Assembly (NCBI GenBank): GCA_965247095.1
Contig: OZ251997.1
Location: forward strand, 4,192,001-4,256,000
Direction of reading: 5' to 3'
Source of the DNA: Candidatus Multivorans sp.
Lineage (GTDB): Bacteria > Acidobacteriota > Thermoanaerobaculia > Multivoradales > Multivoraceae
DNA: 64,000 nt
Below the pieces are notes generated by a model. That model was not told the DNA's origin. It ran no database searches and saw nothing but the letters and a program-made list of their open reading frames with translations. Shown here one piece after another: positions 1 to 64,000 of this stretch (within the stretch, counting starts at the first letter, position 1; every line of letters begins with the position of its first letter). The position numbers and the translations under genes were made by a program.

Positions 1-41
1 CCTGAACCGCGCGCCGCGCGGAATCCGTGGAGGTCTAAGCC

Positions 42-1871
42 ATGCTGTTGTCCTCGCTCCGTTTTCGCACCTCGCATCTCGCGTTACCGGCCGCCGCCGC
101 TGCGGTCGCCCTTCTCCTGGCCGGCTGCGCCGGTGAGCCCCGCCCCTCGGCGGCCGAGTTCACCGCCGCTGCCGACGAGGCCGTGCTGAGCAACAGCTAC
201 AACCTGAGCCGGGCCCAGTGGGTGCAGGCGACCTACATCAACGACGACACGAACGCGTTGGCGGCCCGCGCCAGCGCCAGCTTCCTGGGCCGGATGGTCG
301 AGTTCGCGAAGGAGGCGGCGACCTACGATGCCGAGGGCGAAGCCGAGGACGTGGGACGGAAGCTCGGTCTGCTGCGGAGCGGCCTGACCCTGGCCGCTCC
401 CGCCGACGAGGCGAAGCTGACCGAGCTGACCGAGATCACGACCCGGATGGAAGCGATCTATGGCTCGGGCAAACACTGCCCGGATGGTCCGAACACCGAC
501 ACCTGCCGTTCTCTCGGCGACCTGGAGGACGTGATCGACAACAGCCGGGACGCCGATGCGCTGCTCGACGCCTGGGAGGGTTGGCGGACGATCTCGCTGC
601 CGATGCGCGCCGACTACCAACGCTTCGTCGAGCTCTCGAACGAGGGTGCGCAGAGTCTCGGCTACCCCGACACGGGTGCGATGTGGCGGTCGAAGTACGA
701 CCTGCCGCCGGACGACTTCGCGGCCGAGGTCGACCGCCTCTGGGATCAGGTCAAGCCGCTCTACGACGACCTGCAGTGCCACGTCCGGGCGGAGCTCTCG
801 GACCACTACGGAGCGGACGTCGTCGATCCGGCCGGGCCGATTCCGGCCCACGTCCTGGGCAACATGTGGGCGCAGACGTGGTCGAACGTCTACGACCTGG
901 TGGCGCCGCCGGCCGCGGACCCCGGTTACGACCTGACCGAGATCCTCCAGAGCCGGGGGACTTCGGAGATCGAGATGGTCGAGATGGCCGAGGGCTTCTT
1001 CACCTCGCTGGGGATGGAGTCGCTGCCGGACACGTTCTGGGACCGTTCGCAGTTCGTGAAGCCGCGGGACCGCGAGGTCGTCTGCCACGCCAGTGCCTGG
1101 CAGCTCGACCTGGACGAGGACGTGCGGATCAAGATGTGCATCGACATCAACGCCGAGGACTTCTCGACCATCCACCACGAACTGGGTCACAACTACTACC
1201 AGCTCGGCTACCGGAACCAGGCGCCGCTGTTCCGGGACAGCGCCAACGACGGTTTCCACGAGGCCCTGGGCGACACGATCGCCCTGTCGGTGACGCCGGG
1301 CTACCTGGTCGACATCGTGCTGCTGGACGAGGAGCCGTCGGCGGACGCCGACCTCGGTCTGCTGATGCAGATGGCGCTGGACAAAGTGGCCTTCCTCCCC
1401 TTCGGCCTGCTGATCGATCGCTGGCGCTGGGCCGTGTTCTCGGGTGAGACCCCGCCGGAGGAGTACAACGCCGCCTGGTGGCGTCTGCGCGAGCAGTACC
1501 AGGGCGTCGGGGCGGCGAGCGCGCGCACCGAGGAGCACTTCGACCCGGGCGCCAAGTACCACGTTCCGGGCAACACGCCCTACACTCGCTACTTCCTGGC
1601 CCACATCCTCCAGTTCCAGTTGCATCGCGATCTGTGCGCGGCGATCGGTTACGAGGGGCCGCTGCACCGCTGCTCGATCTACGGCAACGAGGAGGCGGGC
1701 CGGCGCCTGAGCGAGATGATGGCGATGGGCCTGAGCCGTCCGTGGCCGGATGCTCTCGAGGTCGCCACCGGCAGCCGCGACATGGACGCGACGGCGATCC
1801 TCGACTACTTCGCGCCCCTGGCCGAGTGGCTGAAGGAGCAGAACGAGGGCCGGACCTGCGGCTGGAGTTGA
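42..1871 (+). CDS. M2 family metallopeptidase (ACE-like peptidyl-dipeptidase), probable lipoprotein
   Basis: HHELGH zinc motif, GFHEALGD, HVLGNMWAQTW and FDPGAKYHVP motifs; lipobox LLAGC. Confidence 0.93.
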   Translation: MLLSSLRFRTSHLALPAAAAAVALLLAGCAGEPRPSAAEFTAAADEAVLSNSYNLSRAQWVQATYINDDTNALAARASASFLGRMVEFAKEAATYDAEGEAEDVGRKLGLLRSGLTLAAPADEAKLTELTEITTRMEAIYGSGKHCPDGPNTDTCRSLGDLEDVIDNSRDADALLDAWEGWRTISLPMRADYQRFVELSNEGAQSLGYPDTGAMWRSKYDLPPDDFAAEVDRLWDQVKPLYDDLQCHVRAELSDHYGADVVDPAGPIPAHVLGNMWAQTWSNVYDLVAPPAADPGYDLTEILQSRGTSEIEMVEMAEGFFTSLGMESLPDTFWDRSQFVKPRDREVVCHASAWQLDLDEDVRIKMCIDINAEDFSTIHHELGHNYYQLGYRNQAPLFRDSANDGFHEALGDTIALSVTPGYLVDIVLLDEEPSADADLGLLMQMALDKVAFLPFGLLIDRWRWAVFSGETPPEEYNAAWWRLREQYQGVGAASARTEEHFDPGAKYHVPGNTPYTRYFLAHILQFQLHRDLCAAIGYEGPLHRCSIYGNEEAGRRLSEMMAMGLSRPWPDALEVATGSRDMDATAILDYFAPLAEWLKEQNEGRTCGWS

Positions 1872-1872
1872 C

Positions 1873-1895
1873 CGGGCGTCTCGCCCGCATCCGGC
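1873..1895 (+). repeat. REP-like palindrome, family 1 (partial)
   Basis: cgggcgtctcgcccgcatccggc. Confidence 0.75.
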
Positions 1896-1914
1896 TTGAC
1901 CGTCTGACGCCCCC

Positions 1915-2697
1915 ATGTTGATCGCCACCTGGAACATCAACGGCCTGGGCGCGCGCTTCGACTTCCTCGTCCACTGGCTCAAGGCGCGGCAGCCGGATGT
2001 CGTCGGCCTCCAGGAACTGAAGGCGACGGCGGATCACTTCCCCCGGCAGGCGCTCGAGGATCTCGGGTATCAGGCGGCGGTGTGCGGCCAGAAGGCGTGG
2101 AACGGCGTGGCCGTGCTCTCTCGTCATCCGATCGAGGAGGTCCAGTCGGGGCTCCCGGGCGAGGAGGAGGCCGGCGCCCGCCTGATGCGGGTGCGGACAG
2201 CGGGCCTCGACTTCACGACCGTGTATTGCCCGAACGGCAAGGACATCGATCACCTGGACTATCCCCGCAAGCTGGCCTGGTTCGACTCGCTCCGGGACTA
2301 CTTCCACGGTTCGCTCGGCGCGGATGAGCCGGCGGTTCTCTGCGGCGACTTCAACATCGCGCCGACCCGCCTCGACACCCACGACGAGGAGCGGCTGGCC
2401 GGCGGCATCCACCACACGGAGGCGGAGCGGGCGAGATACCGGGCATTGCTCGATCTAGGGTTCGTCGACCTGTGCCGGGAACTCCATCCGGACACGGTCA
2501 AGTTCTCGTGGTGGGACTACCGCTTCGGCGCTTTCCACCGGAATCTCGGTCTGCGGATCGACTTCCTCCTGGCGACTGAGCCTGTCCGAGCCCGAGTGGA
2601 GCATGTCGAGACCGATCGGGACTACCGCAAGAAGAAGGACGGCCTGATCGCCTCCGATCACGCGCCGGTGATCGCGCGTCTGCGGAACTGGCGATAA
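1915..2697 (+). CDS. xth: Exodeoxyribonuclease III / AP endonuclease
   Basis: IATWNING, GLQELK, CGDFNIAP, FSWWDYR, GLRIDF and SDHAPV motifs. Confidence 0.93.
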   Translation: MLIATWNINGLGARFDFLVHWLKARQPDVVGLQELKATADHFPRQALEDLGYQAAVCGQKAWNGVAVLSRHPIEEVQSGLPGEEEAGARLMRVRTAGLDFTTVYCPNGKDIDHLDYPRKLAWFDSLRDYFHGSLGADEPAVLCGDFNIAPTRLDTHDEERLAGGIHHTEAERARYRALLDLGFVDLCRELHPDTVKFSWWDYRFGAFHRNLGLRIDFLLATEPVRARVEHVETDRDYRKKKDGLIASDHAPVIARLRNWR

Positions 2698-2715
2698 CGG
2701 TCCTGGGCCGGCCGC

Positions 2716-3213
2716 CTACACGACGGCGGCCCGCTTCGGCGTAGCGAACCAGGCCAGTCTGCCGCAATAGGGCTCGACCTCGCTCCACGAGTCGACATCG
2801 AGATGGAGGCATGCCAGGGCCGCGGTGACGAATCGGGGCGGATCGTCGCCGGTCAGTCGGCGGACAAGCTCGGCGGAGGTGGGTTGGTGGCCGACGAGAA
2901 GTAATGAGTTCGCGTCGTCAGGCTGCTCGCGCAGCAGGTCGATGGCCGATCCGGGCGAGGCCAGGTAAAGCGCCGGCGCCAGGATCGTCGTGCGGTTCCA
3001 GTTGCCGGCCGCCACGGCCAGCTCGATCGTCTGCCGCGTACGCAGGGCCGACGAACAGAGGATCCGGTCGGGCAGTTCCCGTCGTTCGGCGACAAGGCGG
3101 CCCATCGTCTTGGCGGCCGCGATGCCGCGCGGATTCAGGGGCCGGTCGCGGTCCACGCCGTAGGTTGCACTCCAGTCCGACTTGGCGTGGCGAAGAACGT
3201 ACAGGATTCGCAC
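2716..3213 (-). CDS. sixA: SixA-like histidine phosphatase
   Basis: LRHAKSDW...DRPLNPRG, CSSALRTRQT and LVGHQP motifs; start trimmed to GTG at 3213. Confidence 0.85.
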   Translation of the reverse strand: MRILYVLRHAKSDWSATYGVDRDRPLNPRGIAAAKTMGRLVAERRELPDRILCSSALRTRQTIELAVAAGNWNRTTILAPALYLASPGSAIDLLREQPDDANSLLLVGHQPTSAELVRRLTGDDPPRFVTAALACLHLDVDSWSEVEPYCGRLAWFATPKRAAVV

Positions 3214-3335
3214 GGTTGAGCGTGACGGTAGCAAGATCGTCGACCGCCCGCGCGCGTGTGTCATGGACACACCCGCCCGGGACCGGTGCGCCGTCCCGCG
3301 TGTGTCATTCTCTGAGCATGCAGAGAGCGGATTCA

Positions 3336-4748
3336 ATGCGCCGGACGGCGGCAGTCGCGGTGTGCGGTCTGGTTCTTGCGGCTGCCGCCGGGGGGCAAGG
3401 TGCTCCGCCTGCTTCCTCCGAGAGGGCCGCCCTGAACCTGGAGAGCTTCGACTTCGCCTGGAGGAAGATCGCCGACACCTTCTGGGACGAGGAGATGGGC
3501 GGCGTCGACTGGCAGGCCGTGGGCGACGAGCTGAGGCCGCGAGCCCGGGAAGCAGCGGACGCTCGGGAGCTGCGGGAGGTGGTCCAGGAGATGCTCTCAC
3601 GGCTGGGGCAGTCTCACTTCGGCGTCCTGCCGGGAACTCGGTCGGCGGGCGGCGGCAGAGAACCGGCGGCGAGCGACCACGGTGACGGGGCCGGCTGCAC
3701 CCCGGCGTTGATGCGGACCGTCACCGGCGACGGCGGTTCGTCCGCATCGGACGCGGGGCCGGGGTTCGAGGTTCGCTTCCTGGACCAGGTACCGGTCGTC
3801 AGCCGGGTCGAGGTTGGTTCGGCGGCCGACCGTGACGGCCTCACCTCTGGCGCCGAGCTCGTGCGGATCGGTGACCAGGGTCTCGCAGCGCTTTCCCGCT
3901 GCTTCGAGTTGGAGTCCCTCGATTCGCGGGTTGCCGACCTGGTGCGTGCGCGCGCCGTCGACGGCCTGCTCTTCGGAGCACCGGGCGATCCCGTGGAGGT
4001 GGAGTTCGCGGATGGGGCTGGCGGGCGGTTCGTGCTCGCGTTGGAGCGCGCCCACCACCCGGACGCAGTCGCAATTGGTTTCGGCAATCTGCCGCCGATG
4101 CAGTACGTGTTCGAGACCGAGGAGGTGGAGACGACCGGCGGACGAGTCCTTGCGGTGCGCTTCAACGTCTGGATGGTGCCCGTGGTCGAAGCGTTCGAAA
4201 CCGCGGTCTATGGAGACCCTGCGGCCGGCTCGTCGGCCTTCGATGGTCTGCTGATCGATCTGCGCGGCAATCCCGGCGGTGTGGCCGGCACCGCCGTCGG
4301 GATTGCGGGCTATCTGATGGAGGAGCGGGTCTCACTGGGCAGCATGTTGCACCGCGGCTCGAACCTGCGGTTGCCGGTGTACCCGCGGCGGATATCGCTT
4401 GGCAGTGAGAAACTCGAAGTGTTCGGGGGACCGGTTGCCGTACTCACTGACGGCGGCAGCGCCAGCACCAGCGAGATCTTCGCCGCCGGACTCCAGGACC
4501 ACGGCCGCGTCAGAGTGTTCGGCGAGCCCACCGCGGCGGCGGCGCTGCCGGCGGTGATCGAGAGGATGCCGAACGGCGATCTGCTGATGCACGCGATCGC
4601 GGACTTCCTTCGCCCGAACGGCGAACGGGTCGAGGGCCGGGCGGTCGTCCCCGAGTCCCTGGTTCCTCTCACGCGGGAGGGGTTGCTCTCCGGCAGGGAC
4701 GAGCCACGGGAGGCGGCTTTGGCCTGGATCGCTTCGGAGTTGGAATGA
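3336..4748 (+). CDS. S41 family C-terminal processing peptidase with PDZ domain
   Basis: Signal peptide, IDLRGNPGG, SASTSEIFAAGLQD, PDZ-like VVSRVEVGSAADRDGL; start inferred. Confidence 0.85.
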   Translation: MRRTAAVAVCGLVLAAAAGGQGAPPASSERAALNLESFDFAWRKIADTFWDEEMGGVDWQAVGDELRPRAREAADARELREVVQEMLSRLGQSHFGVLPGTRSAGGGREPAASDHGDGAGCTPALMRTVTGDGGSSASDAGPGFEVRFLDQVPVVSRVEVGSAADRDGLTSGAELVRIGDQGLAALSRCFELESLDSRVADLVRARAVDGLLFGAPGDPVEVEFADGAGGRFVLALERAHHPDAVAIGFGNLPPMQYVFETEEVETTGGRVLAVRFNVWMVPVVEAFETAVYGDPAAGSSAFDGLLIDLRGNPGGVAGTAVGIAGYLMEERVSLGSMLHRGSNLRLPVYPRRISLGSEKLEVFGGPVAVLTDGGSASTSEIFAAGLQDHGRVRVFGEPTAAAALPAVIERMPNGDLLMHAIADFLRPNGERVEGRAVVPESLVPLTREGLLSGRDEPREAALAWIASELE

Positions 4749-5338
4749 ACATCGACCTTTGGAGTGAGGGAGTTGGCCTCGGCCGGTTCGGCGCCGAGGG
4801 GGCCCTCGGACCGCCCTGGCTGTGGGTCGTGGCGGGACTGCTGCTGCTGCTGCTGGGCCGGCAGCTCTACACCGCGTTGCTGGGGTTGCTCGGCTTCTTC
4901 GTCAGTTACGGCATGCTCTCCGGTGTCGTGACCCTGCCCAGCGACATGCGCCTGGTGGTGGCGGTTGGCATCGGAATCGTCAGTGCCTTGCTCGCGTTCA
5001 TCGTGCGCAAGGTCGCTGTGGTCGTTGCGGGCGCGATGCTGGGCGCCGGCGCCGCGCTGTGGGCTTCCGGCTTCTACGGTCTCCAGGTGGAGGTGCTGTG
5101 GTGGGTGGTGACCGCGGCCGCGGCGTTGCTGGGAGCGTGGCTCCTGCGCCAGGTCTTCGAGACGGCGCTGATCGTGGTGTCGTCGTTCATCGGTGCACTG
5201 CTCATCATGGCGGCCGTGGGCCTGGAGGGGCTGCCGGCCCACGCCGGCGTCGCCGTGCTGATCGTGGTCGGGGTTGCGTTCCAGATGCGGCGTCGTCGCG
5301 GGCAGGAACGCGGCGCGAAGAAGGCGTCGGCGTCATGA
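4745..5338 (+). CDS. Multi-pass membrane protein (DUF4203-like)
   Basis: About 7 hydrophobic segments; ATGA overlap with the upstream gene. Confidence 0.6.
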   Translation: MNIDLWSEGVGLGRFGAEGALGPPWLWVVAGLLLLLLGRQLYTALLGLLGFFVSYGMLSGVVTLPSDMRLVVAVGIGIVSALLAFIVRKVAVVVAGAMLGAGAALWASGFYGLQVEVLWWVVTAAAALLGAWLLRQVFETALIVVSSFIGALLIMAAVGLEGLPAHAGVAVLIVVGVAFQMRRRRGQERGAKKASAS

Positions 5339-5769
5339 CGCGGAGAGCGTTCGGGTGCATCGTGCTGGCCGTCTTGCCGGGTGTCGGTGCCGAAGCGCAG
5401 AGTGAAGCGTCGGCCCAAACCTGCGTGGGCGATGCCACCACGCTGTGCCTGAATGGCGACCGATTTCGCGTCGCCGTCCACTGGGAGACCGAGAAGGAGT
5501 CCGGCGACGGAGAGGCGGTGGAACTCACCGGCGACACCGGCTACTTCTGGTTCTTCAGCGAGAACAACGTCGAGGTCGTGATCAAGGTGCTGAACGGCTG
5601 CGCGATCGGCGATGGCGCCTACTGGGTCTTCATCGGCGGCCTGACGGACGTCCGCGTCGAACTCGAAGTCGAGGATGTCGAAGCCGGCGAGTCGAAGACG
5701 TACGTCAACGAAGCCGGGACGCTGTTCGTGCCGGTGACCGACACGACGGCGTTCTCGACCTGCGACTGA
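5335..5769 (+). CDS. Small secreted protein consisting of one Cys-flanked beta domain of unknown function
   Basis: Signal peptide, then CVGDATTLCLNGDRFRVAVHW...GYFWFFSENNVEVVIKVLNGC...YWVF; the same domain occurs twice in 18320-22195. Confidence 0.75.
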   Translation: MTRRAFGCIVLAVLPGVGAEAQSEASAQTCVGDATTLCLNGDRFRVAVHWETEKESGDGEAVELTGDTGYFWFFSENNVEVVIKVLNGCAIGDGAYWVFIGGLTDVRVELEVEDVEAGESKTYVNEAGTLFVPVTDTTAFSTCD

Positions 5770-5876
5770 CCCGGCTGGCGGTCGTCGGGCTTGCGGGAAG
5801 GTCTGCGGGTCGGAGCGACGCAGTTCCATCTGCGGTAGAGAGGCTCACCCCCTGAGCCCGAGAGCCCTTAGTTGGC

Positions 5877-7091
5877 TCAGTCGTTCGATGTCGTGAGCGC
5901 CAGACTTCCCGGGCCCGTTGCGGTGACGGTCTTGGCGGCGGCGGGCAGCAGCGCGGCCTCGCCGGGGTGCAGAAGCTGGGCGCCGAGGGCGTTGCGCACC
6001 TCGATCTCTCCTTCGAGGGCGAGGACGATGCGGGCGCGACCGTCGGAGTGGAGCGGTGCTTCGCCGTGGCCGCCGATCTGGAGGAAGTCCAACCGGAAGT
6101 CGTCGACCGGTGGTTGGAAGCCGGATCGCCTGCCCCAGGGCTGTTCGTCGACTCGGGGCTTCATCAGGGCGCCGTCAGCGGTTTCGTAGACGAGGATGTC
6201 GAGCAGTTCTCCGGCATCGACGCGCTTGGAGGTCAGACCGAGGCGGAGCACGTTGTCGGAGCTCGCCATGACCTCGAGTGCGGAACCCTCCAGGTAACTG
6301 TGGGGTACGCCGGGTCCGGTGAAGAGAGCTTCTCCGGGATCGAGGCGAATCAGGCGCAGGAAGAGCGGCGCGACGACCAGGGGGTCGTCCGGGTGGTGCG
6401 TGGCGATGCGGACGACCCAGTGCATTGCCTCCCGGCAGGAGGGGGCGCCCTCGGTCGAGGGGCGGCGGGCTGCATCGACGGCGGCGGAGGCGAGATCGGT
6501 CCCGGTGTGCCGGTAGAGCGCTTCGAGCAGCGGTCGATAGGCGGCGGCGCCCTCGGATGCGAGCCGTTGGATGTCCGGCCGGAGCTGTTCGACGCCGAGG
6601 GCGGCCAGGAGCTGGGCTGCCTCAGCGGCAGGCCGGAAGCCGGAAAGGGCGGAGAACGGCGTGAGTGCGTAGAGGAGCTCCGGTTTGTGGTTCTGGTCGC
6701 GGTAGTTGCGGTCCGTGACTGCGACCGGATGGGCGCCCGTTGTCTCGGCGGCGAATCCGCGGACGGCCTGCTCGCGGTTGGGGTGGGCCTGGATCGACAG
6801 GGGCCGGGCGGCGGAGAGGATCTTGGTCAGAAAGGGCAGGGTGGCGCCGATCGCGCCGGGGCCGAGAACCTCGTCCTGTCGGTCGGCGATGACGCGGTCG
6901 AGGGGAACCGGATTTGGGCAGGAGAGAACGACGCCGGCCGGCGCCTCGGCGTGGGCGCCGAACCACAGTTCGGCTTCCGGCCGTCCCGTGGGTTCGCGGC
7001 CGCAGAGACGCGGGATGAAGTCGGCCGTGCCCCAGTCGTAGTGACGAACCTGGGGGATGAGCTGCAGGGGGCGGTCGAGCGGCGTGCTCAC
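5877..7091 (-). CDS. manA: Mannose-6-phosphate isomerase, class I
   Basis: YDWG, AELWFGAH, LSIQAHP, NYRDQNHKPEL, PHSYLEG and EVMASSDNVLRLGLT motifs. Confidence 0.95.
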   Translation of the reverse strand: MSTPLDRPLQLIPQVRHYDWGTADFIPRLCGREPTGRPEAELWFGAHAEAPAGVVLSCPNPVPLDRVIADRQDEVLGPGAIGATLPFLTKILSAARPLSIQAHPNREQAVRGFAAETTGAHPVAVTDRNYRDQNHKPELLYALTPFSALSGFRPAAEAAQLLAALGVEQLRPDIQRLASEGAAAYRPLLEALYRHTGTDLASAAVDAARRPSTEGAPSCREAMHWVVRIATHHPDDPLVVAPLFLRLIRLDPGEALFTGPGVPHSYLEGSALEVMASSDNVLRLGLTSKRVDAGELLDILVYETADGALMKPRVDEQPWGRRSGFQPPVDDFRLDFLQIGGHGEAPLHSDGRARIVLALEGEIEVRNALGAQLLHPGEAALLPAAAKTVTATGPGSLALTTSND

Positions 7092-7741
7092 CGGCGCGCC
7101 GCCTCATGGGTCCACGAACGGGCGTCGGCTTCGGTATCGACATCCTCAAGGGGCGCCGGCGAATCGAGTTCCACCTCCTGAATGTGCTCGGCCAACGGGT
7201 CGAGGAGCGGACGGGCCCCCTGGTCGCCGCGGAGACGCTCAAGGCGCGGGAACCACTGCCGCCCGAAGGTGACGGGCGCGCCGCGGCGGCCGTGGAAGGT
7301 CGGCACGACGATCGAGGCGGGTCCGTCGAACGCGTCGAGCAGCTTGTCGATGACCGCCGCGTCGAGCCCCGGCTGGTCCACGGCGAGGAACATCGCGCCG
7401 TCGGCGTCGGCCGGGACCGCGGCCAGACCGCGACGCACCGACCCGCTCTGGCCGGCGGCATAGTCGGAATTGTGGACCGCCAGCAGGTCGAGGTCGGCAA
7501 CCTCGGCGCCTATCCGCCGCTCCGCGTGGCCGGTGACCAGGATGACATCCGCCAGGTTGGAGGCGAGCGCTTCGCGGCAGACGCGCCGCACCAGAGTTTC
7601 GCCGTCGATGCGGTAGAGCTGCTTCGGCTCTGCCGCACCGGTGACCTTCGTCCTGGGAACGCGGGCATCCTGCCCGCATCCGACCTCGAACCGGGTGGAG
7701 AGCCCGGCGGCGAGAATCACGCCGGAGACCGAGCCGGTCAT
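7088..7741 (-). CDS. Molybdenum cofactor cytidylyltransferase-like (MocA family) nucleotidyltransferase
   Basis: GVILAAGLSTRF, PKQL, AVDQP, GDQGAR and DVDT motifs; carries an in-frame palindromic repeat at 7652-7682. Confidence 0.85.
   Translation of the reverse strand: MTGSVSGVILAAGLSTRFEVGCGQDARVPRTKVTGAAEPKQLYRIDGETLVRRVCREALASNLADVILVTGHAERRIGAEVADLDLLAVHNSDYAAGQSGSVRRGLAAVPADADGAMFLAVDQPGLDAAVIDKLLDAFDGPASIVVPTFHGRRGAPVTFGRQWFPRLERLRGDQGARPLLDPLAEHIQEVELDSPAPLEDVDTEADARSWTHEAARR
7652..7682 (+). repeat. REP-like palindrome, family 1, inside the MocA-like CDS
   Basis: cctgggaacgcgggcatcctgcccgcatccg. Confidence 0.8.
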
Positions 7742-8466
7742 CGGCCTGACGCCGGCCGGCTGCTTCTTACCGCGACGAGTTCGGCGGCGATGGCGAGAGC
7801 GATCTCCTCGGGCTTGCGGCCGCCGATGTCGAGGCCGATCGGCGCGTGGATGCGATCGATCAGGTCCGGCGACAGGCCGGCCCCGGTGAGGGCTCTGACC
7901 CGCTTTGCGTGGGTTCGCTTCGAACCCAGGGCGCCGACGTAGCGGACACCGGCTTCGAGCGCCACCTGGAGCGCCGGGTTGTCGAGCTTTTCGTCGTGGG
8001 TCAGGAAGACGCAGAAGGTGTTGGCGTGCAGCGGCACTTGCGCCAGGTAGTCGGCCGGCCACTCAACGACGAGCTCGTCGGCGTGGGGAAAGCGCTCGGC
8101 GGTGGCGAAGGTCGAGCGGGCGTCGACGACCACAGTGCGGAACCCGAGTTGGCGCGCGAAGTGGACCAGGTGGATCGCTACGTGGACCGCGCCGACGATG
8201 AACAACTGCGGCAGCGGCTCGAAGGTCTCGACGAAGACCTCCGCCCCTTCGATCTCGCGCAGACCCGTGGGCGGAAGGGCTTCGCCGTTGGCCAGGGCGG
8301 TGGCGGCGCGGTCGAGATCGGGGTCGCCCAGGGTTCCTTGGGACCGTCCCTGGTCGGGCCACACGAGCAGGCGGGCGCCCAAGCCGGCGCCGCCGGCCTG
8401 GGTGAAGGACACCACCCGGTCGCCCGCCAGCAGGGACCGGCGCAGGGACTCGAAGCGGGAGCTCAT
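7738..8466 (-). CDS. XdhC/CoxF family Moco insertion factor, C-terminal Rossmann part
   Basis: LFIVGAVHVA, THDEKLD, YVGALGSKRT and IHAPIGLDIGGRKPEEIALAI motifs. Confidence 0.88.
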   Translation of the reverse strand: MSSRFESLRRSLLAGDRVVSFTQAGGAGLGARLLVWPDQGRSQGTLGDPDLDRAATALANGEALPPTGLREIEGAEVFVETFEPLPQLFIVGAVHVAIHLVHFARQLGFRTVVVDARSTFATAERFPHADELVVEWPADYLAQVPLHANTFCVFLTHDEKLDNPALQVALEAGVRYVGALGSKRTHAKRVRALTGAGLSPDLIDRIHAPIGLDIGGRKPEEIALAIAAELVAVRSSRPASGR

Positions 8467-8492
8467 CGGTGCGTGCTCTTGGCCGCTGGGTC

Positions 8493-8807
8493 TCAGCCGT
8501 CGATGCGTTCGACCAGCACCTCGACCTCGCCGCCGCAGGTGAGGCCCACCGACCACGCCTGCTCGTCCGAGATGCCGTAGCTAAGCCGCTTCGGCCGGCC
8601 GTCATGGAGCACCGACTGCGCCTCTTGGAACACGGCGCCTTCGATGCAGCCGCCGCTGACCGAGCCGGCGATGCTGCCCTGTTCCGACACCGCCATCTTC
8701 GATCCCAGCGGTCTGGGCGAGGAGCCGACGGTGCGAATCACCGTGGCGACGGCAACCTTCTGGCCTTCAGCGCGCCAGCGGTCCAGGTCGGGGAGGATGT
8801 CCAGCAC
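8493..8807 (-). CDS. XdhC/CoxF family N-terminal domain protein
   Basis: ATVIRTVGSSPRPLGSKM, GSVSGGCIEG and GLTCGG motifs. Confidence 0.9.
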   Translation of the reverse strand: MLDILPDLDRWRAEGQKVAVATVIRTVGSSPRPLGSKMAVSEQGSIAGSVSGGCIEGAVFQEAQSVLHDGRPKRLSYGISDEQAWSVGLTCGGEVEVLVERIDG

Positions 8808-8866
8808 TGAGGGGATTCTACCGCCTGGAGGTCCGGCGCTATAGTGCCGCGAGGAGGTAGAGGACG

Positions 8867-9631
8867 ATGACGATGCGGAGACGCTGGAACTGTGTTTTCG
8901 GAGCAGCCGCTGTGCTGCTGGTGGCGTTCCTTTCCGGCTGTGCGGCGCCCGAGGCGGAACCGGTTGCGGCCGAGGCGGCGCCGGCTAGCGCCCGAAACCA
9001 GCCAGGAACCGAGATGGGGCTCTACGAGCCGGAGCAGCACGAGCTGTACGACGGCCGCTTCGTGATCACCGGCAGCAACGTCCACCAGGTCGGCAGCCTG
9101 GACGACGAATCGCCCTGGGACCACATGGGCGACGATGCCAGCAACGTGGCCCCGGTGGGCGGCGCGATCACGATCGACGTCGACGAGATCGCGAACACCG
9201 GCACGTTCCGCGCCGAGTTGCAACTTCCCGAGGGCGACTATGTGGTGGAACTCGACCGCTTCCACGAGTTCTCCGAGTGCCAGGACGGAGGCATCGCGGC
9301 CTACCTGTTCGAGCACGGCGATGCCGGTTGCGGCGATTCGAACTGGCCCAAGAGCCTGCTCTACGTGGCCGGTTGGGGCTACGGCCGCGGAACGCTGAAC
9401 GGCGAGGAGCTGTACGGCGAGTACCAGATCCACTTCATGGTCACCCAGGGCATGCGCGACCGCGAGTCGCTGCAGGTGCAGCTCGAGCCGACGGATGGCT
9501 CGGCCGGGGCGGTCAACCCGGCCGCGCAGCAGTTGGACTTCTACATCCGCAGCCCTGAGAACAACGACGCGAACCACCCCAACCGCGAGGTCTTCGACCA
9601 CTTCTTCGCGATGGCGGTGACCTGGCAGTAA
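8867..9631 (+). CDS. Hypothetical lipoprotein
   Basis: GAGGAGG/GAGG RBS, lipobox FLSGC, acidic protein with coding-like codon usage. Confidence 0.75.
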   Translation: MTMRRRWNCVFGAAAVLLVAFLSGCAAPEAEPVAAEAAPASARNQPGTEMGLYEPEQHELYDGRFVITGSNVHQVGSLDDESPWDHMGDDASNVAPVGGAITIDVDEIANTGTFRAELQLPEGDYVVELDRFHEFSECQDGGIAAYLFEHGDAGCGDSNWPKSLLYVAGWGYGRGTLNGEELYGEYQIHFMVTQGMRDRESLQVQLEPTDGSAGAVNPAAQQLDFYIRSPENNDANHPNREVFDHFFAMAVTWQ

Positions 9632-9679
9632 CGGCTGCTCGTCGGCTGGAGCGGCGGCGAGTCGGCGGCGATTGCACAC

Positions 9680-9856
9680 GCCCGGCCGGGAAGCGGAGGG
9701 GAGGGTCCCAGCGGCCGTGAGCGCTTGTTCGGATGGCAGGGGGTTGGGCGCTCACTCCACTACGCTCGCTCCGGTTCGGTGTCGGTGGTTGAGGGGGCAC
9801 CGGGCGTCGCTCGCTTCGAGTCCGCTGGGACCCTCCCCTCCGCTCCCCGACCGGGC
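9680..9856. repeat. MITE-like palindromic element, copy 1 (35-bp terminal inverted repeats, 33/35 match)
   Basis: gcccggccgggaagcggaggggagggtcccagcgg ... ccgctgggaccctcccctccgctccccgaccgggc; inverted homologue at 11183-11358. Confidence 0.8.
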
Positions 9857-9905
9857 TGGATGTCGTCGGCTTGGCCACGGGAATGCTGGGCGTCCGGATC
9901 AAGGG

Positions 9906-11168
9906 ATGCGGCATCCTGCTCCGTCTGAGACAATCCGCCGCCACGTGCCCCGTCTCGCCTTCTTCATCGCTTTCGGAATCAGCGTTCTGGCCAGGGTCGC
10001 GGAAGGGGAGGTGAGGCTTCTCGACTCCCCAGCCGCTGAGGGCAGTCGTAGCTACTCCCTGGCTGCCGTGGCGGACACCGTCTTCCTGAGCTGGGTCGAG
10101 CGCGTAGAAAACGGCGGCCACGCGCTGCGGTTTGCCGAGTTGGTTGGGGATGAATGGAGCGACGCGGCGACGATTGCGGCGGGCGAGGACTGGTTCGTGA
10201 ACTGGATCGACCATCCGGCCGTTGTGCCGTTGGGTGGCGACCGGCTGGCGGCCCACTGGCTGGTTCACGACGAGGACCGGCAGGGTGACTACGGCTACGG
10301 CATCCGGTTGGTGTACTCGGACGACCGGGGCGCGAGTTGGCGAGAGGTGTTCGAGGCGAGTGGCGAAGGTGTGGACGGCTACGCGGGCTTTGTGGCGTAC
10401 GCCGGAGTCGGGCACGGCTTCGAAGTGGCCTATCTGGCGTCAGTTGGCGACGACCTGGCGGCGAAGGGGACCACCGACACCCCGGACGGGCACGGCGAAG
10501 TGGAACCGCGCATGACGCTTCGTTCTGCGCGGTTTGACTTGGACGGCGCCTTGAAGAGCGACCGCGAAGTCGACGCCGACGTCTGCAGTTGCTGCACGAC
10601 GGCCATGGCGGCGACTCCGGGCAACGTCTTCCTGGCCTTCCGCGACCGCCGCGAGGGCGAGTTCAGGGACATCTCCTTTGCTCGCTTCGAAGACGGTCGA
10701 TGGACAGGTTCCGACCTGGTGCATCGGGACGGTTGGCACATTCGGGGTTGCCCCACGAACGGTCCGGCGCTCGCTTCCGACGAAAGGGGTTTGGCGGTTG
10801 CGTGGTTCACTGCTGCTGGGGGCGAGTCGAAAGTGCTCGCCTCCTTCTGGAGCCCGAAGCGGGAACGCTTCGACGCCCCGATTCGCATCGATGACGGTTC
10901 GCCGCGCGGCTGGGCCGGCATCGCGATGCTAGGAGACGGTAGTGCCGCGGTCAGTTGGGTCGAGCGGGTCGAAGGCGGCGCTGAACTGCGGGCCCGCAGG
11001 GTCAATCGGGACGGGGGTACGGGTGCCTCGGTCACCGTGGCGCCCGCGCCCGCCGGCCGAAGTGCCGTCGGCGTCCCCAAGATCGTTCGCAACGGCGACC
11101 GCCTGATCCTCGCCTGGCGCGACGGCGGTGTGCGCACTGCTCTGATATCCGCGTCGGATCTGGACTAG
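9906..11168 (+). CDS. Secreted BNR/sialidase-like beta-propeller protein
   Basis: Asp-box YSDDRGASW, WFVNWID, DVCSCCT and DGWHIRGCPTNGP motifs. Confidence 0.75.
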   Translation: MRHPAPSETIRRHVPRLAFFIAFGISVLARVAEGEVRLLDSPAAEGSRSYSLAAVADTVFLSWVERVENGGHALRFAELVGDEWSDAATIAAGEDWFVNWIDHPAVVPLGGDRLAAHWLVHDEDRQGDYGYGIRLVYSDDRGASWREVFEASGEGVDGYAGFVAYAGVGHGFEVAYLASVGDDLAAKGTTDTPDGHGEVEPRMTLRSARFDLDGALKSDREVDADVCSCCTTAMAATPGNVFLAFRDRREGEFRDISFARFEDGRWTGSDLVHRDGWHIRGCPTNGPALASDERGLAVAWFTAAGGESKVLASFWSPKRERFDAPIRIDDGSPRGWAGIAMLGDGSAAVSWVERVEGGAELRARRVNRDGGTGASVTVAPAPAGRSAVGVPKIVRNGDRLILAWRDGGVRTALISASDLD

Positions 11169-11182
11169 CCCGACACCGTCCA

Positions 11183-11358
11183 GCCGGTCCGGGGCCGAGG
11201 GGAGAGGGTCCCAGCGGACTCGGAGCGAGCGACGCCCGAGGACCGTTCATGAACCGGGACTTACCGGAGCGAGCGTAGTGGAGTGAGCGCCGAACGCCCC
11301 AGTTTCCTACCAAGCGCGAACGGCCGCTGGGACCCTCTCCCCTCGGCCCCGGACCGGC
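11183..11358. repeat. MITE-like palindromic element, copy 2 (perfect 35-bp terminal inverted repeats)
   Basis: gccggtccggggccgaggggagagggtcccagcgg ... ccgctgggaccctctcccctcggccccggaccggc; core ccggagcgagcgtagtggagtgagcgcc is the reverse complement of the copy 1 core. Confidence 0.82.
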
Positions 11359-11372
11359 GGGTGTTACCAGCG

Positions 11373-12737
11373 CTAGTCGCCGCCGGCGCCCGTCGCCGCC
11401 GCCGCCGTCTGCTCCTGGTACTCCTCTTCCGACAGAAACACGAAGTTCGTCCAGCCGATCGCCATGTCGTCGATGGTCCGGTTGCCCCAGCCGACCCAGG
11501 CCGTCGGGTCGGGGTTGTAGGGGTTGTTCTCCGAGTTGTCGTGGTACGAGGTCACGTGCAGCACCGTGCCGGTGGGAAGCACCGGCGGGTTCTTGTAGGG
11601 ATAGGCGATTTGCCAGTTGAAGTCGTAGGTTTGGATGCGCGTGAGCAGTTCGCGTCGGCCGTCGGTGTGGATCGCTTCGAGTTCCATCGCCTTGCCGCGG
11701 TAGTGCATGTGGGCCTGGAAGCTGATCAACTGGATCGGGCGGTCGAGCACGCGGTAGCCGTCGTGACGGACGTTGTCGGCGCCGGGCGGAATGGACAGTT
11801 CGTTGTTGCGCCAGCCGCGGTTGCTGGGCAGGCCGGCGAACAGGCGGGTGGAGACGATCCGGTGCTTGGGCGCCACGCCGCGCGGATAGAAGCCGAAGCC
11901 GATCCGTGTCCGGTCACGGATCTCTTCGCCGATCGAGTGGTAGTGGCCGCTGAAGCGGATGGTGGCGCCGGCCATCAGCAGCTTGCCGGTGTTCTCGGCG
12001 TAGACGTCGCCGGTGTTGCCGACCGCGTACTCGATCAGCAGCGAGCCGACCGGGTTCCCCTCCGCGTCGCGCCGGTTCGGATCGTCGTCGCGCTCGAAGA
12101 AGTCTTGACCCACGTAGTCCGCGTCGTCCTGCATCGCGTAGACCATCGTGTGATGGACGCTCCGCCGGCCATCCTTGCTCGGTTTGACTTCGATCCAGCG
12201 GATGTAGCGGTCTTCGGTGAGGCCTGAGTCGGCGAGGAAGTTGACGAACAGGTCGGGGCCCTCTGGCGGAACGACCATGTCCTCCTGCATTTCGACCACC
12301 AGGTCGGGCTCGCCGTACTCCCAGGCGTCGCCGTCGGGGAAGTCGATCGGCGGCGGCAGGTCGCCGGGGTTGCCGCGCGGTGCGCCCGCGTCGACCCAGG
12401 AGGCGACGAGGGCGATCTCCTCGTCGCTCAGGCTCGGGTCGGGGTCGTACTCGCCGATCGTGCGGTCGATGTGCCAGGGCGGCATCTCCCGGCTGGCCAC
12501 CCGCCGCTTGATCGAGCGTGCCCAGGGCCGGGTCTGCTCCCAGGTGAGCAGCGACATCGGCGAGGCGGTCCCCGGCCGGTGGCAGCGCTGGCAGGAGCGC
12601 TGGAGGATGGGCGCGATGTCGCGACTGAAGGTGACCGTGCCGTCGTCGGCCGCCGCGGCCGGCGAGGCCGCCGGCGCCGCAAGGAAGGCGAATAGCAGGA
12701 TCGGCGCCGGAGTCATCGCGTGGAGAGTGCGGTTCAT
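11373..12737 (-). CDS. Secreted c-type cytochrome fused to a copper type II ascorbate-dependent monooxygenase-like domain
   Basis: CQRCH heme motif, REMPPW, VHHT, GHYH, AHMHYRG, YDFNWQ and DDM motifs. Confidence 0.72.
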   Translation of the reverse strand: MNRTLHAMTPAPILLFAFLAAPAASPAAAADDGTVTFSRDIAPILQRSCQRCHRPGTASPMSLLTWEQTRPWARSIKRRVASREMPPWHIDRTIGEYDPDPSLSDEEIALVASWVDAGAPRGNPGDLPPPIDFPDGDAWEYGEPDLVVEMQEDMVVPPEGPDLFVNFLADSGLTEDRYIRWIEVKPSKDGRRSVHHTMVYAMQDDADYVGQDFFERDDDPNRRDAEGNPVGSLLIEYAVGNTGDVYAENTGKLLMAGATIRFSGHYHSIGEEIRDRTRIGFGFYPRGVAPKHRIVSTRLFAGLPSNRGWRNNELSIPPGADNVRHDGYRVLDRPIQLISFQAHMHYRGKAMELEAIHTDGRRELLTRIQTYDFNWQIAYPYKNPPVLPTGTVLHVTSYHDNSENNPYNPDPTAWVGWGNRTIDDMAIGWTNFVFLSEEEYQEQTAAAATGAGGD

Positions 12738-12762
12738 GGTTCGCTCCCAGTCGTGGCCGGTT

Positions 12763-12837
12763 CGGGTGCCATCCGTGCGCCCGATGACGGGCGCACGGAC
12801 TGGTTCACGGGTGGCGCGGATCGCGCCTCCCGGGTTC
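12763..12837 (-). repeat. Double-hairpin repeat, family 2, copy a
   Basis: Reverse complement of gaacccgggaggcgcgatccgcgccacccgtgaaccagtccgtgcgcccgtcatcgggcgcacggatggcacccg; homologues at 34889 and about 36878. Confidence 0.85.
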
Positions 12838-13323
12838 GACGCAGACCCCGCGCGCGGCGGTGGCCGTGTCGATCTGCTTCGCGCGGTGGTAGGCCATGGA
12901 GATGTTCTCGATCAGGTAGAGGGGATCGATGCCGCCGCGTTCGGTGGTGGTCTGCGTGCTCTCCGCCCAGGTCAGCGTCCAGCCCAGGTTGCCCTCGTAG
13001 TCGTCCGGCAGGACGATGAGGCAGACGTTGCGCTGCCGTCCCGGTTCGAAGACGGTCGCCTGTCCGCGGTCGGCGGGACCGGGGTCGAATCCGTTCGCTT
13101 CGCCTGCCGGAATCTCGACCGCGACCGAGTTGTGGTTGTAGTAGCCGAAGACGAGGACCGCCGTGCCGTCGTCGTTCAGGACGTATCCCTCGTAGACCGG
13201 GTAGATCGGCCGGTTGGGCTGGGCCGCGGCCGGCGTCGCCGCCACGAGCAGGGCCCCGGCGACCAGGGCCCCAGCGAGCAGGGCGAAGGCCGGGGCCGCG
13301 CGGATCGGGGATGGCTTCGTCAT
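12805..13323 (-). CDS. Hypothetical secreted protein
   Basis: Signal peptide, PIYPVYEGY..NDDGT..LVFGYYNHN; the stop codon is supplied by the family 2 repeat. Confidence 0.7.
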   Translation of the reverse strand: MTKPSPIRAAPAFALLAGALVAGALLVAATPAAAQPNRPIYPVYEGYVLNDDGTAVLVFGYYNHNSVAVEIPAGEANGFDPGPADRGQATVFEPGRQRNVCLIVLPDDYEGNLGWTLTWAESTQTTTERGGIDPLYLIENISMAYHRAKQIDTATAARGVCVEPGRRDPRHP

Positions 13324-13342
13324 GGCACGAGCGGAGTCCGGA

Positions 13343-14908
13343 TCAGGGATAGGTGTAGGTCGACTGGAGGCCCAGCGGCAGGCCGACCAGCCAGTAGCCG
13401 ACCAGGAAGATCGTCCAGGTGATGAGCAGGGTGACCGCGTACGGGATCATCAACGACAGCACGGTGCCGATGCCCGCCTTCTTCACGTAGCGCTGGCAGA
13501 ACACGACGACCAGCGGGAAGTAGGGCATCAGCGGCGTCGTGATGTTCGTCACGCTGTCGCCGACGCGATAGGCGGCCTGGGTGAGTTCGGGCGAGATGCC
13601 CAGGCTCATCAGCATCGGCACGAAGATCACCGAGAGCACGGCCCACTTGGCTGAAGCCGAGCCCACGAACAGGTTGACGACAGCGGACAGCAGGATGATG
13701 CCGACCACAGTCGCCTGCGGGGGCAGGCCCAGGTCGCGCAGGAAGCTGGCGCCCTCGAGCGCGATGAGGAGGCCGACGTTCGAGGTGCTGAATGCGGCGA
13801 TGAACTGGGCGGCGAAGAAGGCCATGACCAGGTAGTACGCCATCGTGCCCATCGCGTCGCTCATGCCGGCGACGATGTCCCGGTGGCTCTTCACCGTGCC
13901 GGCGACGTAGCCGTGGACGACGCCGGGAATCAGGAAGAAGACGAAGATCAGCGGCACCATCATCTGCATCAGGGGCGCCGTGAACGCAGTCAGCTCGCCG
14001 CCCGGGCTGCGCAGGGGCGACGTAACGGGCCACGCCCAGACCAGGAGGACGACCAGACCGAGCACCAGGGCGCCCATGGCGGCGAGGAAGCCGAGGCGGT
14101 CCTTCCGGCTCAGCTCCTCCATCTTCGGCATCTGTTCCGGATCGCCGTCGACCTTGGTGCCGCGGAGCCGAGGCTCGATCACGCGGTCCGTCAGGTACCA
14201 GCCGACGGCGATCACGAGGACCGAGGAGAAGCTGGTGAACAGCCAGTTGCAGAGCGGGTTGACCAGCCGATCGGCGTCGAAGATCTGGGCCGCGGACTGG
14301 GTGAAGCCCTGCAGCAGCGGATCGATGCCGGAGGGGATGAAGTTGGCGGAGAACCCGCCCGAGACGCCGGCGAAAGCGGCTGATATGCCGGCCAGGGGAT
14401 GCCTGCCGGCGGCGTAGAAGATCACGCCGCCGAGCGGGATGACGAGGACATAGCCGGCATCCGCCGCGGTGTGGCTGACGATCGCCGCCAGGATCAGCAT
14501 TGGCGTCAGCAGGCTGCGCGGCGTGAAGCCCAGGATCAGCCGCAGACCGGTGCTGATGAAGCCGGTCTTCTCGGCCACGCCGACACCCAGGAGCGCGACC
14601 AGCACGACCCCCAGGGGCGCGAAGCTGGTGAAGGTCGTCACCAATCGCGCCATGAAGGTCGCCAGCGCCTCGCCGGTGAGCTGGTTCTGGATCCGGATCG
14701 CCTCGCCGGTGTTCGGGTCGATCTCCGTGAACTGGATCGGCGCCATGATCGCCGAGGCGATCCAGGTCACGAACAGGAGCAGCAGGAACAGAATCGCCGG
14801 GTCCGGCAACTTGTTGCCGACGACCTCAATGGCCGTGAGAACCCTGTCGAGAACGCTCTTGCGTCCGCCGTTGCCGGCCTTCTTGCCCCCGTCGTCTGCC
14901 TTCGCCAT
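13343..14908 (-). CDS. abgT: AbgT family transporter
   Basis: IEVVGNKLPDP, GRHPLAG, GVSGGFSAN, GSASAKW and AYRVGDSVTNITTPLMPY motifs. Confidence 0.93.
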   Translation of the reverse strand: MAKADDGGKKAGNGGRKSVLDRVLTAIEVVGNKLPDPAILFLLLLFVTWIASAIMAPIQFTEIDPNTGEAIRIQNQLTGEALATFMARLVTTFTSFAPLGVVLVALLGVGVAEKTGFISTGLRLILGFTPRSLLTPMLILAAIVSHTAADAGYVLVIPLGGVIFYAAGRHPLAGISAAFAGVSGGFSANFIPSGIDPLLQGFTQSAAQIFDADRLVNPLCNWLFTSFSSVLVIAVGWYLTDRVIEPRLRGTKVDGDPEQMPKMEELSRKDRLGFLAAMGALVLGLVVLLVWAWPVTSPLRSPGGELTAFTAPLMQMMVPLIFVFFLIPGVVHGYVAGTVKSHRDIVAGMSDAMGTMAYYLVMAFFAAQFIAAFSTSNVGLLIALEGASFLRDLGLPPQATVVGIILLSAVVNLFVGSASAKWAVLSVIFVPMLMSLGISPELTQAAYRVGDSVTNITTPLMPYFPLVVVFCQRYVKKAGIGTVLSLMIPYAVTLLITWTIFLVGYWLVGLPLGLQSTYTYP

Positions 14909-14982
14909 CAGCGGGCTCCTCCCTGGTCCTCGATTGTGGGCGGAAGGATCATCTTAGCGCCCGCAGGGTCATGCCTATCGGC

Positions 14983-16005
14983 TCAACCCACGATCCGCGC
15001 CACCCGCTCCACGAACCAGAACGCCGCGATCGTCCCTGTGGCGTAGATCGGCACCCGCTTGATCATCTCCGGCACCACGACGCCGGTCCGGCCCAGCGCG
15101 GCCACAACCGCCAGCACCACGACCACGACCATCAGTTGCCCCACCTCGACGCCCACGTTGAACAGGAACAGGGCCAGGGCGATCGCCCGCTGCGGCAGGC
15201 CGATCTCGGCCAGGGCGCCGGCGAAGCCGAAGCCGTGCAGCAGGCCGAAGGCGAAGGCGATCAGCCAGGGTCGTGTGCTCGTGATCTTCGATCTGCTTTC
15301 CTCGGGCCGCAGCAGCTCGACCGCCAGGAACAGGATCGACAGCGCGATCACCGCCTCGACCGGGGCCGACGACAACCGCACCACGCCCAGAGAGGACAGG
15401 GCCAGGGTGATGCTGTGGGCGACCGTGAACGAGCTGATCACGCCGACCAGCCGCCAGGGACTGCGAACGTAGAAGAGCAGGCCGATGACGAACAGGATGT
15501 GGTCGAAGCCGAACAGCAGATGCTCGACGCCGAGCCGGAAGTAGGGCGCGGCGTTGCCCGCCGCCTCGCGGTCGACGGTGTAGGAGGGCGCGTCCGGGCG
15601 GAGCAGTTGGGTCAGGCTGTCGCCGTCAACGAAGCTGATGCGGAGCAGGACGTCGGTCAGGGTTCGTTCGAGCCCCTGGATGGCGAAGGTGTCGCCGTGG
15701 AACGTGCGCTCCGGGTCGGCGTCCGGGGCCTCGCATTCGACGGTCCAGCGTTCGACCAGGGCGCCGGCGAGGTTCTCGGGCGCCTGCCGTGCCGTTTCGG
15801 TGCAGTGGTCCGGGAGGATCGGGTCGAGCAGCAGCAGGAGCGCTCCGCGGCGCGGCTGCTTCCAGACGACCTCGAAGCGGCCGGTCTCGACCTCGATCAG
15901 CTCCAGGTAGCCGGGACGAACCTCGTGGCCGCCGGCGGGGGCAGCGGCGAAGAGCCCGACCAGGATGGCCGCGGCCAGCAGCCCGTGCAGGCAGCGCCGG
16001 CTCAG
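14983..16005 (-). CDS. HupE/UreJ family membrane protein
   Basis: HEVRPGYL, LGVEHLLFGFDHILF, FTVAHSITL, FGLLHGFGFA and FNVGVEVGQ motifs; inferred CTG start at 16005 overlapping the upstream TGA. Confidence 0.85.
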   Translation of the reverse strand: MSRRCLHGLLAAAILVGLFAAAPAGGHEVRPGYLELIEVETGRFEVVWKQPRRGALLLLLDPILPDHCTETARQAPENLAGALVERWTVECEAPDADPERTFHGDTFAIQGLERTLTDVLLRISFVDGDSLTQLLRPDAPSYTVDREAAGNAAPYFRLGVEHLLFGFDHILFVIGLLFYVRSPWRLVGVISSFTVAHSITLALSSLGVVRLSSAPVEAVIALSILFLAVELLRPEESRSKITSTRPWLIAFAFGLLHGFGFAGALAEIGLPQRAIALALFLFNVGVEVGQLMVVVVVLAVVAALGRTGVVVPEMIKRVPIYATGTIAAFWFVERVARIVG

Positions 16006-16937
16006 GGCGCGTCTCCGCCGGCCTCGCCGCCGGCCGCGCCTTCGTCGCCGCCCTCGAGCTCGGAGGCGAAGTCGATCTCTTCGATCTCGATCCTGTAGCG
16101 GTTGCGAAGGTTCTCGTGGGCTTCGCGGTTCGCCGCGTCGCGGGCGTCGCGCTGGGCGTCCTCGAGCACCCGCCGGCGCACGTCCTCGAACACGGCCGGC
16201 TTCGCCTCGGTACGCAGCGAGAGGCGGACGACGTGGTACCCGTAAGCCGACTCCACCGGCCCGGCCCACTCGCCCACCGGCAGGTCTGCGAGCGCGTCGA
16301 CGAAGGCGCCGCCGAAAAGCTCCGCGAGGTCGGCGGCGGTGCGCCGCCCGTACTCGCGGCGCAGCATGAAGGGATCGCCCAGGCGCCGCCAAAGCGTGTT
16401 CTCGGGTTCGGCGCCCCCACCCTCTTCCCTGAGCTGCGCGAGAATGTCGCCGGCTACCCGTGCCGCCTCCTCGTCGCTGCCGCGGCGGTCGGGGCTGACG
16501 TAGACGTGGCGGAGGGTGAACCGCCGCGCCGCGCCGTAGCGCTCCGCGTTCTCCTCGAAGAAGGCGGCGAGCTCGGCCTCGGATACCTGGTCGACCACGA
16601 CCGTGTCCTCAATCAGGAAGGACATCTTCTGGGCGAGGCGCCGGCGTACAATCGTGTCGTCGCTGTCGAGACCCATCCGCATCGCTTCACGGACCAGGAC
16701 CTCCTCCCGGATGTGGTCTTCGACCAGGGAGTCCAGCTCGGCGGCGGTCGGCAGACGCCCGATCTGGGCGCTCCAGAGGGTCGCCAGCCGGACCACCTGG
16801 TTCCGGGTGACGAGGATGCCGCGGCTCTCCGGGTCGAAGACGCCGCCGGCCATGCGGTCGAGGGCGAACACCCCGGCGCCGATGACCAGGAAGACCAGCA
16901 GGGGGTCGCGAAGGAAACGGCGAACAGAGTCACGCAT
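16002..16937 (-). CDS. Peptidyl-prolyl cis-trans isomerase (PpiC/rotamase-2 type)
   Basis: RDPLLVFL, IREEVLVREA..GLD..DTIVRRRLAQK and W.GPVESAYGYH motifs. Confidence 0.85.
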   Translation of the reverse strand: MRDSVRRFLRDPLLVFLVIGAGVFALDRMAGGVFDPESRGILVTRNQVVRLATLWSAQIGRLPTAAELDSLVEDHIREEVLVREAMRMGLDSDDTIVRRRLAQKMSFLIEDTVVVDQVSEAELAAFFEENAERYGAARRFTLRHVYVSPDRRGSDEEAARVAGDILAQLREEGGGAEPENTLWRRLGDPFMLRREYGRRTAADLAELFGGAFVDALADLPVGEWAGPVESAYGYHVVRLSLRTEAKPAVFEDVRRRVLEDAQRDARDAANREAHENLRNRYRIEIEEIDFASELEGGDEGAAGGEAGGDAP

Positions 16938-16996
16938 GACGAGGGATACTACGCTTTCGGGGCGAAGTGCAGTAGTACGGCGTCCGTCGCTCCGGG

Positions 16997-17030
16997 CCTG
17001 GGAACGCGGGCGTCTCGCCCGCATCCGGCG
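16997..17030 (+). repeat. REP-like palindrome, family 1
   Basis: cctgggaacgcgggcgtctcgcccgcatccggcg. Confidence 0.88.
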
Positions 17031-17112
17031 CAGAGCGCCGGCTCCGGTGGCGATAGCCTCCGCTGAACCCGAGGTCTGCGGGTCAACGTCCATGGAGAAC
17101 GGAGGGGTCGTG

Positions 17113-18168
17113 ATGACGAACGGAGAACGGCGACGCGTGGCGCCGATGGTGCGGACAGGTTGCTTGGCCGGCGCCGTGCTCTGGGCCGTCTCTGTCCCGG
17201 CGGTTGGCCAGCCCGAGGCGGGCCCCGCCGGCGAACGCGAGAAGGTCCTGTTCGACTGCGACATCGGTTCGGACATCGACGACGCCTACGCCATGGCGCT
17301 GCTCCTGGCGAGCCCGGAGATCGAGCTCGTCGGCATCACGGTCGGGCACGCGCGCACGCTGGACCGGGCGCTGCTGGCGCTGCGCATGCTCTACGAGACG
17401 GGGCTTGACCACATCCCGGTCTACGTCGGCCGGGAGACGGCGCTTGTCACCCAGCGAGCCGGCAAGCCCCACGACCAGTTCGAGCACGCGCCGTACAACC
17501 GGCAGTTCCACTGGGGGCGCGGCTTCGAAGAACTCGAGCCCGAGTCGCAGCCGGCGGCCGAGTTCATCGTCGAGACGCTGAGCGCCGCACCGGGCGAGAT
17601 CACGCTGCTCACTGTCGGCCCGGTAACGAACATCGGCGACGCCCTGCTGCTCGACCCGGATGTCCTCAAGCACGCGAAGCGGGTCGTCTCGATGTACGGC
17701 TCGATCCGGTCCGGCTACGACGGCGGCGAAGCGCAGCGGGAGTGGAACGTCCTCGCCGATGCGGCGTCCTCGATGCGGTTCGACCAGGCGGTCCAGCGCG
17801 GCGGCACCGACGTCGTCTACATACCGCTCGACGTCACCGACCACGTCCGCCTCGACGCGGAGCGGCGCCTCCACCTCTCCATGCGCGGGACCCCGCTCAC
17901 CGACGCGGTCACGTCCCTCTACTCCCTGTGGCGAGACGAAGAAAAGGGCCAGACCACTCCGCGCCTGTTCGACGCCGTCGCCGTCGGTTTCCTCCTGTGG
18001 CCCGACCTGTTCGGCCTCGAACGCGGCCGCGTCACCGTCGACGAACGGAGCATGACCCTCTTCGACCCCGGCGCCGAACCGACCTCGACCGTCGCCCTCA
18101 CGATCGACGACGCCGCCTTCATCGAACGCATGGTCGCCCGCTACCTGGAGCAGAACCTCAGTCGCTGA
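17113..18168 (+). CDS. Nucleoside hydrolase (IUNH family), secreted
   Basis: DCDIGSDIDD, GPVTNI, EWNV and LFDAVAV motifs; GGAGG RBS at 17101. Confidence 0.88.
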   Translation: MTNGERRRVAPMVRTGCLAGAVLWAVSVPAVGQPEAGPAGEREKVLFDCDIGSDIDDAYAMALLLASPEIELVGITVGHARTLDRALLALRMLYETGLDHIPVYVGRETALVTQRAGKPHDQFEHAPYNRQFHWGRGFEELEPESQPAAEFIVETLSAAPGEITLLTVGPVTNIGDALLLDPDVLKHAKRVVSMYGSIRSGYDGGEAQREWNVLADAASSMRFDQAVQRGGTDVVYIPLDVTDHVRLDAERRLHLSMRGTPLTDAVTSLYSLWRDEEKGQTTPRLFDAVAVGFLLWPDLFGLERGRVTVDERSMTLFDPGAEPTSTVALTIDDAAFIERMVARYLEQNLSR

Positions 18169-18181
18169 GTCCTGCAGCGAT

Positions 18182-18247
18182 GCCAGCAGGTCCCCCAACT
18201 GCTCCAGACTCGCCAAGTTGTGGACGGGCAGGAAGTCGTCGGTGTGG
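18182..18247 (-). repeat. Orphan duplicate of the coxE-like gene 3' end
   Basis: 61/66 identical to 22232-22297; encodes HTDDFLPVHNLASLEQLGDLL; all 5 differences are synonymous. Confidence 0.9.
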
Positions 18248-18319
18248 TAGCCTCTCGGTTTGGCTGTGAGCTTCGCGAGAACTTCTGAGACCGGCGCTGA
18301 ATTCCGCCAAAGACGACCG

Positions 18320-21300
18320 ATGGCGCAGTTGGCCATCCCAGGGACCTGGTCTCGGCCCGTGGCCCTGGCCGCTGCCCTCGTCGCGTTGACGCTGCCGGCT
18401 TCGGCGGTTCGGGCGCAGCGGCTTCTGACCTTGGACCCGGGCGTCGCCGCAGCGTCGTCGGCGGGTGTCCCCGGCCCGTCGATGGGGCCGGTGCCTGTGG
18501 CGGTGCAGGTCGATCTCGAGTTGCTGCGCGGGGGCCCGGCCTGGCTTGAGGTGCCAACACCGGACGGTAGCGTGCTGTCGGCGGAACGGAGCGTGTTCGA
18601 GGACCGGGGGCGCGGCGACCTGATGTGGTCCGGGGGGCAGCGCGGCGCCGGGTACGACACGGTGGTGCTGACGGTGGAAGGAGGACGTCTCGTGGGCCGG
18701 TTCGGCGCGGCGGGCGGCGGCGCATACGAGATCCACGCGGAGCGGAACGGCAGGGGCGGAATGACGCCGATCGGGGGTCCCCGGGCGGGCGGGGCCGCCG
18801 AGCCGTTCTGCGCAGTGGAGGCGGTCGCTCAGGGCGCCCGCAAGGCGGCTGCCCATGGCCGGTCAGGAGACATGGCGGCGGATTCTCCCTTGCGGGTGAG
18901 CGATCCGCAGAGCCACGAACGACTGGACATCCTTGTGGCGTACACGGCCACCGCGGCCGAGAACTGGGCCGACCGCGGCGGGGCCGTGGCGGCGGTCCGT
19001 TACGCCGGCGACTACCTGAAGATGGTGTTTCGGAACAACGAGCTCCCGGTCGAGCCGCACATCGTGCATGTCGCGCAGGCGTCGGCTGCTCTGGATCGGG
19101 CAGGGAGAGACCTGCCCTGGCGCGAGGGTCAGCGATACATTAGTCCTCTGTGGGTGCAGATCGACCGGGACGGGGAACTGTCAAGCCTGCGCCATGAGCA
19201 CCGGGCCGACATGGTGCATCTCTTCACGGGCGAGCGCGCGCCCCTGGTCGGCGCCTGCGGCTCGGCTTACTTGCTTGGCGAGGGCCGTACGGCAGAGAAC
19301 TTCTCCGGTTTCGCCTACGGCTGGACCACGAACAACCCGGTCGTGTGCCCCTCCGACTACGCCGTCATTTTCGCGCACGAGATCGGACACGGGCTGGGCG
19401 CCCACCACGATCCCTGGTACATCCCGAGTCGGAGGTCCCTTTATAGGCCGTACGCTGTCGGCTACGCGAACTTCGACGTCATGCCGAGCCTCGGCACGGC
19501 GATGAGCTATGAGGGCCAGGTCGAGCCGTTCTTTTCGACTCCCCGGATCCGGCCGTTCGGCGCGGTGGTCGGCGTGGCCGGCGAGCAGGACAACGAGGGG
19601 ACCTTGCGCGAGACGGTCCACCTCGGCGTGCGGTACAGCGACTACCTGATGTCGGTGGACGGCCTTCCGGCGGCGCCAGGCGATCTTCGGGTTCAGTTCG
19701 ACGACGGCGCCGCGCGCCTCTCCTGGCGGGACAACGCGCCGGACGCGGACGGCTACGAGGCGGCCTGGAGAGTGGAGGAAGATGTCGGCCACTGGAGCTC
19801 GTGGGAGCTTGTGGCGCTTGAAGGCCGCACCGAGGCGACCCTCCCTCTGGAGTTGACGGGCAGGCTGTACGAGTTCTGGGTCAGAGCGACGGAGGGCGAA
19901 GCGTTGTCTCTGCGCAGCGACATCGTTCCGCTGGTCGTCCCCGGCGAACCGCTTGCGGCGCCGTCGAACGTCTCCGTTACGGTCGACCCCGACCTCGGAG
20001 AGGTCAATGTCCGCTGGACCGACAACTCGGACGACGAAGAGGGGTTCGACGTGCAACTGCTCCAGGACGGCGAGCCGCTTCATCGGGTCCGGGCACAGTC
20101 GGACACGGGGACTGCTCGGTTCATCTGGTTCCACATGGAACTTCAGGTCGGCGCCCGATTCGCTGTGCGCGTGTTCGCCTACAACAGCTCGGGCTATTCC
20201 GAGAGTGGCGAGGCGTCCTTCCGGTGGGCGCACTCGCGGGCGGCGGAGCCGGTTGCCGATGTCGTCGCTTCGGCCGTCGGTCCGACGACGGTGCGGGTGG
20301 CCTGGACGGTCGACCCAGAGATCGACAACTACCGTGTTGACGCGTTTCTCCAAGGTTGGACCGATGCGCAGGTGTTCGCTTCGAAAGATTCCCTCGACGG
20401 CGCGGCTTGGCTGGACTTCGAGGGCCTCGCTCGCGGCGGCCGCTACAGGTTCAGGGTGTTGCCGATCTCCAGGCGGGACTCAAGCTCCGCCTACCTGACT
20501 CTGGGCGGGCGGGCCGCGGGCCCCGAGGCCCCTTCGGGCGTTTCCTGGGTGAAATTGGACGATGGGAATGTCCGTGTGAGCTGGAGGGACAACTCGAGCG
20601 ACGAACTGGGGTTCGCGGTCCAGGTCGGCAGAGTGGCGGGTTGGTGGAGGGTGGCCAGGGTCCCTCCAGACGCGGAATCGGCCATCGTGTATTCGCAGTA
20701 TTCGCCACCGGATGGCCGTTTGCTCCGCGTGTTTGCATACAACGAACGCGGATTCTCCCTGAGCAGTCCCCAACTGCACGGGCCCCCGCTCCTGTGTCAC
20801 GTCACGGCCACCGCCGGCGACGGGGAGGTCTGCGTGGGCTGGGCCGTGTGCATCCGCGAGGCGGTGACCGGGATGCAGGTGCGCTGGAAGGCCTCGGCGG
20901 AACTACCCTTCGATGACGCGGTCGACGCCTGGACGGACCTGCCGGCAACCCTAGTGGAGTACACCGCGACGGATCTTGACAACGGCACGGAGTACACCTT
21001 TGAAGTGCGGGCCGTGGCGCCGGGCGGCGCGGGCCGGGCGGAGACCGTCGACGCGACGCCCCGCGCCTCCCGGAAGCCTTCCTTCGAGCTTGACATTCGG
21101 TGCGACGACGAGCTGTGCCGCACGCTGACGGGTGCGCTGGTGTCGTTCGTGGATACGAGCAACGGCAACGTGACGGAGAGGCGCTGGGATTTCGGCGACG
21201 GCGCCGGGTCGGACCTGCGGTCTCCGACCCACGCGTGGTCTTCGCCCGGCTACTATGACGTCACGCTGACAGTAGGAGACGGTTCAAGTTCGGGCTCGAC

Positions 21301-22195
21301 GACGCGTACGGTGCTGGTGGAGGCGGCGGCGCCGGCCGGTTCCTGCCGGGCCGACGCGGAAACGCTCTGCCTGCGGGACTCGCGTTTCGAAGTGAAGATG
21401 GACTGGTGGACCGCCGCCGGCGAGTCGGGCGTCGGACGGGTGGTTCACGCGGCCACCAACGACTCGGGGCTGTTCCGGTTCTTCGAACCCGAGAACTGGG
21501 AGGTGCTGGTCAAGGTGCTGGACGGCTGCGAGATCAACCGAAGGACATGGGTGCTGGGTGCTTCGGCGACCGATCTGGGCTACCGGATCAGGGTCACCGA
21601 CACGGCTACCGGCGCCTCTCGGTCGTACGAGAACGAGCCCGGCCGAGTGGCGCCGGCGATCGTCGATACCGACGCGTTCCCCGGGGCCTGCGACGGCGTC
21701 GTGTCGGCCGGCGCCTCGGTCGTCGAAACCGCTGGAAGCCGAGTCTCCAGAGGCTTGACGAACGGCCCGGACGGCGCCGAGCCCGCGTTGGTGGCGGCGG
21801 AGCAGCTCACGGGATGGTGTTGGGATCGTGAGGACTTTCTGTGTCTGCATGACCGCCAATTCCTGGTGCAGGTCGCTGCGCATCCGGTGGGCGGAGGGCG
21901 TCACATCGGCCGGGTTGCGCGGGCGCGTACGGACGAGTCGGGCGTCTTCTACTTCTTCGACCCGGAGAACTGGGAGGTGCTGGCGAAGGTGGTGGACGGC
22001 TGTGCGATCAACGGGCACTACTGGGTGTTTGCTGCTTCGGCGACCGATATGGGGCTCCACTTCTCGGTGCAGAGTACGGATTGGGAGCAGGGGGACGTCG
22101 TTCTCAGGGGGTGGATCACCAAGCCGGGCGAGCCGGCGCCGGCGATCATCAACACGGAGGCCTTCGCGTGCGTTACTCTCGCGCCGCCGAACTGA
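18320..22195 (+). CDS. Large secreted metzincin (M12B/reprolysin-like) metallopeptidase with FN3 repeats, PKD domain and two C-terminal Cys-flanked domains
   Basis: HEIGHGLGAHH plus Met-turn TAMSY; repeated W.DNS..E.GF FN3 motifs; WDFGDG PKD motif; two FF.PENWEVL.KV.DGC repeats. Confidence 0.88.
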   Translation: MAQLAIPGTWSRPVALAAALVALTLPASAVRAQRLLTLDPGVAAASSAGVPGPSMGPVPVAVQVDLELLRGGPAWLEVPTPDGSVLSAERSVFEDRGRGDLMWSGGQRGAGYDTVVLTVEGGRLVGRFGAAGGGAYEIHAERNGRGGMTPIGGPRAGGAAEPFCAVEAVAQGARKAAAHGRSGDMAADSPLRVSDPQSHERLDILVAYTATAAENWADRGGAVAAVRYAGDYLKMVFRNNELPVEPHIVHVAQASAALDRAGRDLPWREGQRYISPLWVQIDRDGELSSLRHEHRADMVHLFTGERAPLVGACGSAYLLGEGRTAENFSGFAYGWTTNNPVVCPSDYAVIFAHEIGHGLGAHHDPWYIPSRRSLYRPYAVGYANFDVMPSLGTAMSYEGQVEPFFSTPRIRPFGAVVGVAGEQDNEGTLRETVHLGVRYSDYLMSVDGLPAAPGDLRVQFDDGAARLSWRDNAPDADGYEAAWRVEEDVGHWSSWELVALEGRTEATLPLELTGRLYEFWVRATEGEALSLRSDIVPLVVPGEPLAAPSNVSVTVDPDLGEVNVRWTDNSDDEEGFDVQLLQDGEPLHRVRAQSDTGTARFIWFHMELQVGARFAVRVFAYNSSGYSESGEASFRWAHSRAAEPVADVVASAVGPTTVRVAWTVDPEIDNYRVDAFLQGWTDAQVFASKDSLDGAAWLDFEGLARGGRYRFRVLPISRRDSSSAYLTLGGRAAGPEAPSGVSWVKLDDGNVRVSWRDNSSDELGFAVQVGRVAGWWRVARVPPDAESAIVYSQYSPPDGRLLRVFAYNERGFSLSSPQLHGPPLLCHVTATAGDGEVCVGWAVCIREAVTGMQVRWKASAELPFDDAVDAWTDLPATLVEYTATDLDNGTEYTFEVRAVAPGGAGRAETVDATPRASRKPSFELDIRCDDELCRTLTGALVSFVDTSNGNVTERRWDFGDGAGSDLRSPTHAWSSPGYYDVTLTVGDGSSSGSTTRTVLVEAAAPAGSCRADAETLCLRDSRFEVKMDWWTAAGESGVGRVVHAATNDSGLFRFFEPENWEVLVKVLDGCEINRRTWVLGASATDLGYRIRVTDTATGASRSYENEPGRVAPAIVDTDAFPGACDGVVSAGASVVETAGSRVSRGLTNGPDGAEPALVAAEQLTGWCWDREDFLCLHDRQFLVQVAAHPVGGGRHIGRVARARTDESGVFYFFDPENWEVLAKVVDGCAINGHYWVFAASATDMGLHFSVQSTDWEQGDVVLRGWITKPGEPAPAIINTEAFACVTLAPPN

Positions 22196-22221
22196 CACGG
22201 CCTGGTTGGGACCCTCTCGCG

Positions 22222-23397
22222 CTAGATCGCAGCCAACAGGTCCCCCAACTGCTCCAGGCTCGCCAGGTTGTGCACTGGCAGGAAGTCGTCGGTGTGGGGG
22301 AGAGCGGCCACAATACCGCGGGTGAGGGGCTCGTAGCGGGGGGAGCCCAGCAGCGGATTGAGCCAGATGAGGCGGTGGCAGCTTCGGTGGAGGCGTTCCA
22401 TTTCCTTGCCGAGGAGGGCGATGTCGCCGCGGTCCCAGCCGTCGCTGATGATGAGGACTGCGGCGCCCTGGCCGAGGAGGCGTCGGCCCCAGACGAAGTT
22501 GAACTCGCGCAGGGCCTCGCCCGTGCGGGTGCCGCCGCCCCAGTCTTCGATGCGGTGGGCGGAGGCCTGGAGAGCGCGGTCGACGTCGCGTTCGGCGAGT
22601 TCGCGGGTGAGGCGCGTGAGGCGGGTGCCGAAGGCGAAGGCCTCGACTTTCGATACGCCCGGGTCGGCGGATCTCGGGTGGGAGACGGCGTAGATGAAGT
22701 GGAGCAGCAGCCGCGAGTAGGGCTCCATGGAGCCGGAGATGTCGCAGAGCAGCACCAGGGGCCGCCGCCGGTGCTTGCGGTCGCGGCCGACCAGGTCGAT
22801 CAGCTCGCCGCCGTGGGCGAGGTTGCGACGGAGCGTACGGCGCAGGTCGAGGCGGTGGCCGCCGGAGCTGGGCCGGAGCCGGCGGGTGCGGCGGGTCTCG
22901 AGCTGCCAGTGCATGGACGCCATCAACTGCTTGATCTCGTCGAGTTCGTCGCCTTCGAGCCCCGCGAAGTCCTTGCGCCGGAGCGCTTCGCGGGCGCTGT
23001 AGAGGGCCGTATGGGCGGTGCGGTCGCGGTCTTCCGAGCGGTCGCCGTCGCCGTCGTTCAGCGCCAGCTTCTGGATCGCCGACCGCTTCGTCCGCTCGGT
23101 GTGGCGCTGGATCATCAGACCCAGTTCGAGATGCTCGAGTTCGCGCGGGTCGCGGGCCTGCCAGAAGAGCTCGAATGCCTTCTCGAACCACGGCAGATCA
23201 CGTCGCCGGCTGACCAGGACGGCCCGTGCAGCCGCCTTCACGTCGCGCTTGCGGGCGATGTCGACGAGTTCGAGAGCCGCCACCCAGTCCCGGAGCTGGG
23301 TCGGCGTCACGTCCAGGCTGCCCACCCGCAGCAGGCGGCCGAAGAGGACGATGTTGCGCAGCAGGTGGCCGGTGGCCGGCGCTGCCGTTTCAGTCAT
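22222..23397 (-). CDS. coxE: VWA domain protein, CoxE-like
   Basis: LCDISGSME MIDAS, FAFGTRLT, WGGGTRTG, ISDGWDRG and IWLNPL motifs; start trimmed to ATG at 23397. Confidence 0.88.
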   Translation of the reverse strand: MTETAAPATGHLLRNIVLFGRLLRVGSLDVTPTQLRDWVAALELVDIARKRDVKAAARAVLVSRRRDLPWFEKAFELFWQARDPRELEHLELGLMIQRHTERTKRSAIQKLALNDGDGDRSEDRDRTAHTALYSAREALRRKDFAGLEGDELDEIKQLMASMHWQLETRRTRRLRPSSGGHRLDLRRTLRRNLAHGGELIDLVGRDRKHRRRPLVLLCDISGSMEPYSRLLLHFIYAVSHPRSADPGVSKVEAFAFGTRLTRLTRELAERDVDRALQASAHRIEDWGGGTRTGEALREFNFVWGRRLLGQGAAVLIISDGWDRGDIALLGKEMERLHRSCHRLIWLNPLLGSPRYEPLTRGIVAALPHTDDFLPVHNLASLEQLGDLLAAI

Positions 23398-23601
23398 CGA
23401 TCCAGCGGGGCGGGACTCATGGAGCGCTTCGTCTTCAGCCATTTCCGGGATTCCCGCAAGATCGTTTCCCCGCGGCATTCCCTGCTGGCAGTGAACTCGC
23501 GGACCGGGACCGGCCAGAGGATAGCGAGGCCGTAGACTCCTGCCATCTCCGTGGATGGCTGTTGGCGACGAATGGTCGTGCCGTGAACGAGGAAGAGCCC
23601 C

Positions 23602-24966
23602 ATGAGAATGTTCATCGCGTTCGTTGCGCTGGTGCTGGCTGCCGTGCCCGCAGCAGCCGAGGATCTCTACAACAAGGACGGCGTGCAGCTCTGGACCTCG
23701 GCGCGTCTTGTGACCCGCGATGCGGCGACCTGCCATGTGCTGGAGGACCGATACCCGGACGAGGAGTACCAGCGCTTGAAGGCGAACGAGGGGCAGTCGC
23801 TGCACGTGTGGCGGATGGACCTGACCGCGGCGAACTACTCGGGCAAGGTGATCGAGTACCTGCGCGGCAGCGTGGACGTTGAATCGGAGTGGCCGCCATG
23901 CACCAACTGGGACTGGGACGTGTTGCAGGACTACCCGGGAGGTGTGGACTGGGCGGGTGGCATCCTGAGCTTTCAGCAGGTGACCGACATGCAGCCCGGT
24001 GAGGAGGCGGGCGAGACCATGTTCCTCCTGGCGTTCCATGACCAGGAGCCGGGGTTCGGCCGCTGGAGCATCGACTACAACTTCTCCGAGGCCGCGCCGG
24101 CTTCAGCCGACCGCGGCGTTCCGAGCGGGCGCGCGCCCGGAGCCGGCACACCCAGCGACCGGCAGTCGGCGGCGCCCGGCCGCGCCGCCGACCCGCCTCT
24201 CGCGGCCCGCCCGTCTAGGCAGGCGGGCGATGTGTTCCGGGACACGCTTCGTTCGGGCGGCACGGGCCCGGAGATGGTGGTGATACCGGCGGGGAGTTTT
24301 CGTATGGGCTGCGTGTCGGGTGTGGGCTGCTTTGACGACGAGCATCCGGTCCACCAGGTGACGATTCCTCAGGCGTTGGCGGTCGTGAAGTACGAGGTGA
24401 CGTTCGCGGAGTGGGACGCCTGCGTGTCGGGTGGCGGTTGCAGTCATCGTCCCGATGACGCGTGGGGCCGCGGGCGGCACCCAGTGATGCGCGTGTCGTG
24501 GGATGACGCCCAGGAGTATGTGCGTTGGCTGTCGTCGCAGACGGGTGCTGAGTATCGTTTGCTGAGCGAGTCGGAGTGGGAGTACGCGGCTCGTGCCGGG
24601 TCGAGCACGGCGTACAGTTGGGGGAACGAGATCGGTTCGGGTCGCGCGAACTGCAATGGTTGCGGCAGCCAGTGGGACGGTTCGCAGACGGTGCCGGTGG
24701 GTTCGTTTTCGCCGAACGGGTGGGGCCTCCACGACATGCATGGCAACGTGTGGGAGTGGGTGCAGGACTGCTGGAACGGAAGCTACAGCGTCGCGCCGTC
24801 GAACGGCGGCGCTTGGCAGCAGGGTCATTGCTCCCGTCGCGTTTTGCGCGGTGGTTCCTGGGGCGACGATCCGTGGGACCTCCGCTCCGCGTACCGCTTC
24901 AGGAACGCCTCCGGCTACCGCTACGACTTCCTCGGTTTTCGTGTAGCCCGGACGCTCACCCCTTGA
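23602..24966 (+). CDS. DGR target protein: signal peptide, unknown N-terminal domain, Pro/Ala linker, FGE-sulfatase (C-type lectin fold) domain with C-terminal VR
   Basis: PEMVVIPAGSFRMG, YEVTFAEW, PVMRVSW, RLLSESEWEYAARAG, GLHDMHGNVWEW and RGGSW...GFRVAR motifs; VR matches TR. Confidence 0.95.
   Translation: MRMFIAFVALVLAAVPAAAEDLYNKDGVQLWTSARLVTRDAATCHVLEDRYPDEEYQRLKANEGQSLHVWRMDLTAANYSGKVIEYLRGSVDVESEWPPCTNWDWDVLQDYPGGVDWAGGILSFQQVTDMQPGEEAGETMFLLAFHDQEPGFGRWSIDYNFSEAAPASADRGVPSGRAPGAGTPSDRQSAAPGRAADPPLAARPSRQAGDVFRDTLRSGGTGPEMVVIPAGSFRMGCVSGVGCFDDEHPVHQVTIPQALAVVKYEVTFAEWDACVSGGGCSHRPDDAWGRGRHPVMRVSWDDAQEYVRWLSSQTGAEYRLLSESEWEYAARAGSSTAYSWGNEIGSGRANCNGCGSQWDGSQTVPVGSFSPNGWGLHDMHGNVWEWVQDCWNGSYSVAPSNGGAWQQGHCSRRVLRGGSWGDDPWDLRSAYRFRNASGYRYDFLGFRVARTLTP
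24833..24958 (+). repeat. DGR variable repeat (VR)
   Basis: 126-bp ungapped match to 26262-26387; 21 of 22 mismatches are at TR adenines. Confidence 0.97.
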
Positions 24967-24998
24967 GTCTTTACCTCTTTACCTCTTTGTGGGGGGTT

Positions 24999-25022
24999 CC
25001 AAGGGGGGCTTGCCCCCCTTGG
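24999..25022. promoter_or_regulatory. GC-rich hairpin/cruciform downstream of VR (DGR target-recognition element)
   Basis: ccaagggggg-cttg-ccccccttgg perfect 10-11 bp stem, preceded by tandem tctttacc tctttacc tcttt. Confidence 0.8.
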
Positions 25023-25062
25023 TCCGTCGCGTAGGCTGCGTTGCCAACCTGAGAGCCCCTTC

Positions 25063-25473
25063 TTGACGCCGCACGAGGAACAACCCGAAGGTGGTATTGC
25101 GCCCGCCCACCGCGCCCGCACGACGGGCGCTGCGCTGGAGTCCCACTACCGGTTCATCCTCTGGCTGGTTCCGGCGGTGGAGCGTTTCCCCCGCAGCCGC
25201 AAGTTCCTGCTCGGCGACCGCATCCAGAACACCGCCCTCGATGTACTGGAGCGCCTCATCGAGGCGACCTACACCCGCCGCCGGTCCGGTCACTTGGCCG
25301 TCGCCAACCTGGGCCTGGAGAAGCTTCGCTTCCTGTTCCGCTTGGCCTGGGACCTGCGCGTCCTGGATCGCCGGCGCTACGAGTACGCCGCCCGGTGTAT
25401 CGACGAGACGGGGCGCAAGGTCGGCGCCTGGCGCAAGGTGCATAGTGCCCGCGAGAGCGCGCAATCTGTTTGA
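25063..25473 (+). CDS. avd: DGR accessory variability determinant (Avd, four-helix bundle)
   Basis: RFPRSRKFLLGDRI...LEKLRFLFRLA.DL...YEY....IDETGRKVGAW; lies between VR and RT. Confidence 0.9.
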   Translation: MTPHEEQPEGGIAPAHRARTTGAALESHYRFILWLVPAVERFPRSRKFLLGDRIQNTALDVLERLIEATYTRRRSGHLAVANLGLEKLRFLFRLAWDLRVLDRRRYEYAARCIDETGRKVGAWRKVHSARESAQSV

Positions 25474-26375
25474 CCGCATCGCCTCCTTCGAGGCGCTGCA
25501 CGCGGCCGCGCTGCGCGCCGCGCGGGCGAAGCGTGGGAAGCCCGGTGTGGCGGCCTTCCTCGCCAACCTGGAAACCGAGGTGCTGCGTCTCGAACGGGAG
25601 CTCAAGAGCGGCCTCTACTGCCCGGGGCGCTACACGAAGATCGAGATTCACGACCCGAAGCACCGCATCGTGTCCGCGGCCCCCTTCCGCGACCGGGTGG
25701 TCCACCACGCCTTCTGCGCCGTGTGCGAGCCGATCTTCGAGCGCGGCTTCATTCACGACAGCTACGCGAACCGCGTCGGCAAGGGCACCCACCGGGCGGT
25801 CGCCCGCTACGAGAAGTTCCGCGACCGGTCCCGGTACGTCCTGCGCTGCGACATCTTCCGCTACTTCCACACGATCGACCACGAGATCCTGAAGCGCGAC
25901 CTGCGCCGCCGGCTGGCCTGCGAGCGCACCCTGGACCTGGCGGACCGGATCATCGACGGGTCGAACCCGCAGGAGCCGGTCTACCAGCATTTCCCAGGCG
26001 ACGTCGGAACCAACGAAGTTCCTGGGCTTCGTGCTGCTGCCCGGCGGCCGTCGGCGCTTGCCCGAGGACAACGTCCGACGATTCCGCAACCGGCTCCGCG
26101 GCCTGCGCGACCGCTGGCGGCACGGGACGGTGGCCGAAGACGAAGTGCGCCGACGAGTCCAGTCCTGGATTGCCCACGCCGAGCACGCGGACACCTGGCG
26201 TCTGCGTCAAACGATCTTCCGCGACGGGTGGTTCGACCCGGCGCGGGGGCCTGGCTCTCCCCCCGACGCGTTTTGCGCGGTGGTTCCTGGAACAACAAAC
26301 CGAGGAACCTCCGCTCCGCGAACCGCAACAGGAACACCACCGACAACCGCAACAACAACAACGGTTTTCGTGTAG
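25445..26375 (+). pseudogene. DGR reverse transcriptase with internal deletion of the catalytic core and a frameshift
   Basis: N part from GTG 25445 has PKHRIVSAAPFRDRVVHHA, SYANRVGKGTH and LRCDIFRYFHTIDH up to FPGD. Near 26000 it switches frame to TSEPTKFLGF...WIAHAEHADTWRLR. No GLPIGN..SQ or YxDD motif is present. Confidence 0.9.
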
Positions 26376-26387
26376 CCCGCACGCTCA
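26262..26387 (+). ncRNA. DGR template repeat (TR)
   Basis: Adenine-rich copy of VR with 11 AAC codons in the target frame (RGGSWNNKPRNLRSANRNRNTTDNRNNNNGFRVAR). Confidence 0.95.
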
Positions 26388-26597
26388 ATAGCCGGAGTCG
26401 GCGCCGTCACGGCAGCGCCGGGAGCGCAGTGAGCGTCCAGGGAGGGTCATGATGAGACCCGGTTGCCGCCCCTCTTGCCCCGGTTGCGGGGGAGGGGCGG
26501 CTGCCAAGTGGCCCGGGAGGCCGCTTCACTTGCTTGCATCGCCTGCCGGGCGAAGGTAGATTGCGCGTAGATACCCGCCGGCAGCGTGCTGTCGGCT

Positions 26598-26631
26598 CAA
26601 GGGCTGCTCTTCGGGGCAGCCCTTGCTTTTT
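26598..26631 (+). terminator. Intrinsic terminator-like hairpin with cUUCGg loop
   Basis: caagggctgctc-ttcg-gggcagcccttg followed by cttttt. Confidence 0.65.
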
Positions 26632-26640
26632 GGGGACAGT

Positions 26641-27411
26641 ATGAGGACGAGGGTCTACATTGACGGCTTGAACCTGTACTACGGAGCCCTCAAGGGAACG
26701 CCGTTCAAGTGGCTCGACCCCATCAAGCTGAGCATGGCCCTGCTTCCCCCGACGTGTGTCGTGGACAAGGTGCTCTACTTCACCGCCCATGTGTCCGGCG
26801 TCCAAGACCCCGGCGCTCCGGCTCGTCAGCGGGTCTATCTGAACGCGCTTCGCACGCTGCCGCAGGTCGAGGTGCACTTCGGCAGCTTTCTCGCCAAGAC
26901 GCTCTGGCGGCCGCTCGTGAACCTGCCGGTGGCCGGCAGGCGAATCGCTGCACCCAAACCGGTCATGTTGCCAGCGGGCGACCACGCCGTCTCCGGTCCG
27001 AGCCCGCAGACACTGCCCGTGGGTGGCTACCCGGCACGCGGGGCTGGAAAGAAGAAGCGGCCGAAGGCTTCGGCGCCGTTGCCGGATGCGTTGGTTGCCG
27101 AGTTCCACTCCATGGAGGAGAAGGGATCAGACGTCAACCTCGCCTCCCATCTTCTCAACGACGCTTGGAAGGGGCTATTCGACGCAGCAGCCGTGATCTC
27201 CAACGACACCGATCTCGTGACACCGATCCGGATCGTCACCGCTGAACGAGGCAAACCGGTGTTCATCGTGTGTCCGGGCCGGTGGCAGGTCGCGCCGAAG
27301 CTCGGCCAGGCGGCGAGCCACGTACGACATGTTCGTAGGGCGATGCTCAAGGCGGCGCAGTTTCCCAGCACGCTTCCGGGCACCGCAATCACCAAGCCGG
27401 CAGGTTGGTGA
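26641..27411 (+). CDS. NYN domain (PIN-like, LabA/DUF88) ribonuclease
   Basis: VYIDGLNLYYG, EEKGSDVNLA and ISNDTDL acidic catalytic motifs. Confidence 0.88.
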   Translation: MRTRVYIDGLNLYYGALKGTPFKWLDPIKLSMALLPPTCVVDKVLYFTAHVSGVQDPGAPARQRVYLNALRTLPQVEVHFGSFLAKTLWRPLVNLPVAGRRIAAPKPVMLPAGDHAVSGPSPQTLPVGGYPARGAGKKKRPKASAPLPDALVAEFHSMEEKGSDVNLASHLLNDAWKGLFDAAAVISNDTDLVTPIRIVTAERGKPVFIVCPGRWQVAPKLGQAASHVRHVRRAMLKAAQFPSTLPGTAITKPAGW

Positions 27412-27484
27412 ACAGCGGGGTCGGTCGCTTGGTAGTGCCTTCACCACTCGGCCAGATGCACGCGTGAGTGCGAGCGGACGGAAC

Positions 27485-27715
27485 TCAGGACGTTCCCTCC
27501 CATAGCGCCAGTTCGGCCTCCTCCGTCGTTTCATCGAAGTCAGGCAGCGAGTTGACCAGATGGGCCAGCCTGCCGAAGCGGAACTTCTCCGGCCTGACGG
27601 GAACCAGCCTGACCGCGGGCTTGCCCCTGCGGGCGATGATCACGTCGTCGCCGGCTTCGGCGGCGACGATGAGCTTCGACAGTTGCGACTTGGCGTCGTG
27701 GATGTTGACGAGCAT
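27485..27715 (-). CDS. Phd/YefM (prevent-host-death) family antitoxin, no cognate toxin downstream
   Basis: VNIHDAKSQLSKLI...GDDVIIARRGKPAVRLVP. Confidence 0.85.
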   Translation of the reverse strand: MLVNIHDAKSQLSKLIVAAEAGDDVIIARRGKPAVRLVPVRPEKFRFGRLAHLVNSLPDFDETTEEAELALWEGTS

Positions 27716-27725
27716 CTTGGGCTCC

Positions 27726-29963
27726 TCAGCCTATCTGGCTCGTCTGGCTCTGGTCGGAGGATCCATCGGGCGTCTCCTGCGCGGGAACAGGACGTGCGTA
27801 CTTTGAGTATGTGATGGCCTGAGGGCTTTGTCGCAGGACGTGCTTGACTAGGAAGAACCGGTACGAGCGGTAGGCATACACGGTCGTCGCAACGGCGGCG
27901 AACAAGGCTAGCTGGTTCACCCAGATGGCAGGCAGGGCCAGCGTGGGGAACAGGTGCTGAGGGGCGTGAAGTGCCAGCATGACTCCGATCAGAAGCCAAC
28001 CCGCGACGAGCAGCATCGCCTCGGCCTTGAGGCGGCCGTCGTCAACGGCCGCCGTCCGGTATGCGGCCGGAAGACGGCGACGCACCAACAGGGCCACCGC
28101 TACGAATACCGCTCCGATCAGAGCCAAGCGGCCAGGCCAACCCGCCGCGACGACTGAGGATAGGGAGGACCAATCTGGCATGTGGTCTGCTAGTTCGCTG
28201 CTGAGTCCTTTGAACGTGGCGGTACTTTGAGCCGCCCAGATGGCGGGAACAGCAACAACTAGGGCGCCGAACGCCGCTGCTGCCCGGTTTCGGATCGTGC
28301 GGTCGTCGTCACCGCGTGGGCCAGCGTCCGAGAAGGACTCGCACTTCTGCCGCTGTACCTGCCTCCACCAGATGCTGAGGTCGATGAGACGCCGCCCGAA
28401 GTAGCCTAGGAAGGAGAAGACCACCGCGGCCGTGGCCGCGGTCCGCCATCCTTCAGCTTGGAGCGCCAGCGAGAGCGAGCTGTAGGTTCCGAGCAGCACC
28501 AGCAGGGGCACGAAACTATAGAGCCAGAACAGCAGCTTCCAGTACACACGGCGACGGAACCATTGCGGTCGCTCCGAGACGGATTCCTTCTTGCCGTCCA
28601 CGGCCCGATCGAGAATTCGTCGGAACAGACACTGATCCGCCCAGTACTTGCTGTGTGCAACTCCGGGGACGGAGTAGCGGTTGAAGACGACATCCTCCCT
28701 GCACCGGAATACAGCGTTGTAGCCGCACGTCCGTTGCACCACATCGAGCCTGTGCCCGACCGGGTCCAGCTCGTCGCAGTAGTTGAAGTGATCTATCTTC
28801 CGTGGCTTGTGCGACTTGAAGCGACCACTCAGGCTGCCGAAGGCGCTGATGAGGTTGCTAGTCAGCAGGTACCGGTAGTTCGTCCACCAGATCGTCAGGT
28901 ATTTGTCGATGGGGGAGCCCAACGTTACAAAGCTCTGCACACGGTTGATCCAGCGTGTGTCGGGCAAGGTGAAGTTGCAGCCGCCACGGGCGTACCCTGG
29001 GAACTTCCAACTGCGCTTGTGGCCGAGCCGGACGCTCCAGCTTGCGCTGGCGTAGAGCAGCGCATCGAGGCTCATGATGCTGCCCAGGCTGTGAGCGATG
29101 AAGACGTAGCGCGGGTCACGGATCTTGCCCTTCCGCTTGCGCTCCTCTGTGTAGTGCGCGGCTTCGACCCTCGCCATCAGCTCGTGGAAACGGCGAACTG
29201 CCCGACGGCGGCAGCGGCTGTACTCACCGTACAGTTGGACATCTCCGAGGAACTTCACGAAGACGAGTTCCTTCATCTCCTTGAAGCGGAAGTTCATGGC
29301 GAAGCGCACCATGAGCAGAGTGTCGGCGAGGAGGTACAGGATGCGGCGGATCCAGAGCGGTACTTTGGCGTCCTCGGCGGCTTGGATTTCCTTCTGGAAC
29401 TTGGCCCTCTCGGCGGCGTTCTCGGTAGCTTGGCTTTCCTTCTGGGTCCTGGCCCTCTCGGCGGCGGTCTCGGCAGCTTCGTGCTTGCGCAGCAGGCGCC
29501 CCAGCAGACCCTTGGCCCACAGGTCGACGTCTTGTCCGACGTGCTCTACTGAGTCCTGCGTCACGTCGGACCAGCAGAGGTCCACGAACCGCAGGTTCTG
29601 CCCGCAGGTCGCCGGCTCTCCCAGGAACGGCTGATCGGGAGGAGAATCTGGCGAGGCAGGAATGCCGTCGAACTCCATCCAGGGCTGTTCAGTGACCGGG
29701 ACCTTCGACGGCCCCGTCTGCCCACTGGCTCGCCCGAGGGTGAGAACATCCCGCTTGTCGTCCTTCTTGGCGCCACGTCGTGCTTCGGCAAAGCGGTTGA
29801 CGACGTTGATCGCACACTCGTTCTTGCGCTGCTCCCCTATGCCGTGAACCACGACAACGTAGGTCACGGAGTCGGCCGGCGATTCAGCGCGCTTCTCGCC
29901 CATGGACTTACTCATGATGCCGGGTCCGCTGGAAGGGATGTCCGCCGCCGCCGCTTCAGTCAC
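27726..29963 (-). CDS. Hypothetical alpha/beta-hydrolase-like protein with C-terminal transmembrane helices (true start may be 29915 or 29903)
   Basis: VVHGIGEQ, IAHSLGS nucleophile elbow, FVTLGSP; about 6 hydrophobic segments. Confidence 0.65.
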   Translation of the reverse strand: MTEAAAADIPSSGPGIMSKSMGEKRAESPADSVTYVVVVHGIGEQRKNECAINVVNRFAEARRGAKKDDKRDVLTLGRASGQTGPSKVPVTEQPWMEFDGIPASPDSPPDQPFLGEPATCGQNLRFVDLCWSDVTQDSVEHVGQDVDLWAKGLLGRLLRKHEAAETAAERARTQKESQATENAAERAKFQKEIQAAEDAKVPLWIRRILYLLADTLLMVRFAMNFRFKEMKELVFVKFLGDVQLYGEYSRCRRRAVRRFHELMARVEAAHYTEERKRKGKIRDPRYVFIAHSLGSIMSLDALLYASASWSVRLGHKRSWKFPGYARGGCNFTLPDTRWINRVQSFVTLGSPIDKYLTIWWTNYRYLLTSNLISAFGSLSGRFKSHKPRKIDHFNYCDELDPVGHRLDVVQRTCGYNAVFRCREDVVFNRYSVPGVAHSKYWADQCLFRRILDRAVDGKKESVSERPQWFRRRVYWKLLFWLYSFVPLLVLLGTYSSLSLALQAEGWRTAATAAVVFSFLGYFGRRLIDLSIWWRQVQRQKCESFSDAGPRGDDDRTIRNRAAAAFGALVVAVPAIWAAQSTATFKGLSSELADHMPDWSSLSSVVAAGWPGRLALIGAVFVAVALLVRRRLPAAYRTAAVDDGRLKAEAMLLVAGWLLIGVMLALHAPQHLFPTLALPAIWVNQLALFAAVATTVYAYRSYRFFLVKHVLRQSPQAITYSKYARPVPAQETPDGSSDQSQTSQIG

Positions 29964-30906
29964 CTGTGGACTGGCTCTTCCGGAGCAGCCGGCGGACCGC
30001 CTCGTCGTCGATCTTGTCGAGGTCGTCCTGGTACTTGAGGAGCACGCCCAGGGTGTCGCGGAGGATGCCGTCGGAGAGCGTTTCCTGGTCGAGGGCGATC
30101 AGGGCGTTCGTCCAGTCCAGGGTCTCGGCGACGCCGGGTTGCTTGAACAGGTCCTCCTCGCGCAGCGCCTGCACCAGGCGGACGATCTCGGCGGCGAAGT
30201 GCTTGGGCGCTTCGGGCACGCGCCGGAGCACGATCTGCACTTCCTTCTCGTAGTCGGGAAAGTCGATCCAGTGGTAGAGGCAGCGGCGCTTGAGCGCGTC
30301 GTGGACCTCGCGGGTGCGGTTCGAGGTCACCACCGCAACCGGCGGCGTTTCGGCGGCGATGGTGCCGATCTCGGGAATCGTGATCTGGAAGTCGGCCAGG
30401 ATCTCGAGCAGGTAGGCCTCGAACTCCTCGTCGGCCCGGTCGAGTTCGTCGATCAGAAGGACCGGCGGGGCCTCGCCTCTGCGGCCGGAACGGACCGCGC
30501 GCAGCAGGGGCCGCTCGAGCAGGAATTCGGAGGAGAACACGTCGTCGACGGCGGCCCGGCCGTCGCCTCCTCCGGCTGCCTCCACGCCGCGCAGGTGGAG
30601 CAACTGCCGGCGGTAGTTCCACTCGTAGACGGCGGTCGAAACGTCGAGCCCCTCGTAGCACTGGAGCCGGATCAGCTCGGAGCCCAGGCAGCGCGAGAGG
30701 GCCTTGGCGACCTCCGTCTTGCCGACGCCGGGTTCGCCCTCCAGGAAGATCGGCTTGCCCATGCGCAGCGACAGGTAGATCGCGGTGGCGAGGCTGCGGT
30801 CGGCGATGTAGTCCTCGGCGCGCAGGGCAGAGACGACGGCGTCGACGTCCGGGAAGCCGCGGTGGGTGGGGGGGTCGGGGCGCTGGAAACCAGGCGAAAC
30901 CGTCAT
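29956..30906 (-). CDS. coxD: MoxR-family AAA+ ATPase, CoxD-like
   Basis: GEPGVGKT Walker A, LQCYEGLD, LLIDELDR and TSNRTREVHDALKRRC motifs. Confidence 0.9.
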   Translation of the reverse strand: MTVSPGFQRPDPPTHRGFPDVDAVVSALRAEDYIADRSLATAIYLSLRMGKPIFLEGEPGVGKTEVAKALSRCLGSELIRLQCYEGLDVSTAVYEWNYRRQLLHLRGVEAAGGGDGRAAVDDVFSSEFLLERPLLRAVRSGRRGEAPPVLLIDELDRADEEFEAYLLEILADFQITIPEIGTIAAETPPVAVVTSNRTREVHDALKRRCLYHWIDFPDYEKEVQIVLRRVPEAPKHFAAEIVRLVQALREEDLFKQPGVAETLDWTNALIALDQETLSDGILRDTLGVLLKYQDDLDKIDDEAVRRLLRKSQSTGD

Positions 30907-30919
30907 TCGCGGATTGCCG

Positions 30920-32407
30920 TCAGAGATCGAGGATCGCGTCGATGTCGCGTGGAAGCGGACGCGGTTTCGACAGCAGTGAGATGCCGAAGAACAGGGTCAG
31001 CGACAGCAGCAGCGAGATGGCGCCGCCGTGGATGCCGTGGGGCACCTGGATCTTGAAGATCTCGATGGAGAAGTTCACGGCGAGGCTGGAGATGATCGCA
31101 ACGTTCGCCGCCAGCGCCGTCGCGCGTTTCCAGTTGAAGCCGATCGCCACGGTCGGCACCAGCGCGGCGGCGAATGTCCCCCAGCCGAAGGTGCCCAGCA
31201 GCGCGACCAGGTCCTCCTTCGAGAAGCGCACGAAGAGCGCCGCGCCGACCGCTATGCCGAGAGTCGCCGTGCGAGCCCAGAACAGCTCCTTTTTCAACGG
31301 CTTGCCGAAGAGCGCCTTGGGAATGTCGTGGATGATCGCGGCGGCGCCGATGTTCAGGAACCCGTCGGCGGTCGACATGATGGCCGCGAACAGTCCCGCG
31401 AACACGACGCCCGCGAGGACCGGGTGGGCATACGCCTGCAGGAAGGCGTATGCCGCGTCGTCGGGCTGGCCGAGTTCGGTGTGGTCGCCGGCCACGACCA
31501 GGGCCCGCATCGCGAAGCCGATGGCGATCCACAAGAGCGCCGCGAAGAAGCCGGCGATAGCGCTGACCATGAAGATCTGCTTGAAGTCGCGAATCCGCTT
31601 GTTCATCATCAGCTTGGTGATGACGTGCGGCTGACCGCAGGCGCCCGCCACGAAGAGGAAGTAGTAGGACAGCGCTCCCATGATGCCCAGGGTGCCCCAC
31701 GGTCCGATCGCCTCCGGATCGTCGTTCACGAGCGTCATGGCGCCGCCGGCGATGCCGCCGTCGACCGCCTGGATCGCCGCGATGACCACCAGCACCCCCG
31801 CGACCGCCATCACACCGCCCTGGACGACGTCGGTGTACACGCCCGCGATGATGCCGCCGGTCACGCAGTAGAAGACGAGGACGGCGACGGAGATCGCCAT
31901 CGACATGCCCAGTGTGACCTCGGGAATGCCGTCGACGCTGTTCAGGATCTCCTGCAGCACCACCGCCATCGCCATGATCTGCGCCGCCAGGTAACCCACG
32001 ACGCCGAGGATGATCGCCACCGCGGTCAGGAACCGGGTGGTCTCGCTCTGGTAGCGGAGCGCCACGGTGTCCGGCAGCGACACGGTCTGGTACACCTCGG
32101 AGAAGATGCGCAGCCGCTTTGCCACCAGGAAGAAGGTGAAGCAGGCCGCCACCGTGCCGCAGACGATCATCCACACCGAACTCATGCCCTGGCTGTAGAC
32201 GAGACCGGGGCCGCCGACGAAGCCGAAACCGGAGAGCGTGCTCGAGAAGAGCGCGAACGCCGTGACGATGACGCCGAGTTCGCGGCCGGCCATGAAGAAG
32301 TCCTGGGACGACTTCGTGCGCCGCATCGCCCAGATGCCGACGCCGATGCACAGCGCAAAGTAGATGACGAGGCAGGTCAGGATGACGGCGTTGCGGCTCT
32401 CTTCCAT
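30920..32407 (-). CDS. Sodium:solute symporter family protein (PutP-like)
   Basis: DFFMAGRELG, SGFGFVGGPG, YTDVVQG, GQPHV and AAIMSTAD motifs; about 13 TM segments. Confidence 0.9.
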   Translation of the reverse strand: MEESRNAVILTCLVIYFALCIGVGIWAMRRTKSSQDFFMAGRELGVIVTAFALFSSTLSGFGFVGGPGLVYSQGMSSVWMIVCGTVAACFTFFLVAKRLRIFSEVYQTVSLPDTVALRYQSETTRFLTAVAIILGVVGYLAAQIMAMAVVLQEILNSVDGIPEVTLGMSMAISVAVLVFYCVTGGIIAGVYTDVVQGGVMAVAGVLVVIAAIQAVDGGIAGGAMTLVNDDPEAIGPWGTLGIMGALSYYFLFVAGACGQPHVITKLMMNKRIRDFKQIFMVSAIAGFFAALLWIAIGFAMRALVVAGDHTELGQPDDAAYAFLQAYAHPVLAGVVFAGLFAAIMSTADGFLNIGAAAIIHDIPKALFGKPLKKELFWARTATLGIAVGAALFVRFSKEDLVALLGTFGWGTFAAALVPTVAIGFNWKRATALAANVAIISSLAVNFSIEIFKIQVPHGIHGGAISLLLSLTLFFGISLLSKPRPLPRDIDAILDL

Positions 32408-33045
32408 CAGTCGCCTCCCGCCCGTGCCGTGTCGCCGCCGCCGGCTTCAAGCTCCTTCCGGCCCTCTCTCTCCTTCAGGCTTTGCGCCGCGGCGAGTTCC
32501 GCGACCTTGCGTTCGTCCTCTTCGGTGAAGAACCAGCGGTCGAAGATTCGCATGTAGACGACCATGAGGAACACCGGGAACGGCCACACCGCGTAGAACA
32601 CCCACGCCGTGGGCCTGGGGAAGCCCAGGAACAGGGTGTGCGTGTCCTCGGTGGCGTAGCGCTGGTACGAGAACACGAGCGCGGTGAAGATCGCGGCCAG
32701 GACCAGGGTGAAGACGATCAGCGGCCGCTTGGCCGGCCCCAGGGACGCGCCCTCGGGGCGGCGCCGCTCCATGCCCATCGCCAGGCAGCCGCCGAAGAAG
32801 AGGACCTGGAAGATCACGAACACCCAGCCGATCCACAGCGTTCTCGCGTGGCGCTCGGCGCCTGCCCCACCCTGGCGCATCGTCGCGAAGCGGTCGTGCT
32901 CGAAGCCGCGGCTCTTGATCACCCGCTCCGTGGTGCCGTCCTCCAGGACCACGTCTTCATACGGCGTCTGCGGCGTCAGGAACGCCGCGCCCACGGTGAG
33001 GCACATGCCGATCAGAGCGAAGAAGACGAACCAGTGCAGCTTCAT
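32407..33045 (-). CDS. Membrane protein coupled to the symporter
   Basis: About 4 hydrophobic segments; TGATG overlap with the symporter start. Confidence 0.7.
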   Translation of the reverse strand: MKLHWFVFFALIGMCLTVGAAFLTPQTPYEDVVLEDGTTERVIKSRGFEHDRFATMRQGGAGAERHARTLWIGWVFVIFQVLFFGGCLAMGMERRRPEGASLGPAKRPLIVFTLVLAAIFTALVFSYQRYATEDTHTLFLGFPRPTAWVFYAVWPFPVFLMVVYMRIFDRWFFTEEDERKVAELAAAQSLKEREGRKELEAGGGDTARAGGD

Positions 33046-33133
33046 GGATTGAGTTCCGGGAGCGGGGAGAGCAGCGGCAGCCTACCGCAGCCGCCATGCG
33101 ATCGGGGGGAGCGCGTTGCTATGGTCCCCCGCC

Positions 33134-34999
33134 ATGGACGGTGAGTCGGGAGGAATCCAGAAACCGCTCGCCCGCCTGTTCGCGTACATGCGCCTGGCGC
33201 CCGGCGCCTACGTCCTGGGCGGGGTTCTCACCCTCCTGTACGTCGCCTTCTTCCAGCTCATTCCGCTGGCGATTCGGAGCATCGTCGCCGCGCTCGAAGG
33301 TCCCGATCCCAGAGAGCTGATCCAGCGTCCGTTGCTGTACCTCGTGCTGGCCGCGTTCGGCCTGGCCACAACAAGGCTGTTCTCGCGGATCGTGATGTTC
33401 AACATCGGCCGCGAGATCGAGTACCGCATCCGCAACGACTACTTCGCCCACCTGCAGAGCCTGCCGCAGTCGTTCTACCTGGCGCATCGCACCGGCGATC
33501 TGATGTCGCGGGCCGTGAACGACATCAACAGCATCCGCATGTTTCTGGGGATGGGGCTCCTGAACCTGCTGCAGACGCCGGTGCTGTTCCTGGGCGGCCT
33601 GGTGGTCATGTTGCGCGTGGACGCTGCGCTGACCCTCTGGGCCATGGCGCCTTTCCCGCTCTTCGTGCTTGTTACACGGCACTACAGCCGGTACATGTTC
33701 CAGGCCAACCTGGCCGGCCAGGAGCAGCTCGGCAAGGTCTCGACCGTGGTGCAGGAGAACGCCTCGGGCGCTCTGGTGGTCAAGGCCTACGACCTGCCGG
33801 ACCTGGAGCGCGACCGCTTCGACGACCAGAACCAGGAGCTGTTCCGGCGCATGATGAAGGTCGGCGTCATGCAGACGACGATGTTCGCGTCCGTGAGTCT
33901 GGTGCCGTCCATCTCGGCTGCCCTGGTGCTGTGGCTGGGGGGCCAGAGGGTGCAGGCGGGCCTGCTCGGCATCGAGGATCTGTGGCTGTTCTGGGGCTAC
34001 ATCTTGATGCTGACCTTCCCGACCATGATGCTGGGGTTCGTCGTTTCGATCACCCAGCGCGGGCTCGCGGGGCTCGAGCGGTTGGGGACGGTGCTGGACA
34101 TCGTGCCCTCGATCCGCGACCGGGAGGATGTCGCGGAGGTCTCGGAGGTGGCCGGCCGGGTCGAGTTCCGCGACCTGACCTTCACCTATCCGGGCAGCTA
34201 CCTGCCGGCGCTCAGGGGGATCGACCTCGTCGTCGAAGCCGGCAGCACGGTCGGCATCGTGGGGCCGGTGGGGTCGGGCAAGACGACCCTGGTCAGCCTG
34301 GTGCCGCGGCTGCTGGAGGTCGACGATGGCGCGATCCTGATCGACGGCGTCGACCTCAACCGGATGCCGGTCCAGGTGCTGCGTTCGAGCATTGCCATGG
34401 TGCCGCAGGACAGCTTCCTGTTCTCCATCTCGGTGGCCGAGAACATCCGCTTCGGCGTTCCCGATGTCGATCTCGATGAGGTGCACCGGGCCGCGGCGCG
34501 GGCCCAGGTCGAGCGGGAGATCGAAGAGTTCGAGGACGGCTTCGAGACCGTCGTCGGCGAACGCGGCGTCACCCTCTCGGGCGGTCAGCGCCAGCGGGTC
34601 GCCCTGGCGCGGGCGATGATCCTGCGCCCCTCGATTCTCATCCTCGACGATTCGCTGTCGAGCGTCGACCACGGCACCGAGGAGGCGATCCTGGGCGACA
34701 TCGAGGGGAAGCGGCGCGGCCGCACCTGCTTCATCGTCGCGCACCGCATCTCGGCGGTGCGGAACGCCGATCAGATCGTCGTGCTCGAGAACGGCCGCAT
34801 CACGGAACGGGGGACGCACCGGGAACTGGTGGAGCTGGGCGGCTTCTACGCCCGCCTGCACCGTCGCCAGGAACTGCTGTCCGAGCTTGAACCCGGTTGG
34901 CGCGATCCCGCGCCAACCGCGAACCAGTCCGAGCGCCCGTCATCGGGCGCGCGGATGGCGCTCGGGGATGGCGGCGGCGTCGCTGGAGAGTCGAAGTGA
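33134..34999 (+). CDS. ABC exporter, permease-ATPase subunit 1 (MdlA-like)
   Basis: TM domain, GPVGSGKT, LSGGQRQR and ILDDSLS motifs. Confidence 0.93.
   Translation: MDGESGGIQKPLARLFAYMRLAPGAYVLGGVLTLLYVAFFQLIPLAIRSIVAALEGPDPRELIQRPLLYLVLAAFGLATTRLFSRIVMFNIGREIEYRIRNDYFAHLQSLPQSFYLAHRTGDLMSRAVNDINSIRMFLGMGLLNLLQTPVLFLGGLVVMLRVDAALTLWAMAPFPLFVLVTRHYSRYMFQANLAGQEQLGKVSTVVQENASGALVVKAYDLPDLERDRFDDQNQELFRRMMKVGVMQTTMFASVSLVPSISAALVLWLGGQRVQAGLLGIEDLWLFWGYILMLTFPTMMLGFVVSITQRGLAGLERLGTVLDIVPSIRDREDVAEVSEVAGRVEFRDLTFTYPGSYLPALRGIDLVVEAGSTVGIVGPVGSGKTTLVSLVPRLLEVDDGAILIDGVDLNRMPVQVLRSSIAMVPQDSFLFSISVAENIRFGVPDVDLDEVHRAAARAQVEREIEEFEDGFETVVGERGVTLSGGQRQRVALARAMILRPSILILDDSLSSVDHGTEEAILGDIEGKRRGRTCFIVAHRISAVRNADQIVVLENGRITERGTHRELVELGGFYARLHRRQELLSELEPGWRDPAPTANQSERPSSGARMALGDGGGVAGESK
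34889..34964 (+). repeat. Double-hairpin repeat, family 2, copy b (in-frame in the ABC subunit 1 C-terminus)
   Basis: gaacccggttggcgcgatcccgcgccaaccgcgaaccagtccgagcgcccgtcatcgggcgcgcggatggcgctcg. Confidence 0.8.
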
Positions 35000-36855
35000 G
35001 CGAGGAACGCGGCGAAGCTACCGAGCCGGGTCGTGAGCGCGACCTGGGCAAGGTCTACGACAGGGCACTGCTCAAGCGGCTCTGGCCGTTCATGCGGCCC
35101 TACCGGGGCTGGATCGGCTTCAACTTCGCCCTGGTTCCGTTGCGTGCCGTCCTGGAGCTGATGCCGGCGCTAGTCGTGGGTGCGGCGCTCAACTACCTGA
35201 CCGAGGGTGTCGCGACGTCGGAGGTGGGGTGGATGGCGCCCTTCGTCGCGCCGCGGCTCGGCCTGCCGCCGCTGGCCTGGATGTTCATCCTGGTGCTCGG
35301 CATCTCGATGCTCACGCTGATCATGGAGTGGCTGCGCGCCTTCACCATGATCTCGCTCGGCCAGCGCACGATCCGCGACGTCCGGAGGACGCTGTTCGAT
35401 CACGTCCAGCGTCTGCCGATGCGCTTCTTCGACCGCTACCCGGTGGGCCGCCTGGTGACCCGGCTCACGAACGACCTGGAGAACCTGGCCGAGATGTTCT
35501 CGGCGGGCGTGATCGCGATGGTCGCGGACGTATTCGTGATGGTCGTGATCCTCTCCATGCTGTTTTCGATGGATCCCCGCTTGGCATTGGCGGCCCTCGC
35601 CCTAGTGCCCTTCCTGGGGATTGCGGCGGCGATCTTCCGCTACAAGGTGCGCGAGGCCTTCCGGGAGGTCCGGGTCAAGATCGCGCGCCTCAACGCCCAC
35701 CTGCAGGAAACGATCACCGGCATGAAGGTGGTTCAGTTGTTCGCCCGCGAACGGCGGAACCAGCGGGACTTCGAGCGCGAGAACGCCTCCCATCGCGATT
35801 CGTGGCTGCGTTCGATCCGCTACGACGCGTTGCTGTTCTCCTCCGTCGACCTGGCGACCAACCTGACCCGGGCGTTGATCTTCTGGTACGGCGCCAAGCT
35901 GCTCGGCGCCGGTGAGATCACGCTCGGCACGATCTACGTCTTCTCCGACTACATGGGCCGCTTCTTCCGGCCGCTGATGGACCTGTCGGCGAAGTACTCG
36001 GTAATGCAGTCCTCGATGGCGAGCGCCGAACGCGTGTTCCAGCTCCTCGACGAGCCGCGGGAGCCGGCGGGCCGGATCGAGTCGGCGGTCGAGGCTGCTG
36101 CCGGCCCGCAGCCCGGCGGCTGCGAGGTCGAGTTCGACGGCGTGACCTTCTCGTACGGCGCGGAGACGGTCCTGCGCGATGTCTCCTTCCGCGTCGCCGC
36201 CGGCGAGCGGGTGGCGATTGTCGGCCATACGGGCTCCGGCAAAACGACGACTCTCAAGCTGCTGGCGCGCCTCTACGAGCTGCAGGAGGGTTCGATCAAG
36301 GTCGACGGCCGGGACATCCGGGAGATCCCCAAGCCCGAACTGCGCCGCCGGATGGCCTTCGTGCTCCAGGACGTCTTTCTGTTCGACGGCGATCTGCGCT
36401 ACAACGTCGTCCTCGGCCGGAACGTCGCCGACGACGTGGTCGAGGAAGCCGCACGCGCCACCCACGTCGACGCCCTGATCGAGCAGTTGCCGAACGGCTG
36501 GCAGCACAAGGTCAGCGAGCGCGGCGTCAACTTCTCGACCGGCCAGCGGCAGTTGCTCTCCTTCGCCCGCGCCCTGGCGCGCGAACCCCAGCTCCTGCTC
36601 CTCGACGAAGCGACCTCCAGCGTCGACACCGAGACCGAGGCCCTGATCCAGGACGCCCTGCATCACCTGATGGAGGGCAAGACCTCGATCGTCGTCGCCC
36701 ACCGCCTGTCGACGATCAAGGACGTCGACCGCATCTACGTCTTCCACCACGGCGCCATCTGCGAGCACGGCAGCCACGACGAACTCCTCGACCAGCGCGG
36801 CGTCTACTGGCGGCTGTACCAGTTGCAGTACGCCCAGCAGGAGACGGCCGCGTAG
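34996..36855 (+). CDS. ABC exporter, permease-ATPase subunit 2 (MdlB-like)
   Basis: GHTGSGKT, FSTGQRQL and LLDEATS motifs; GTGA overlap with subunit 1. Confidence 0.93.
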   Translation: MSEERGEATEPGRERDLGKVYDRALLKRLWPFMRPYRGWIGFNFALVPLRAVLELMPALVVGAALNYLTEGVATSEVGWMAPFVAPRLGLPPLAWMFILVLGISMLTLIMEWLRAFTMISLGQRTIRDVRRTLFDHVQRLPMRFFDRYPVGRLVTRLTNDLENLAEMFSAGVIAMVADVFVMVVILSMLFSMDPRLALAALALVPFLGIAAAIFRYKVREAFREVRVKIARLNAHLQETITGMKVVQLFARERRNQRDFERENASHRDSWLRSIRYDALLFSSVDLATNLTRALIFWYGAKLLGAGEITLGTIYVFSDYMGRFFRPLMDLSAKYSVMQSSMASAERVFQLLDEPREPAGRIESAVEAAAGPQPGGCEVEFDGVTFSYGAETVLRDVSFRVAAGERVAIVGHTGSGKTTTLKLLARLYELQEGSIKVDGRDIREIPKPELRRRMAFVLQDVFLFDGDLRYNVVLGRNVADDVVEEAARATHVDALIEQLPNGWQHKVSERGVNFSTGQRQLLSFARALAREPQLLLLDEATSSVDTETEALIQDALHHLMEGKTSIVVAHRLSTIKDVDRIYVFHHGAICEHGSHDELLDQRGVYWRLYQLQYAQQETAA

Positions 36856-36872
36856 GAGGAGTGGCATCCGCC

Positions 36873-36973
36873 CCTGGGAACCCGGGTGGCGCGATCCGCG
36901 CCACCCGTGAACCACTCCGTGCGCCCGTCATCGGGCGCACGGATGGCACCCGGGCGTCTCGCCCGCATCAGGC
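36873..36973 (+). repeat. Nested repeat: family 2 element inside a family 1 REP
   Basis: cctgggaac [ccgggtggcgcgatccgcgccacccg...cgggcgcacggatggcacc] cgggcgtctcgcccgcatcaggc. Confidence 0.8.
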
Positions 36974-37022
36974 GCGATGCCGCGAAGCGGCGAGCCCGAG
37001 CCGCCGCGCAACCGCCGCCCCT

Positions 37023-37760
37023 CTACCGCGGCCGCGACTGATGCCGCGGCGCCTCTACCTCCGTCTGCAGCCCCCGGTCCCCCTGATCCTCCATCCACGC
37101 CCGCAACCGGCTGAGCATCCCCTCGATCCGCCCCCCATGCTCCGACACCTCCGCCAGGTTCGTCATCTCATACGGGTCAACCTCGAGGACGAAGTCGTTG
37201 ATCAGATCGGGTCCAAAGACGTCCTCGCCCCAGGTCTCCTTCCGGTCGTTCGTCACCAGCGTCGGCCCCCAGTAGCGCGAGCCGCGCCCCTCGCGGCGGA
37301 GCTGCCACAGCCGGTGCTCGTCGAACCCCGCCTGCTGCGGCGAGGTGCCCTCGTGGACCACGAACAGGTTGTTCGTCAACTGCCACTTCCCCGAGATCAC
37401 CGTCCGGTACCCCGCCTGCGCCAGCACGTGGGCGAACGTGACGTCGCCCGCTTCGAGGTAGCTGAACTCCCGGTAGTTTCGGAAGTTGTGCAGCCCCGTC
37501 ATCAGCTTGACCCGGGTCGGCGTACACAGCGGCTGAGAGTGCCCGTTCTCGAACCGCATGCCCTCCGCCGCGATCCGGTCGAGTTCCGGCGTTTGGTACG
37601 ACGACCCGCCGTAGACGCCGAGGGTCTCGACGCCAAGGTCGTCGGCGAGGATGACGATGATGTTGGGTTGGTCTTGTTGCAGGGCGAAGGCTGCGCCGGT
37701 CGTCGTGAGCAGGGCCAGGCCGACCAGCAGGACGATTGCGAGGCGGGTCTTGGCTTGCAT
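37023..37760 (-). pseudogene. Arylsulfatase-family gene with a large in-frame internal deletion
   Basis: PNIIVILADDLG, CTPTR sulfatase motif and SGKWQL, then a jump near 37180 from DLINDFVLE to the C-terminal DPYEMTNLA; only about 245 aa. Confidence 0.78.
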
Positions 37761-37889
37761 GGACGTCAAGTTAGCAGCCGACCGGCGCTGGTCCGACGAC
37801 GTGCGACCGGCATGGAACCGGAGGCGGCGGCATACGGTTGCGCCGGTTCTGCCGTGGTAGCGTCCGAGCCGTACTTCGGGGGCGAGGCG

Positions 37890-38159
37890 ATGACTGTACC
37901 AAGCAGAAAATCCTACGACCGAGAACAGGTTGTTCGCTTGGTGGAGCAGTTGCCGGACCAGGAGATTCCGGCCGCCGGCCGCTATCTGGAGCAACTGGTC
38001 GAACGTCTGGAACCGTTCTCCAAGCATCTGATGGAAGCGCCCGACGACGACGAGGCCCTGAGTGAGAAAGGCAAGCGTCTTCTGGACGAGGGATATGAGG
38101 ACCTCGACGCCGGGCGAACTCACACTCTGGAGGAGGTAAAGCAGGAGCTTGACCTCTGA
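37890..38159 (+). CDS. Putative antitoxin upstream of the RelE-like toxin
   Basis: Acidic 89-aa ORF ending GRTHTLEEVKQELDL, typical of addiction-module antitoxins. Confidence 0.72.
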   Translation: MTVPSRKSYDREQVVRLVEQLPDQEIPAAGRYLEQLVERLEPFSKHLMEAPDDDEALSEKGKRLLDEGYEDLDAGRTHTLEEVKQELDL

Positions 38160-38422
38160 GGGTCGCCGTTGCGTTTAGTGGCCGGGCGCTGCGAGACCTG
38201 AAACGCACCGACAAGTCGCCCCGGAGGCGGATCACGGAAGCAATTGAGCGCTGTGCCTCGACGCAGGCCGGGGAGGTCAAGCGCCTGAGGGGATCCAACA
38301 GGCCGACGTGGCGGCTGCGAGTCGGGGATTGGCGGGTCCTGTTCGCTCACAACCCCGGTGAGAATCTCATTGAGGTCGTACGGGTTGCTCACCGCAGTCA
38401 GGTGTATCGGTGCCGCTCGTGA
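38156..38422 (+). CDS. relE: RelE/ParE family toxin (absent from the ORF track; CTG start)
   Basis: Manual translation gives LRVAVAFSGRALRDLKR...GEVKRLRGSNRPTWRLRVGDWRVLF...IEVVRVAHRSQVYR; AGGAG RBS at 38143. Confidence 0.8.
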   Translation: MRVAVAFSGRALRDLKRTDKSPRRRITEAIERCASTQAGEVKRLRGSNRPTWRLRVGDWRVLFAHNPGENLIEVVRVAHRSQVYRCRS

Positions 38423-38613
38423 GGCCTGATCGCTCGGGAAGAGGGCGAACCTGTTCTCAGGGATGTCGGCTACAGCGCAAGCGTCTCGCTAGTCAAGGTG
38501 ATGCTCGAGAAAGTGCGTGTCGAGCTGCTCGGCGGTGTGGGTGACTAGCTGTGTCTGGTGTCTTCTGATTGATTTTCCGGTGTGGATTGACCGAGCTTAG
38601 GGGTTGCTTCGCT

Positions 38614-39189
38614 TCAGGTCGATGGCGTTGGCTGCAACACGTCGAGGAACTCGGCCAGGATGTCGACCGCACTCGAACCCCGGTCGTCTTCTGCGACCAG
38701 CTCGATGGGTGCGAACTCGGGGTTCAGCGGTTCCAGCGTGATCCGGACGTGGCGCCAGGGACCGTCTTCAGCGGATCGCTTCTCGCTCCGGTAGCGCTTC
38801 ACCGTGAACCGCTCGCCGGTCTCCGGGTCGACTGCGTCCCGTAGACGTGCCAGAACGATCCGCCCGTTGCGGCTGCCAGCAGCGGGGCGACGGAAGAGGC
38901 AGACTGAGCCCTCCGGGATCCGGGGTTCCATCGATCGCCCGACGACGGCGGCTGTGAACATGTCCGCGGTCAACCGACGCCCGGAATCGACCTCGATCCA
39001 GCGCGTCGAGGGGTCGGTCACTTCACCCAGAAGCCCGAGGGCTTCGCTGAAGCCGCCCGCCGCCACCTTGAGCAGGCGGCCCGCTTCACCGTCGTAGGGA
39101 GCTACGCCGGCGACGATGCCGCGCCGGTTGCGGACGTGCGCCAGCATGCCGACGCGGGGTACGTCGGTGCTTGTTTGTGTCTGCTGCAT
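38614..39189 (-). pseudogene. Chimeric ORF: helicase-like N-terminal stub fused to an S24/LexA-type peptidase domain
   Basis: S24 motifs VAAGGF, VVGRSMEPRIPEGS, FTVKRY and LEPLNPEF; no HTH; N-terminal PRVGMLAHVRNRRGIV. Confidence 0.6.
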
Positions 39190-39346
39190 TCCATCTCTTG
39201 CCGGCCCGATTCTCGGGTGCCGCCGAATGGCGGACACGTGTCCGATGGCGGGTTGTGTTCTTGAGTTCCGAGAGTGTATTCGTGCCGGGCCGATTTGGTC
39301 TCGATGCGGGGAGCCTGTGACGGTGGAGGGTAGTGAGACGGTGGGC

Positions 39347-39381
39347 ACTCCGAGATTTCAGGGTGGTTGACTCCGAGATTC
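39347..39381 (+). repeat. ACTCCGAGATT(T)C repeats, left array (2 copies, 23-bp period)
   Basis: Copies at 39347 and 39370. Confidence 0.75.
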
Positions 39382-39437
39382 CCCCTTTACTCCAGCGGTG
39401 CGTTGACGAGCAACGGTTGTCGGCATAGGCTTGGCAT

Positions 39438-39704
39438 ATGCCGAACGTTGACGGAAGAGCAGAGCCGGTACCGACACGAGTAGCTCGCCTGTTTCGCAAC
39501 GGCCGAAATCAGGCGATTCGGATCCCCCGCGAGTTCGAACTGGATGCCGACGAGGTGGTCATTTACCGAGAACACCGGCGCCTGATCATCGAACCGGTTG
39601 ACCGGAAACCGTCGCTTGCAGCGGTGCTCGCTCGACTCGAACCGCTCGAGGAGGACTTCCCCGAGATCGAGGATCCTCCGACCAGGCCGGAAGATCTCCT
39701 CTGA
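39438..39704 (+). CDS. vapB: VapB (AbrB/MazE-fold) antitoxin
   Basis: ARLFRNGRNQAIRIPREFEL motif. Confidence 0.9.
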   Translation: MPNVDGRAEPVPTRVARLFRNGRNQAIRIPREFELDADEVVIYREHRRLIIEPVDRKPSLAAVLARLEPLEEDFPEIEDPPTRPEDLL

Positions 39705-39716
39705 CCCGGCGGGACC

Positions 39717-40115
39717 GTGCTGCGGTACCTACTGGACACCAACGCCGTGTCCCAACTCGTCCGGCAGCCCGACGGTGAGGTCGCTCGGCGAGTCGCCGCA
39801 CTCGAACCGGGGAGCTTCGCCATCAGCGTCGTAGTGGCGGCTGAGCTTCGGTACGGCGCCGAACGTCGTGGTTCGTCGCGCCTCACAAGGCAGTTGGAGG
39901 CCGTCTTCTCGGCCATCGACGTGCTGCCGCTCGAGGAGCCCGTAGACCGCCACTACGGCGCCATTCGTAGCGAACTGGAGCGAGTCGGCCAGCCGATCGG
40001 GTCCAACGACTTGTTGATCGCCGCACACGCGAAGGCGCTTGGCGTGACATTGGTGACGAACAACCTCGGCGAGTTTCGGCGCGTGTCCGGGCTTGTCGTC
40101 GAGGATTGGCAGTGA
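39717..40115 (+). CDS. vapC: VapC PIN-domain toxin
   Basis: YLLDTN, AELRYG, IGSNDLLIAAHA and LVTNN..EF.RV.GL..EDW motifs. Confidence 0.93.
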   Translation: MLRYLLDTNAVSQLVRQPDGEVARRVAALEPGSFAISVVVAAELRYGAERRGSSRLTRQLEAVFSAIDVLPLEEPVDRHYGAIRSELERVGQPIGSNDLLIAAHAKALGVTLVTNNLGEFRRVSGLVVEDWQ

Positions 40116-40156
40116 CGGTGGAGTGGCGCGAGTACAGTGCCTTCCCACAGGACTCG

Positions 40157-40214
40157 ACTCCGAGATTTCATGGTTTAGATTCCGAGATTTCCGGGATGAG
40201 ACTCCGAGATTTCA
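40157..40214 (+). repeat. ACTCCGAGATTTC repeats, right array (3 copies, 22-bp period)
   Basis: Copies at 40157, 40179 (attccgagatttc) and 40201. Confidence 0.78.
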
Positions 40215-42428
40215 AGGTTCTGCGGCCCTCCGACGAAACATTGCCGCCCCGATGACGAGCACGGCAGCCGCCGCGTAAGCCAGCGCCAGCAGGCGGATCA
40301 CCACAGGCACGTGGGCCTGCGTGTGGGCGAAGAACACGACGTACCAGGCGGGGACGGACCAGCCGGCGGCGAGGATGCCGGCCCAGCGCCAGGGGTCTTC
40401 GAGGGTCCACCAGTGGCGGAGGACGTAGAGGGTGGCGCCGGCCAGCGTAGCCGCGGCGGCGCCGATGAGGACGAGGGCCAGAGTCGGCGAGCCGAGGCCG
40501 ACGGTACCGAGGTTGTCTCCGATCCTCTCTAGGAACCGCTCCATGGTGGGTCGGCTGGCGTAGAAGGGGTCGATATCCGGGTGGATCGAACTGCGGGGAG
40601 CGCCGTACAGCCGGAAGGTGAGCTGGTCCCAGAACTTGAACAACACCGGCTCGCGAAACACGAGTTCGGCGAGGAGGACGCGGAGCAGGAAGACGGCGGT
40701 GAGGCAGCCGACGTAGGCGCCGGCGCAGCGGATCAGCAGCCCGCGGCGCCAGGTCCGCGGATCGCCGGGGCAGTCGGACGGTTCGGCGCCGTCGCCACTG
40801 GCCGGCGGCGGCGCCACGGCCAGAGCCAGGAGCAGGCCGGCAAGCCCGATCAGGGCGCTGCCGAACAGGAGCTCGTGGTAGGCGATCAGGGCGCCGAAGG
40901 CGGAAAAGAGAACGACCTGGCGGCTCGGCCGCCAGTGCGCGGCGCGGGATCTCGGCACGGCGAGGAACAGGAAGACCGTCAGCACGTTCGAGGCGCCGGC
41001 GGTGAAGCTGCCGGCGCGGTCGTCGAGGTCGAGGAAGAGCAGGAGGCTGCCGAAGAGCGCGGCGAGCGCAACGGCCTGGAACTGGGTCTGGCGCCTCACT
41101 AGTGGGTTCGCCTTCGCTCCTGGAACGAGCGGGAGACCGAGCCTTCGCCGGAGGCTGGCTGGACGCGCGGGTTCCCAGGCCCGAGGTAGGGCGGCTATTG
41201 CCGTTGCGATTACCAGCGCGCCGAAAAGTCCCAGGCCTAGCAGGCCGAACGTCAGCTCACGCAGCAGGCGCCGCAGTCCGTCGACCCCGATCCGCGGCAG
41301 CAGCCACTGCAGCATGACCCGCTGGCCGGCCCAGTACTGGTGGTAGAAGACGCTCAGGTAGTCCGAATCGTCGACGGCGCCCTGGTCGAGGCGTTGCTTG
41401 AGCGCGTCGCAGGGCCGCTGCGGGCGCGTATAGCGGTACACGCGGCGGGGGGAGATGGTCCGCTCCAGGGTGGATCCGTAGCGGTCGAGCGTCATCAGGC
41501 TGATCAGGCAGTCGTTGAAGCTTTCGGACGAGTCTCCGATCGTGCGTCCCGGCTGTTCGTAGGAGGCGCGCAACGCCTCTGCTACAGGCTCCGGATCGGC
41601 GCGCACGGCGAGCCAGTTCAGCGCCAGGAAGAACGCGGTGGCCACGACGGTGACGGTGGCGACCAGGGCGGTGGCGCGAAGGGGGCCGAGGCGCTGCTGG
41701 CGCACGGGCCGGATGGCAGTTGCTGTGCCTCCAGAATGCGGGCTGGAAGCCCGCGTTGCCAAGATTGGTGAGAAGAGCGTACGCAGGATGCGCATGCCGT
41801 CATGGAACGCTCTCAGCTTGCTCGACGAGCCTTCCGGCCGGGCGAAGTAGGGGCAGTGGACTTCAGTCCAGGCGAGGTCCGAGGACGCCGCGAACAGGGT
41901 CAGTTCGGTCTCGATCTCGAACCCGTTCGACCGCGCCGGGAAGCGGTCGACGAAGCGGCGCGAGAAGGCCCGGTAGCCGGACAGAAGGTCTAGAACCTGC
42001 GGGCCGCAGCGCCAGCGGGCGAGCGCGGTGAACAGCCGGTTGCCGAGGCTGCGCAGCGGCGTGTAGGCGTGTGCGTCGGCGCGTTTGCGGGCCGCCACGA
42101 GCATGTCGAGGTCACGCTCCTGGAGGGTCGAGACGAGTCGGCCGGCGCTCTCGGCGTCGTAGGTGTGGTCGCCGTCGGCCATCAGGTAGATGTCGGCGTC
42201 CACCTCATGGAACAGGCGCCGGATGGCCCGGCCCTTGCCGCGCCGGGGCTCCGCGATGACGGTTGCGCCGGCTGCCGCGGCGGCTTCGGCGGTGCCGTCG
42301 TCGGACCCGTTGTTGCAGACGTAGATGGCGGCGTCAGGCAGGGTGCGCTGGAACGCGGCCACGACGTCGGCGATCGTCGCCTGCTCGTTGAGGCAGGGGA
42401 GGAGGACGGCGATGCGAGCGCGGTTCAG
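40212..42428 (-). CDS. GT2 glycosyltransferase fused to a multi-pass membrane domain
   Basis: IAVLLPCLNE (upstream of the ORF-track start), NGSDDGT, GKGRA, MADGDHTY and GFEIETE motifs; inferred CTG start at 42428. Confidence 0.8.
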   Translation of the reverse strand: MNRARIAVLLPCLNEQATIADVVAAFQRTLPDAAIYVCNNGSDDGTAEAAAAAGATVIAEPRRGKGRAIRRLFHEVDADIYLMADGDHTYDAESAGRLVSTLQERDLDMLVAARKRADAHAYTPLRSLGNRLFTALARWRCGPQVLDLLSGYRAFSRRFVDRFPARSNGFEIETELTLFAASSDLAWTEVHCPYFARPEGSSSKLRAFHDGMRILRTLFSPILATRASSPHSGGTATAIRPVRQQRLGPLRATALVATVTVVATAFFLALNWLAVRADPEPVAEALRASYEQPGRTIGDSSESFNDCLISLMTLDRYGSTLERTISPRRVYRYTRPQRPCDALKQRLDQGAVDDSDYLSVFYHQYWAGQRVMLQWLLPRIGVDGLRRLLRELTFGLLGLGLFGALVIATAIAALPRAWEPARPASLRRRLGLPLVPGAKANPLVRRQTQFQAVALAALFGSLLLFLDLDDRAGSFTAGASNVLTVFLFLAVPRSRAAHWRPSRQVVLFSAFGALIAYHELLFGSALIGLAGLLLALAVAPPPASGDGAEPSDCPGDPRTWRRGLLIRCAGAYVGCLTAVFLLRVLLAELVFREPVLFKFWDQLTFRLYGAPRSSIHPDIDPFYASRPTMERFLERIGDNLGTVGLGSPTLALVLIGAAAATLAGATLYVLRHWWTLEDPWRWAGILAAGWSVPAWYVVFFAHTQAHVPVVIRLLALAYAAAAVLVIGAAMFRRRAAEP
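41731..41763 (-). repeat. REP-like palindrome, family 1 variant, in the GT2 inter-domain linker
   Basis: Reverse strand reads cttggcaacgcgggcttccagcccgcattctgg. Confidence 0.6.
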
Positions 42429-43816
42429 GGCGCTCCGGCGTTGCCAGTCGACTGCGCCGTCCTGCCCTCAGCCGGGCCGAGCGCAAAGAGGTGTTCGCGG
42501 GCGCGCACGTAGAGCCGGTCGCCGACGATCGCGGGCGTGGCCCAGACCGACTCGCCGAGCGAGAAGCTGCCGAGCACTTCGTGCGTCCGCCCGGCGCGCA
42601 TGATCGCGATGTCGCCGTCGGTGTTGACCATCAGGATCCGGCCGCCGCCGCCGACCATGGAGGCGGAGTAGCGGCCGCGGATCGGCAGCCGACCGCCTTC
42701 GTAGACCACCTCGCCGGTGCGCGCGTCGAGGCAGGTGATCACGCCGCCGTCATTGGTCAGGTAGAGCAGTCCCTCGTAGAGGAGGTTCGAGGGCACGTAG
42801 CCGGTGCCCTTGCGGTAGGTCCACACCCGCGGGTCGCCGCCGGTCAGATCGCCGCGGCTGTCGAGACGGATGGCGAAGACGACCTTGCCCGGGTAGCCCG
42901 AAGTGAACACGGCCAGATCGCCGACCGTCATCGGGGAGTGGATCGCGTTGTTCTGGAGTCCCGTGGCGCGCCAGAGTTCGCCGCCGTCGGCGGGGTCGTA
43001 GGCGATCACCAGCTCGTTGCCGCTGGTGATCAACTGCTTCTGGCCGTCGTGCTCGACCACGATCGGCGTCGCCCAGCTCGCCTGCACCGGCCGCTCGCGC
43101 TTCCAGACTTCCTTGCCGGTTGCGGGGTCGAGCGCGACGATGAAGGAGTCGTCGCCACTGTCCTCGTCGGCTTGGATGATGAGCAGACCGCCGGTGAGCA
43201 CCGGTGACGTGCCGACGCCGAGGCCGACCGTCTTGATGTCGCCGATGTCGCGCTCCCACACCGGCTCGCCGTCCAGGGTGTAGGCGTAGACGCCCTCGGA
43301 ACCGAAATAGGCGTACACCCGCTCACCGTCGGTGACCGGAGTCGGCGAGGCGTAGGACGACTCGGAATGGCGGTCGTCGAAGACGCGGCCCGCGTAGGCG
43401 GTGTGCGACCAGAGGACCTTCCCCGAGTCGGCGTCGAGGCCGATCACCTTCATCGTGTGGTGGCGGTTGCCGTCGGTGGCCTGCGGATGCACGAACGGCT
43501 GCCCGCCGAAGGTGTGATCGGGAGGGCCGGCGCCCGGAATCACGCGGCCTGTGATCGCCGTGGTCAGGAACACGCGGCCGCCCGAGATGACCGGCGAGGA
43601 GTGGCCGCGACCTTCGATCGGGGTCTTCCAGAGCAGGTTGCGTTCGACTGTGAGGTCGGCCGCCGGGCCGGGGCCGGAACGTGCGATGCCGCTGCCGTCG
43701 GCGCCGCGAAAGCCGGTCCAGTCGTTGGAGGCTGCTTCCGCGGCGAGGGCGGTCGCCGCCGCAAGTGCGGTGGCGATCAGAATGGCTGCTGGTGAACCGT
43801 GGCGCGTAGCCTGCAT
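42425..43816 (-). CDS. PQQ-like beta-propeller repeat protein
   Basis: DWTGFRGADGSG, WKTPIEGRGHSSPV, YASPTPVTDGERV and ATPAIVGDRLYVR motifs. Confidence 0.85.
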   Translation of the reverse strand: MQATRHGSPAAILIATALAAATALAAEAASNDWTGFRGADGSGIARSGPGPAADLTVERNLLWKTPIEGRGHSSPVISGGRVFLTTAITGRVIPGAGPPDHTFGGQPFVHPQATDGNRHHTMKVIGLDADSGKVLWSHTAYAGRVFDDRHSESSYASPTPVTDGERVYAYFGSEGVYAYTLDGEPVWERDIGDIKTVGLGVGTSPVLTGGLLIIQADEDSGDDSFIVALDPATGKEVWKRERPVQASWATPIVVEHDGQKQLITSGNELVIAYDPADGGELWRATGLQNNAIHSPMTVGDLAVFTSGYPGKVVFAIRLDSRGDLTGGDPRVWTYRKGTGYVPSNLLYEGLLYLTNDGGVITCLDARTGEVVYEGGRLPIRGRYSASMVGGGGRILMVNTDGDIAIMRAGRTHEVLGSFSLGESVWATPAIVGDRLYVRAREHLFALGPAEGRTAQSTGNAGAP

Positions 43817-43839
43817 TGGAGTCTCGCGGGTTGTCGATG

Positions 43840-46800
43840 CTATGGCGTCTTGATCGGGTCGGCCGGGCGGCCGGGCAGGGTCCGGGGATCCTCGGCCAGT
43901 TTCTCGAGCAGCAGGTCGACTGCCTTCTCGAGTTGCGGATCGCGGCCGTTGAGGATGTCGCGCGGCAGGTTGGTGACTTCGATGTCCGGCTCGACGCCGT
44001 AGCCCTCGATCACCCAGTTGCCCTCGGGGTCGGCGGAGCCGGCCTCGGGTACGTTGACGGTGCCGCCGTCGATCAGGGGCGCCCGGCCGTAGATGCCGAC
44101 CACGCCGCCCCAGCTTCGCTTGCCGACGATCGGCCCTAGGCCGGCGCGGCGGAACTGGTAGGCGAACTGGTCGCCGTCCGAAGCGGTGTCCTCGTCGATC
44201 ACGCAGGCGAGGTAGCCGTGGAAGACGCCGCCGGGCGAGGTGTCGACCGAGTCGCGGTTGCGCTCGAAGTCGAGCATCAGGGTCTCGCGGCGGAGGCGCT
44301 CGATGATCATCGGCGAGACGTTGCCGCCGCCGTTCGAGCGCACGTCGACGACCATCGCCTCGGCGCGGACCTGGCCGTAGTACCACTTGATCCACTCGCG
44401 GATGCCGTCGGCCGACATGTCGGGGATGTGGAGGTAGCCGATCCGGCCGCCGCCGCGTTCGGCGACGATGCGGCGGCTGCGCTCGGTCCAGGCCAGGTAG
44501 ATCAGCGCGTCTTCGCTCGAGATCGGATCGACCAGGACGTTCCGCGCCTCGCCGCGTTCGGCGCTGGAGCCTGTGGTCAGCTCGAGCGGCCCGCGTCCGG
44601 CCTCGCGCAGGAGCTGGAAGGGGTTGCCGTTTGCTGTCAGCTCGCGGCCCTGGATGGCGAACAGGTAGTCGCCCTCGCCAACGCCGACGCCGACCTCGGT
44701 CAGCGGTGAGCGGTATCGCGGTTCCTCGTTCTGGCCGTCGAAGATGCGGGCGATCCGGTAGCGCCCGGCGCCGGAATCGAGTTCGAATCGGGCGCCGAGC
44801 AGGGCCGCCCGCGGCCGGCTCGGGGTCTCGTAGTCGCCGCCGCTGACGTAGGCATGCGAGACGTTGAGCTCCGCGACCATCTCGCTCATCACGTAGTTCA
44901 GGTCGCTGCGGTGGCCGACATGGGCGAGCAGGGGACGGTACTGCTCGCGCAGCGCCTCCCAGTCGTAGCCGTGCATGTTCGGGGCGTAGAAGAAGTCGCG
45001 GAAGCGGCGCCAGACCTCGTCGAAGATCTGCGCCCACTCTTCGGTCGGCACCCGGTCGACGGCCAGGCCGGCGAGGGACAGCGTCTTTGCGTCGCCGCCG
45101 TTGGCATCGAGCAGGCGGAATGACCGGCCCTCCCGGACCAGCAGCTTCTTGCCGTCGCGGGACAGGTCCAGGCCGCCGATGCCCTTTGCCAGGCTCTTGC
45201 CCTCGCGCTTCTTCAGGTCGTAGGCGAAGAGCTCGGGTTGTATGTCCGAGGAGCGGCCCAGGTAGCCGGCGCCGGTGCGCACGTAGAACAACTTCCCCTT
45301 GGCAGCGCCCAGGCCGCCGTAGTTGTCGGCGTCCACGGGTACGCGGGCGACGCGGCTCGCAAGACCGTCGAGGTCGACCCGGTCGCGGGCTTCCCCGTCG
45401 TCGTCGCCGTGGCCGTCGTCTTCGTCGTCGTCATCGCCGGCGTGCTCGCCGTCCTCGTCGCCGTCCTCGTGTTCGCCGTCCTCGTGCTCGCCGTTGCCGT
45501 CTTCGTCCGCCTCGCCGTCGTCCGCCTGGTCGTCGTCCTCGATTTCGACCTCGTCGCTACGGGGCGGGAAGGGGTGGGGCGTGTCCTCGCGCAGGGCGAG
45601 CGCGTAGATGTACGTCTCGCGGTCGGCGGCGTAGTTGAACTCGAAGCTCCCGATCTGCGGCTGGAACTGCCGGTCGGAGAGGAAGTAGAGGTAGTCGCCG
45701 CCGGGGTCGAACACGGGCGAGAAGTCGTTCCAGAGCTCCGACGTCACCCGGGTCATGGTCCGGGTCTCGACCTCGAACAGATGGATCGAACCGAACTCGT
45801 TCGGGTCGCCGAGCTCGACCGCCAGGAAGGCGCCGTTGGGCGACCAGTCGTAGGCGGTGCCGAAGGGCCGTGGATCGTCGGCGACCTCGATGATCTGCCG
45901 CGGGCCGGTCGGCGCGTCACCGCCGCTTCGATCGCTTGCGTCGACGATGCCCAGCCGCCCCTGCTGGTCGACAAAGGCGATGCGGTCACTGGCAGGCGAC
46001 CACAGCAGGTTGTTGTAGTGGCGGCCGACGCTGCCCTCGGTGAGCTGAACCGGTTCGCTGTTGCCGTCCTGGTTCGTGACCCAGATCTCGGTTTCGCCGC
46101 TCTGGTCGGAGACGAAGGCGATGCGCCGGCCGTCCGGCGACCAGGCCGGCTCGCGGTCGTTGGCGCCGGAGCTGCGCGTCAGGTTGCGGGTCGGTCCATG
46201 TTCGATCGGCACGCTGAAGATGTCGCCGCGGGCCGAGAAGGCGGCCCGCTTCGCCTTCGGGCTGAGCGAGAACCCGGACACCAGGTTCGCCGCCGGGACC
46301 CTGCTCGGCCGGCGGGCGAGCTGGTCCGTCGGTACATGGATGGGGATCGCCCGCGCGTTCCCCGAGGCCAGGTCGAGGATCTCGAGCGAGCCGGCCTTCT
46401 CATACACGATCCGGCGGTTCGCCTTGTCCGCGCTCGGCCAGCGCACGTCCCATTCGTCCTCGCCGGTGAGCTGGGCGAGTTCACCCGAATCGACGTCGTA
46501 CGAGTACAGGTTCAGGGTGCCGTCGCGGTCTGAGGAGAAGTAGATCCGGTCGTCGATCCACATCGGGTCGCGGTCCGAGCGCCGATGGTTCGTGACCTGG
46601 ATCGACTCCAGGCTGTCCAGGTCGAGGATCCACAGGTCCTGCGCCCAGCCGCCCTCGTACCGCTTCCAGTGCCGGAAGTCGCGGGTCACCGGCGAGTAGA
46701 CGACGCGCCGGGCGTCGGGCGAGAGATCGCCGCCGCCGGACTCGGGCATCGGCAGCGCCCGGGGCAATCCCCCGGCCGTGTCGACCAGGAACAGCTTCGT

Positions 46801-47262
46801 GTCGCCCAGGTCCCAGCCGTCGCGCAGCGACCGGAACAACACGGACTTGCCGTCAGGAGACCAGCCGTAGACCTGGTAGTCGTAGCCCCAGCGCGGCGCC
46901 AGCGGCCCGGCGGCCGGGTAGAAGGTCAGTTGACGAGGCGCACCGCCCGCCGCCTCTACGACGTAGACCTGCTCGTCGCCGTCGTACTGGCCGGTGAAGG
47001 CGATCATGGAACCGTCGGGCGAGAATTTGGCGAACAGCTCCAGGCCGGCGTGGGAGGTGAGTCGTGTCGCCGTGCCGCCGTCCGTCGAGGCGAGCCAGAT
47101 GTCGCCGGCGTAGGTGAACGCGATCCGGTCGCCGGAGAGGTCCGGGAAGCGGAGCAGCCTGGTCGGCTCGCCGGTCTGCGCCAGTCCGGGCGGCGCCAGC
47201 GCGGCGAGGGCCAGGAGGGTGGCGCCCAGCGTGGCGCGCGGCACTTGACGGGAAACGATCAT
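43840..47262 (-). CDS. Tricorn protease (S41B)
   Basis: PD40 repeats, ELNVSHAY, IGYLHIPDM, DVRSNGGG, ASDGD and GKRSWGGVVG motifs. Confidence 0.95.
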   Translation of the reverse strand: MIVSRQVPRATLGATLLALAALAPPGLAQTGEPTRLLRFPDLSGDRIAFTYAGDIWLASTDGGTATRLTSHAGLELFAKFSPDGSMIAFTGQYDGDEQVYVVEAAGGAPRQLTFYPAAGPLAPRWGYDYQVYGWSPDGKSVLFRSLRDGWDLGDTKLFLVDTAGGLPRALPMPESGGGDLSPDARRVVYSPVTRDFRHWKRYEGGWAQDLWILDLDSLESIQVTNHRRSDRDPMWIDDRIYFSSDRDGTLNLYSYDVDSGELAQLTGEDEWDVRWPSADKANRRIVYEKAGSLEILDLASGNARAIPIHVPTDQLARRPSRVPAANLVSGFSLSPKAKRAAFSARGDIFSVPIEHGPTRNLTRSSGANDREPAWSPDGRRIAFVSDQSGETEIWVTNQDGNSEPVQLTEGSVGRHYNNLLWSPASDRIAFVDQQGRLGIVDASDRSGGDAPTGPRQIIEVADDPRPFGTAYDWSPNGAFLAVELGDPNEFGSIHLFEVETRTMTRVTSELWNDFSPVFDPGGDYLYFLSDRQFQPQIGSFEFNYAADRETYIYALALREDTPHPFPPRSDEVEIEDDDQADDGEADEDGNGEHEDGEHEDGDEDGEHAGDDDDEDDGHGDDDGEARDRVDLDGLASRVARVPVDADNYGGLGAAKGKLFYVRTGAGYLGRSSDIQPELFAYDLKKREGKSLAKGIGGLDLSRDGKKLLVREGRSFRLLDANGGDAKTLSLAGLAVDRVPTEEWAQIFDEVWRRFRDFFYAPNMHGYDWEALREQYRPLLAHVGHRSDLNYVMSEMVAELNVSHAYVSGGDYETPSRPRAALLGARFELDSGAGRYRIARIFDGQNEEPRYRSPLTEVGVGVGEGDYLFAIQGRELTANGNPFQLLREAGRGPLELTTGSSAERGEARNVLVDPISSEDALIYLAWTERSRRIVAERGGGRIGYLHIPDMSADGIREWIKWYYGQVRAEAMVVDVRSNGGGNVSPMIIERLRRETLMLDFERNRDSVDTSPGGVFHGYLACVIDEDTASDGDQFAYQFRRAGLGPIVGKRSWGGVVGIYGRAPLIDGGTVNVPEAGSADPEGNWVIEGYGVEPDIEVTNLPRDILNGRDPQLEKAVDLLLEKLAEDPRTLPGRPADPIKTP

Positions 47263-47326
47263 CGGAACCTCCGGTCGCGGGGCGGCGCTTCGGAGCGATC
47301 AGCGCCGCGGCATTGTCTCACGTTCG

Positions 47327-47352
47327 CTGGGTGCGCCGGCGTCCCCGCCGGC
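47327..47352 (+). repeat. REP-like palindrome variant next to the IS end
   Basis: ctgggtgcgccggcgtccccgccggc; exact reverse complement at 59874-59899. Confidence 0.65.
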
Positions 47353-47376
47353 TCCGTACCGGGCCGCGCGGAGTGC

Positions 47377-48942
47377 TTTCCAATCCTGAAATGAGCGTGA
47401 ACGGGACCGTCATGGAGAGTCGAGTCGGGTCGGTCTCGGGGTAGTTCTGGGGCGGCAGACGGTTCTGCACCGTCTGCCGCCTAGGGTAGCGCCCGCTGCG
47501 AGGCCGCGGCGGTTGCGGGCGTTGTGTTCCGGCCTGGGCCGATGGTGTTGTGCGGTGTATGGCATCGGGCTGCGCGGTCTGCGGTTCAGGCGCTCCGGCG
47601 CCGGTGGGGATCGGACTCCCGGTCGATGAGTTCAAAGAGTCTGGCACGAGCCAGCTTGAGGGCGATCGCGGCGTCGAGGTCGCTCGTGGCGCCGGCCTGG
47701 TCTTGGAGGGCGGCGATGGTGACGCCGGGCCTGAGGTACCGCTCCGCGTCCGGCAGGGACTTGAGCTTCTCGAACGGCGTCATGGTGTCCTGGTAGCGGT
47801 AGCGTTTCCTGGTGCGGCCCTTCCTGTCGGTGACCTCGGTGGGAAACAGGCACGGGCGATGGAAGTTGAGGAAGGGGGTGAGCACATCGCGTGCGAAGAC
47901 GTTGATCTCGCGGGCGAAGAGCTTGGGGATGTGCCGGTATCCGAACTGGCGCCGGATCACGTTGCCGTTCTTGCTCTCGACCAGGGCGTTGTCGTTGGTG
48001 TGCCGGCTGCGGGACTTGGTGAACTCGGGGACGTGCAGTTGGTTGAGCATCTCGGCGACCTTGCGGTTGATGTACTCGGAGCCGTTGTCGGCGTGGAAGC
48101 CCAGCACCTTGAAGGGGCAGGACTCGATGAGCTCCTTGAGCACCGGCACGAGACACCGTTGGGAGATGGCCCGTACCGTCGCCACGTGCTCCCACTGCAA
48201 CACCTCGTCCACGAGGTTGATGTGGTACACGCCCTTCTCGCCGTCTTTGTCCCCCTGATGCACCGTGTCCACCCGCAGGTAGCCCGGCTTCCCCTCCGGC
48301 TGGGGCTTGCGTCGTTCCCCGATCCCGACCGCGGTCGACCGCGTCTTCTTGAACGTCGTCCGGCGCCGCTGGTAGGTGGTCGACTTGCGCAGGTTGTAGA
48401 ACTGGCCGTTCGAGATCACAGCCAGACGCTCGAAGCGCTCGTCGCCGTACACCTCGAACTGGCGCCGCATCACCGCCCGCGTGCTGTGACCGCACATCTG
48501 GCCCAGTGCCGCGTCGACCTCGGCGAGAAGGCCGATGTCGGCCTTCGTGTAACGCCGCCCGAATGCGTGAGGCGGCGCACCGCGGCGGTCCTCGATGCGG
48601 CCCGTCTCCCGGTGCTGCCGGATCAGCCGCGTCAACTGCGACTCGGACTTCCCGGTCATCTTCATCAGGTAGCGCCGAATCATGCCCTTGTCGCGCCTCA
48701 CAAGCGCCCGGTAGCGGAACCTGACCAGCGTCTCACGGATGAACTCGTACGTCGATCCGCGGTCCACCACCACGAAGTCCACCGCCTCGTTGCCGGCCAC
48801 GAAACTGCGGACCTCACAAAGAGTCTGAAGTCGGCCTGTCTGGAGCGTCACGATCATCCTCCGATGATCCCCGATACCGGCGCTTCACGCTCACTTCTCG
48901 CTGGATTCACGCACCCCGCTCACGCTCACTTCTCGCTGGACA
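47377..48942 (-). mobile_element. IS element 1 (rve/integrase-core DDE transposase, IS481/ISNCY-like)
   Basis: Imperfect TIRs tttccaatcctgaaatgagcgtgaacggg and, on the reverse strand, tgtccagcgagaagtgagcgtgagcggg; internal repeat tcacgctcacttctcgctgga at 48885 and 48920. Confidence 0.72.
47586..48857 (-). CDS. DDE transposase / integrase core domain protein
   Basis: GYLRVDTVH, GFHADNGSEYIN and FTKSR....NDNALVESKN motifs. Confidence 0.9.
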   Translation of the reverse strand: MIVTLQTGRLQTLCEVRSFVAGNEAVDFVVVDRGSTYEFIRETLVRFRYRALVRRDKGMIRRYLMKMTGKSESQLTRLIRQHRETGRIEDRRGAPPHAFGRRYTKADIGLLAEVDAALGQMCGHSTRAVMRRQFEVYGDERFERLAVISNGQFYNLRKSTTYQRRRTTFKKTRSTAVGIGERRKPQPEGKPGYLRVDTVHQGDKDGEKGVYHINLVDEVLQWEHVATVRAISQRCLVPVLKELIESCPFKVLGFHADNGSEYINRKVAEMLNQLHVPEFTKSRSRHTNDNALVESKNGNVIRRQFGYRHIPKLFAREINVFARDVLTPFLNFHRPCLFPTEVTDRKGRTRKRYRYQDTMTPFEKLKSLPDAERYLRPGVTIAALQDQAGATSDLDAAIALKLARARLFELIDRESDPHRRRSA

Positions 48943-49016
48943 GCTCTCGCGGGCGAGGCCGGTGCCTTCCTCCTGTATCATTGATGGTCTCCACTCAGAC
49001 ATTCGGAGGGCTCGCG

Positions 49017-50936
49017 ATGCCCGCGACGATGCTCGGACGGTCCGCTCTACTGGCGTTCGCCGTAACCGCCCTTTCCTGCTCCGCCCCTTCGGCCGAGGAC
49101 GCTGCCGACGCTCCGCGGCCCGGGAACGCGGGCGTCCCACCCGTATCCGCCGCCCACCGGGTCGCCCTGTTCGGCGACCTGCACATCCACACGATGTACT
49201 CGCACGACGCGTTCATGGGCACCGTGCGGACGACGCCTGACGACGCCTACCGGTACGCCAAGGGGGAGGCGATTCCGCACCCCTCGGGCGAACAGTTGCG
49301 GCTCTCCGGCGCGCCGCTCGACTTCCTCGCGGTGACCGACCATGCGGAGTACCTGGGCGCTCTGGCAGCGCTGATCGATCCGTCGAGCGCGACCTACGGA
49401 CATCCCCTGACCGAGGATCTCTTCGGCGGGCTTGGCCGCGGCAACCGGGCGCGGTTGGGAGCGCTGGCCCGGATGCGGGAACTGGCGCGTGCGGGCGACC
49501 CGATCAACGGCCCGGAGGTACGGGGAAGCGCCTGGCAGCGGATCATCGAGGCCGCCGAACGGCACAATGACCCGGGCCGGTTCACGGCGCTGATCGGCTA
49601 CGAGTACACGATGGGGGTGAGTAGCCGCCACTTGCACCGGAACGTGATCTTCCGCGGCAGCGAGGTGCCGGAGCTGCCCTTCAGTTCTCTCGACGGCGAT
49701 CCCGAGGACCTCTGGACCTGGCTCGATGGGCTGCGCGAGGAGGGGATCGAGGCGTTGGCCATGCCGCACAACATGAACCAGAGCGACGGTCTGGCCTTTC
49801 CCGACCGGGAGACCTGGAAGGGCGCGGAGATCGACGCGGCGTTCGCGGCCAAGCGGATACGGAACGAACCGGTGGCCGAGATCAGCCAGCAGAAGGGCAC
49901 CTCGGAGGTCCATCCGTCGCTGTCGCCCAACGACGAGTGGGCCGACTTCCAGATCGTCCAGTACTTCCTGGACCGGGTGAACAACACGGATCCGATCTCG
50001 GTCTTCAAGGGCGGCTACTACCGGGACGCGTTGCTGACCGGGCTGGAGATGGGCGAGAGCCTGGGCGTGAACCCCTACGCTCTCGGTGCGATCGGTTCGA
50101 GCGACAGCCACGTCAGCGCCGGTTCCTTCGAGGAGGACAATCGCTTCTCGGGGAGGGCGAATACGCCCCAGTCCCGCGGTTCCGCCTACAGCGAGGAGGA
50201 CGGCGGCTGGGAGAACTTCTGGACGCCGCGCCAGGCGACCCACGGCAGCGGCGGCCTGGCCGGGGTGTGGGCCGGCGAGAACACCCGTGCGGCGATCTTC
50301 GACGCGCTGAAGCGGCGCGAGTCGTTCGCCACTTCGGGCACGCGCATCCGGGTGCGCTTCTTCGGCGGCTTCGGGCTCGAGGAAGCGCTCGGGGGTGAAC
50401 CCGATGCCGTCGCCGCGGCGTACGAGCACGGCGTGCCGATGGGCGGCGACCTCTCGGGCGGTCAAACCGACGAGTCTCCTGGGAACGCGGGCGTCTCGCC
50501 CGCATCCGGCGCCGGCGCCCCGAGCTTCCTGGTCTGGGCGCTGCGCGACCCGGAGAACGGCTGGCTGCAGCGGGCCCAGGTCATCAAGGGCTGGCTGGAA
50601 GACGGCCAAGCGATGGAGCAGGTCTACGACGTCGGCTGCTCGGACGGCCTGGAGCCCGACCCCGAAACCCACCGCTGCGCCGACAACGGCGCCCTGGTGA
50701 ACCTCGCCGACTGCTCCATCAGCCGCGACAAGGGTGCGGTGGAACTGAGCGCCACCTGGACCGACCCGGACTTCGACCCCGGCGCGCGCTCCTTCTACTA
50801 CGTCCGGGTGCTCGAGAACCCCACCTGCCGCTGGTCCACGTGGGACGCTTTGGGACTCGGCATCGAGCCGAACCCCGACCTGCCCGCGACCCACCAGGAA
50901 CGGGCGTGGAGCTCGCCCATCTGGTACACGCCATGA
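49017..50936 (+). CDS. DUF3604 domain (PHP-like) lipoprotein
   Basis: FGDLHIHTMYSHDA, AVTDHAEY, LHRNVIFR, SSDSH, YYVRVLENPTCRWS and QERAWSSPIWY motifs; two in-frame REP copies. Confidence 0.88.
   Translation: MPATMLGRSALLAFAVTALSCSAPSAEDAADAPRPGNAGVPPVSAAHRVALFGDLHIHTMYSHDAFMGTVRTTPDDAYRYAKGEAIPHPSGEQLRLSGAPLDFLAVTDHAEYLGALAALIDPSSATYGHPLTEDLFGGLGRGNRARLGALARMRELARAGDPINGPEVRGSAWQRIIEAAERHNDPGRFTALIGYEYTMGVSSRHLHRNVIFRGSEVPELPFSSLDGDPEDLWTWLDGLREEGIEALAMPHNMNQSDGLAFPDRETWKGAEIDAAFAAKRIRNEPVAEISQQKGTSEVHPSLSPNDEWADFQIVQYFLDRVNNTDPISVFKGGYYRDALLTGLEMGESLGVNPYALGAIGSSDSHVSAGSFEEDNRFSGRANTPQSRGSAYSEEDGGWENFWTPRQATHGSGGLAGVWAGENTRAAIFDALKRRESFATSGTRIRVRFFGGFGLEEALGGEPDAVAAAYEHGVPMGGDLSGGQTDESPGNAGVSPASGAGAPSFLVWALRDPENGWLQRAQVIKGWLEDGQAMEQVYDVGCSDGLEPDPETHRCADNGALVNLADCSISRDKGAVELSATWTDPDFDPGARSFYYVRVLENPTCRWSTWDALGLGIEPNPDLPATHQERAWSSPIWYTP
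49119..49149 (+). repeat. REP-like palindrome, family 1, in-frame in the DUF3604 gene
   Basis: cccgggaacgcgggcgtcccacccgtatccg (PGNAGVPPVS). Confidence 0.7.
50478..50510 (+). repeat. REP-like palindrome, family 1, in-frame in the DUF3604 gene
   Basis: cctgggaacgcgggcgtctcgcccgcatccggc (PGNAGVSPASG). Confidence 0.88.
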
Positions 50937-50985
50937 GGGGGCTTGCTGTGCTTTCGGAGGTGCTGATGCCGAATCGGCAGCGGAA

Positions 50986-51429
50986 TTGGCAGTTCAGGCG
51001 TCGCTCGAGGAGATGGCGTTGGACGTGGCGGCCGCGACGGTCTGGCTAGGCGATCACACGGCGAAGTACGGCGGCGACCCGGAACGGATCTTCCTGATGG
51101 GCCACTCGGCCGGCGCCCACCTCGTCTCCCTCGTGGGCACGAACGGAACCCTGCTGGAGCGGCCGGCGGTTCGCTCGAGGATCTGCGCGGCGTCATCTCG
51201 CTGGACACGGCGATGTACAACGTGCCCCTGCAGATGGAGGTCGCCGGGGAATCCCAGCGTCAGGCATTCGGCGAGGACCCGGCGGTGTGGCGCAGGGCGT
51301 CGCCCTGGCACTACGTCGAAGCGGGCAAGGGGATTCCGCCGTTCCTCGTGTTCATCTCCGACGGCCGCGCGCAGGGCCCGGTGCAACCGATTCCGTTCAC
51401 GAACCGGATGCCCGCGATGGCGGCCCTAG
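50986..51429 (+). pseudogene. Alpha/beta hydrolase (esterase) fragment, frameshifted
   Basis: YGGDPERIFLMGHSAGAHL, then a frame change near 51165 to LRGVISLDTAMYNV...SPWHYV...PPFLV; N-terminus missing. Confidence 0.72.
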
Positions 51430-52721
51430 CCGCCCGAGACGGTCTCTTCCTCGGTCGCCTTCTTCTCGACCGGTTCGAGCTTCAGCACCGCGGCGTTGTT
51501 CTCCTCCGTGAGGATGTAGAGCAGGTCGTCGGGGCCCTGGCGGACGTCGCGGATGCGCTTGCGGATGTCCGTGAGTAGCCACTCGCGGCCGAGCTCTTCG
51601 CCCTTGGGGCTGAAGATGAGCCGTTCGACGTGCCCGGTGTTCGGCATGCGACCGGTCATCAGAGCCCCGGCGAACAGATTGCCCTTCCACTCGGGGAAGG
51701 CGTCGCCGGTGTAGAAGGCGAGTCCGGAAGGGGCGATGGACGGCAGCCAGAAGATCGCCGGCTCCTCCATGCCTTCGGCCCAGAAGCGCTCGGAGATGCG
51801 GACTCCGTTGTAGTGGCGGCCGTAGGAGACCACGGGCCAGCCGTAGTTCTTGCCCGCCTCGATCGCGTTCAGCTCGTCGCCGCCCTGCGGGGCGTGTTCC
51901 GTGGTCCAGGGGACGCCGGTCTCGGGGTGGAGCGCCAGCCCCATCTGGTTCCGGTGGCCCATGGAGTAGACCTCCGGCTTGTGCCCTTCCTTGCCAACGA
52001 ACGGGTTGTCGTCAGGCGCGCTGCCGTCGAGGCGCATGCGCAGCAGCTTGCCGGCGTGGCTGTTCGGGTCCTGGGCCAGTTTGGCCTGGCCGAAGAAGCT
52101 CTGCGTGCCGTCGACGAGGTCGGCGCCGAAGGCGCCGCCCATGGTCATGAACATGATGTCCTCGCCGGGCACGAAGGCGAGCCGGGCGGCGGCGACCGAG
52201 CCGCCCCAGGGCTCGGCGACGAACACGTCCTCGACATCGACCAGGGACGTGCCGTCGAGCCGGCCGCGGACGAGGGCCACGGTACCCTCGCGGCCGGAAG
52301 TCTGCCGAGTGTAGGTCAGGTAGACGTACCCGTTGTCGGCGAAGTGCGGGTGCACCGCGACCTCCATCATGCCGGCGAGACTGCGGGCCAGGACATCGTC
52401 GGGCACGCCGGCGATCGGCTCGTCAACGAGCACGCCGTCGCGGATCAGGCGCAGGGCGCCCTTGCGCTCGGTCACCAGCATGTCGCCCTTGGGCAGGAAG
52501 GCCAGGGACCAGGGATGGTCGAGGCCCCGGGCGACGACGGAGACGCGCACCTCGGGAATCATGTGGGTGTTCATGATCCACGGCTCGTCCGGCAGTTCGA
52601 CCCGGGGGATGCCGCTTCCCCTGCCGCCATACCCGGTTTGGGCGGCGGCCCCGCCGGTGACGGCGGCGGCGAGTAGGAGCATGGCGATCGCGGTCAGTCG
52701 CGTTTTGGTCGTTCGGTTCAT
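51426..52721 (-). CDS. PQQ-dependent soluble sugar dehydrogenase (GSDH/YliI-like)
   Basis: GLDHPWSLAFLP, GHRNQMG, EHAPQGGDELN, NYGWP, PSIAPSG and RIRDVRQGPD motifs. Confidence 0.9.
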   Translation of the reverse strand: MNRTTKTRLTAIAMLLLAAAVTGGAAAQTGYGGRGSGIPRVELPDEPWIMNTHMIPEVRVSVVARGLDHPWSLAFLPKGDMLVTERKGALRLIRDGVLVDEPIAGVPDDVLARSLAGMMEVAVHPHFADNGYVYLTYTRQTSGREGTVALVRGRLDGTSLVDVEDVFVAEPWGGSVAAARLAFVPGEDIMFMTMGGAFGADLVDGTQSFFGQAKLAQDPNSHAGKLLRMRLDGSAPDDNPFVGKEGHKPEVYSMGHRNQMGLALHPETGVPWTTEHAPQGGDELNAIEAGKNYGWPVVSYGRHYNGVRISERFWAEGMEEPAIFWLPSIAPSGLAFYTGDAFPEWKGNLFAGALMTGRMPNTGHVERLIFSPKGEELGREWLLTDIRKRIRDVRQGPDDLLYILTEENNAAVLKLEPVEKKATEEETVSGG

Positions 52722-52749
52722 CGTGTGTCTCCGTCTGGTTTTCGCCGGC

Positions 52750-52780
52750 CCTGGGAACGCGGGCGTCTCGCCCGCATCCG
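52750..52780 (+). repeat. REP-like palindrome, family 1
   Basis: cctgggaacgcgggcgtctcgcccgcatccg. Confidence 0.88.
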
Positions 52781-52781
52781 C

Positions 52782-53231
52782 TTAGCCGTCCTCTTCATCC
52801 GACTCCGACTCGGGGTCCGATTCCGGTTCCGAGTCGGATTCCGGCCACTCCGCACCCTGTTCGATCCACAGACGGATCGTCTCGATCTGCTCGACCGTCA
52901 ACTGGGTGCCCGCCTCGTGCGGCGGCATCCGCATCTCCGCGAATTCGGAACTGACCCGGAGGTAGAGCTCGCTGTCGTCGGGGTCGCCGGGCGCGATATT
53001 GGGATAGCCGCCGAGGTCGGCGAAAGCGCGCTCCTTGATGTCGAGCCTGAGATTCGCCTCCCGGCGCGCACGGTCGGGACCATGGCACTCGTAGCAGAAG
53101 GCCTCGAGAATGGGCTGCACCTGGGTGGCGTAGTCGACCTTGTCCTCGGTGTGGCCGTTCGCCCGCGGGGCCCCGATCCAGCCCGCGGCGAGCAGAGCCA
53201 GCGGAATGGTGAACAGACGGCGTGCTCTCAT
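52782..53231 (-). CDS. Planctomycete-type cytochrome c domain protein
   Basis: VQPILEAFCYECHG, LRLD, PGDPDDSEL, MPP and WIEQGA motifs. Confidence 0.82.
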   Translation of the reverse strand: MRARRLFTIPLALLAAGWIGAPRANGHTEDKVDYATQVQPILEAFCYECHGPDRARREANLRLDIKERAFADLGGYPNIAPGDPDDSELYLRVSSEFAEMRMPPHEAGTQLTVEQIETIRLWIEQGAEWPESDSEPESDPESESDEEDG

Positions 53232-53344
53232 TCCTCCCTTCCCTCCAAGCGGAGAGACCCGCGACGGCTCAGCGGCTCGAGCTGCTCGCAGCGGGTCTCG
53301 GCTAAAGTGTAGCCCTTTTGGTGCAGCGGAGCAGCGGGTAGCCT

Positions 53345-54890
53345 TGTCCCATGACAGATGAGCCTGAAGGAGCGGCGTCAATCCCTCGAGAGATGAGCCT
53401 GAGAGTGGGTTGGGGATCATTGGAGGATGATCTTGCGACTCGATATCGAACGGCTGCGGACCCTCGACGAGGTCCGCGACTTCATGGTCGGCAGCGCGCC
53501 GGTCGACTTCCGCTTCGTGAAGCGGGCCCATGCGTACGATTTTGTGCGGCGGGTTCTGGTGCGTTCGCGCTACTTTCGACTGTCGAGGCCCGACAAGGGT
53601 CTGGTGCGGCGCTTCCTGGTCAAGGTGACGGGGTTCAGTCGGGCGCAGATCGCGCGGTTGATCTCTCAGTACCGGGATACGGGGCGCATCGAGGATCGGC
53701 GCCGGGGTCCGAAGCGTCCGTTTCCCCGGCGCTACACGAAGGCGGACATCGGTCTGCTGGCCGAGGTGGACGAGACCCTTGGCGGTCTGTGCGGCGCGGT
53801 CACTCGGCGCATGATGCAGCGCCAGTACGCGGTGTTCGGGGATGTGCGGTTCGAGCGTCTGGCGGGGCTCTCGAACAGCCATCTGTACCGGCTTCGCCAG
53901 TCGACAGCGTACCGGCGCCGTCGCCTGACGGTGGCCAGGACGCGGTCGACGCAGGTACGCATCGGGGAGCGCCGCAAGCCTCATCCCGCGGGTCGGCCGG
54001 GCTTTCTGCGAGTGGATTCGATCCATCAGGGCGACCTGGACGGGGAGAAGGGTCTGTACGAGATCAATCTTGTGGACGAGGTCACGCAGTACGAGTTCGT
54101 GGCCGCTGTAGAGGGCATTTCGGAGCGTTTCCTGGTTCCGGCCCTGGAAGGGTCGATCGAGGCTTTCCCCTTCATCATCCGCGGCTTCCACGCCGACAAC
54201 GGCTCCGAGTACATCAACTACCGGGTGGCCGCGCTGCTGCGCAAGCTGCACATCGAGGAGTTCACCAAGTCCCGCCCGAGGCGCTGCAACGACAACGCCC
54301 TGGTCGAGAGCAAGAACGCCTCGGTGGTGCGGCGGTACCTCGGCTACGACCACATTCCCCGGCGTCATGCCGCACTCGTCAACGACTTCCTGCGCGACGC
54401 GCTCGCTCCGTTCCTCAACTACCACCGGCCCTGCCACTTCCCCGTCGAGACGACAGACGCCAAGGGTCGCAAGCGAAAGACCTACCCCTTCGACAACGTC
54501 ACCACGCCCTACCTCAAGCTGAAGTCGCTCGACGGCGCCGCCCTCTGCCTGCGACAAGGCGTCACCTTCGAGAAACTCGACCAACAGGCCCTGGCACTCG
54601 ACGACCTCACCGCGGCCAGCGCCGTCAACGACGCCCTCGTCGCACTGTTCGCCGAAATCCACCGCCGCGAAGCCACCGTCGCATGAGCAAGCCGCCGCCG
54701 CCCCCGTCTCTCGCGCCTCGCGCCACGCACTTCGTGCACCTCCACCGCGGCTCGCGGTCCCCGCGCTACCGTTGGTCCCTGGTGCCGATCTCCGCTTCGC
54801 TTCGATCAGCAGCCCTGAAACTCGCCCCGCCGCACTCTCTCGCCGCAACTCCCGAAGGAGCCCCCTTCAGGCTCATCTCTGAATGGGACT
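53345..54890 (+). mobile_element. IS element 2 (same family as element 1)
   Basis: TIRs tgtcccatgacagatgagcctgaagg and ccttcaggctcatctctgaatgggact; extra internal agatgagcctga site near 53391. Confidence 0.78.
53427..54686 (+). CDS. DDE transposase / integrase core domain protein
   Basis: GFLRVDSIH, GFHADNGSEYIN and FTKSRP..CNDNALVESKN motifs; paralogue of 47586-48857. Confidence 0.9.
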   Translation: MILRLDIERLRTLDEVRDFMVGSAPVDFRFVKRAHAYDFVRRVLVRSRYFRLSRPDKGLVRRFLVKVTGFSRAQIARLISQYRDTGRIEDRRRGPKRPFPRRYTKADIGLLAEVDETLGGLCGAVTRRMMQRQYAVFGDVRFERLAGLSNSHLYRLRQSTAYRRRRLTVARTRSTQVRIGERRKPHPAGRPGFLRVDSIHQGDLDGEKGLYEINLVDEVTQYEFVAAVEGISERFLVPALEGSIEAFPFIIRGFHADNGSEYINYRVAALLRKLHIEEFTKSRPRRCNDNALVESKNASVVRRYLGYDHIPRRHAALVNDFLRDALAPFLNYHRPCHFPVETTDAKGRKRKTYPFDNVTTPYLKLKSLDGAALCLRQGVTFEKLDQQALALDDLTAASAVNDALVALFAEIHRREATVA

Positions 54891-54898
54891 ATGCTCGG

Positions 54899-56761
54899 GT
54901 GAAACAACAGGCGAGGATCGCAACCGTGGCGGCGGTGTTTGCAGCGGCCCTGCTTTCCTGCGGAGCGGCCTCGGACGGCGCGGGCGACGGCGACTGGCCC
55001 ATGTACCGGGGCGACGCGGCCGGTACGGGCTACTCGCCGCTCGACGAACTGAACGCCGCGAACGTCGCCGGTCTCGCGCAGGCCTGGAGCTACTCCCTGG
55101 CGTCGGCGCCGGTGGCCGGTGATGACGGAACCGAGCAGTCGCGGCCCGCCCGCTCCCAGGCGACGCCGATCGTCGTGGACGGCGTGATGTACCTGCCGAC
55201 GGCGGACGCGGTGGTCGCACTCGATCCGGCCACGGGCGAGGAGATCTGGCGGCGACCCGTGACCGGCGGAGCGCCGTCCCGCCGCGGTGTCTCGTTCTGG
55301 CCGGGCGGCGGCGCGGACGACCTCGCGCCCCGCATCCTGTTCTGCGCCGGCGAGCGGCTGATCGCGCTCGACGCCGCGTCCGGCGCGCCGGTCCCGGACT
55401 TCGGCAGCGGTGGCGAGGTCGACATCGGCGTGCCCTACAACTCGGTGCCCCTGGTGTGGGAGGACATCGTGGTCGTGGGCGCGAACACGCCGCGCGGGGC
55501 GCCGGGCGGCATCGGCAACGCGCGGGCCTTCAGCGCCGTGACTGGTGCGAAGCTGTGGGAGTTCAACTCCGTGCCGCAGCCGGGGGAGGTCGGCCATGAC
55601 ACCTGGGACGGCGACAGTTGGCGCGGCCGGCTGGGCGCGAACGCCTGGCCGTTCTACTTCACGGTCGACGACGAGCGGGAGCTCGTGTTCCTGCCGCTCG
55701 CTTCGCCGATTCCGTTCGCCTACGGCGGCGACCGGCCCGGGGCCAACCTGTTCGCCAACGCGGTGGTCGCGGTAAACCTCCGGACCGGCGAGTACCGCTG
55801 GCACTTCCAGACCATCCACCACGACATCTGGGACCACGACCCGCCGGCGCCGCCGGTGCTCTTCGACATCGAGCGCGGCGGCGAGACGATCGACGCCCTC
55901 GCGGTGACGACGAAGTCCGGCTATCTCTTCATCCTGAGCCGGGAGACCGGCGAACCGGTCTTCGGCGTCGAGGAGGCGCCGATGCCGGCTAGCGAGGCGC
56001 CCGGGGAACGGACCCACCCCACGCAACCGATTCCGGGGACACCGGCGTTGGCGCGGGTCGGCTACGTGCCGGCGGACCTGGTCAGTGCGGAGGACACGAC
56101 GGCGGAACACGCCGAAGCCTGCGCCGAACTCGTCGACAGCGCCGGTCCGCTCCACAACGAGGGTCCGTACACGCCGTGGCTTCACAAGGGCGACGGGGAC
56201 AGCGGCGCGACCCTGCTCTTCCCGGGGCTGGCAGGCGGCCCGAACTGGGGCGGCGTCGCGTTCGACCCGGCCAACCGCCGGCTGCTGGCCTTCAGCCAGG
56301 ACGTCGGCGCGATGGCCTGGGTGGAGGAGGATCCGGAGGCGGACCCCGCCACCTACGTCCTGCGGGTGGCCCGGCCGTTCTCCTTCGCGGTTCGCATCGG
56401 CGATCAGTCCTGGCCGTGCCAGAAGCCGCCGTGGGGTCAGGTGACCGCGGTTGACGCCGACACCGGCGAGGTCGCATGGCAGCGGCCGGTTGGGGTCACC
56501 GAAGGCCTGCCGGTCGAGAAGCAGGAGACCGGCCGTCCGGGCCGCGCCTCGGCGATCGTCACCGCCGGTGGCCTCGCCTTCATCGCCGCCACCGACGACC
56601 GTCGGTTTCGGGCGCTCGACGCCGCCACCGGCGACGAGTTGTGGTCGACGGAGTTGCCACTCCAGGGGAACGCGAATCCGCTGACCTACCTGGGCGTCGA
56701 CGGCCGGCAGTACCTGGCGATCGCGGCGACGGAGGAGGTGCTGGCGTTCCGGCTGCCGTAG
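54899..56761 (+). CDS. PQQ-dependent (quinoprotein glucose/quinate-like) dehydrogenase, lipoprotein
   Basis: DWPMYRGD..GTGYSPL, QATPIVVDG, WHFQTIHHDIWDHD, GGPNWGG and PCQKPPWG motifs. Confidence 0.87.
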   Translation: MKQQARIATVAAVFAAALLSCGAASDGAGDGDWPMYRGDAAGTGYSPLDELNAANVAGLAQAWSYSLASAPVAGDDGTEQSRPARSQATPIVVDGVMYLPTADAVVALDPATGEEIWRRPVTGGAPSRRGVSFWPGGGADDLAPRILFCAGERLIALDAASGAPVPDFGSGGEVDIGVPYNSVPLVWEDIVVVGANTPRGAPGGIGNARAFSAVTGAKLWEFNSVPQPGEVGHDTWDGDSWRGRLGANAWPFYFTVDDERELVFLPLASPIPFAYGGDRPGANLFANAVVAVNLRTGEYRWHFQTIHHDIWDHDPPAPPVLFDIERGGETIDALAVTTKSGYLFILSRETGEPVFGVEEAPMPASEAPGERTHPTQPIPGTPALARVGYVPADLVSAEDTTAEHAEACAELVDSAGPLHNEGPYTPWLHKGDGDSGATLLFPGLAGGPNWGGVAFDPANRRLLAFSQDVGAMAWVEEDPEADPATYVLRVARPFSFAVRIGDQSWPCQKPPWGQVTAVDADTGEVAWQRPVGVTEGLPVEKQETGRPGRASAIVTAGGLAFIAATDDRRFRALDAATGDELWSTELPLQGNANPLTYLGVDGRQYLAIAATEEVLAFRLP

Positions 56762-56777
56762 CGCTGCCGCTTCGCGG

Positions 56778-56808
56778 CGGATGCGGGCGAGACGCCCGCG
56801 TTCCCAGG
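56778..56808 (-). repeat. REP-like palindrome, family 1
   Basis: cggatgcgggcgagacgcccgcgttcccagg (reverse complement of the consensus). Confidence 0.88.
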
Positions 56809-56892
56809 TCGGACGCCGACGCGCTCAAAGCGCCGTTGCGGACTGTTACAGTTGCCGCTTGCGTTTGCAGCACCGGCGTAGCCGCGAGAGGG

Positions 56893-57948
56893 ATGTCTTC
56901 ACACGACGAGAGCAAGGGCCCGGAGGGTTACGATCAGCCTGCGGTTGAGGCTTGGATCGCCGAACACGTCGACGCCCTGCGACCGCCGCTCCGGTGGACG
57001 CGGCTCGAGGGCGGTCACTCGAATCTGACCTACCGGCTCGACGACGCCGACGGCAGGAAGGCGGTTATCCGGCGTCCGCCACAGGGCAAGCTGCTGCCCA
57101 AGGCGCACGACATGAGTCGCGAGTGGTCGTTGATCTCGGCGCTCGGGCCGACGCCGGTGCCGGTGCCGCCGGCGCTCGCGTTCTGCGAGAGCCCGGACAT
57201 CACCGGCGCCTGGTTCTACGTCATGGGCCTGGTCGACGGGCGCCCGCTCTACAGCTCCGTTCACACCGAGGAGTGGGTGCCCGAGGAGCGGCGCGTGAAG
57301 CTCGCGCATTCCTTCATCGACGTGCTTGCCGAGCTCCATGCCGTCGATCCGGATGAGGTGGGGCTCGGCGCGCTCGGCAAGCGGGACAGTTACGTTGGAC
57401 GGCAACTGCGGACCTGGTACCGGTCCTGGACCGCGTCCGTGGCGCCGGCGAACCTCGACGACCCGCGCGCCCACGAACTGCAGCGGTACTTCCTGGACCA
57501 TCTGCCGGACCAGGGGCCGGCGCGCGTCGTCCACGGCGACTACGGGCTGCACAACTGCCTCGTTGGACCGGAGTCTGTGATCGCCGCCGTCGTCGACTGG
57601 GAGATCTCGACCCTCGGCGATCCGCTGGCCGACCTCGCCTACGCGATGAACCAGTGGACGCCGGCGGTGAACACCATGCCGAGCGGCGGCGGCGGCGCCA
57701 CCGGGGCGCCCGGCTTTCCGGCGCGCGAGGCTCTTCTGGAGCGCTACGCCGAGCGCACCGGCAGGGATATCTCGCACCTCGACTACTACGTCGGCTTCAA
57801 CCGCTGGAAGTCGGCGGCGATCGTCCACGGCGTCTACGCGCGTTACATGGAAGGCAAGAAGAGCACCGAGGGCGTCGACATGGACGAGATGCGCCAGCGC
57901 ATCGTGAGGACGCTGGACCTGGCAGAAGAGGCGGTGAGCCGGCTCTGA
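56893..57948 (+). CDS. APH/phosphotransferase family protein
   Basis: GGHSNLTY, AHDMSRE, VHGDY and DWEISTLGDPLADL motifs. Confidence 0.88.
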   Translation: MSSHDESKGPEGYDQPAVEAWIAEHVDALRPPLRWTRLEGGHSNLTYRLDDADGRKAVIRRPPQGKLLPKAHDMSREWSLISALGPTPVPVPPALAFCESPDITGAWFYVMGLVDGRPLYSSVHTEEWVPEERRVKLAHSFIDVLAELHAVDPDEVGLGALGKRDSYVGRQLRTWYRSWTASVAPANLDDPRAHELQRYFLDHLPDQGPARVVHGDYGLHNCLVGPESVIAAVVDWEISTLGDPLADLAYAMNQWTPAVNTMPSGGGGATGAPGFPAREALLERYAERTGRDISHLDYYVGFNRWKSAAIVHGVYARYMEGKKSTEGVDMDEMRQRIVRTLDLAEEAVSRL

Positions 57949-57958
57949 GGAGACCAAC

Positions 57959-59203
57959 ATGAGCAAGCGGAAAGCCGCAGACGTCACCCCAACGAGAAGA
58001 CGACAGGAGCGGCCCAGCCGCCGTGCCTTCATGGGGCTTGCCGGTATGGCTGCCGCGGGCTCACTGGGCGCCGCCCGGGCGCAGACATCAGGTGAGATCC
58101 GGGATCTCGGCGAGACGCCCAGCGAGTACGGGCAGCCGTCGCCGTTTGCCGGCGCCAAGCGGTGGAGCCGCGCCCCAGACGCGACGGCGTCGTCCTCGAA
58201 CACGCCGCTCGCGGACACCGAGGGCATCGTCACGCCGTCCGGATTGCACTTCGAGCGCCATCACACCGGCGTACCGGGGATCGACCCGGACACCCACCGC
58301 CTGACCATCCACGGCCTGGTCGACCGGCCGCTGGTCTTCTCGATGGACGATCTGGTCCGCATGCCGTCGGTGTCCCGGTTCCACTTCATCGAGTGCTCGG
58401 GGAACAGCGCCCGCGAGTGGTCGCCGGCCGGCGCCGCGAGCGTGCAGCTCAGCCACGGGCTCGCGAGCTGCAGCGAGTGGACCGGCGTGCTGCTCGCGGA
58501 TCTGTTGGCCGAGGCCGGCGTCAAGCCGGAGGCGAGCTGGGTCGTCGCCGAAGGCGCCGACGCGGGCCTGATGAGCCGCAGCGTGCCGATCGAGAGGGCG
58601 CTCGACGACGTGATCATCGCTTACGGCCAGAACGGTGAGCCGGTGCGGCCCGAGCAGGGATATCCGCTGCGGCTACTGGCGCCGGGCTGCGAGGGCAGCG
58701 TCAACGTCAAGTGGCTGCGCCGGCTCGAGGTGGCGCACATGCCCTCGATGGCCCGTGACGAGACCTCCAAGTACACGGACCTCCTGCCCGACGGCAAGGC
58801 GCGCCAGTTCACCCTGGTCATGGACGCCAAGTCCGTGATCACGCGGCCCTCGGGCGAGCAGAAGCTGAACGGGCCTGGTTTCCACGAGATCCGCGGTCTG
58901 GCCTGGTCGGGCCGCGGCGCGATCAGCCGTGTCGAGGTGTCGACGGACGGCGGCCGCTCGTGGAGCGACGCCGAGATCGACGGCCCGCGCCACGCCAAGG
59001 CCTTCACCCGCTTCCGGTCGCCCTGGCGCTGGGACGGCGGCCGCCACGTCCTGATGTCCCGGGCCACCGATGACACCGGCTACGTGCAGCCGACCCTGGC
59101 CGCGCTGCTCGAGGCGAGGGGCCGGTCGACCATCTACCACAACAACCGGATCAAGGCCTGGGAGGTCAAGGAGTCGGGGGAGGTGACGAATGTCGAGGCC
59201 TAG
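57959..59203 (+). CDS. soxC: Sulfite dehydrogenase / SoxC molybdopterin subunit (Tat-exported)
   Basis: SRRAFM Tat motif, TPSGLHFERHH, IECSGN, GQNGEPVRPEQGYPLRL and KWLRR motifs. Confidence 0.88.
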   Translation: MSKRKAADVTPTRRRQERPSRRAFMGLAGMAAAGSLGAARAQTSGEIRDLGETPSEYGQPSPFAGAKRWSRAPDATASSSNTPLADTEGIVTPSGLHFERHHTGVPGIDPDTHRLTIHGLVDRPLVFSMDDLVRMPSVSRFHFIECSGNSAREWSPAGAASVQLSHGLASCSEWTGVLLADLLAEAGVKPEASWVVAEGADAGLMSRSVPIERALDDVIIAYGQNGEPVRPEQGYPLRLLAPGCEGSVNVKWLRRLEVAHMPSMARDETSKYTDLLPDGKARQFTLVMDAKSVITRPSGEQKLNGPGFHEIRGLAWSGRGAISRVEVSTDGGRSWSDAEIDGPRHAKAFTRFRSPWRWDGGRHVLMSRATDDTGYVQPTLAALLEARGRSTIYHNNRIKAWEVKESGEVTNVEA

Positions 59204-59825
59204 CGGACTGCACGGCAGAACGACCTGCAGCTCCGTTCCTGGGAACGCGGGCGTCTCGCCCGCATCCGGCGCGAAGCGCCGGCCCGTAGGCGCCAGTGCG
59301 ATCTTCCTGTTCGCCCTGCTCGGCGCCACGGGCATGGCTGTTGCCGCCGAGGAGTCGGAGCGCACCGGTCTCGGCCACGAAGCCACCGCCGCGGAACTCC
59401 AGGCGGCCGGCTTCACCGTCTTTCCCGACGGCAAGGGCTTGCCGGAAGGCCAGGGAACCGCGCGCGAGGGTAGGGCCGTCTACCAGCAATTCTGCGCCGC
59501 CTGCCATGGGCGAAACGCCGGCGGAGAGGACGCTGCGGCGCTGGTCGGCGGCCGCGGCAGCCTGACCTCGGAGCGGCCTCGGCGGACGGTTGAGAGCTAT
59601 TGGCCCTACGCCACGACCGTCTGGGACTACATCCGCCGCTCCATGCCCTACGAGGCGCCCGGCTCACTCACAGACGACGAGATCTACGCCGTCGTCGCCC
59701 ACCTGCTGCACCTCGGCGGGATCGTCGGCGAGGACGAAGTGCTCGACCGCGAGAGCCTGCCGCGGGTCGAGATGCCGAACCGCGACGGGTTCGTACCGGA
59801 CGACCGGCCCGACACGGGCCCTTAG
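59190..59825 (+). CDS. soxD: SoxD-like monoheme cytochrome c
   Basis: PDGKGLPEGQG, CAACHG, YWPYATTVWDYIRRSMP and MPNRDGF motifs; REP copy in the N-terminal region. Confidence 0.82.
   Translation: MSRPSGLHGRTTCSSVPGNAGVSPASGAKRRPVGASAIFLFALLGATGMAVAAEESERTGLGHEATAAELQAAGFTVFPDGKGLPEGQGTAREGRAVYQQFCAACHGRNAGGEDAAALVGGRGSLTSERPRRTVESYWPYATTVWDYIRRSMPYEAPGSLTDDEIYAVVAHLLHLGGIVGEDEVLDRESLPRVEMPNRDGFVPDDRPDTGP
59238..59270 (+). repeat. REP-like palindrome, family 1, in the SoxD N-terminal region
   Basis: cctgggaacgcgggcgtctcgcccgcatccggc. Confidence 0.88.
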
Positions 59826-59835
59826 CCCGACTATC

Positions 59836-59899
59836 GGTGTGCCGGCGTCTCCGTCGGCGCACCCAGCCCAGAGGCCGGCGGGGACGCCGGCGCACCCAG
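59836..59899. repeat. Inverted REP pair (REPIN-like) between convergent genes
   Basis: ggtgtgccggcgtctccgtcggc ... gccggcggggacgccggcgcacccag. Confidence 0.7.
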
Positions 59900-59926
59900 G
59901 GGACGACCGTTGCCGATCTTGACGCT

Positions 59927-60862
59927 CTACTGCAGTTGCAGTAGATCCTGTTGCCGGGCAGGCGACCGCTCGATCCGCGGATAGTCGGCGCCGACCGGAC
60001 ACACGAGTTGACAGCTCTGGCAGCCGGTGTAGGCGCCCTGCCGCTGGACGGTGAGGTTGTAGAAGATCTGCTGCGTCACCGGGCTCCTGGCGATCTCGAC
60101 TGCTTCGGCGGCGGACTTCGAATCGAACAGGTCCTCGAGATGCTCCACCATGCGATCGGGGCCGAAGGGCTGGCAAGCCCGGGCGCAGGCCTCGGCGTCG
60201 AGTCCTTGGACCTCGGCCAGCGGCGCCCCGGGGGGCGCCGACCTCGGAATCGCCCCAACGGGGCAGACCTCGGCGCAGCGGCCGCACTCCTCGAGTCCGG
60301 GGCAGAGTTCCTCGGTTAGTGGCTGCCCGCACTCGACAGCGGCATCGGTCAGGACCCCGGCGAGGAAGATCCGCGGACCGTACTCCGGGGTCAGGATCAT
60401 CTCGTTGAGGCCAAGCGTTCCCAGGCCGCTGGCGACCGCCGCCTGCCTCAGGAGCAGGGAACCCTGGCCGCCCGGACCGGCGTAGGCCATGGGCTGACGT
60501 CTGAGGTCCGGGATGGTCGCCGAGAGCACGCAGGCGATCGCGTCCCGCTGCTCCAGCCAGTAGGCGAGTTCGCCCGCGGCCTCCTCGAGATGGCGCGCCA
60601 CGCGGCCGTTGGCGTACTGGCGGAAGGCGGCGTCGGGCGAGCAGGCGACGCCGGTCGGGTAGCGCTTGGCGAGCACGATCAGGCGCGAGAGGTAGGTCGA
60701 GAGCTGCGACGGCTTGTCGTAGTCCGGCGCCTGCCCCTCCAGCTCCTGCCACGAGCAGAAACCGATCAGGTCGATGCCGAGGGTCTTCGCCTTCGCTTCG
60801 ATTGCCTCGGTGTTCAGCCTCGGGCCTGCGCCGTTGCCGTTTCTGCTCACCGGGTCGGTCAT
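59927..60862 (-). CDS. QueG/reductive-dehalogenase-like 2x[4Fe-4S] protein, paralogue C
   Basis: GLGTLGLNEMILTPEYGPR, CPGLEECGRCAEVCP and CQSCQLVCPVG motifs. Confidence 0.8.
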   Translation of the reverse strand: MTDPVSRNGNGAGPRLNTEAIEAKAKTLGIDLIGFCSWQELEGQAPDYDKPSQLSTYLSRLIVLAKRYPTGVACSPDAAFRQYANGRVARHLEEAAGELAYWLEQRDAIACVLSATIPDLRRQPMAYAGPGGQGSLLLRQAAVASGLGTLGLNEMILTPEYGPRIFLAGVLTDAAVECGQPLTEELCPGLEECGRCAEVCPVGAIPRSAPPGAPLAEVQGLDAEACARACQPFGPDRMVEHLEDLFDSKSAAEAVEIARSPVTQQIFYNLTVQRQGAYTGCQSCQLVCPVGADYPRIERSPARQQDLLQLQ

Positions 60863-61851
60863 CTGGCCCCTATGCGCACAAGATGATCGAAGTCGCGGTC
60901 GCGAATGTACTCCCGGTCCCGCTCGCTGGGCGGGCCGCGAAAGACGAGTTCGTGCTCCTCGTCGCCGCGGATGTGCACCACGCTGCCGGGCGGCAGGTCC
61001 TGCCGCCGGTAGGGGATGCGCATGACCTTGCGGATGTCCTTCGACCCCACCGGGCAGATGTACATGCACTCGAAGCAGGCGGCGAAGGCGCCGCGCTTAC
61101 TGTTCGTGGCGAGGAAGAAGTCCCGCCAGTAGCGGTTGTCGAGCACCTGGGAGACGTCGAGATCGATCTCGGCGCCCAGCAGCTTGCGCAGCACGACGTA
61201 CAGCGAGCGGATGCTGATGCGCATCGCCGCCTGCGAGCAGCCCCGCTGGTCGAGATCGCGGATGTCGTTGACGCTGCTCTCGTTCGACGCCTTGAGCGGA
61301 ATCGCCTGCGGCGGACAGATCACGGCGCAGCGGCCGCAGCGAAGCCCGGGGCAGAGGTCGTGGCCGAGAGGTTGGTCGGGTTCGAGTTCGGCGTCGGTGA
61401 TCAGCGCCCCCAGGTAGACGCGGGATCCGTACTCCGGGGTCAGGAAGTTGAGGTTGAGCCCGACGTGGCCGAGCCCTGCGAATTCGGCCGTCCACTTGAG
61501 ATCGAGCAGGCCGGCGCCGGTCCACTTCAAGTCGAGGTCGGCGTACTCGCCCGAGACCGGCAGGGCGCAGTGGCCGCGCTCCTCGAGCCACTCCGCGATC
61601 TCATAGGTGATCTCCTCGGCGGAGTCGAGTGAAAGGTGCGAGTTCGTCGACTGGGTCGCCACGTCCTGTAGCGCCATCGCGCCGGTCAGGAGGTGCTTGG
61701 TGACCACGACGATGCTCTTCATCCCCTCGCACAGGTAGTCCGGCACCTGCCCGCTCTGGGTGATGGCGGTGTAGGCCGCGACATCGGCGACGCCGACCGA
61801 ATCGGCGCCCCGCTCGAGCGCGAAACGGGCGAGTTGCTCCTTCAGGCTCAC
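60859..61851 (-). CDS. QueG/reductive-dehalogenase-like 2x[4Fe-4S] protein, paralogue B
   Basis: AGLGHVGLNLNFLTPEYGSR, CPGLRCGRCAVICP and CFECMYICPVG motifs. Confidence 0.8.
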   Translation of the reverse strand: MSLKEQLARFALERGADSVGVADVAAYTAITQSGQVPDYLCEGMKSIVVVTKHLLTGAMALQDVATQSTNSHLSLDSAEEITYEIAEWLEERGHCALPVSGEYADLDLKWTGAGLLDLKWTAEFAGLGHVGLNLNFLTPEYGSRVYLGALITDAELEPDQPLGHDLCPGLRCGRCAVICPPQAIPLKASNESSVNDIRDLDQRGCSQAAMRISIRSLYVVLRKLLGAEIDLDVSQVLDNRYWRDFFLATNSKRGAFAACFECMYICPVGSKDIRKVMRIPYRRQDLPPGSVVHIRGDEEHELVFRGPPSERDREYIRDRDFDHLVRIGAR

Positions 61852-62834
61852 CGGCGCTCCTGGTCCCAGGTCGTGCGGCGGCGGACCTGCGGCCCCAGGT
61901 TCTCGATCTCGACGAATCCGTCCGCGTGCCGCCGCGGCAGCCGGTCGGGCAGGTCGTGTCGGCGGTGCGTGGACGCACTCAAGCGCTCGTAGTCCCGGCC
62001 GACGGGGCACACCTGGACGCACTCGCTGCAGCCGGTGAGCGAGGCCTCCTTCATCATCGCCATCTCCGACCAGATCTCGCCGGACTTGCGGCCGCGCATC
62101 CGCTGCCACATCTCGTCGCCGGCGCGCGCCTCGAAGATCGAAGCGAGATGCTCGCTGAAGGCCTCGAAACCGAAGGGTTGGCAGCTCTGCGCACAGGCTC
62201 GCTCGTCAAGGCCGCGGATCGTGGTGAGGCGGGCGCCGCGGGGGGCTCGCCTCGGGATCGCGTCTGCCGGGCAGATCGCGGCGCAGCGGCCGCATTCCTC
62301 GAGCCCGAGGCAGAGTTCCTCGGGGAGTTCGCCGCCCGGCTCGATCTCCGCCGAGATCAGGACGCCGGCGAAGAAGACCCGCGGACCGTACTCCGGCGTC
62401 AGCACCATCCGGTTGAGGCCGAGCGTGCCGAGTCCGGCTAGCACGGCGCCCTCGCGCAGGAGGGGCGAGCCCTGGCCGGCGGGGAGGAGGTCTTCGGGTT
62501 TCCTGCGGTCGAAGTCGAGCGACGCCGGTGACACGGGCAAGGCGAGAAGGCCCCGTTCCTCGAGGCGAAACGCGATCCGCTCGGCGGCGAACTCCAGGGC
62601 GCGCAGGGTGCGGCCGCCGGCGAGCTGCTTGCTCGGCAAGTGCTTCGCCCACAGCACGCCGCGCAGCGTGCGCTTGCCGAGCACGATGAGAGTTCGGGAC
62701 TCCGCGCTCAGCGTGGAAGGTCGGTGCCGTTCATCGAGCCGCTCCTCGAGATCGGCCATCGACGCGAAGCCGATCAGGTCGACTGCGAGGTCCGTGGCCA
62801 GCTCACGGACGGCGCCTTCCAGCGTCTCGGCCAT
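61848..62834 (-). CDS. QueG/reductive-dehalogenase-like 2x[4Fe-4S] protein, paralogue A
   Basis: AGLGTLGLNRMVLTPEYGPR, CLGLEECGRCAAICP and CSECVQVCPVG motifs. Confidence 0.8.
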   Translation of the reverse strand: MAETLEGAVRELATDLAVDLIGFASMADLEERLDERHRPSTLSAESRTLIVLGKRTLRGVLWAKHLPSKQLAGGRTLRALEFAAERIAFRLEERGLLALPVSPASLDFDRRKPEDLLPAGQGSPLLREGAVLAGLGTLGLNRMVLTPEYGPRVFFAGVLISAEIEPGGELPEELCLGLEECGRCAAICPADAIPRRAPRGARLTTIRGLDERACAQSCQPFGFEAFSEHLASIFEARAGDEMWQRMRGRKSGEIWSEMAMMKEASLTGCSECVQVCPVGRDYERLSASTHRRHDLPDRLPRRHADGFVEIENLGPQVRRRTTWDQERR

Positions 62835-64000
62835 CAGGGCAGCGGCATCTGTTCGCTTTCCACCTCGCGGGCCTGGTCGAATGCGGCCACGGGCTCCGCG
62901 GTGCGCACCTGCTCGAGCCAGAACACGCCGTCGAACTGGGCGCTGTTGCCGCGCGTGCCAACGAAGTCGACATCGCCGTCGCCGTCCATGTCGCGGGCGA
63001 CGAAGCTGTCGAACATGCCGCGCTTGCGCCGCGAGATGTCGTGCCGGGTCCACTCGGCGTCGATGTCGCCGGGGTTCTCGAACCAACTGAGCCGTCCGAG
63101 CGGTGTGTCGGGCTCGACCTCGCGGTCTTCCGCCCGCCCGCTGCGGCTGTAGGCGCCGGACATGGCATCCAAGTCGCCGTCGCCGTCGATGTCGGCGAAC
63201 GCGAAGCCGACCAGGCTGTCCGGGGTCAGCCGGCCGATCGGCCGCAACTGCCAGGTGTCTCCCGGATCGGCCGGCTGCTCCAGCCACACCAGGACACCGC
63301 CGAACTCCACCGTCGCGAGGTCCAGCCGGCCGTCGCCGGAGAGATCGACGAAAGCCATGTTGAAGCCGTTGACGAGTGCGCCCGAGTGGGGGGCGTTCGG
63401 CGGCCGGACGGTGTCGGCGGTGGTCGTGGTGCCCTCGATCCGGATCGCGTGCTCGACGAGTTCGACGGCGCCGGCGCTCCGGTTCTCGAACCAGAAGATC
63501 CGCCCCTCGCCGGTCGATCCGCCGACGATGTCCATGTCTCCGTCCTGATCGAGATCGACGGTTTGGGAATTGATCGGCCAGATCACCTGGACGATCTCGT
63601 GCTCGATCCACTGCCCGGAAAGCGGGTCGGCCGTGGTGTCGAACCAGGAGATCGGGTGCTTGGCGGTGCTTCTCCGATCGGGGTTCTGCGCACCCTTGTT
63701 CGGGGCGATGACCTCCGGCCGGCCGTCGCCGTCGAGGTCGCCGGTGAACACCCGGATGTACGAGCCCCGGTCCTTGGTCGCCGGCGGAATAACCCTCGGC
63801 CAGTCGCCGCTGCGGAGAGCGGCGGCCCCCTCTTCGGTCCCGGCGCCGGGGTTCTCGAAGTAGATCAGGTGGGCCAGCTCGCAGGCGGCAACGACGTCGA
63901 GATCGCCGTCGCCGTCGAAGTCGGAGATGGCGACATCCTCGGATCCGGCGGCCTCCGGCCCTTCGGCGAGGGTCGCCAGATGCCAGGTGTCGGGGTCTTC
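62834..64000 (-). CDS. FG-GAP/VCBS repeat protein (5' end beyond the window)
   Basis: Repeated DLDGDGRPE, DLDQDGDMD, DIDGDGDLD and DMDGDGDVD motifs. Confidence 0.85.
   Translation of the reverse strand, partial: EDPDTWHLATLAEGPEAAGSEDVAISDFDGDGDLDVVAACELAHLIYFENPGAGTEEGAAALRSGDWPRVIPPATKDRGSYIRVFTGDLDGDGRPEVIAPNKGAQNPDRRSTAKHPISWFDTTADPLSGQWIEHEIVQVIWPINSQTVDLDQDGDMDIVGGSTGEGRIFWFENRSAGAVELVEHAIRIEGTTTTADTVRPPNAPHSGALVNGFNMAFVDLSGDGRLDLATVEFGGVLVWLEQPADPGDTWQLRPIGRLTPDSLVGFAFADIDGDGDLDAMSGAYSRSGRAEDREVEPDTPLGRLSWFENPGDIDAEWTRHDISRRKRGMFDSFVARDMDGDGDVDFVGTRGNSAQFDGVFWLEQVRTAEPVAAFDQAREVESEQMPLP

What the first reader, a model, noticed from the sequence alone, without database searches (positions are those of the whole stretch)
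23602..26631. Diversity-generating retroelement that diversified a secreted FGE-sulfatase/CLec-fold protein
Seen: VR 24833-24958 and TR 26262-26387 align without gaps over 126 bp. By hand count TR has 34 adenines and 21 are changed in VR (12 A>T, 8 A>G, 1 A>C); the only non-A difference (cgc/cgg) is at the 3' IMH/IMH* end. The TR peptide SWNNKPRNLRSANRNRNTTDNRNNNNGF becomes SWGDDPWDLRSAYRFRNASGYRYDFLGF, rich in aromatic residues as expected for a ligand-binding surface. The order is target-VR-hairpin-avd-RT-TR. Established: adenine-specific mutagenic retrohoming, Avd and CLec/FGE targets define DGRs such as that of Bordetella phage BPP-1. Inference: this is a chromosomal, non-phage DGR acting on an exported protein whose ~150-aa N-terminal domain I cannot assign.
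Basis: partly seen in the sequence, partly recalled or inferred. Interest (0 to 1): 0.92.

Follow-up and report, generated by a model that had tools for sequence, protein, structure and literature searches.

The report
Silenced diversity-generating retroelement with frozen target
This is a genuine diversity-generating retroelement that once rewrote the tip of a secreted lectin-like protein, but a deletion has removed the catalytic core of its reverse transcriptase, so it is most likely a recently silenced member of a well-known system.

Summary
VR 24833-24958 and TR 26262-26387 align without gaps, and 21 of 22 mismatches sit at TR adenines (hypergeometric P = 4e-14). The 22nd is a G/C difference at the repeat's 3' end. 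It recurs in all 10 VRs and 7 TRs examined in the genus.

The cassette is a normal DGR: FGE-sulfatase target, hairpin, Avd, RT, TR. This is architecture B2 of Wu et al. 2018. It lies at a conserved chromosomal site in a Thermoanaerobaculia genome and no phage genes are nearby.

Compared with intact 397-aa RTs of the same genus, 263 bp are missing at 25994-26002. That removes about 88 codons, including the IGNLTSQ and YVDD motifs, and shifts the frame. No other reverse transcriptase is found in the one-contig, 4.6-Mb genome.

The same junction, and in one case an identical VR peptide, occur on other assembled contigs.

Across the genus, 11 of 17 DGR-type RT loci are broken, in differing ways.

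Verdict: an ordinary, recently inactivated DGR. Interest is low to moderate.

The parts
23602..24966 (+). Target gene, 454 aa. It has a Sec-type signal peptide (inferred from the sequence), an unassigned N-terminal beta-sandwich domain (aa 20-170), a Pro/Ala/Arg-rich linker, and an FGE-sulfatase (CLec-type) domain at aa 222-450 that ends in the VR.
   Evidence: ORF. Pfam PF03781 E 3.7e-60 over aa 222-450. Best solved relatives are PvdO 5hha (E 4.4e-51) and, further off, Treponema TvpA 2y3c (E 1.6e-11). N-terminal domain.
24833..24958 (+). Variable repeat (VR), the last 42 codons of the target.
   Evidence: Of 22 differences from the TR, 21 are at TR adenines. Across 9 VRs of the genus, 32 of 33 TR-A columns vary against 20 of 67 other columns.
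24934..24958 (+). 3' end of the VR with an IMH-like function (inferred). It differs from the TR end by one base, G24951 against C26380.
   Evidence: The same G (VR) against C (TR) difference is present in all 10 VR ends and all 7 TR ends examined in the genus. The 25-nt pattern occurs only twice in the genome, at the VR and the TR.
24999..25022 (+). GC-rich inverted repeat: a 10-bp stem with a 4-nt loop, 40 nt after the VR. It is the presumed hairpin/cruciform target-recognition element.
   Evidence: The stem is predicted, although the whole 131-nt stretch is not unusually stable (z -1.24). It is unique in the genome. It is kept in 9 of 10 VR flanks of genus loci, with an invariant stem and varying loops, and is lost in the most decayed locus, L031. 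No covariation is available. Its role is inferred from Guo et al. 2011 (PMC3240598, passages).
25063..25473 (+). avd accessory gene, 136 aa, intact.
   Evidence: Pfam bAvd PF22296 E 5.7e-17. NCBIfam NF033474 'diversity-generating retroelement protein Avd', 105.2 bits against a cut-off of 80. PHROG 3206 'Avd protein of DGR'.
25445..26002 (+). RT pseudogene, N-terminal part. It corresponds to aa 1-186 of the intact 397-aa homologues and is an open frame.
   Evidence: It is 92% identical to P0006 over aa 1-186. Pfam RVT_1 matches only profile positions 7-106 of 205, at 24.5 bits, below the 29.6 cut-off.
25994..26002 (+). Deletion junction. 263 bp are missing relative to intact relatives. The junction 9-mer is a hybrid of two imperfect 9-bp direct repeats that flank the lost segment in relatives.
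   Evidence: The blastn offsets against L011, L012, L013 and L015 all give 263 bp. Alignment A1. The missing part corresponds to about aa 187-274 of P0006, including IGNLTSQ (200-206) and YVDD (232-235).
26003..26375 (+). RT pseudogene, C-terminal part. It corresponds to about aa 275-397 of intact homologues, is now in a different frame from the N-terminal part, and its last 38 codons (26262-26375, stop included) read through the TR.
   Evidence: Three-frame translation. tblastn finds it in a second frame.
26262..26387 (+). Template repeat (TR), 34 adenines, intact.
   Evidence: It is identical to the genus consensus TR over columns 27-126.
26388..26505 (+). Conserved non-coding stretch after the TR. 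It is the presumed 3' domain of the DGR RNA, a spacer-like region (inferred).
   Evidence: It is highly conserved in 7 loci (A3). RNAalifold predicts three stem-loops with 37 pairs, of which 4 show compensatory changes. There is no Rfam match.
26598..26635 (+). Terminator-like hairpin (12 pairs) with a T-run. It is the probable end of the avd-RT-TR transcript.
   Evidence: The scan found 2 such sites in the region against 2.4 expected by chance, so this is only a consensus match.

Best explanation
The locus is a chromosomal diversity-generating retroelement of the avd-RT-TR type. In the past it copied the TR through an RNA intermediate into the 3' end of the neighbouring FGE-sulfatase/C-type-lectin-fold gene and randomised the positions templated by adenine. 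In this genome the reverse transcriptase gene was then destroyed by one 263-bp deletion between two short imperfect direct repeats. The deletion removes about 88 codons, including the catalytic YVDD and the DGR-typical IGNLTSQ motif, and shifts the frame. No other reverse transcriptase is in the genome, so mutagenic retrohoming can no longer occur. The VR is now an ordinary, fixed coding sequence that encodes one selected, aromatic-rich binding surface. The event is recent, because Avd, the TR, the conserved post-TR stretch, the IMH-like end and the hairpin are all still intact.

Shown here: the anatomy, the adenine signature, the deletion and the absence of a second RT. Inferred: the retrohoming mechanism itself (by homology to Bordetella phage BPP-1), the loss of activity, and that the target protein is exported and binds a ligand.
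For: 1. Adenine-specific TR/VR differences: 21 of 22, P = 4e-14.
2. Avd scores above the NCBIfam equivalog cut-off. The FGE-sulfatase target carries a C-terminal VR.
3. The RT N-terminal part is 90-96% identical to intact RTs of 387-404 aa, mostly 397. One of them, P0006, has PDB 8ub7 as its best solved match, E 2.5e-42, with IGNLTSQ and YVDD aligned to the corresponding motifs.
4. Four intact relatives each give a 263-bp gap at window 25994-26002. The N- and C-terminal parts lie in different frames. The lost segment covers aa 187-274, including both motifs.
5. Pfam RVT_1 finds one place in the whole 4,617,209-bp single-contig genome (98.96% complete). It is this one, at 23.5 bits, below the cut-off, over profile positions 7-106 of 205.
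6. The same junction peptide occurs in proteins from two other assembled contigs, of 75,157 and 67,924 bp (P0001 and P0124). The VR peptide of P0128, from the 75-kb contig, is identical to the window's.
7. Logan contigs of runs X5 and X8 bridge the junction with 0 differences (records 14 and 23).
8. The window's TR equals the genus consensus, and the VR differs from it at non-A positions only at the conserved IMH-like base. This fits a recent stop.
9. The locus is orthologous to loci with intact RTs in G026, G027 and G035, which share its flanks.
Against: 1. No activity measurement exists. The only read-level data available were assembled contigs, which drop rare variants. Low-level VR diversity, or rare cells with an undeleted RT, cannot be excluded.
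2. X5 and X8 are one sample and may be the sample the genome was assembled from. The two other contigs with the same junction may come from related samples. Independence of the support for the deletion is therefore uncertain.
3. Everything except the RT is intact. This is also what one would expect if the deletion were a minority or assembly-selected variant.
4. The hairpin lies 40 nt after the VR and its loop is not GRNA, unlike the BPP-1 element (PMC3240598 passages). Its role here is only inferred.
5. The absence of a second RT rests on one Pfam model. A very divergent RT, or one on an unassembled plasmid or phage, would be missed.
Confidence: 0.85

Rival explanations
1. The DGR is still active in the population. 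On this reading the deletion is a structural variant carried by part of the cells, or one favoured by the assembler, while other cells keep the intact RT and go on diversifying the VR.
For: Such mixtures are described for Thiohalocapsa PB-PSB1 DGR loci, where RT-deleted and intact variants coexist (bioRxiv 10.1101/2023.09.22.558884, passages). All other parts of the cassette are intact. Runs X9 and X10 hold related sequences that continue into undeleted-type sequence. One example is record 31, which starts at 25997, has 19 differences and has 71 unaligned letters. At about 93% identity this looks like another species.
Against: The 0-difference contigs of X5 and X8 carry the deletion. Three separately predicted proteins show the same junction, and the one VR from another contig is identical (P0128). 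Among the best-supported rows shown, none lists a variant inside 24833-24958 or a loose end at about 26000 for X5 or X8. That table is truncated, with 231 and 312 further rows not shown.
Confidence: 0.08
2. The deletion is an assembly or sequencing artefact and the real genome has an intact RT.
For: The genome is a metagenome-assembled single contig, as its named relatives are MAGs. Collapse between short repeats can happen, and the junction does lie in a 9-bp imperfect repeat.
Against: A 263-bp collapse across a 9-bp imperfect repeat is not a usual assembler error. Short-read unitigs of X5 (1143 nt) and X8 (609 nt) span the junction without a difference. The same junction appears in two other assemblies. 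Different lesions in relatives' RTs show that such decay is common in this genus.
Confidence: 0.04
3. The VR/TR pair is a plain gene-fragment duplication that diverged by ordinary mutation, and not a DGR product.
For: The genus is rich in paralogous FGE-sulfatase genes: 41 of 42 genomes have matches, and many have several.
Against: The adenine specificity (21 of 22, P = 4e-14) cannot arise from neutral divergence. The TR sits next to an Avd gene and an RT remnant. Across species the TRs are nearly invariant, while the VRs vary at 32 of 33 TR-A columns.
Confidence: 0.01

Closest known systems
Bordetella phage BPP-1 DGR (mtd VR - avd - TR - brt), the prototype
   Same: It shares adenine-specific TR-to-VR information transfer, an Avd accessory protein, and a C-terminal VR on a C-type-lectin-type fold. 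It also shares a VR 3' end that differs from the TR end (IMH/IMH*) and a GC-rich inverted repeat after the VR (PMC3240598 passages). The RT of a close relative has as its best solved match PDB 8ub7. The identity of 8ub7 as bRT is recalled, since the table only says 'Reverse transcriptase'.
   Different: This element is chromosomal and not on a phage. The order is avd-RT-TR, with the TR overlapping the 3' end of the RT frame. The target domain is of FGE-sulfatase type and not Mtd-like. The hairpin lies 40 nt after the VR and has a CTTG loop, where BPP-1 has a GRNA loop directly after the VR. Above all, the RT here lacks its catalytic core.
Architecture B2 DGRs (core avd-RT-TR) of Wu et al. 2018, NAR 46:11 (PMC5758913)
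   Same: The core gene order is the same, with an upstream target (passages read).
   Different: That set was curated as 'putatively functional' DGRs, and this copy is not functional. 'Acidobacteria' does not occur in that paper's main text. Its supplementary tables could not be seen.
DGRs with truncated RT genes reported by Schillinger et al. 2012 (DiGReF, PMC3521204), and RT-deleted loci of Thiohalocapsa PB-PSB1 (bioRxiv 10.1101/2023.09.22.558884)
   Same: The TR/VR pair still shows the adenine signature while the RT is interrupted. The authors read such cases as 'very recent inactivations' (passages). RT and TR loss with retained targets is also described (passages).
   Different: The lesions there were a transposon insertion, nonsense or frameshift mutations, or deletions driven by mobile elements. 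Here the lesion is a clean 263-bp deletion mediated by microhomology, and no trans-acting RT is available in the genome.
Treponema denticola variable protein TvpA (PDB 2y3c)
   Same: It is an FGE-type C-type-lectin-fold DGR target. It is detected by sequence at E 1.6e-11.
   Different: It is a much more distant relative than PvdO-like FGE domains (5hha, E 4.4e-51). The N-terminal domain is different.

Membership tests
Diversity-generating retroelement (DGR) | A TR/VR repeat pair whose differences are confined to TR adenines | tested here: met
   21 of 22 mismatches are at TR adenines, P = 4.2e-14. The same pattern holds in relatives: 17 of 18 in L025 and in L027.
Diversity-generating retroelement (DGR) | An RT gene homologous to the DGR RT clade | tested here: met
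   The N-terminal 186 aa are 90-96% identical to intact RTs of 387-404 aa, mostly 397. P0006 has 8ub7 as its best solved match at E 2.5e-42, ahead of group II intron RTs at E 8e-20. No formal RT phylogeny was made.
Diversity-generating retroelement (DGR) | An intact RT with the catalytic YxDD and the DGR motif 4, [LIV]GxxxSQ | tested here: not met
   Both motifs lie in the 263 bp that are missing here (IGNLTSQ 200-206 and YVDD 232-235 of P0006), and the frame is shifted. Pfam RVT_1 scores below its cut-off and covers only profile positions 7-106 of 205. The locus is therefore filed as a relic of a DGR, not as a working member.
Diversity-generating retroelement (DGR) | An accessory variability determinant (Avd) | tested here: met
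   NF033474, 105.2 bits against a cut-off of 80. PF22296, 62.6 bits against 40. There is no solved relative by sequence at E <= 0.01.
Diversity-generating retroelement (DGR) | A target protein with the VR at the C-terminus of a C-type-lectin/FGE-type fold | tested here: met
   PF03781 covers aa 222-450 of 454. The VR is the last 42 codons. TvpA 2y3c is detected.
Diversity-generating retroelement (DGR) | IMH/IMH* asymmetry and a hairpin/cruciform after the VR | tested here: inconclusive
   A single G/C difference at the repeat's 3' end is conserved in 10 of 10 VRs and 7 of 7 TRs. The 10-bp inverted repeat is kept in 9 of 10 VR flanks and is unique in the genome. The stem never varies, so there is no covariation. 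The position (+40) and the loop differ from BPP-1.
Diversity-generating retroelement (DGR) | Ongoing diversification of the VR in the population | not testable with these tools
   Only assembled contigs of the runs were available. The one VR from another contig, P0128, is identical.

The most novel reading that the evidence does not exclude
In this Thermoanaerobaculia genus, DGRs may be used and then discarded. In the 42 species genomes, 17 DGR-type RT loci were found and 11 are broken by at least eight different lesions. These lesions include three different internal deletions at or near the catalytic core: this window, G032 and G036. The target genes and their adenine-scarred VRs mostly stay open. 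If this recurrent RT loss is selected, to lock in a useful variant and to avoid DGR-made stop codons such as the one in G027's VR, the genus would offer a natural series for dating and testing the on/off dynamics of DGRs that recent theory predicts (bioRxiv 10.64898/2026.02.18.706561, passages).
Probability: 0.3. Interest if true: 0.5.

Novelty: new member of a known kind. Interest (0 to 1): 0.3.

Why it matters
This locus does little to change the picture. DGRs with FGE/C-type-lectin targets and the avd-RT-TR order are catalogued, and RT-truncated copies are in print.

It has two uses. First, annotation pipelines call a 335-aa chimeric 'protein' here: the RT N-terminus, out-of-frame sequence, and the TR read as an FGE-sulfatase tail (P0001 and P0123). 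That call should be replaced by 'RT pseudogene plus TR'.

Second, the locus lies at an orthologous chromosomal site that holds intact, freshly broken and heavily decayed copies in sister species. That makes a convenient natural series for asking how long a DGR stays on and what happens to a target after it is frozen.

Tried and rejected
1. Remote targets. A search of the whole genome with the TR DNA found only the TR, the VR and a 41-bp hit at 83% identity in a paralogous FGE gene, at genome position 3338231. The 25-nt repeat end, allowing 3 mismatches, was found only at the VR and the TR. No remote VR was found.

2. A second RT acting in trans. None was found with PF00078.

3. Read-level test of VR diversity. 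Only Logan contigs were available, so the test is not informative about rare variants.

4. Rfam scan of 24800-26700. Nothing came close to a gathering score.

5. Fold assignment of the N-terminal domain. The AlphaFold model is good (pLDDT 88.7). Foldseek against the PDB gave no match at E <= 0.001. VIA-align gave only generic beta-sandwich matches, the best at Z 6.6, within the range the tool calls common. No family was assigned.

6. Avd against solved structures by sequence. No hit at E <= 0.01.

7. Hairpin significance by folding energy. The 131-nt stretch as a whole is not unusual (z -1.24).

8. Literature. 'Candidatus Multivorans' gave 0 papers. 'Diversity-generating retroelement' together with 'Acidobacteria' gave 3 papers, none about such a locus as judged from titles and abstracts.

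9. One search failed because my coordinates included a stop codon. It was repeated with corrected coordinates.
Full report
**1. The observation**

The repeat pair is real and is exactly as described. Window 24833-24958 and 26262-26387 align without gaps over 126 bp with 22 mismatches. Of these, 21 lie at the 34 adenines of the downstream copy: 12 A>T, 8 A>G and 1 A>C. One is C26380 against G24951. Homology stops abruptly on both sides. The chance of at least 21 of 22 mismatches falling on adenines is 4.2e-14 (hypergeometric).

**2. Anatomy**

On the + strand lie, in order:
- The target gene, 23602-24966, 454 aa.
- The VR, its last 42 codons.
- A 10-bp GC-rich inverted repeat at 24999-25022.
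- avd, 25063-25473.
- A reverse-transcriptase reading frame that starts at GTG 25445 and overlaps the end of avd.
- The TR, 26262-26387.
- A conserved stretch of about 120 nt, 26388-26505.
- A terminator-like hairpin, 26598-26625, followed by a T-run.

Family assignments:
- Pfam assigns aa 222-450 of the target to FGE-sulfatase (E 3.7e-60) and the second gene to bAvd (E 5.7e-17).
- Avd also exceeds the NCBIfam equivalog cut-off for 'diversity-generating retroelement protein Avd' (105.2 bits against 80).
- The target's C-terminal domain is closest to PvdO (5hha, E 4.4e-51). It still detects the Treponema DGR target TvpA (2y3c, E 1.6e-11).

The order target-avd-RT-TR is 'Architecture B2' of Wu et al. 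2018 (PMC5758913, passages read).

**3. The RT gene is broken**

- Pfam RVT_1 matches the RT frame only over profile positions 7-106 of 205, and below the gathering score (24.5 bits against 29.6).
- A three-frame translation shows RT sequence up to ...HFPGD at about 26002 in one frame. The RT C-terminal sequence (KFLGF...ADTWRL...) continues in another frame.
- The closest intact homologues, at 90-96% identity to the N-terminal part, are 387-404 aa long, mostly 397 (sequences).
- blastn against four same-genus loci with intact RTs (L011, L012, L013, L015) gives the same result each time. 263 bp are absent between two imperfect 9-bp direct repeats, and the window's junction 9-mer (25994-26002) is a hybrid of the two.
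- In the numbering of P0006 the lost part is about aa 187-274. It contains IGNLTSQ (200-206) and YVDD (232-235).
- These two motifs align with the corresponding motifs of PDB 8ub7, the best solved relative of P0006 (E 2.5e-42). That 8ub7 is the Bordetella phage bRT is my recollection.
- 263 is not a multiple of three, so the downstream part is also out of frame.
- Both remaining parts are otherwise open, so a single lesion explains the state of the gene.
- Gene callers have turned the wreck into a 335-aa chimeric protein. Its tail is the TR read in the VR-like frame, which explains its precomputed 'FGE-sulfatase' Pfam label (P0001 and P0123).

**4. Is the deletion real, and is there a substitute RT?**

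- The genome is one contig of 4,617,209 bp, 98.96% complete. PF00078 finds one place in it, this remnant.
- The TR DNA finds only the TR, the VR and a 41-bp hit in a paralogue.
- The 25-nt repeat end occurs only twice, and the hairpin once.
- The junction peptide recurs in proteins predicted on two other assembled contigs, of 75,157 and 67,924 bp (P0001 and P0124).
- On the 75-kb contig the C-terminal target fragment, P0128, has a VR peptide identical to the window's.
- Logan contigs of runs X5 (1143 nt) and X8 (609 nt) cross the junction with no difference.
- Caveats: X5 and X8 are one sample and may be the source of the assembly. Contigs cannot reveal rare variants. A minority of cells with an intact RT therefore cannot be excluded.

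**5. Relatives**

Named relatives are MAGs labelled 'Candidatus Multivorans sp.' and 'Thermoanaerobaculia bacterium'.

- The window's locus shares both flanks with loci in G026, G027, G035, G036 and G014. The flanks are a CoxE-like VWA gene on the left and a MoxR-like AAA ATPase gene followed by a solute symporter gene on the right. It is therefore an orthologous chromosomal site with housekeeping neighbours and no phage genes.
- At that site the RT is intact in G026, G027 and G035. It is broken by other lesions in G036 (aa 166-222 missing) and in G014 (only a fragment left).
- Over the 42 genomes of the genus I count 17 DGR-type RT loci in 12 genomes.
  - Six are open through the catalytic domain: G026 twice, G027, G034, G063 and G035.
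  - Eleven are broken. Seven genomes hold only broken copies.
  - In this count I left out hits that cover only the TR-like tail (query aa 338-397) and three hits at about 30% identity that belong to other RT types.
- The TRs of seven loci are nearly identical, and the window's equals their consensus. Nine VRs vary at 32 of 33 TR-A columns but at only 20 of 67 other columns. I dropped L022's second VR, and columns 1-26, because of a 1-nt register shift.
- Non-A TR/VR differences number 1 of 67 here, 8 of 67 in G032 and 10 of 67 in G014. This places the window's inactivation as recent.

**6. cis elements**

- The single non-A difference is G in all 10 VR ends and C in all 7 TR ends. That is what an IMH/IMH* distinction would look like.
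- The inverted repeat after the VR is kept in 9 of 10 flanks, with differing loops and an invariant stem, and is gone in the most decayed locus. It offers no covariation.
- It lies 40 nt after the VR and lacks the GRNA loop described for BPP-1 (PMC3240598, passages).
- The stretch after the TR is conserved and folds into three predicted stem-loops, with 4 of 37 pairs showing compensatory changes. I read it as the 3' domain of the DGR RNA. This is inferred by analogy with the BPP-1 spacer, which I cite from recall.

**7. The N-terminal domain**

- Residues 20-170 have no Pfam family. They define a family with 295 representatives at E <= 0.001, nearly always at the N-terminus.
- Of 40 members scanned, 6 carry FGE-sulfatase, 7 ankyrin repeats, 4 MORN, 1 TonB_C, 1 LRV repeats and 21 nothing recognisable.
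- Two cysteines and two tryptophans are invariant in 31 sequences.
- The AlphaFold model is confident (pLDDT 88.7, pTM 0.78) and is a beta-sandwich. Only generic matches were found: Foldseek gave none at E <= 0.001, and the best VIA score was Z 6.6.

**8. Comparison and verdict**

By descent and anatomy this is a DGR. By function it fails the defining requirement of an intact RT, so I file it as a recently inactivated DGR with a frozen VR.

- RT-truncated DGRs that still show the adenine signature were reported by Schillinger et al. 2012 and read as recent inactivations (PMC3521204, passages).
- RT-deleted loci with retained targets are described in Thiohalocapsa (bioRxiv 10.1101/2023.09.22.558884, passages).
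- Earlier notes of this scan describe look-alike loci in two other genomes, one complete and one with a broken RT, and several other decayed DGRs. I did not check those notes.

The finding is therefore a new member of a known kind. The most interesting aspect is the genus-wide pattern of repeated RT loss.

Noticed in passing
window 23659-24111 (target aa 20-170): This is an unassigned N-terminal beta-sandwich domain with two invariant Cys and two invariant Trp. The family has 295 representatives. It always sits behind a signal peptide and is fused to different binding modules: FGE-sulfatase, ankyrin, MORN, TonB_C and LRV. It has no Pfam family and no specific structural match.
   Followed up: partly
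window 18260-22195, with direct repeats at 18182-18247 and 22232-22297: A 1311-aa secreted reprolysin-like (M12B) metalloprotease with FN3 and PKD domains is present here. It is absent from the same site in relatives, where 18000-18247 abuts about 22218. The extra 4 kb is flanked by a 66-bp direct repeat at 92% identity.
   Followed up: partly
window 26623-29963: A variable islet lies between the DGR and the AAA ATPase gene. It holds a weak NYN-domain protein (26623-27411, below the Pfam cut-off), a Phd/YefM antitoxin (27485-27715) and a 745-aa membrane-looking protein with no Pfam family (27726-29963). Relatives share it only in part.
   Followed up: no
window 22222-23394 (-) and 29956-30906 (-): The DGR island is wedged between a CoxE-like VWA gene and a MoxR/CoxD-like AAA ATPase gene. 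By recall, these two are usually neighbours.
   Followed up: no
L024 (G027), VR at locus 5441-5566: In a sister species with an intact RT, the target's VR holds an in-frame stop where the TR has its single AAA codon, and one search reports 2 TAG in that gene. A TR with an AAA codon can write stop codons, which is a built-in cost of this DGR.
   Followed up: partly
P0002 (421 aa, metagenome contig of 5709 bp): This is the closest relative of the window's RT N-terminal part, at 96% identity. It keeps the 263 bp but changes frame right at the YVRY(VDD) position. It is either another independent inactivation or a sequencing error.
   Followed up: no
L022, L028, L030 (G026 and G025) and G063: Some genus loci carry arrays of 2-4 or more paralogous FGE-sulfatase targets next to one RT or RT remnant. 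G063 and G025 share an identical RT remnant pattern (aa 137-177 plus 299-395), which suggests an inherited wreck.
   Followed up: partly
intact relatives' RT genes (P0003, P0006, P0010) and window 26262-26375: The RT reading frame runs through the TR in a frame different from the VR frame, so the last 38 or so codons of the annotated RT are TR sequence. G035 has a frameshift in this tail and its RT is otherwise intact, so the tail is probably dispensable.
   Followed up: no
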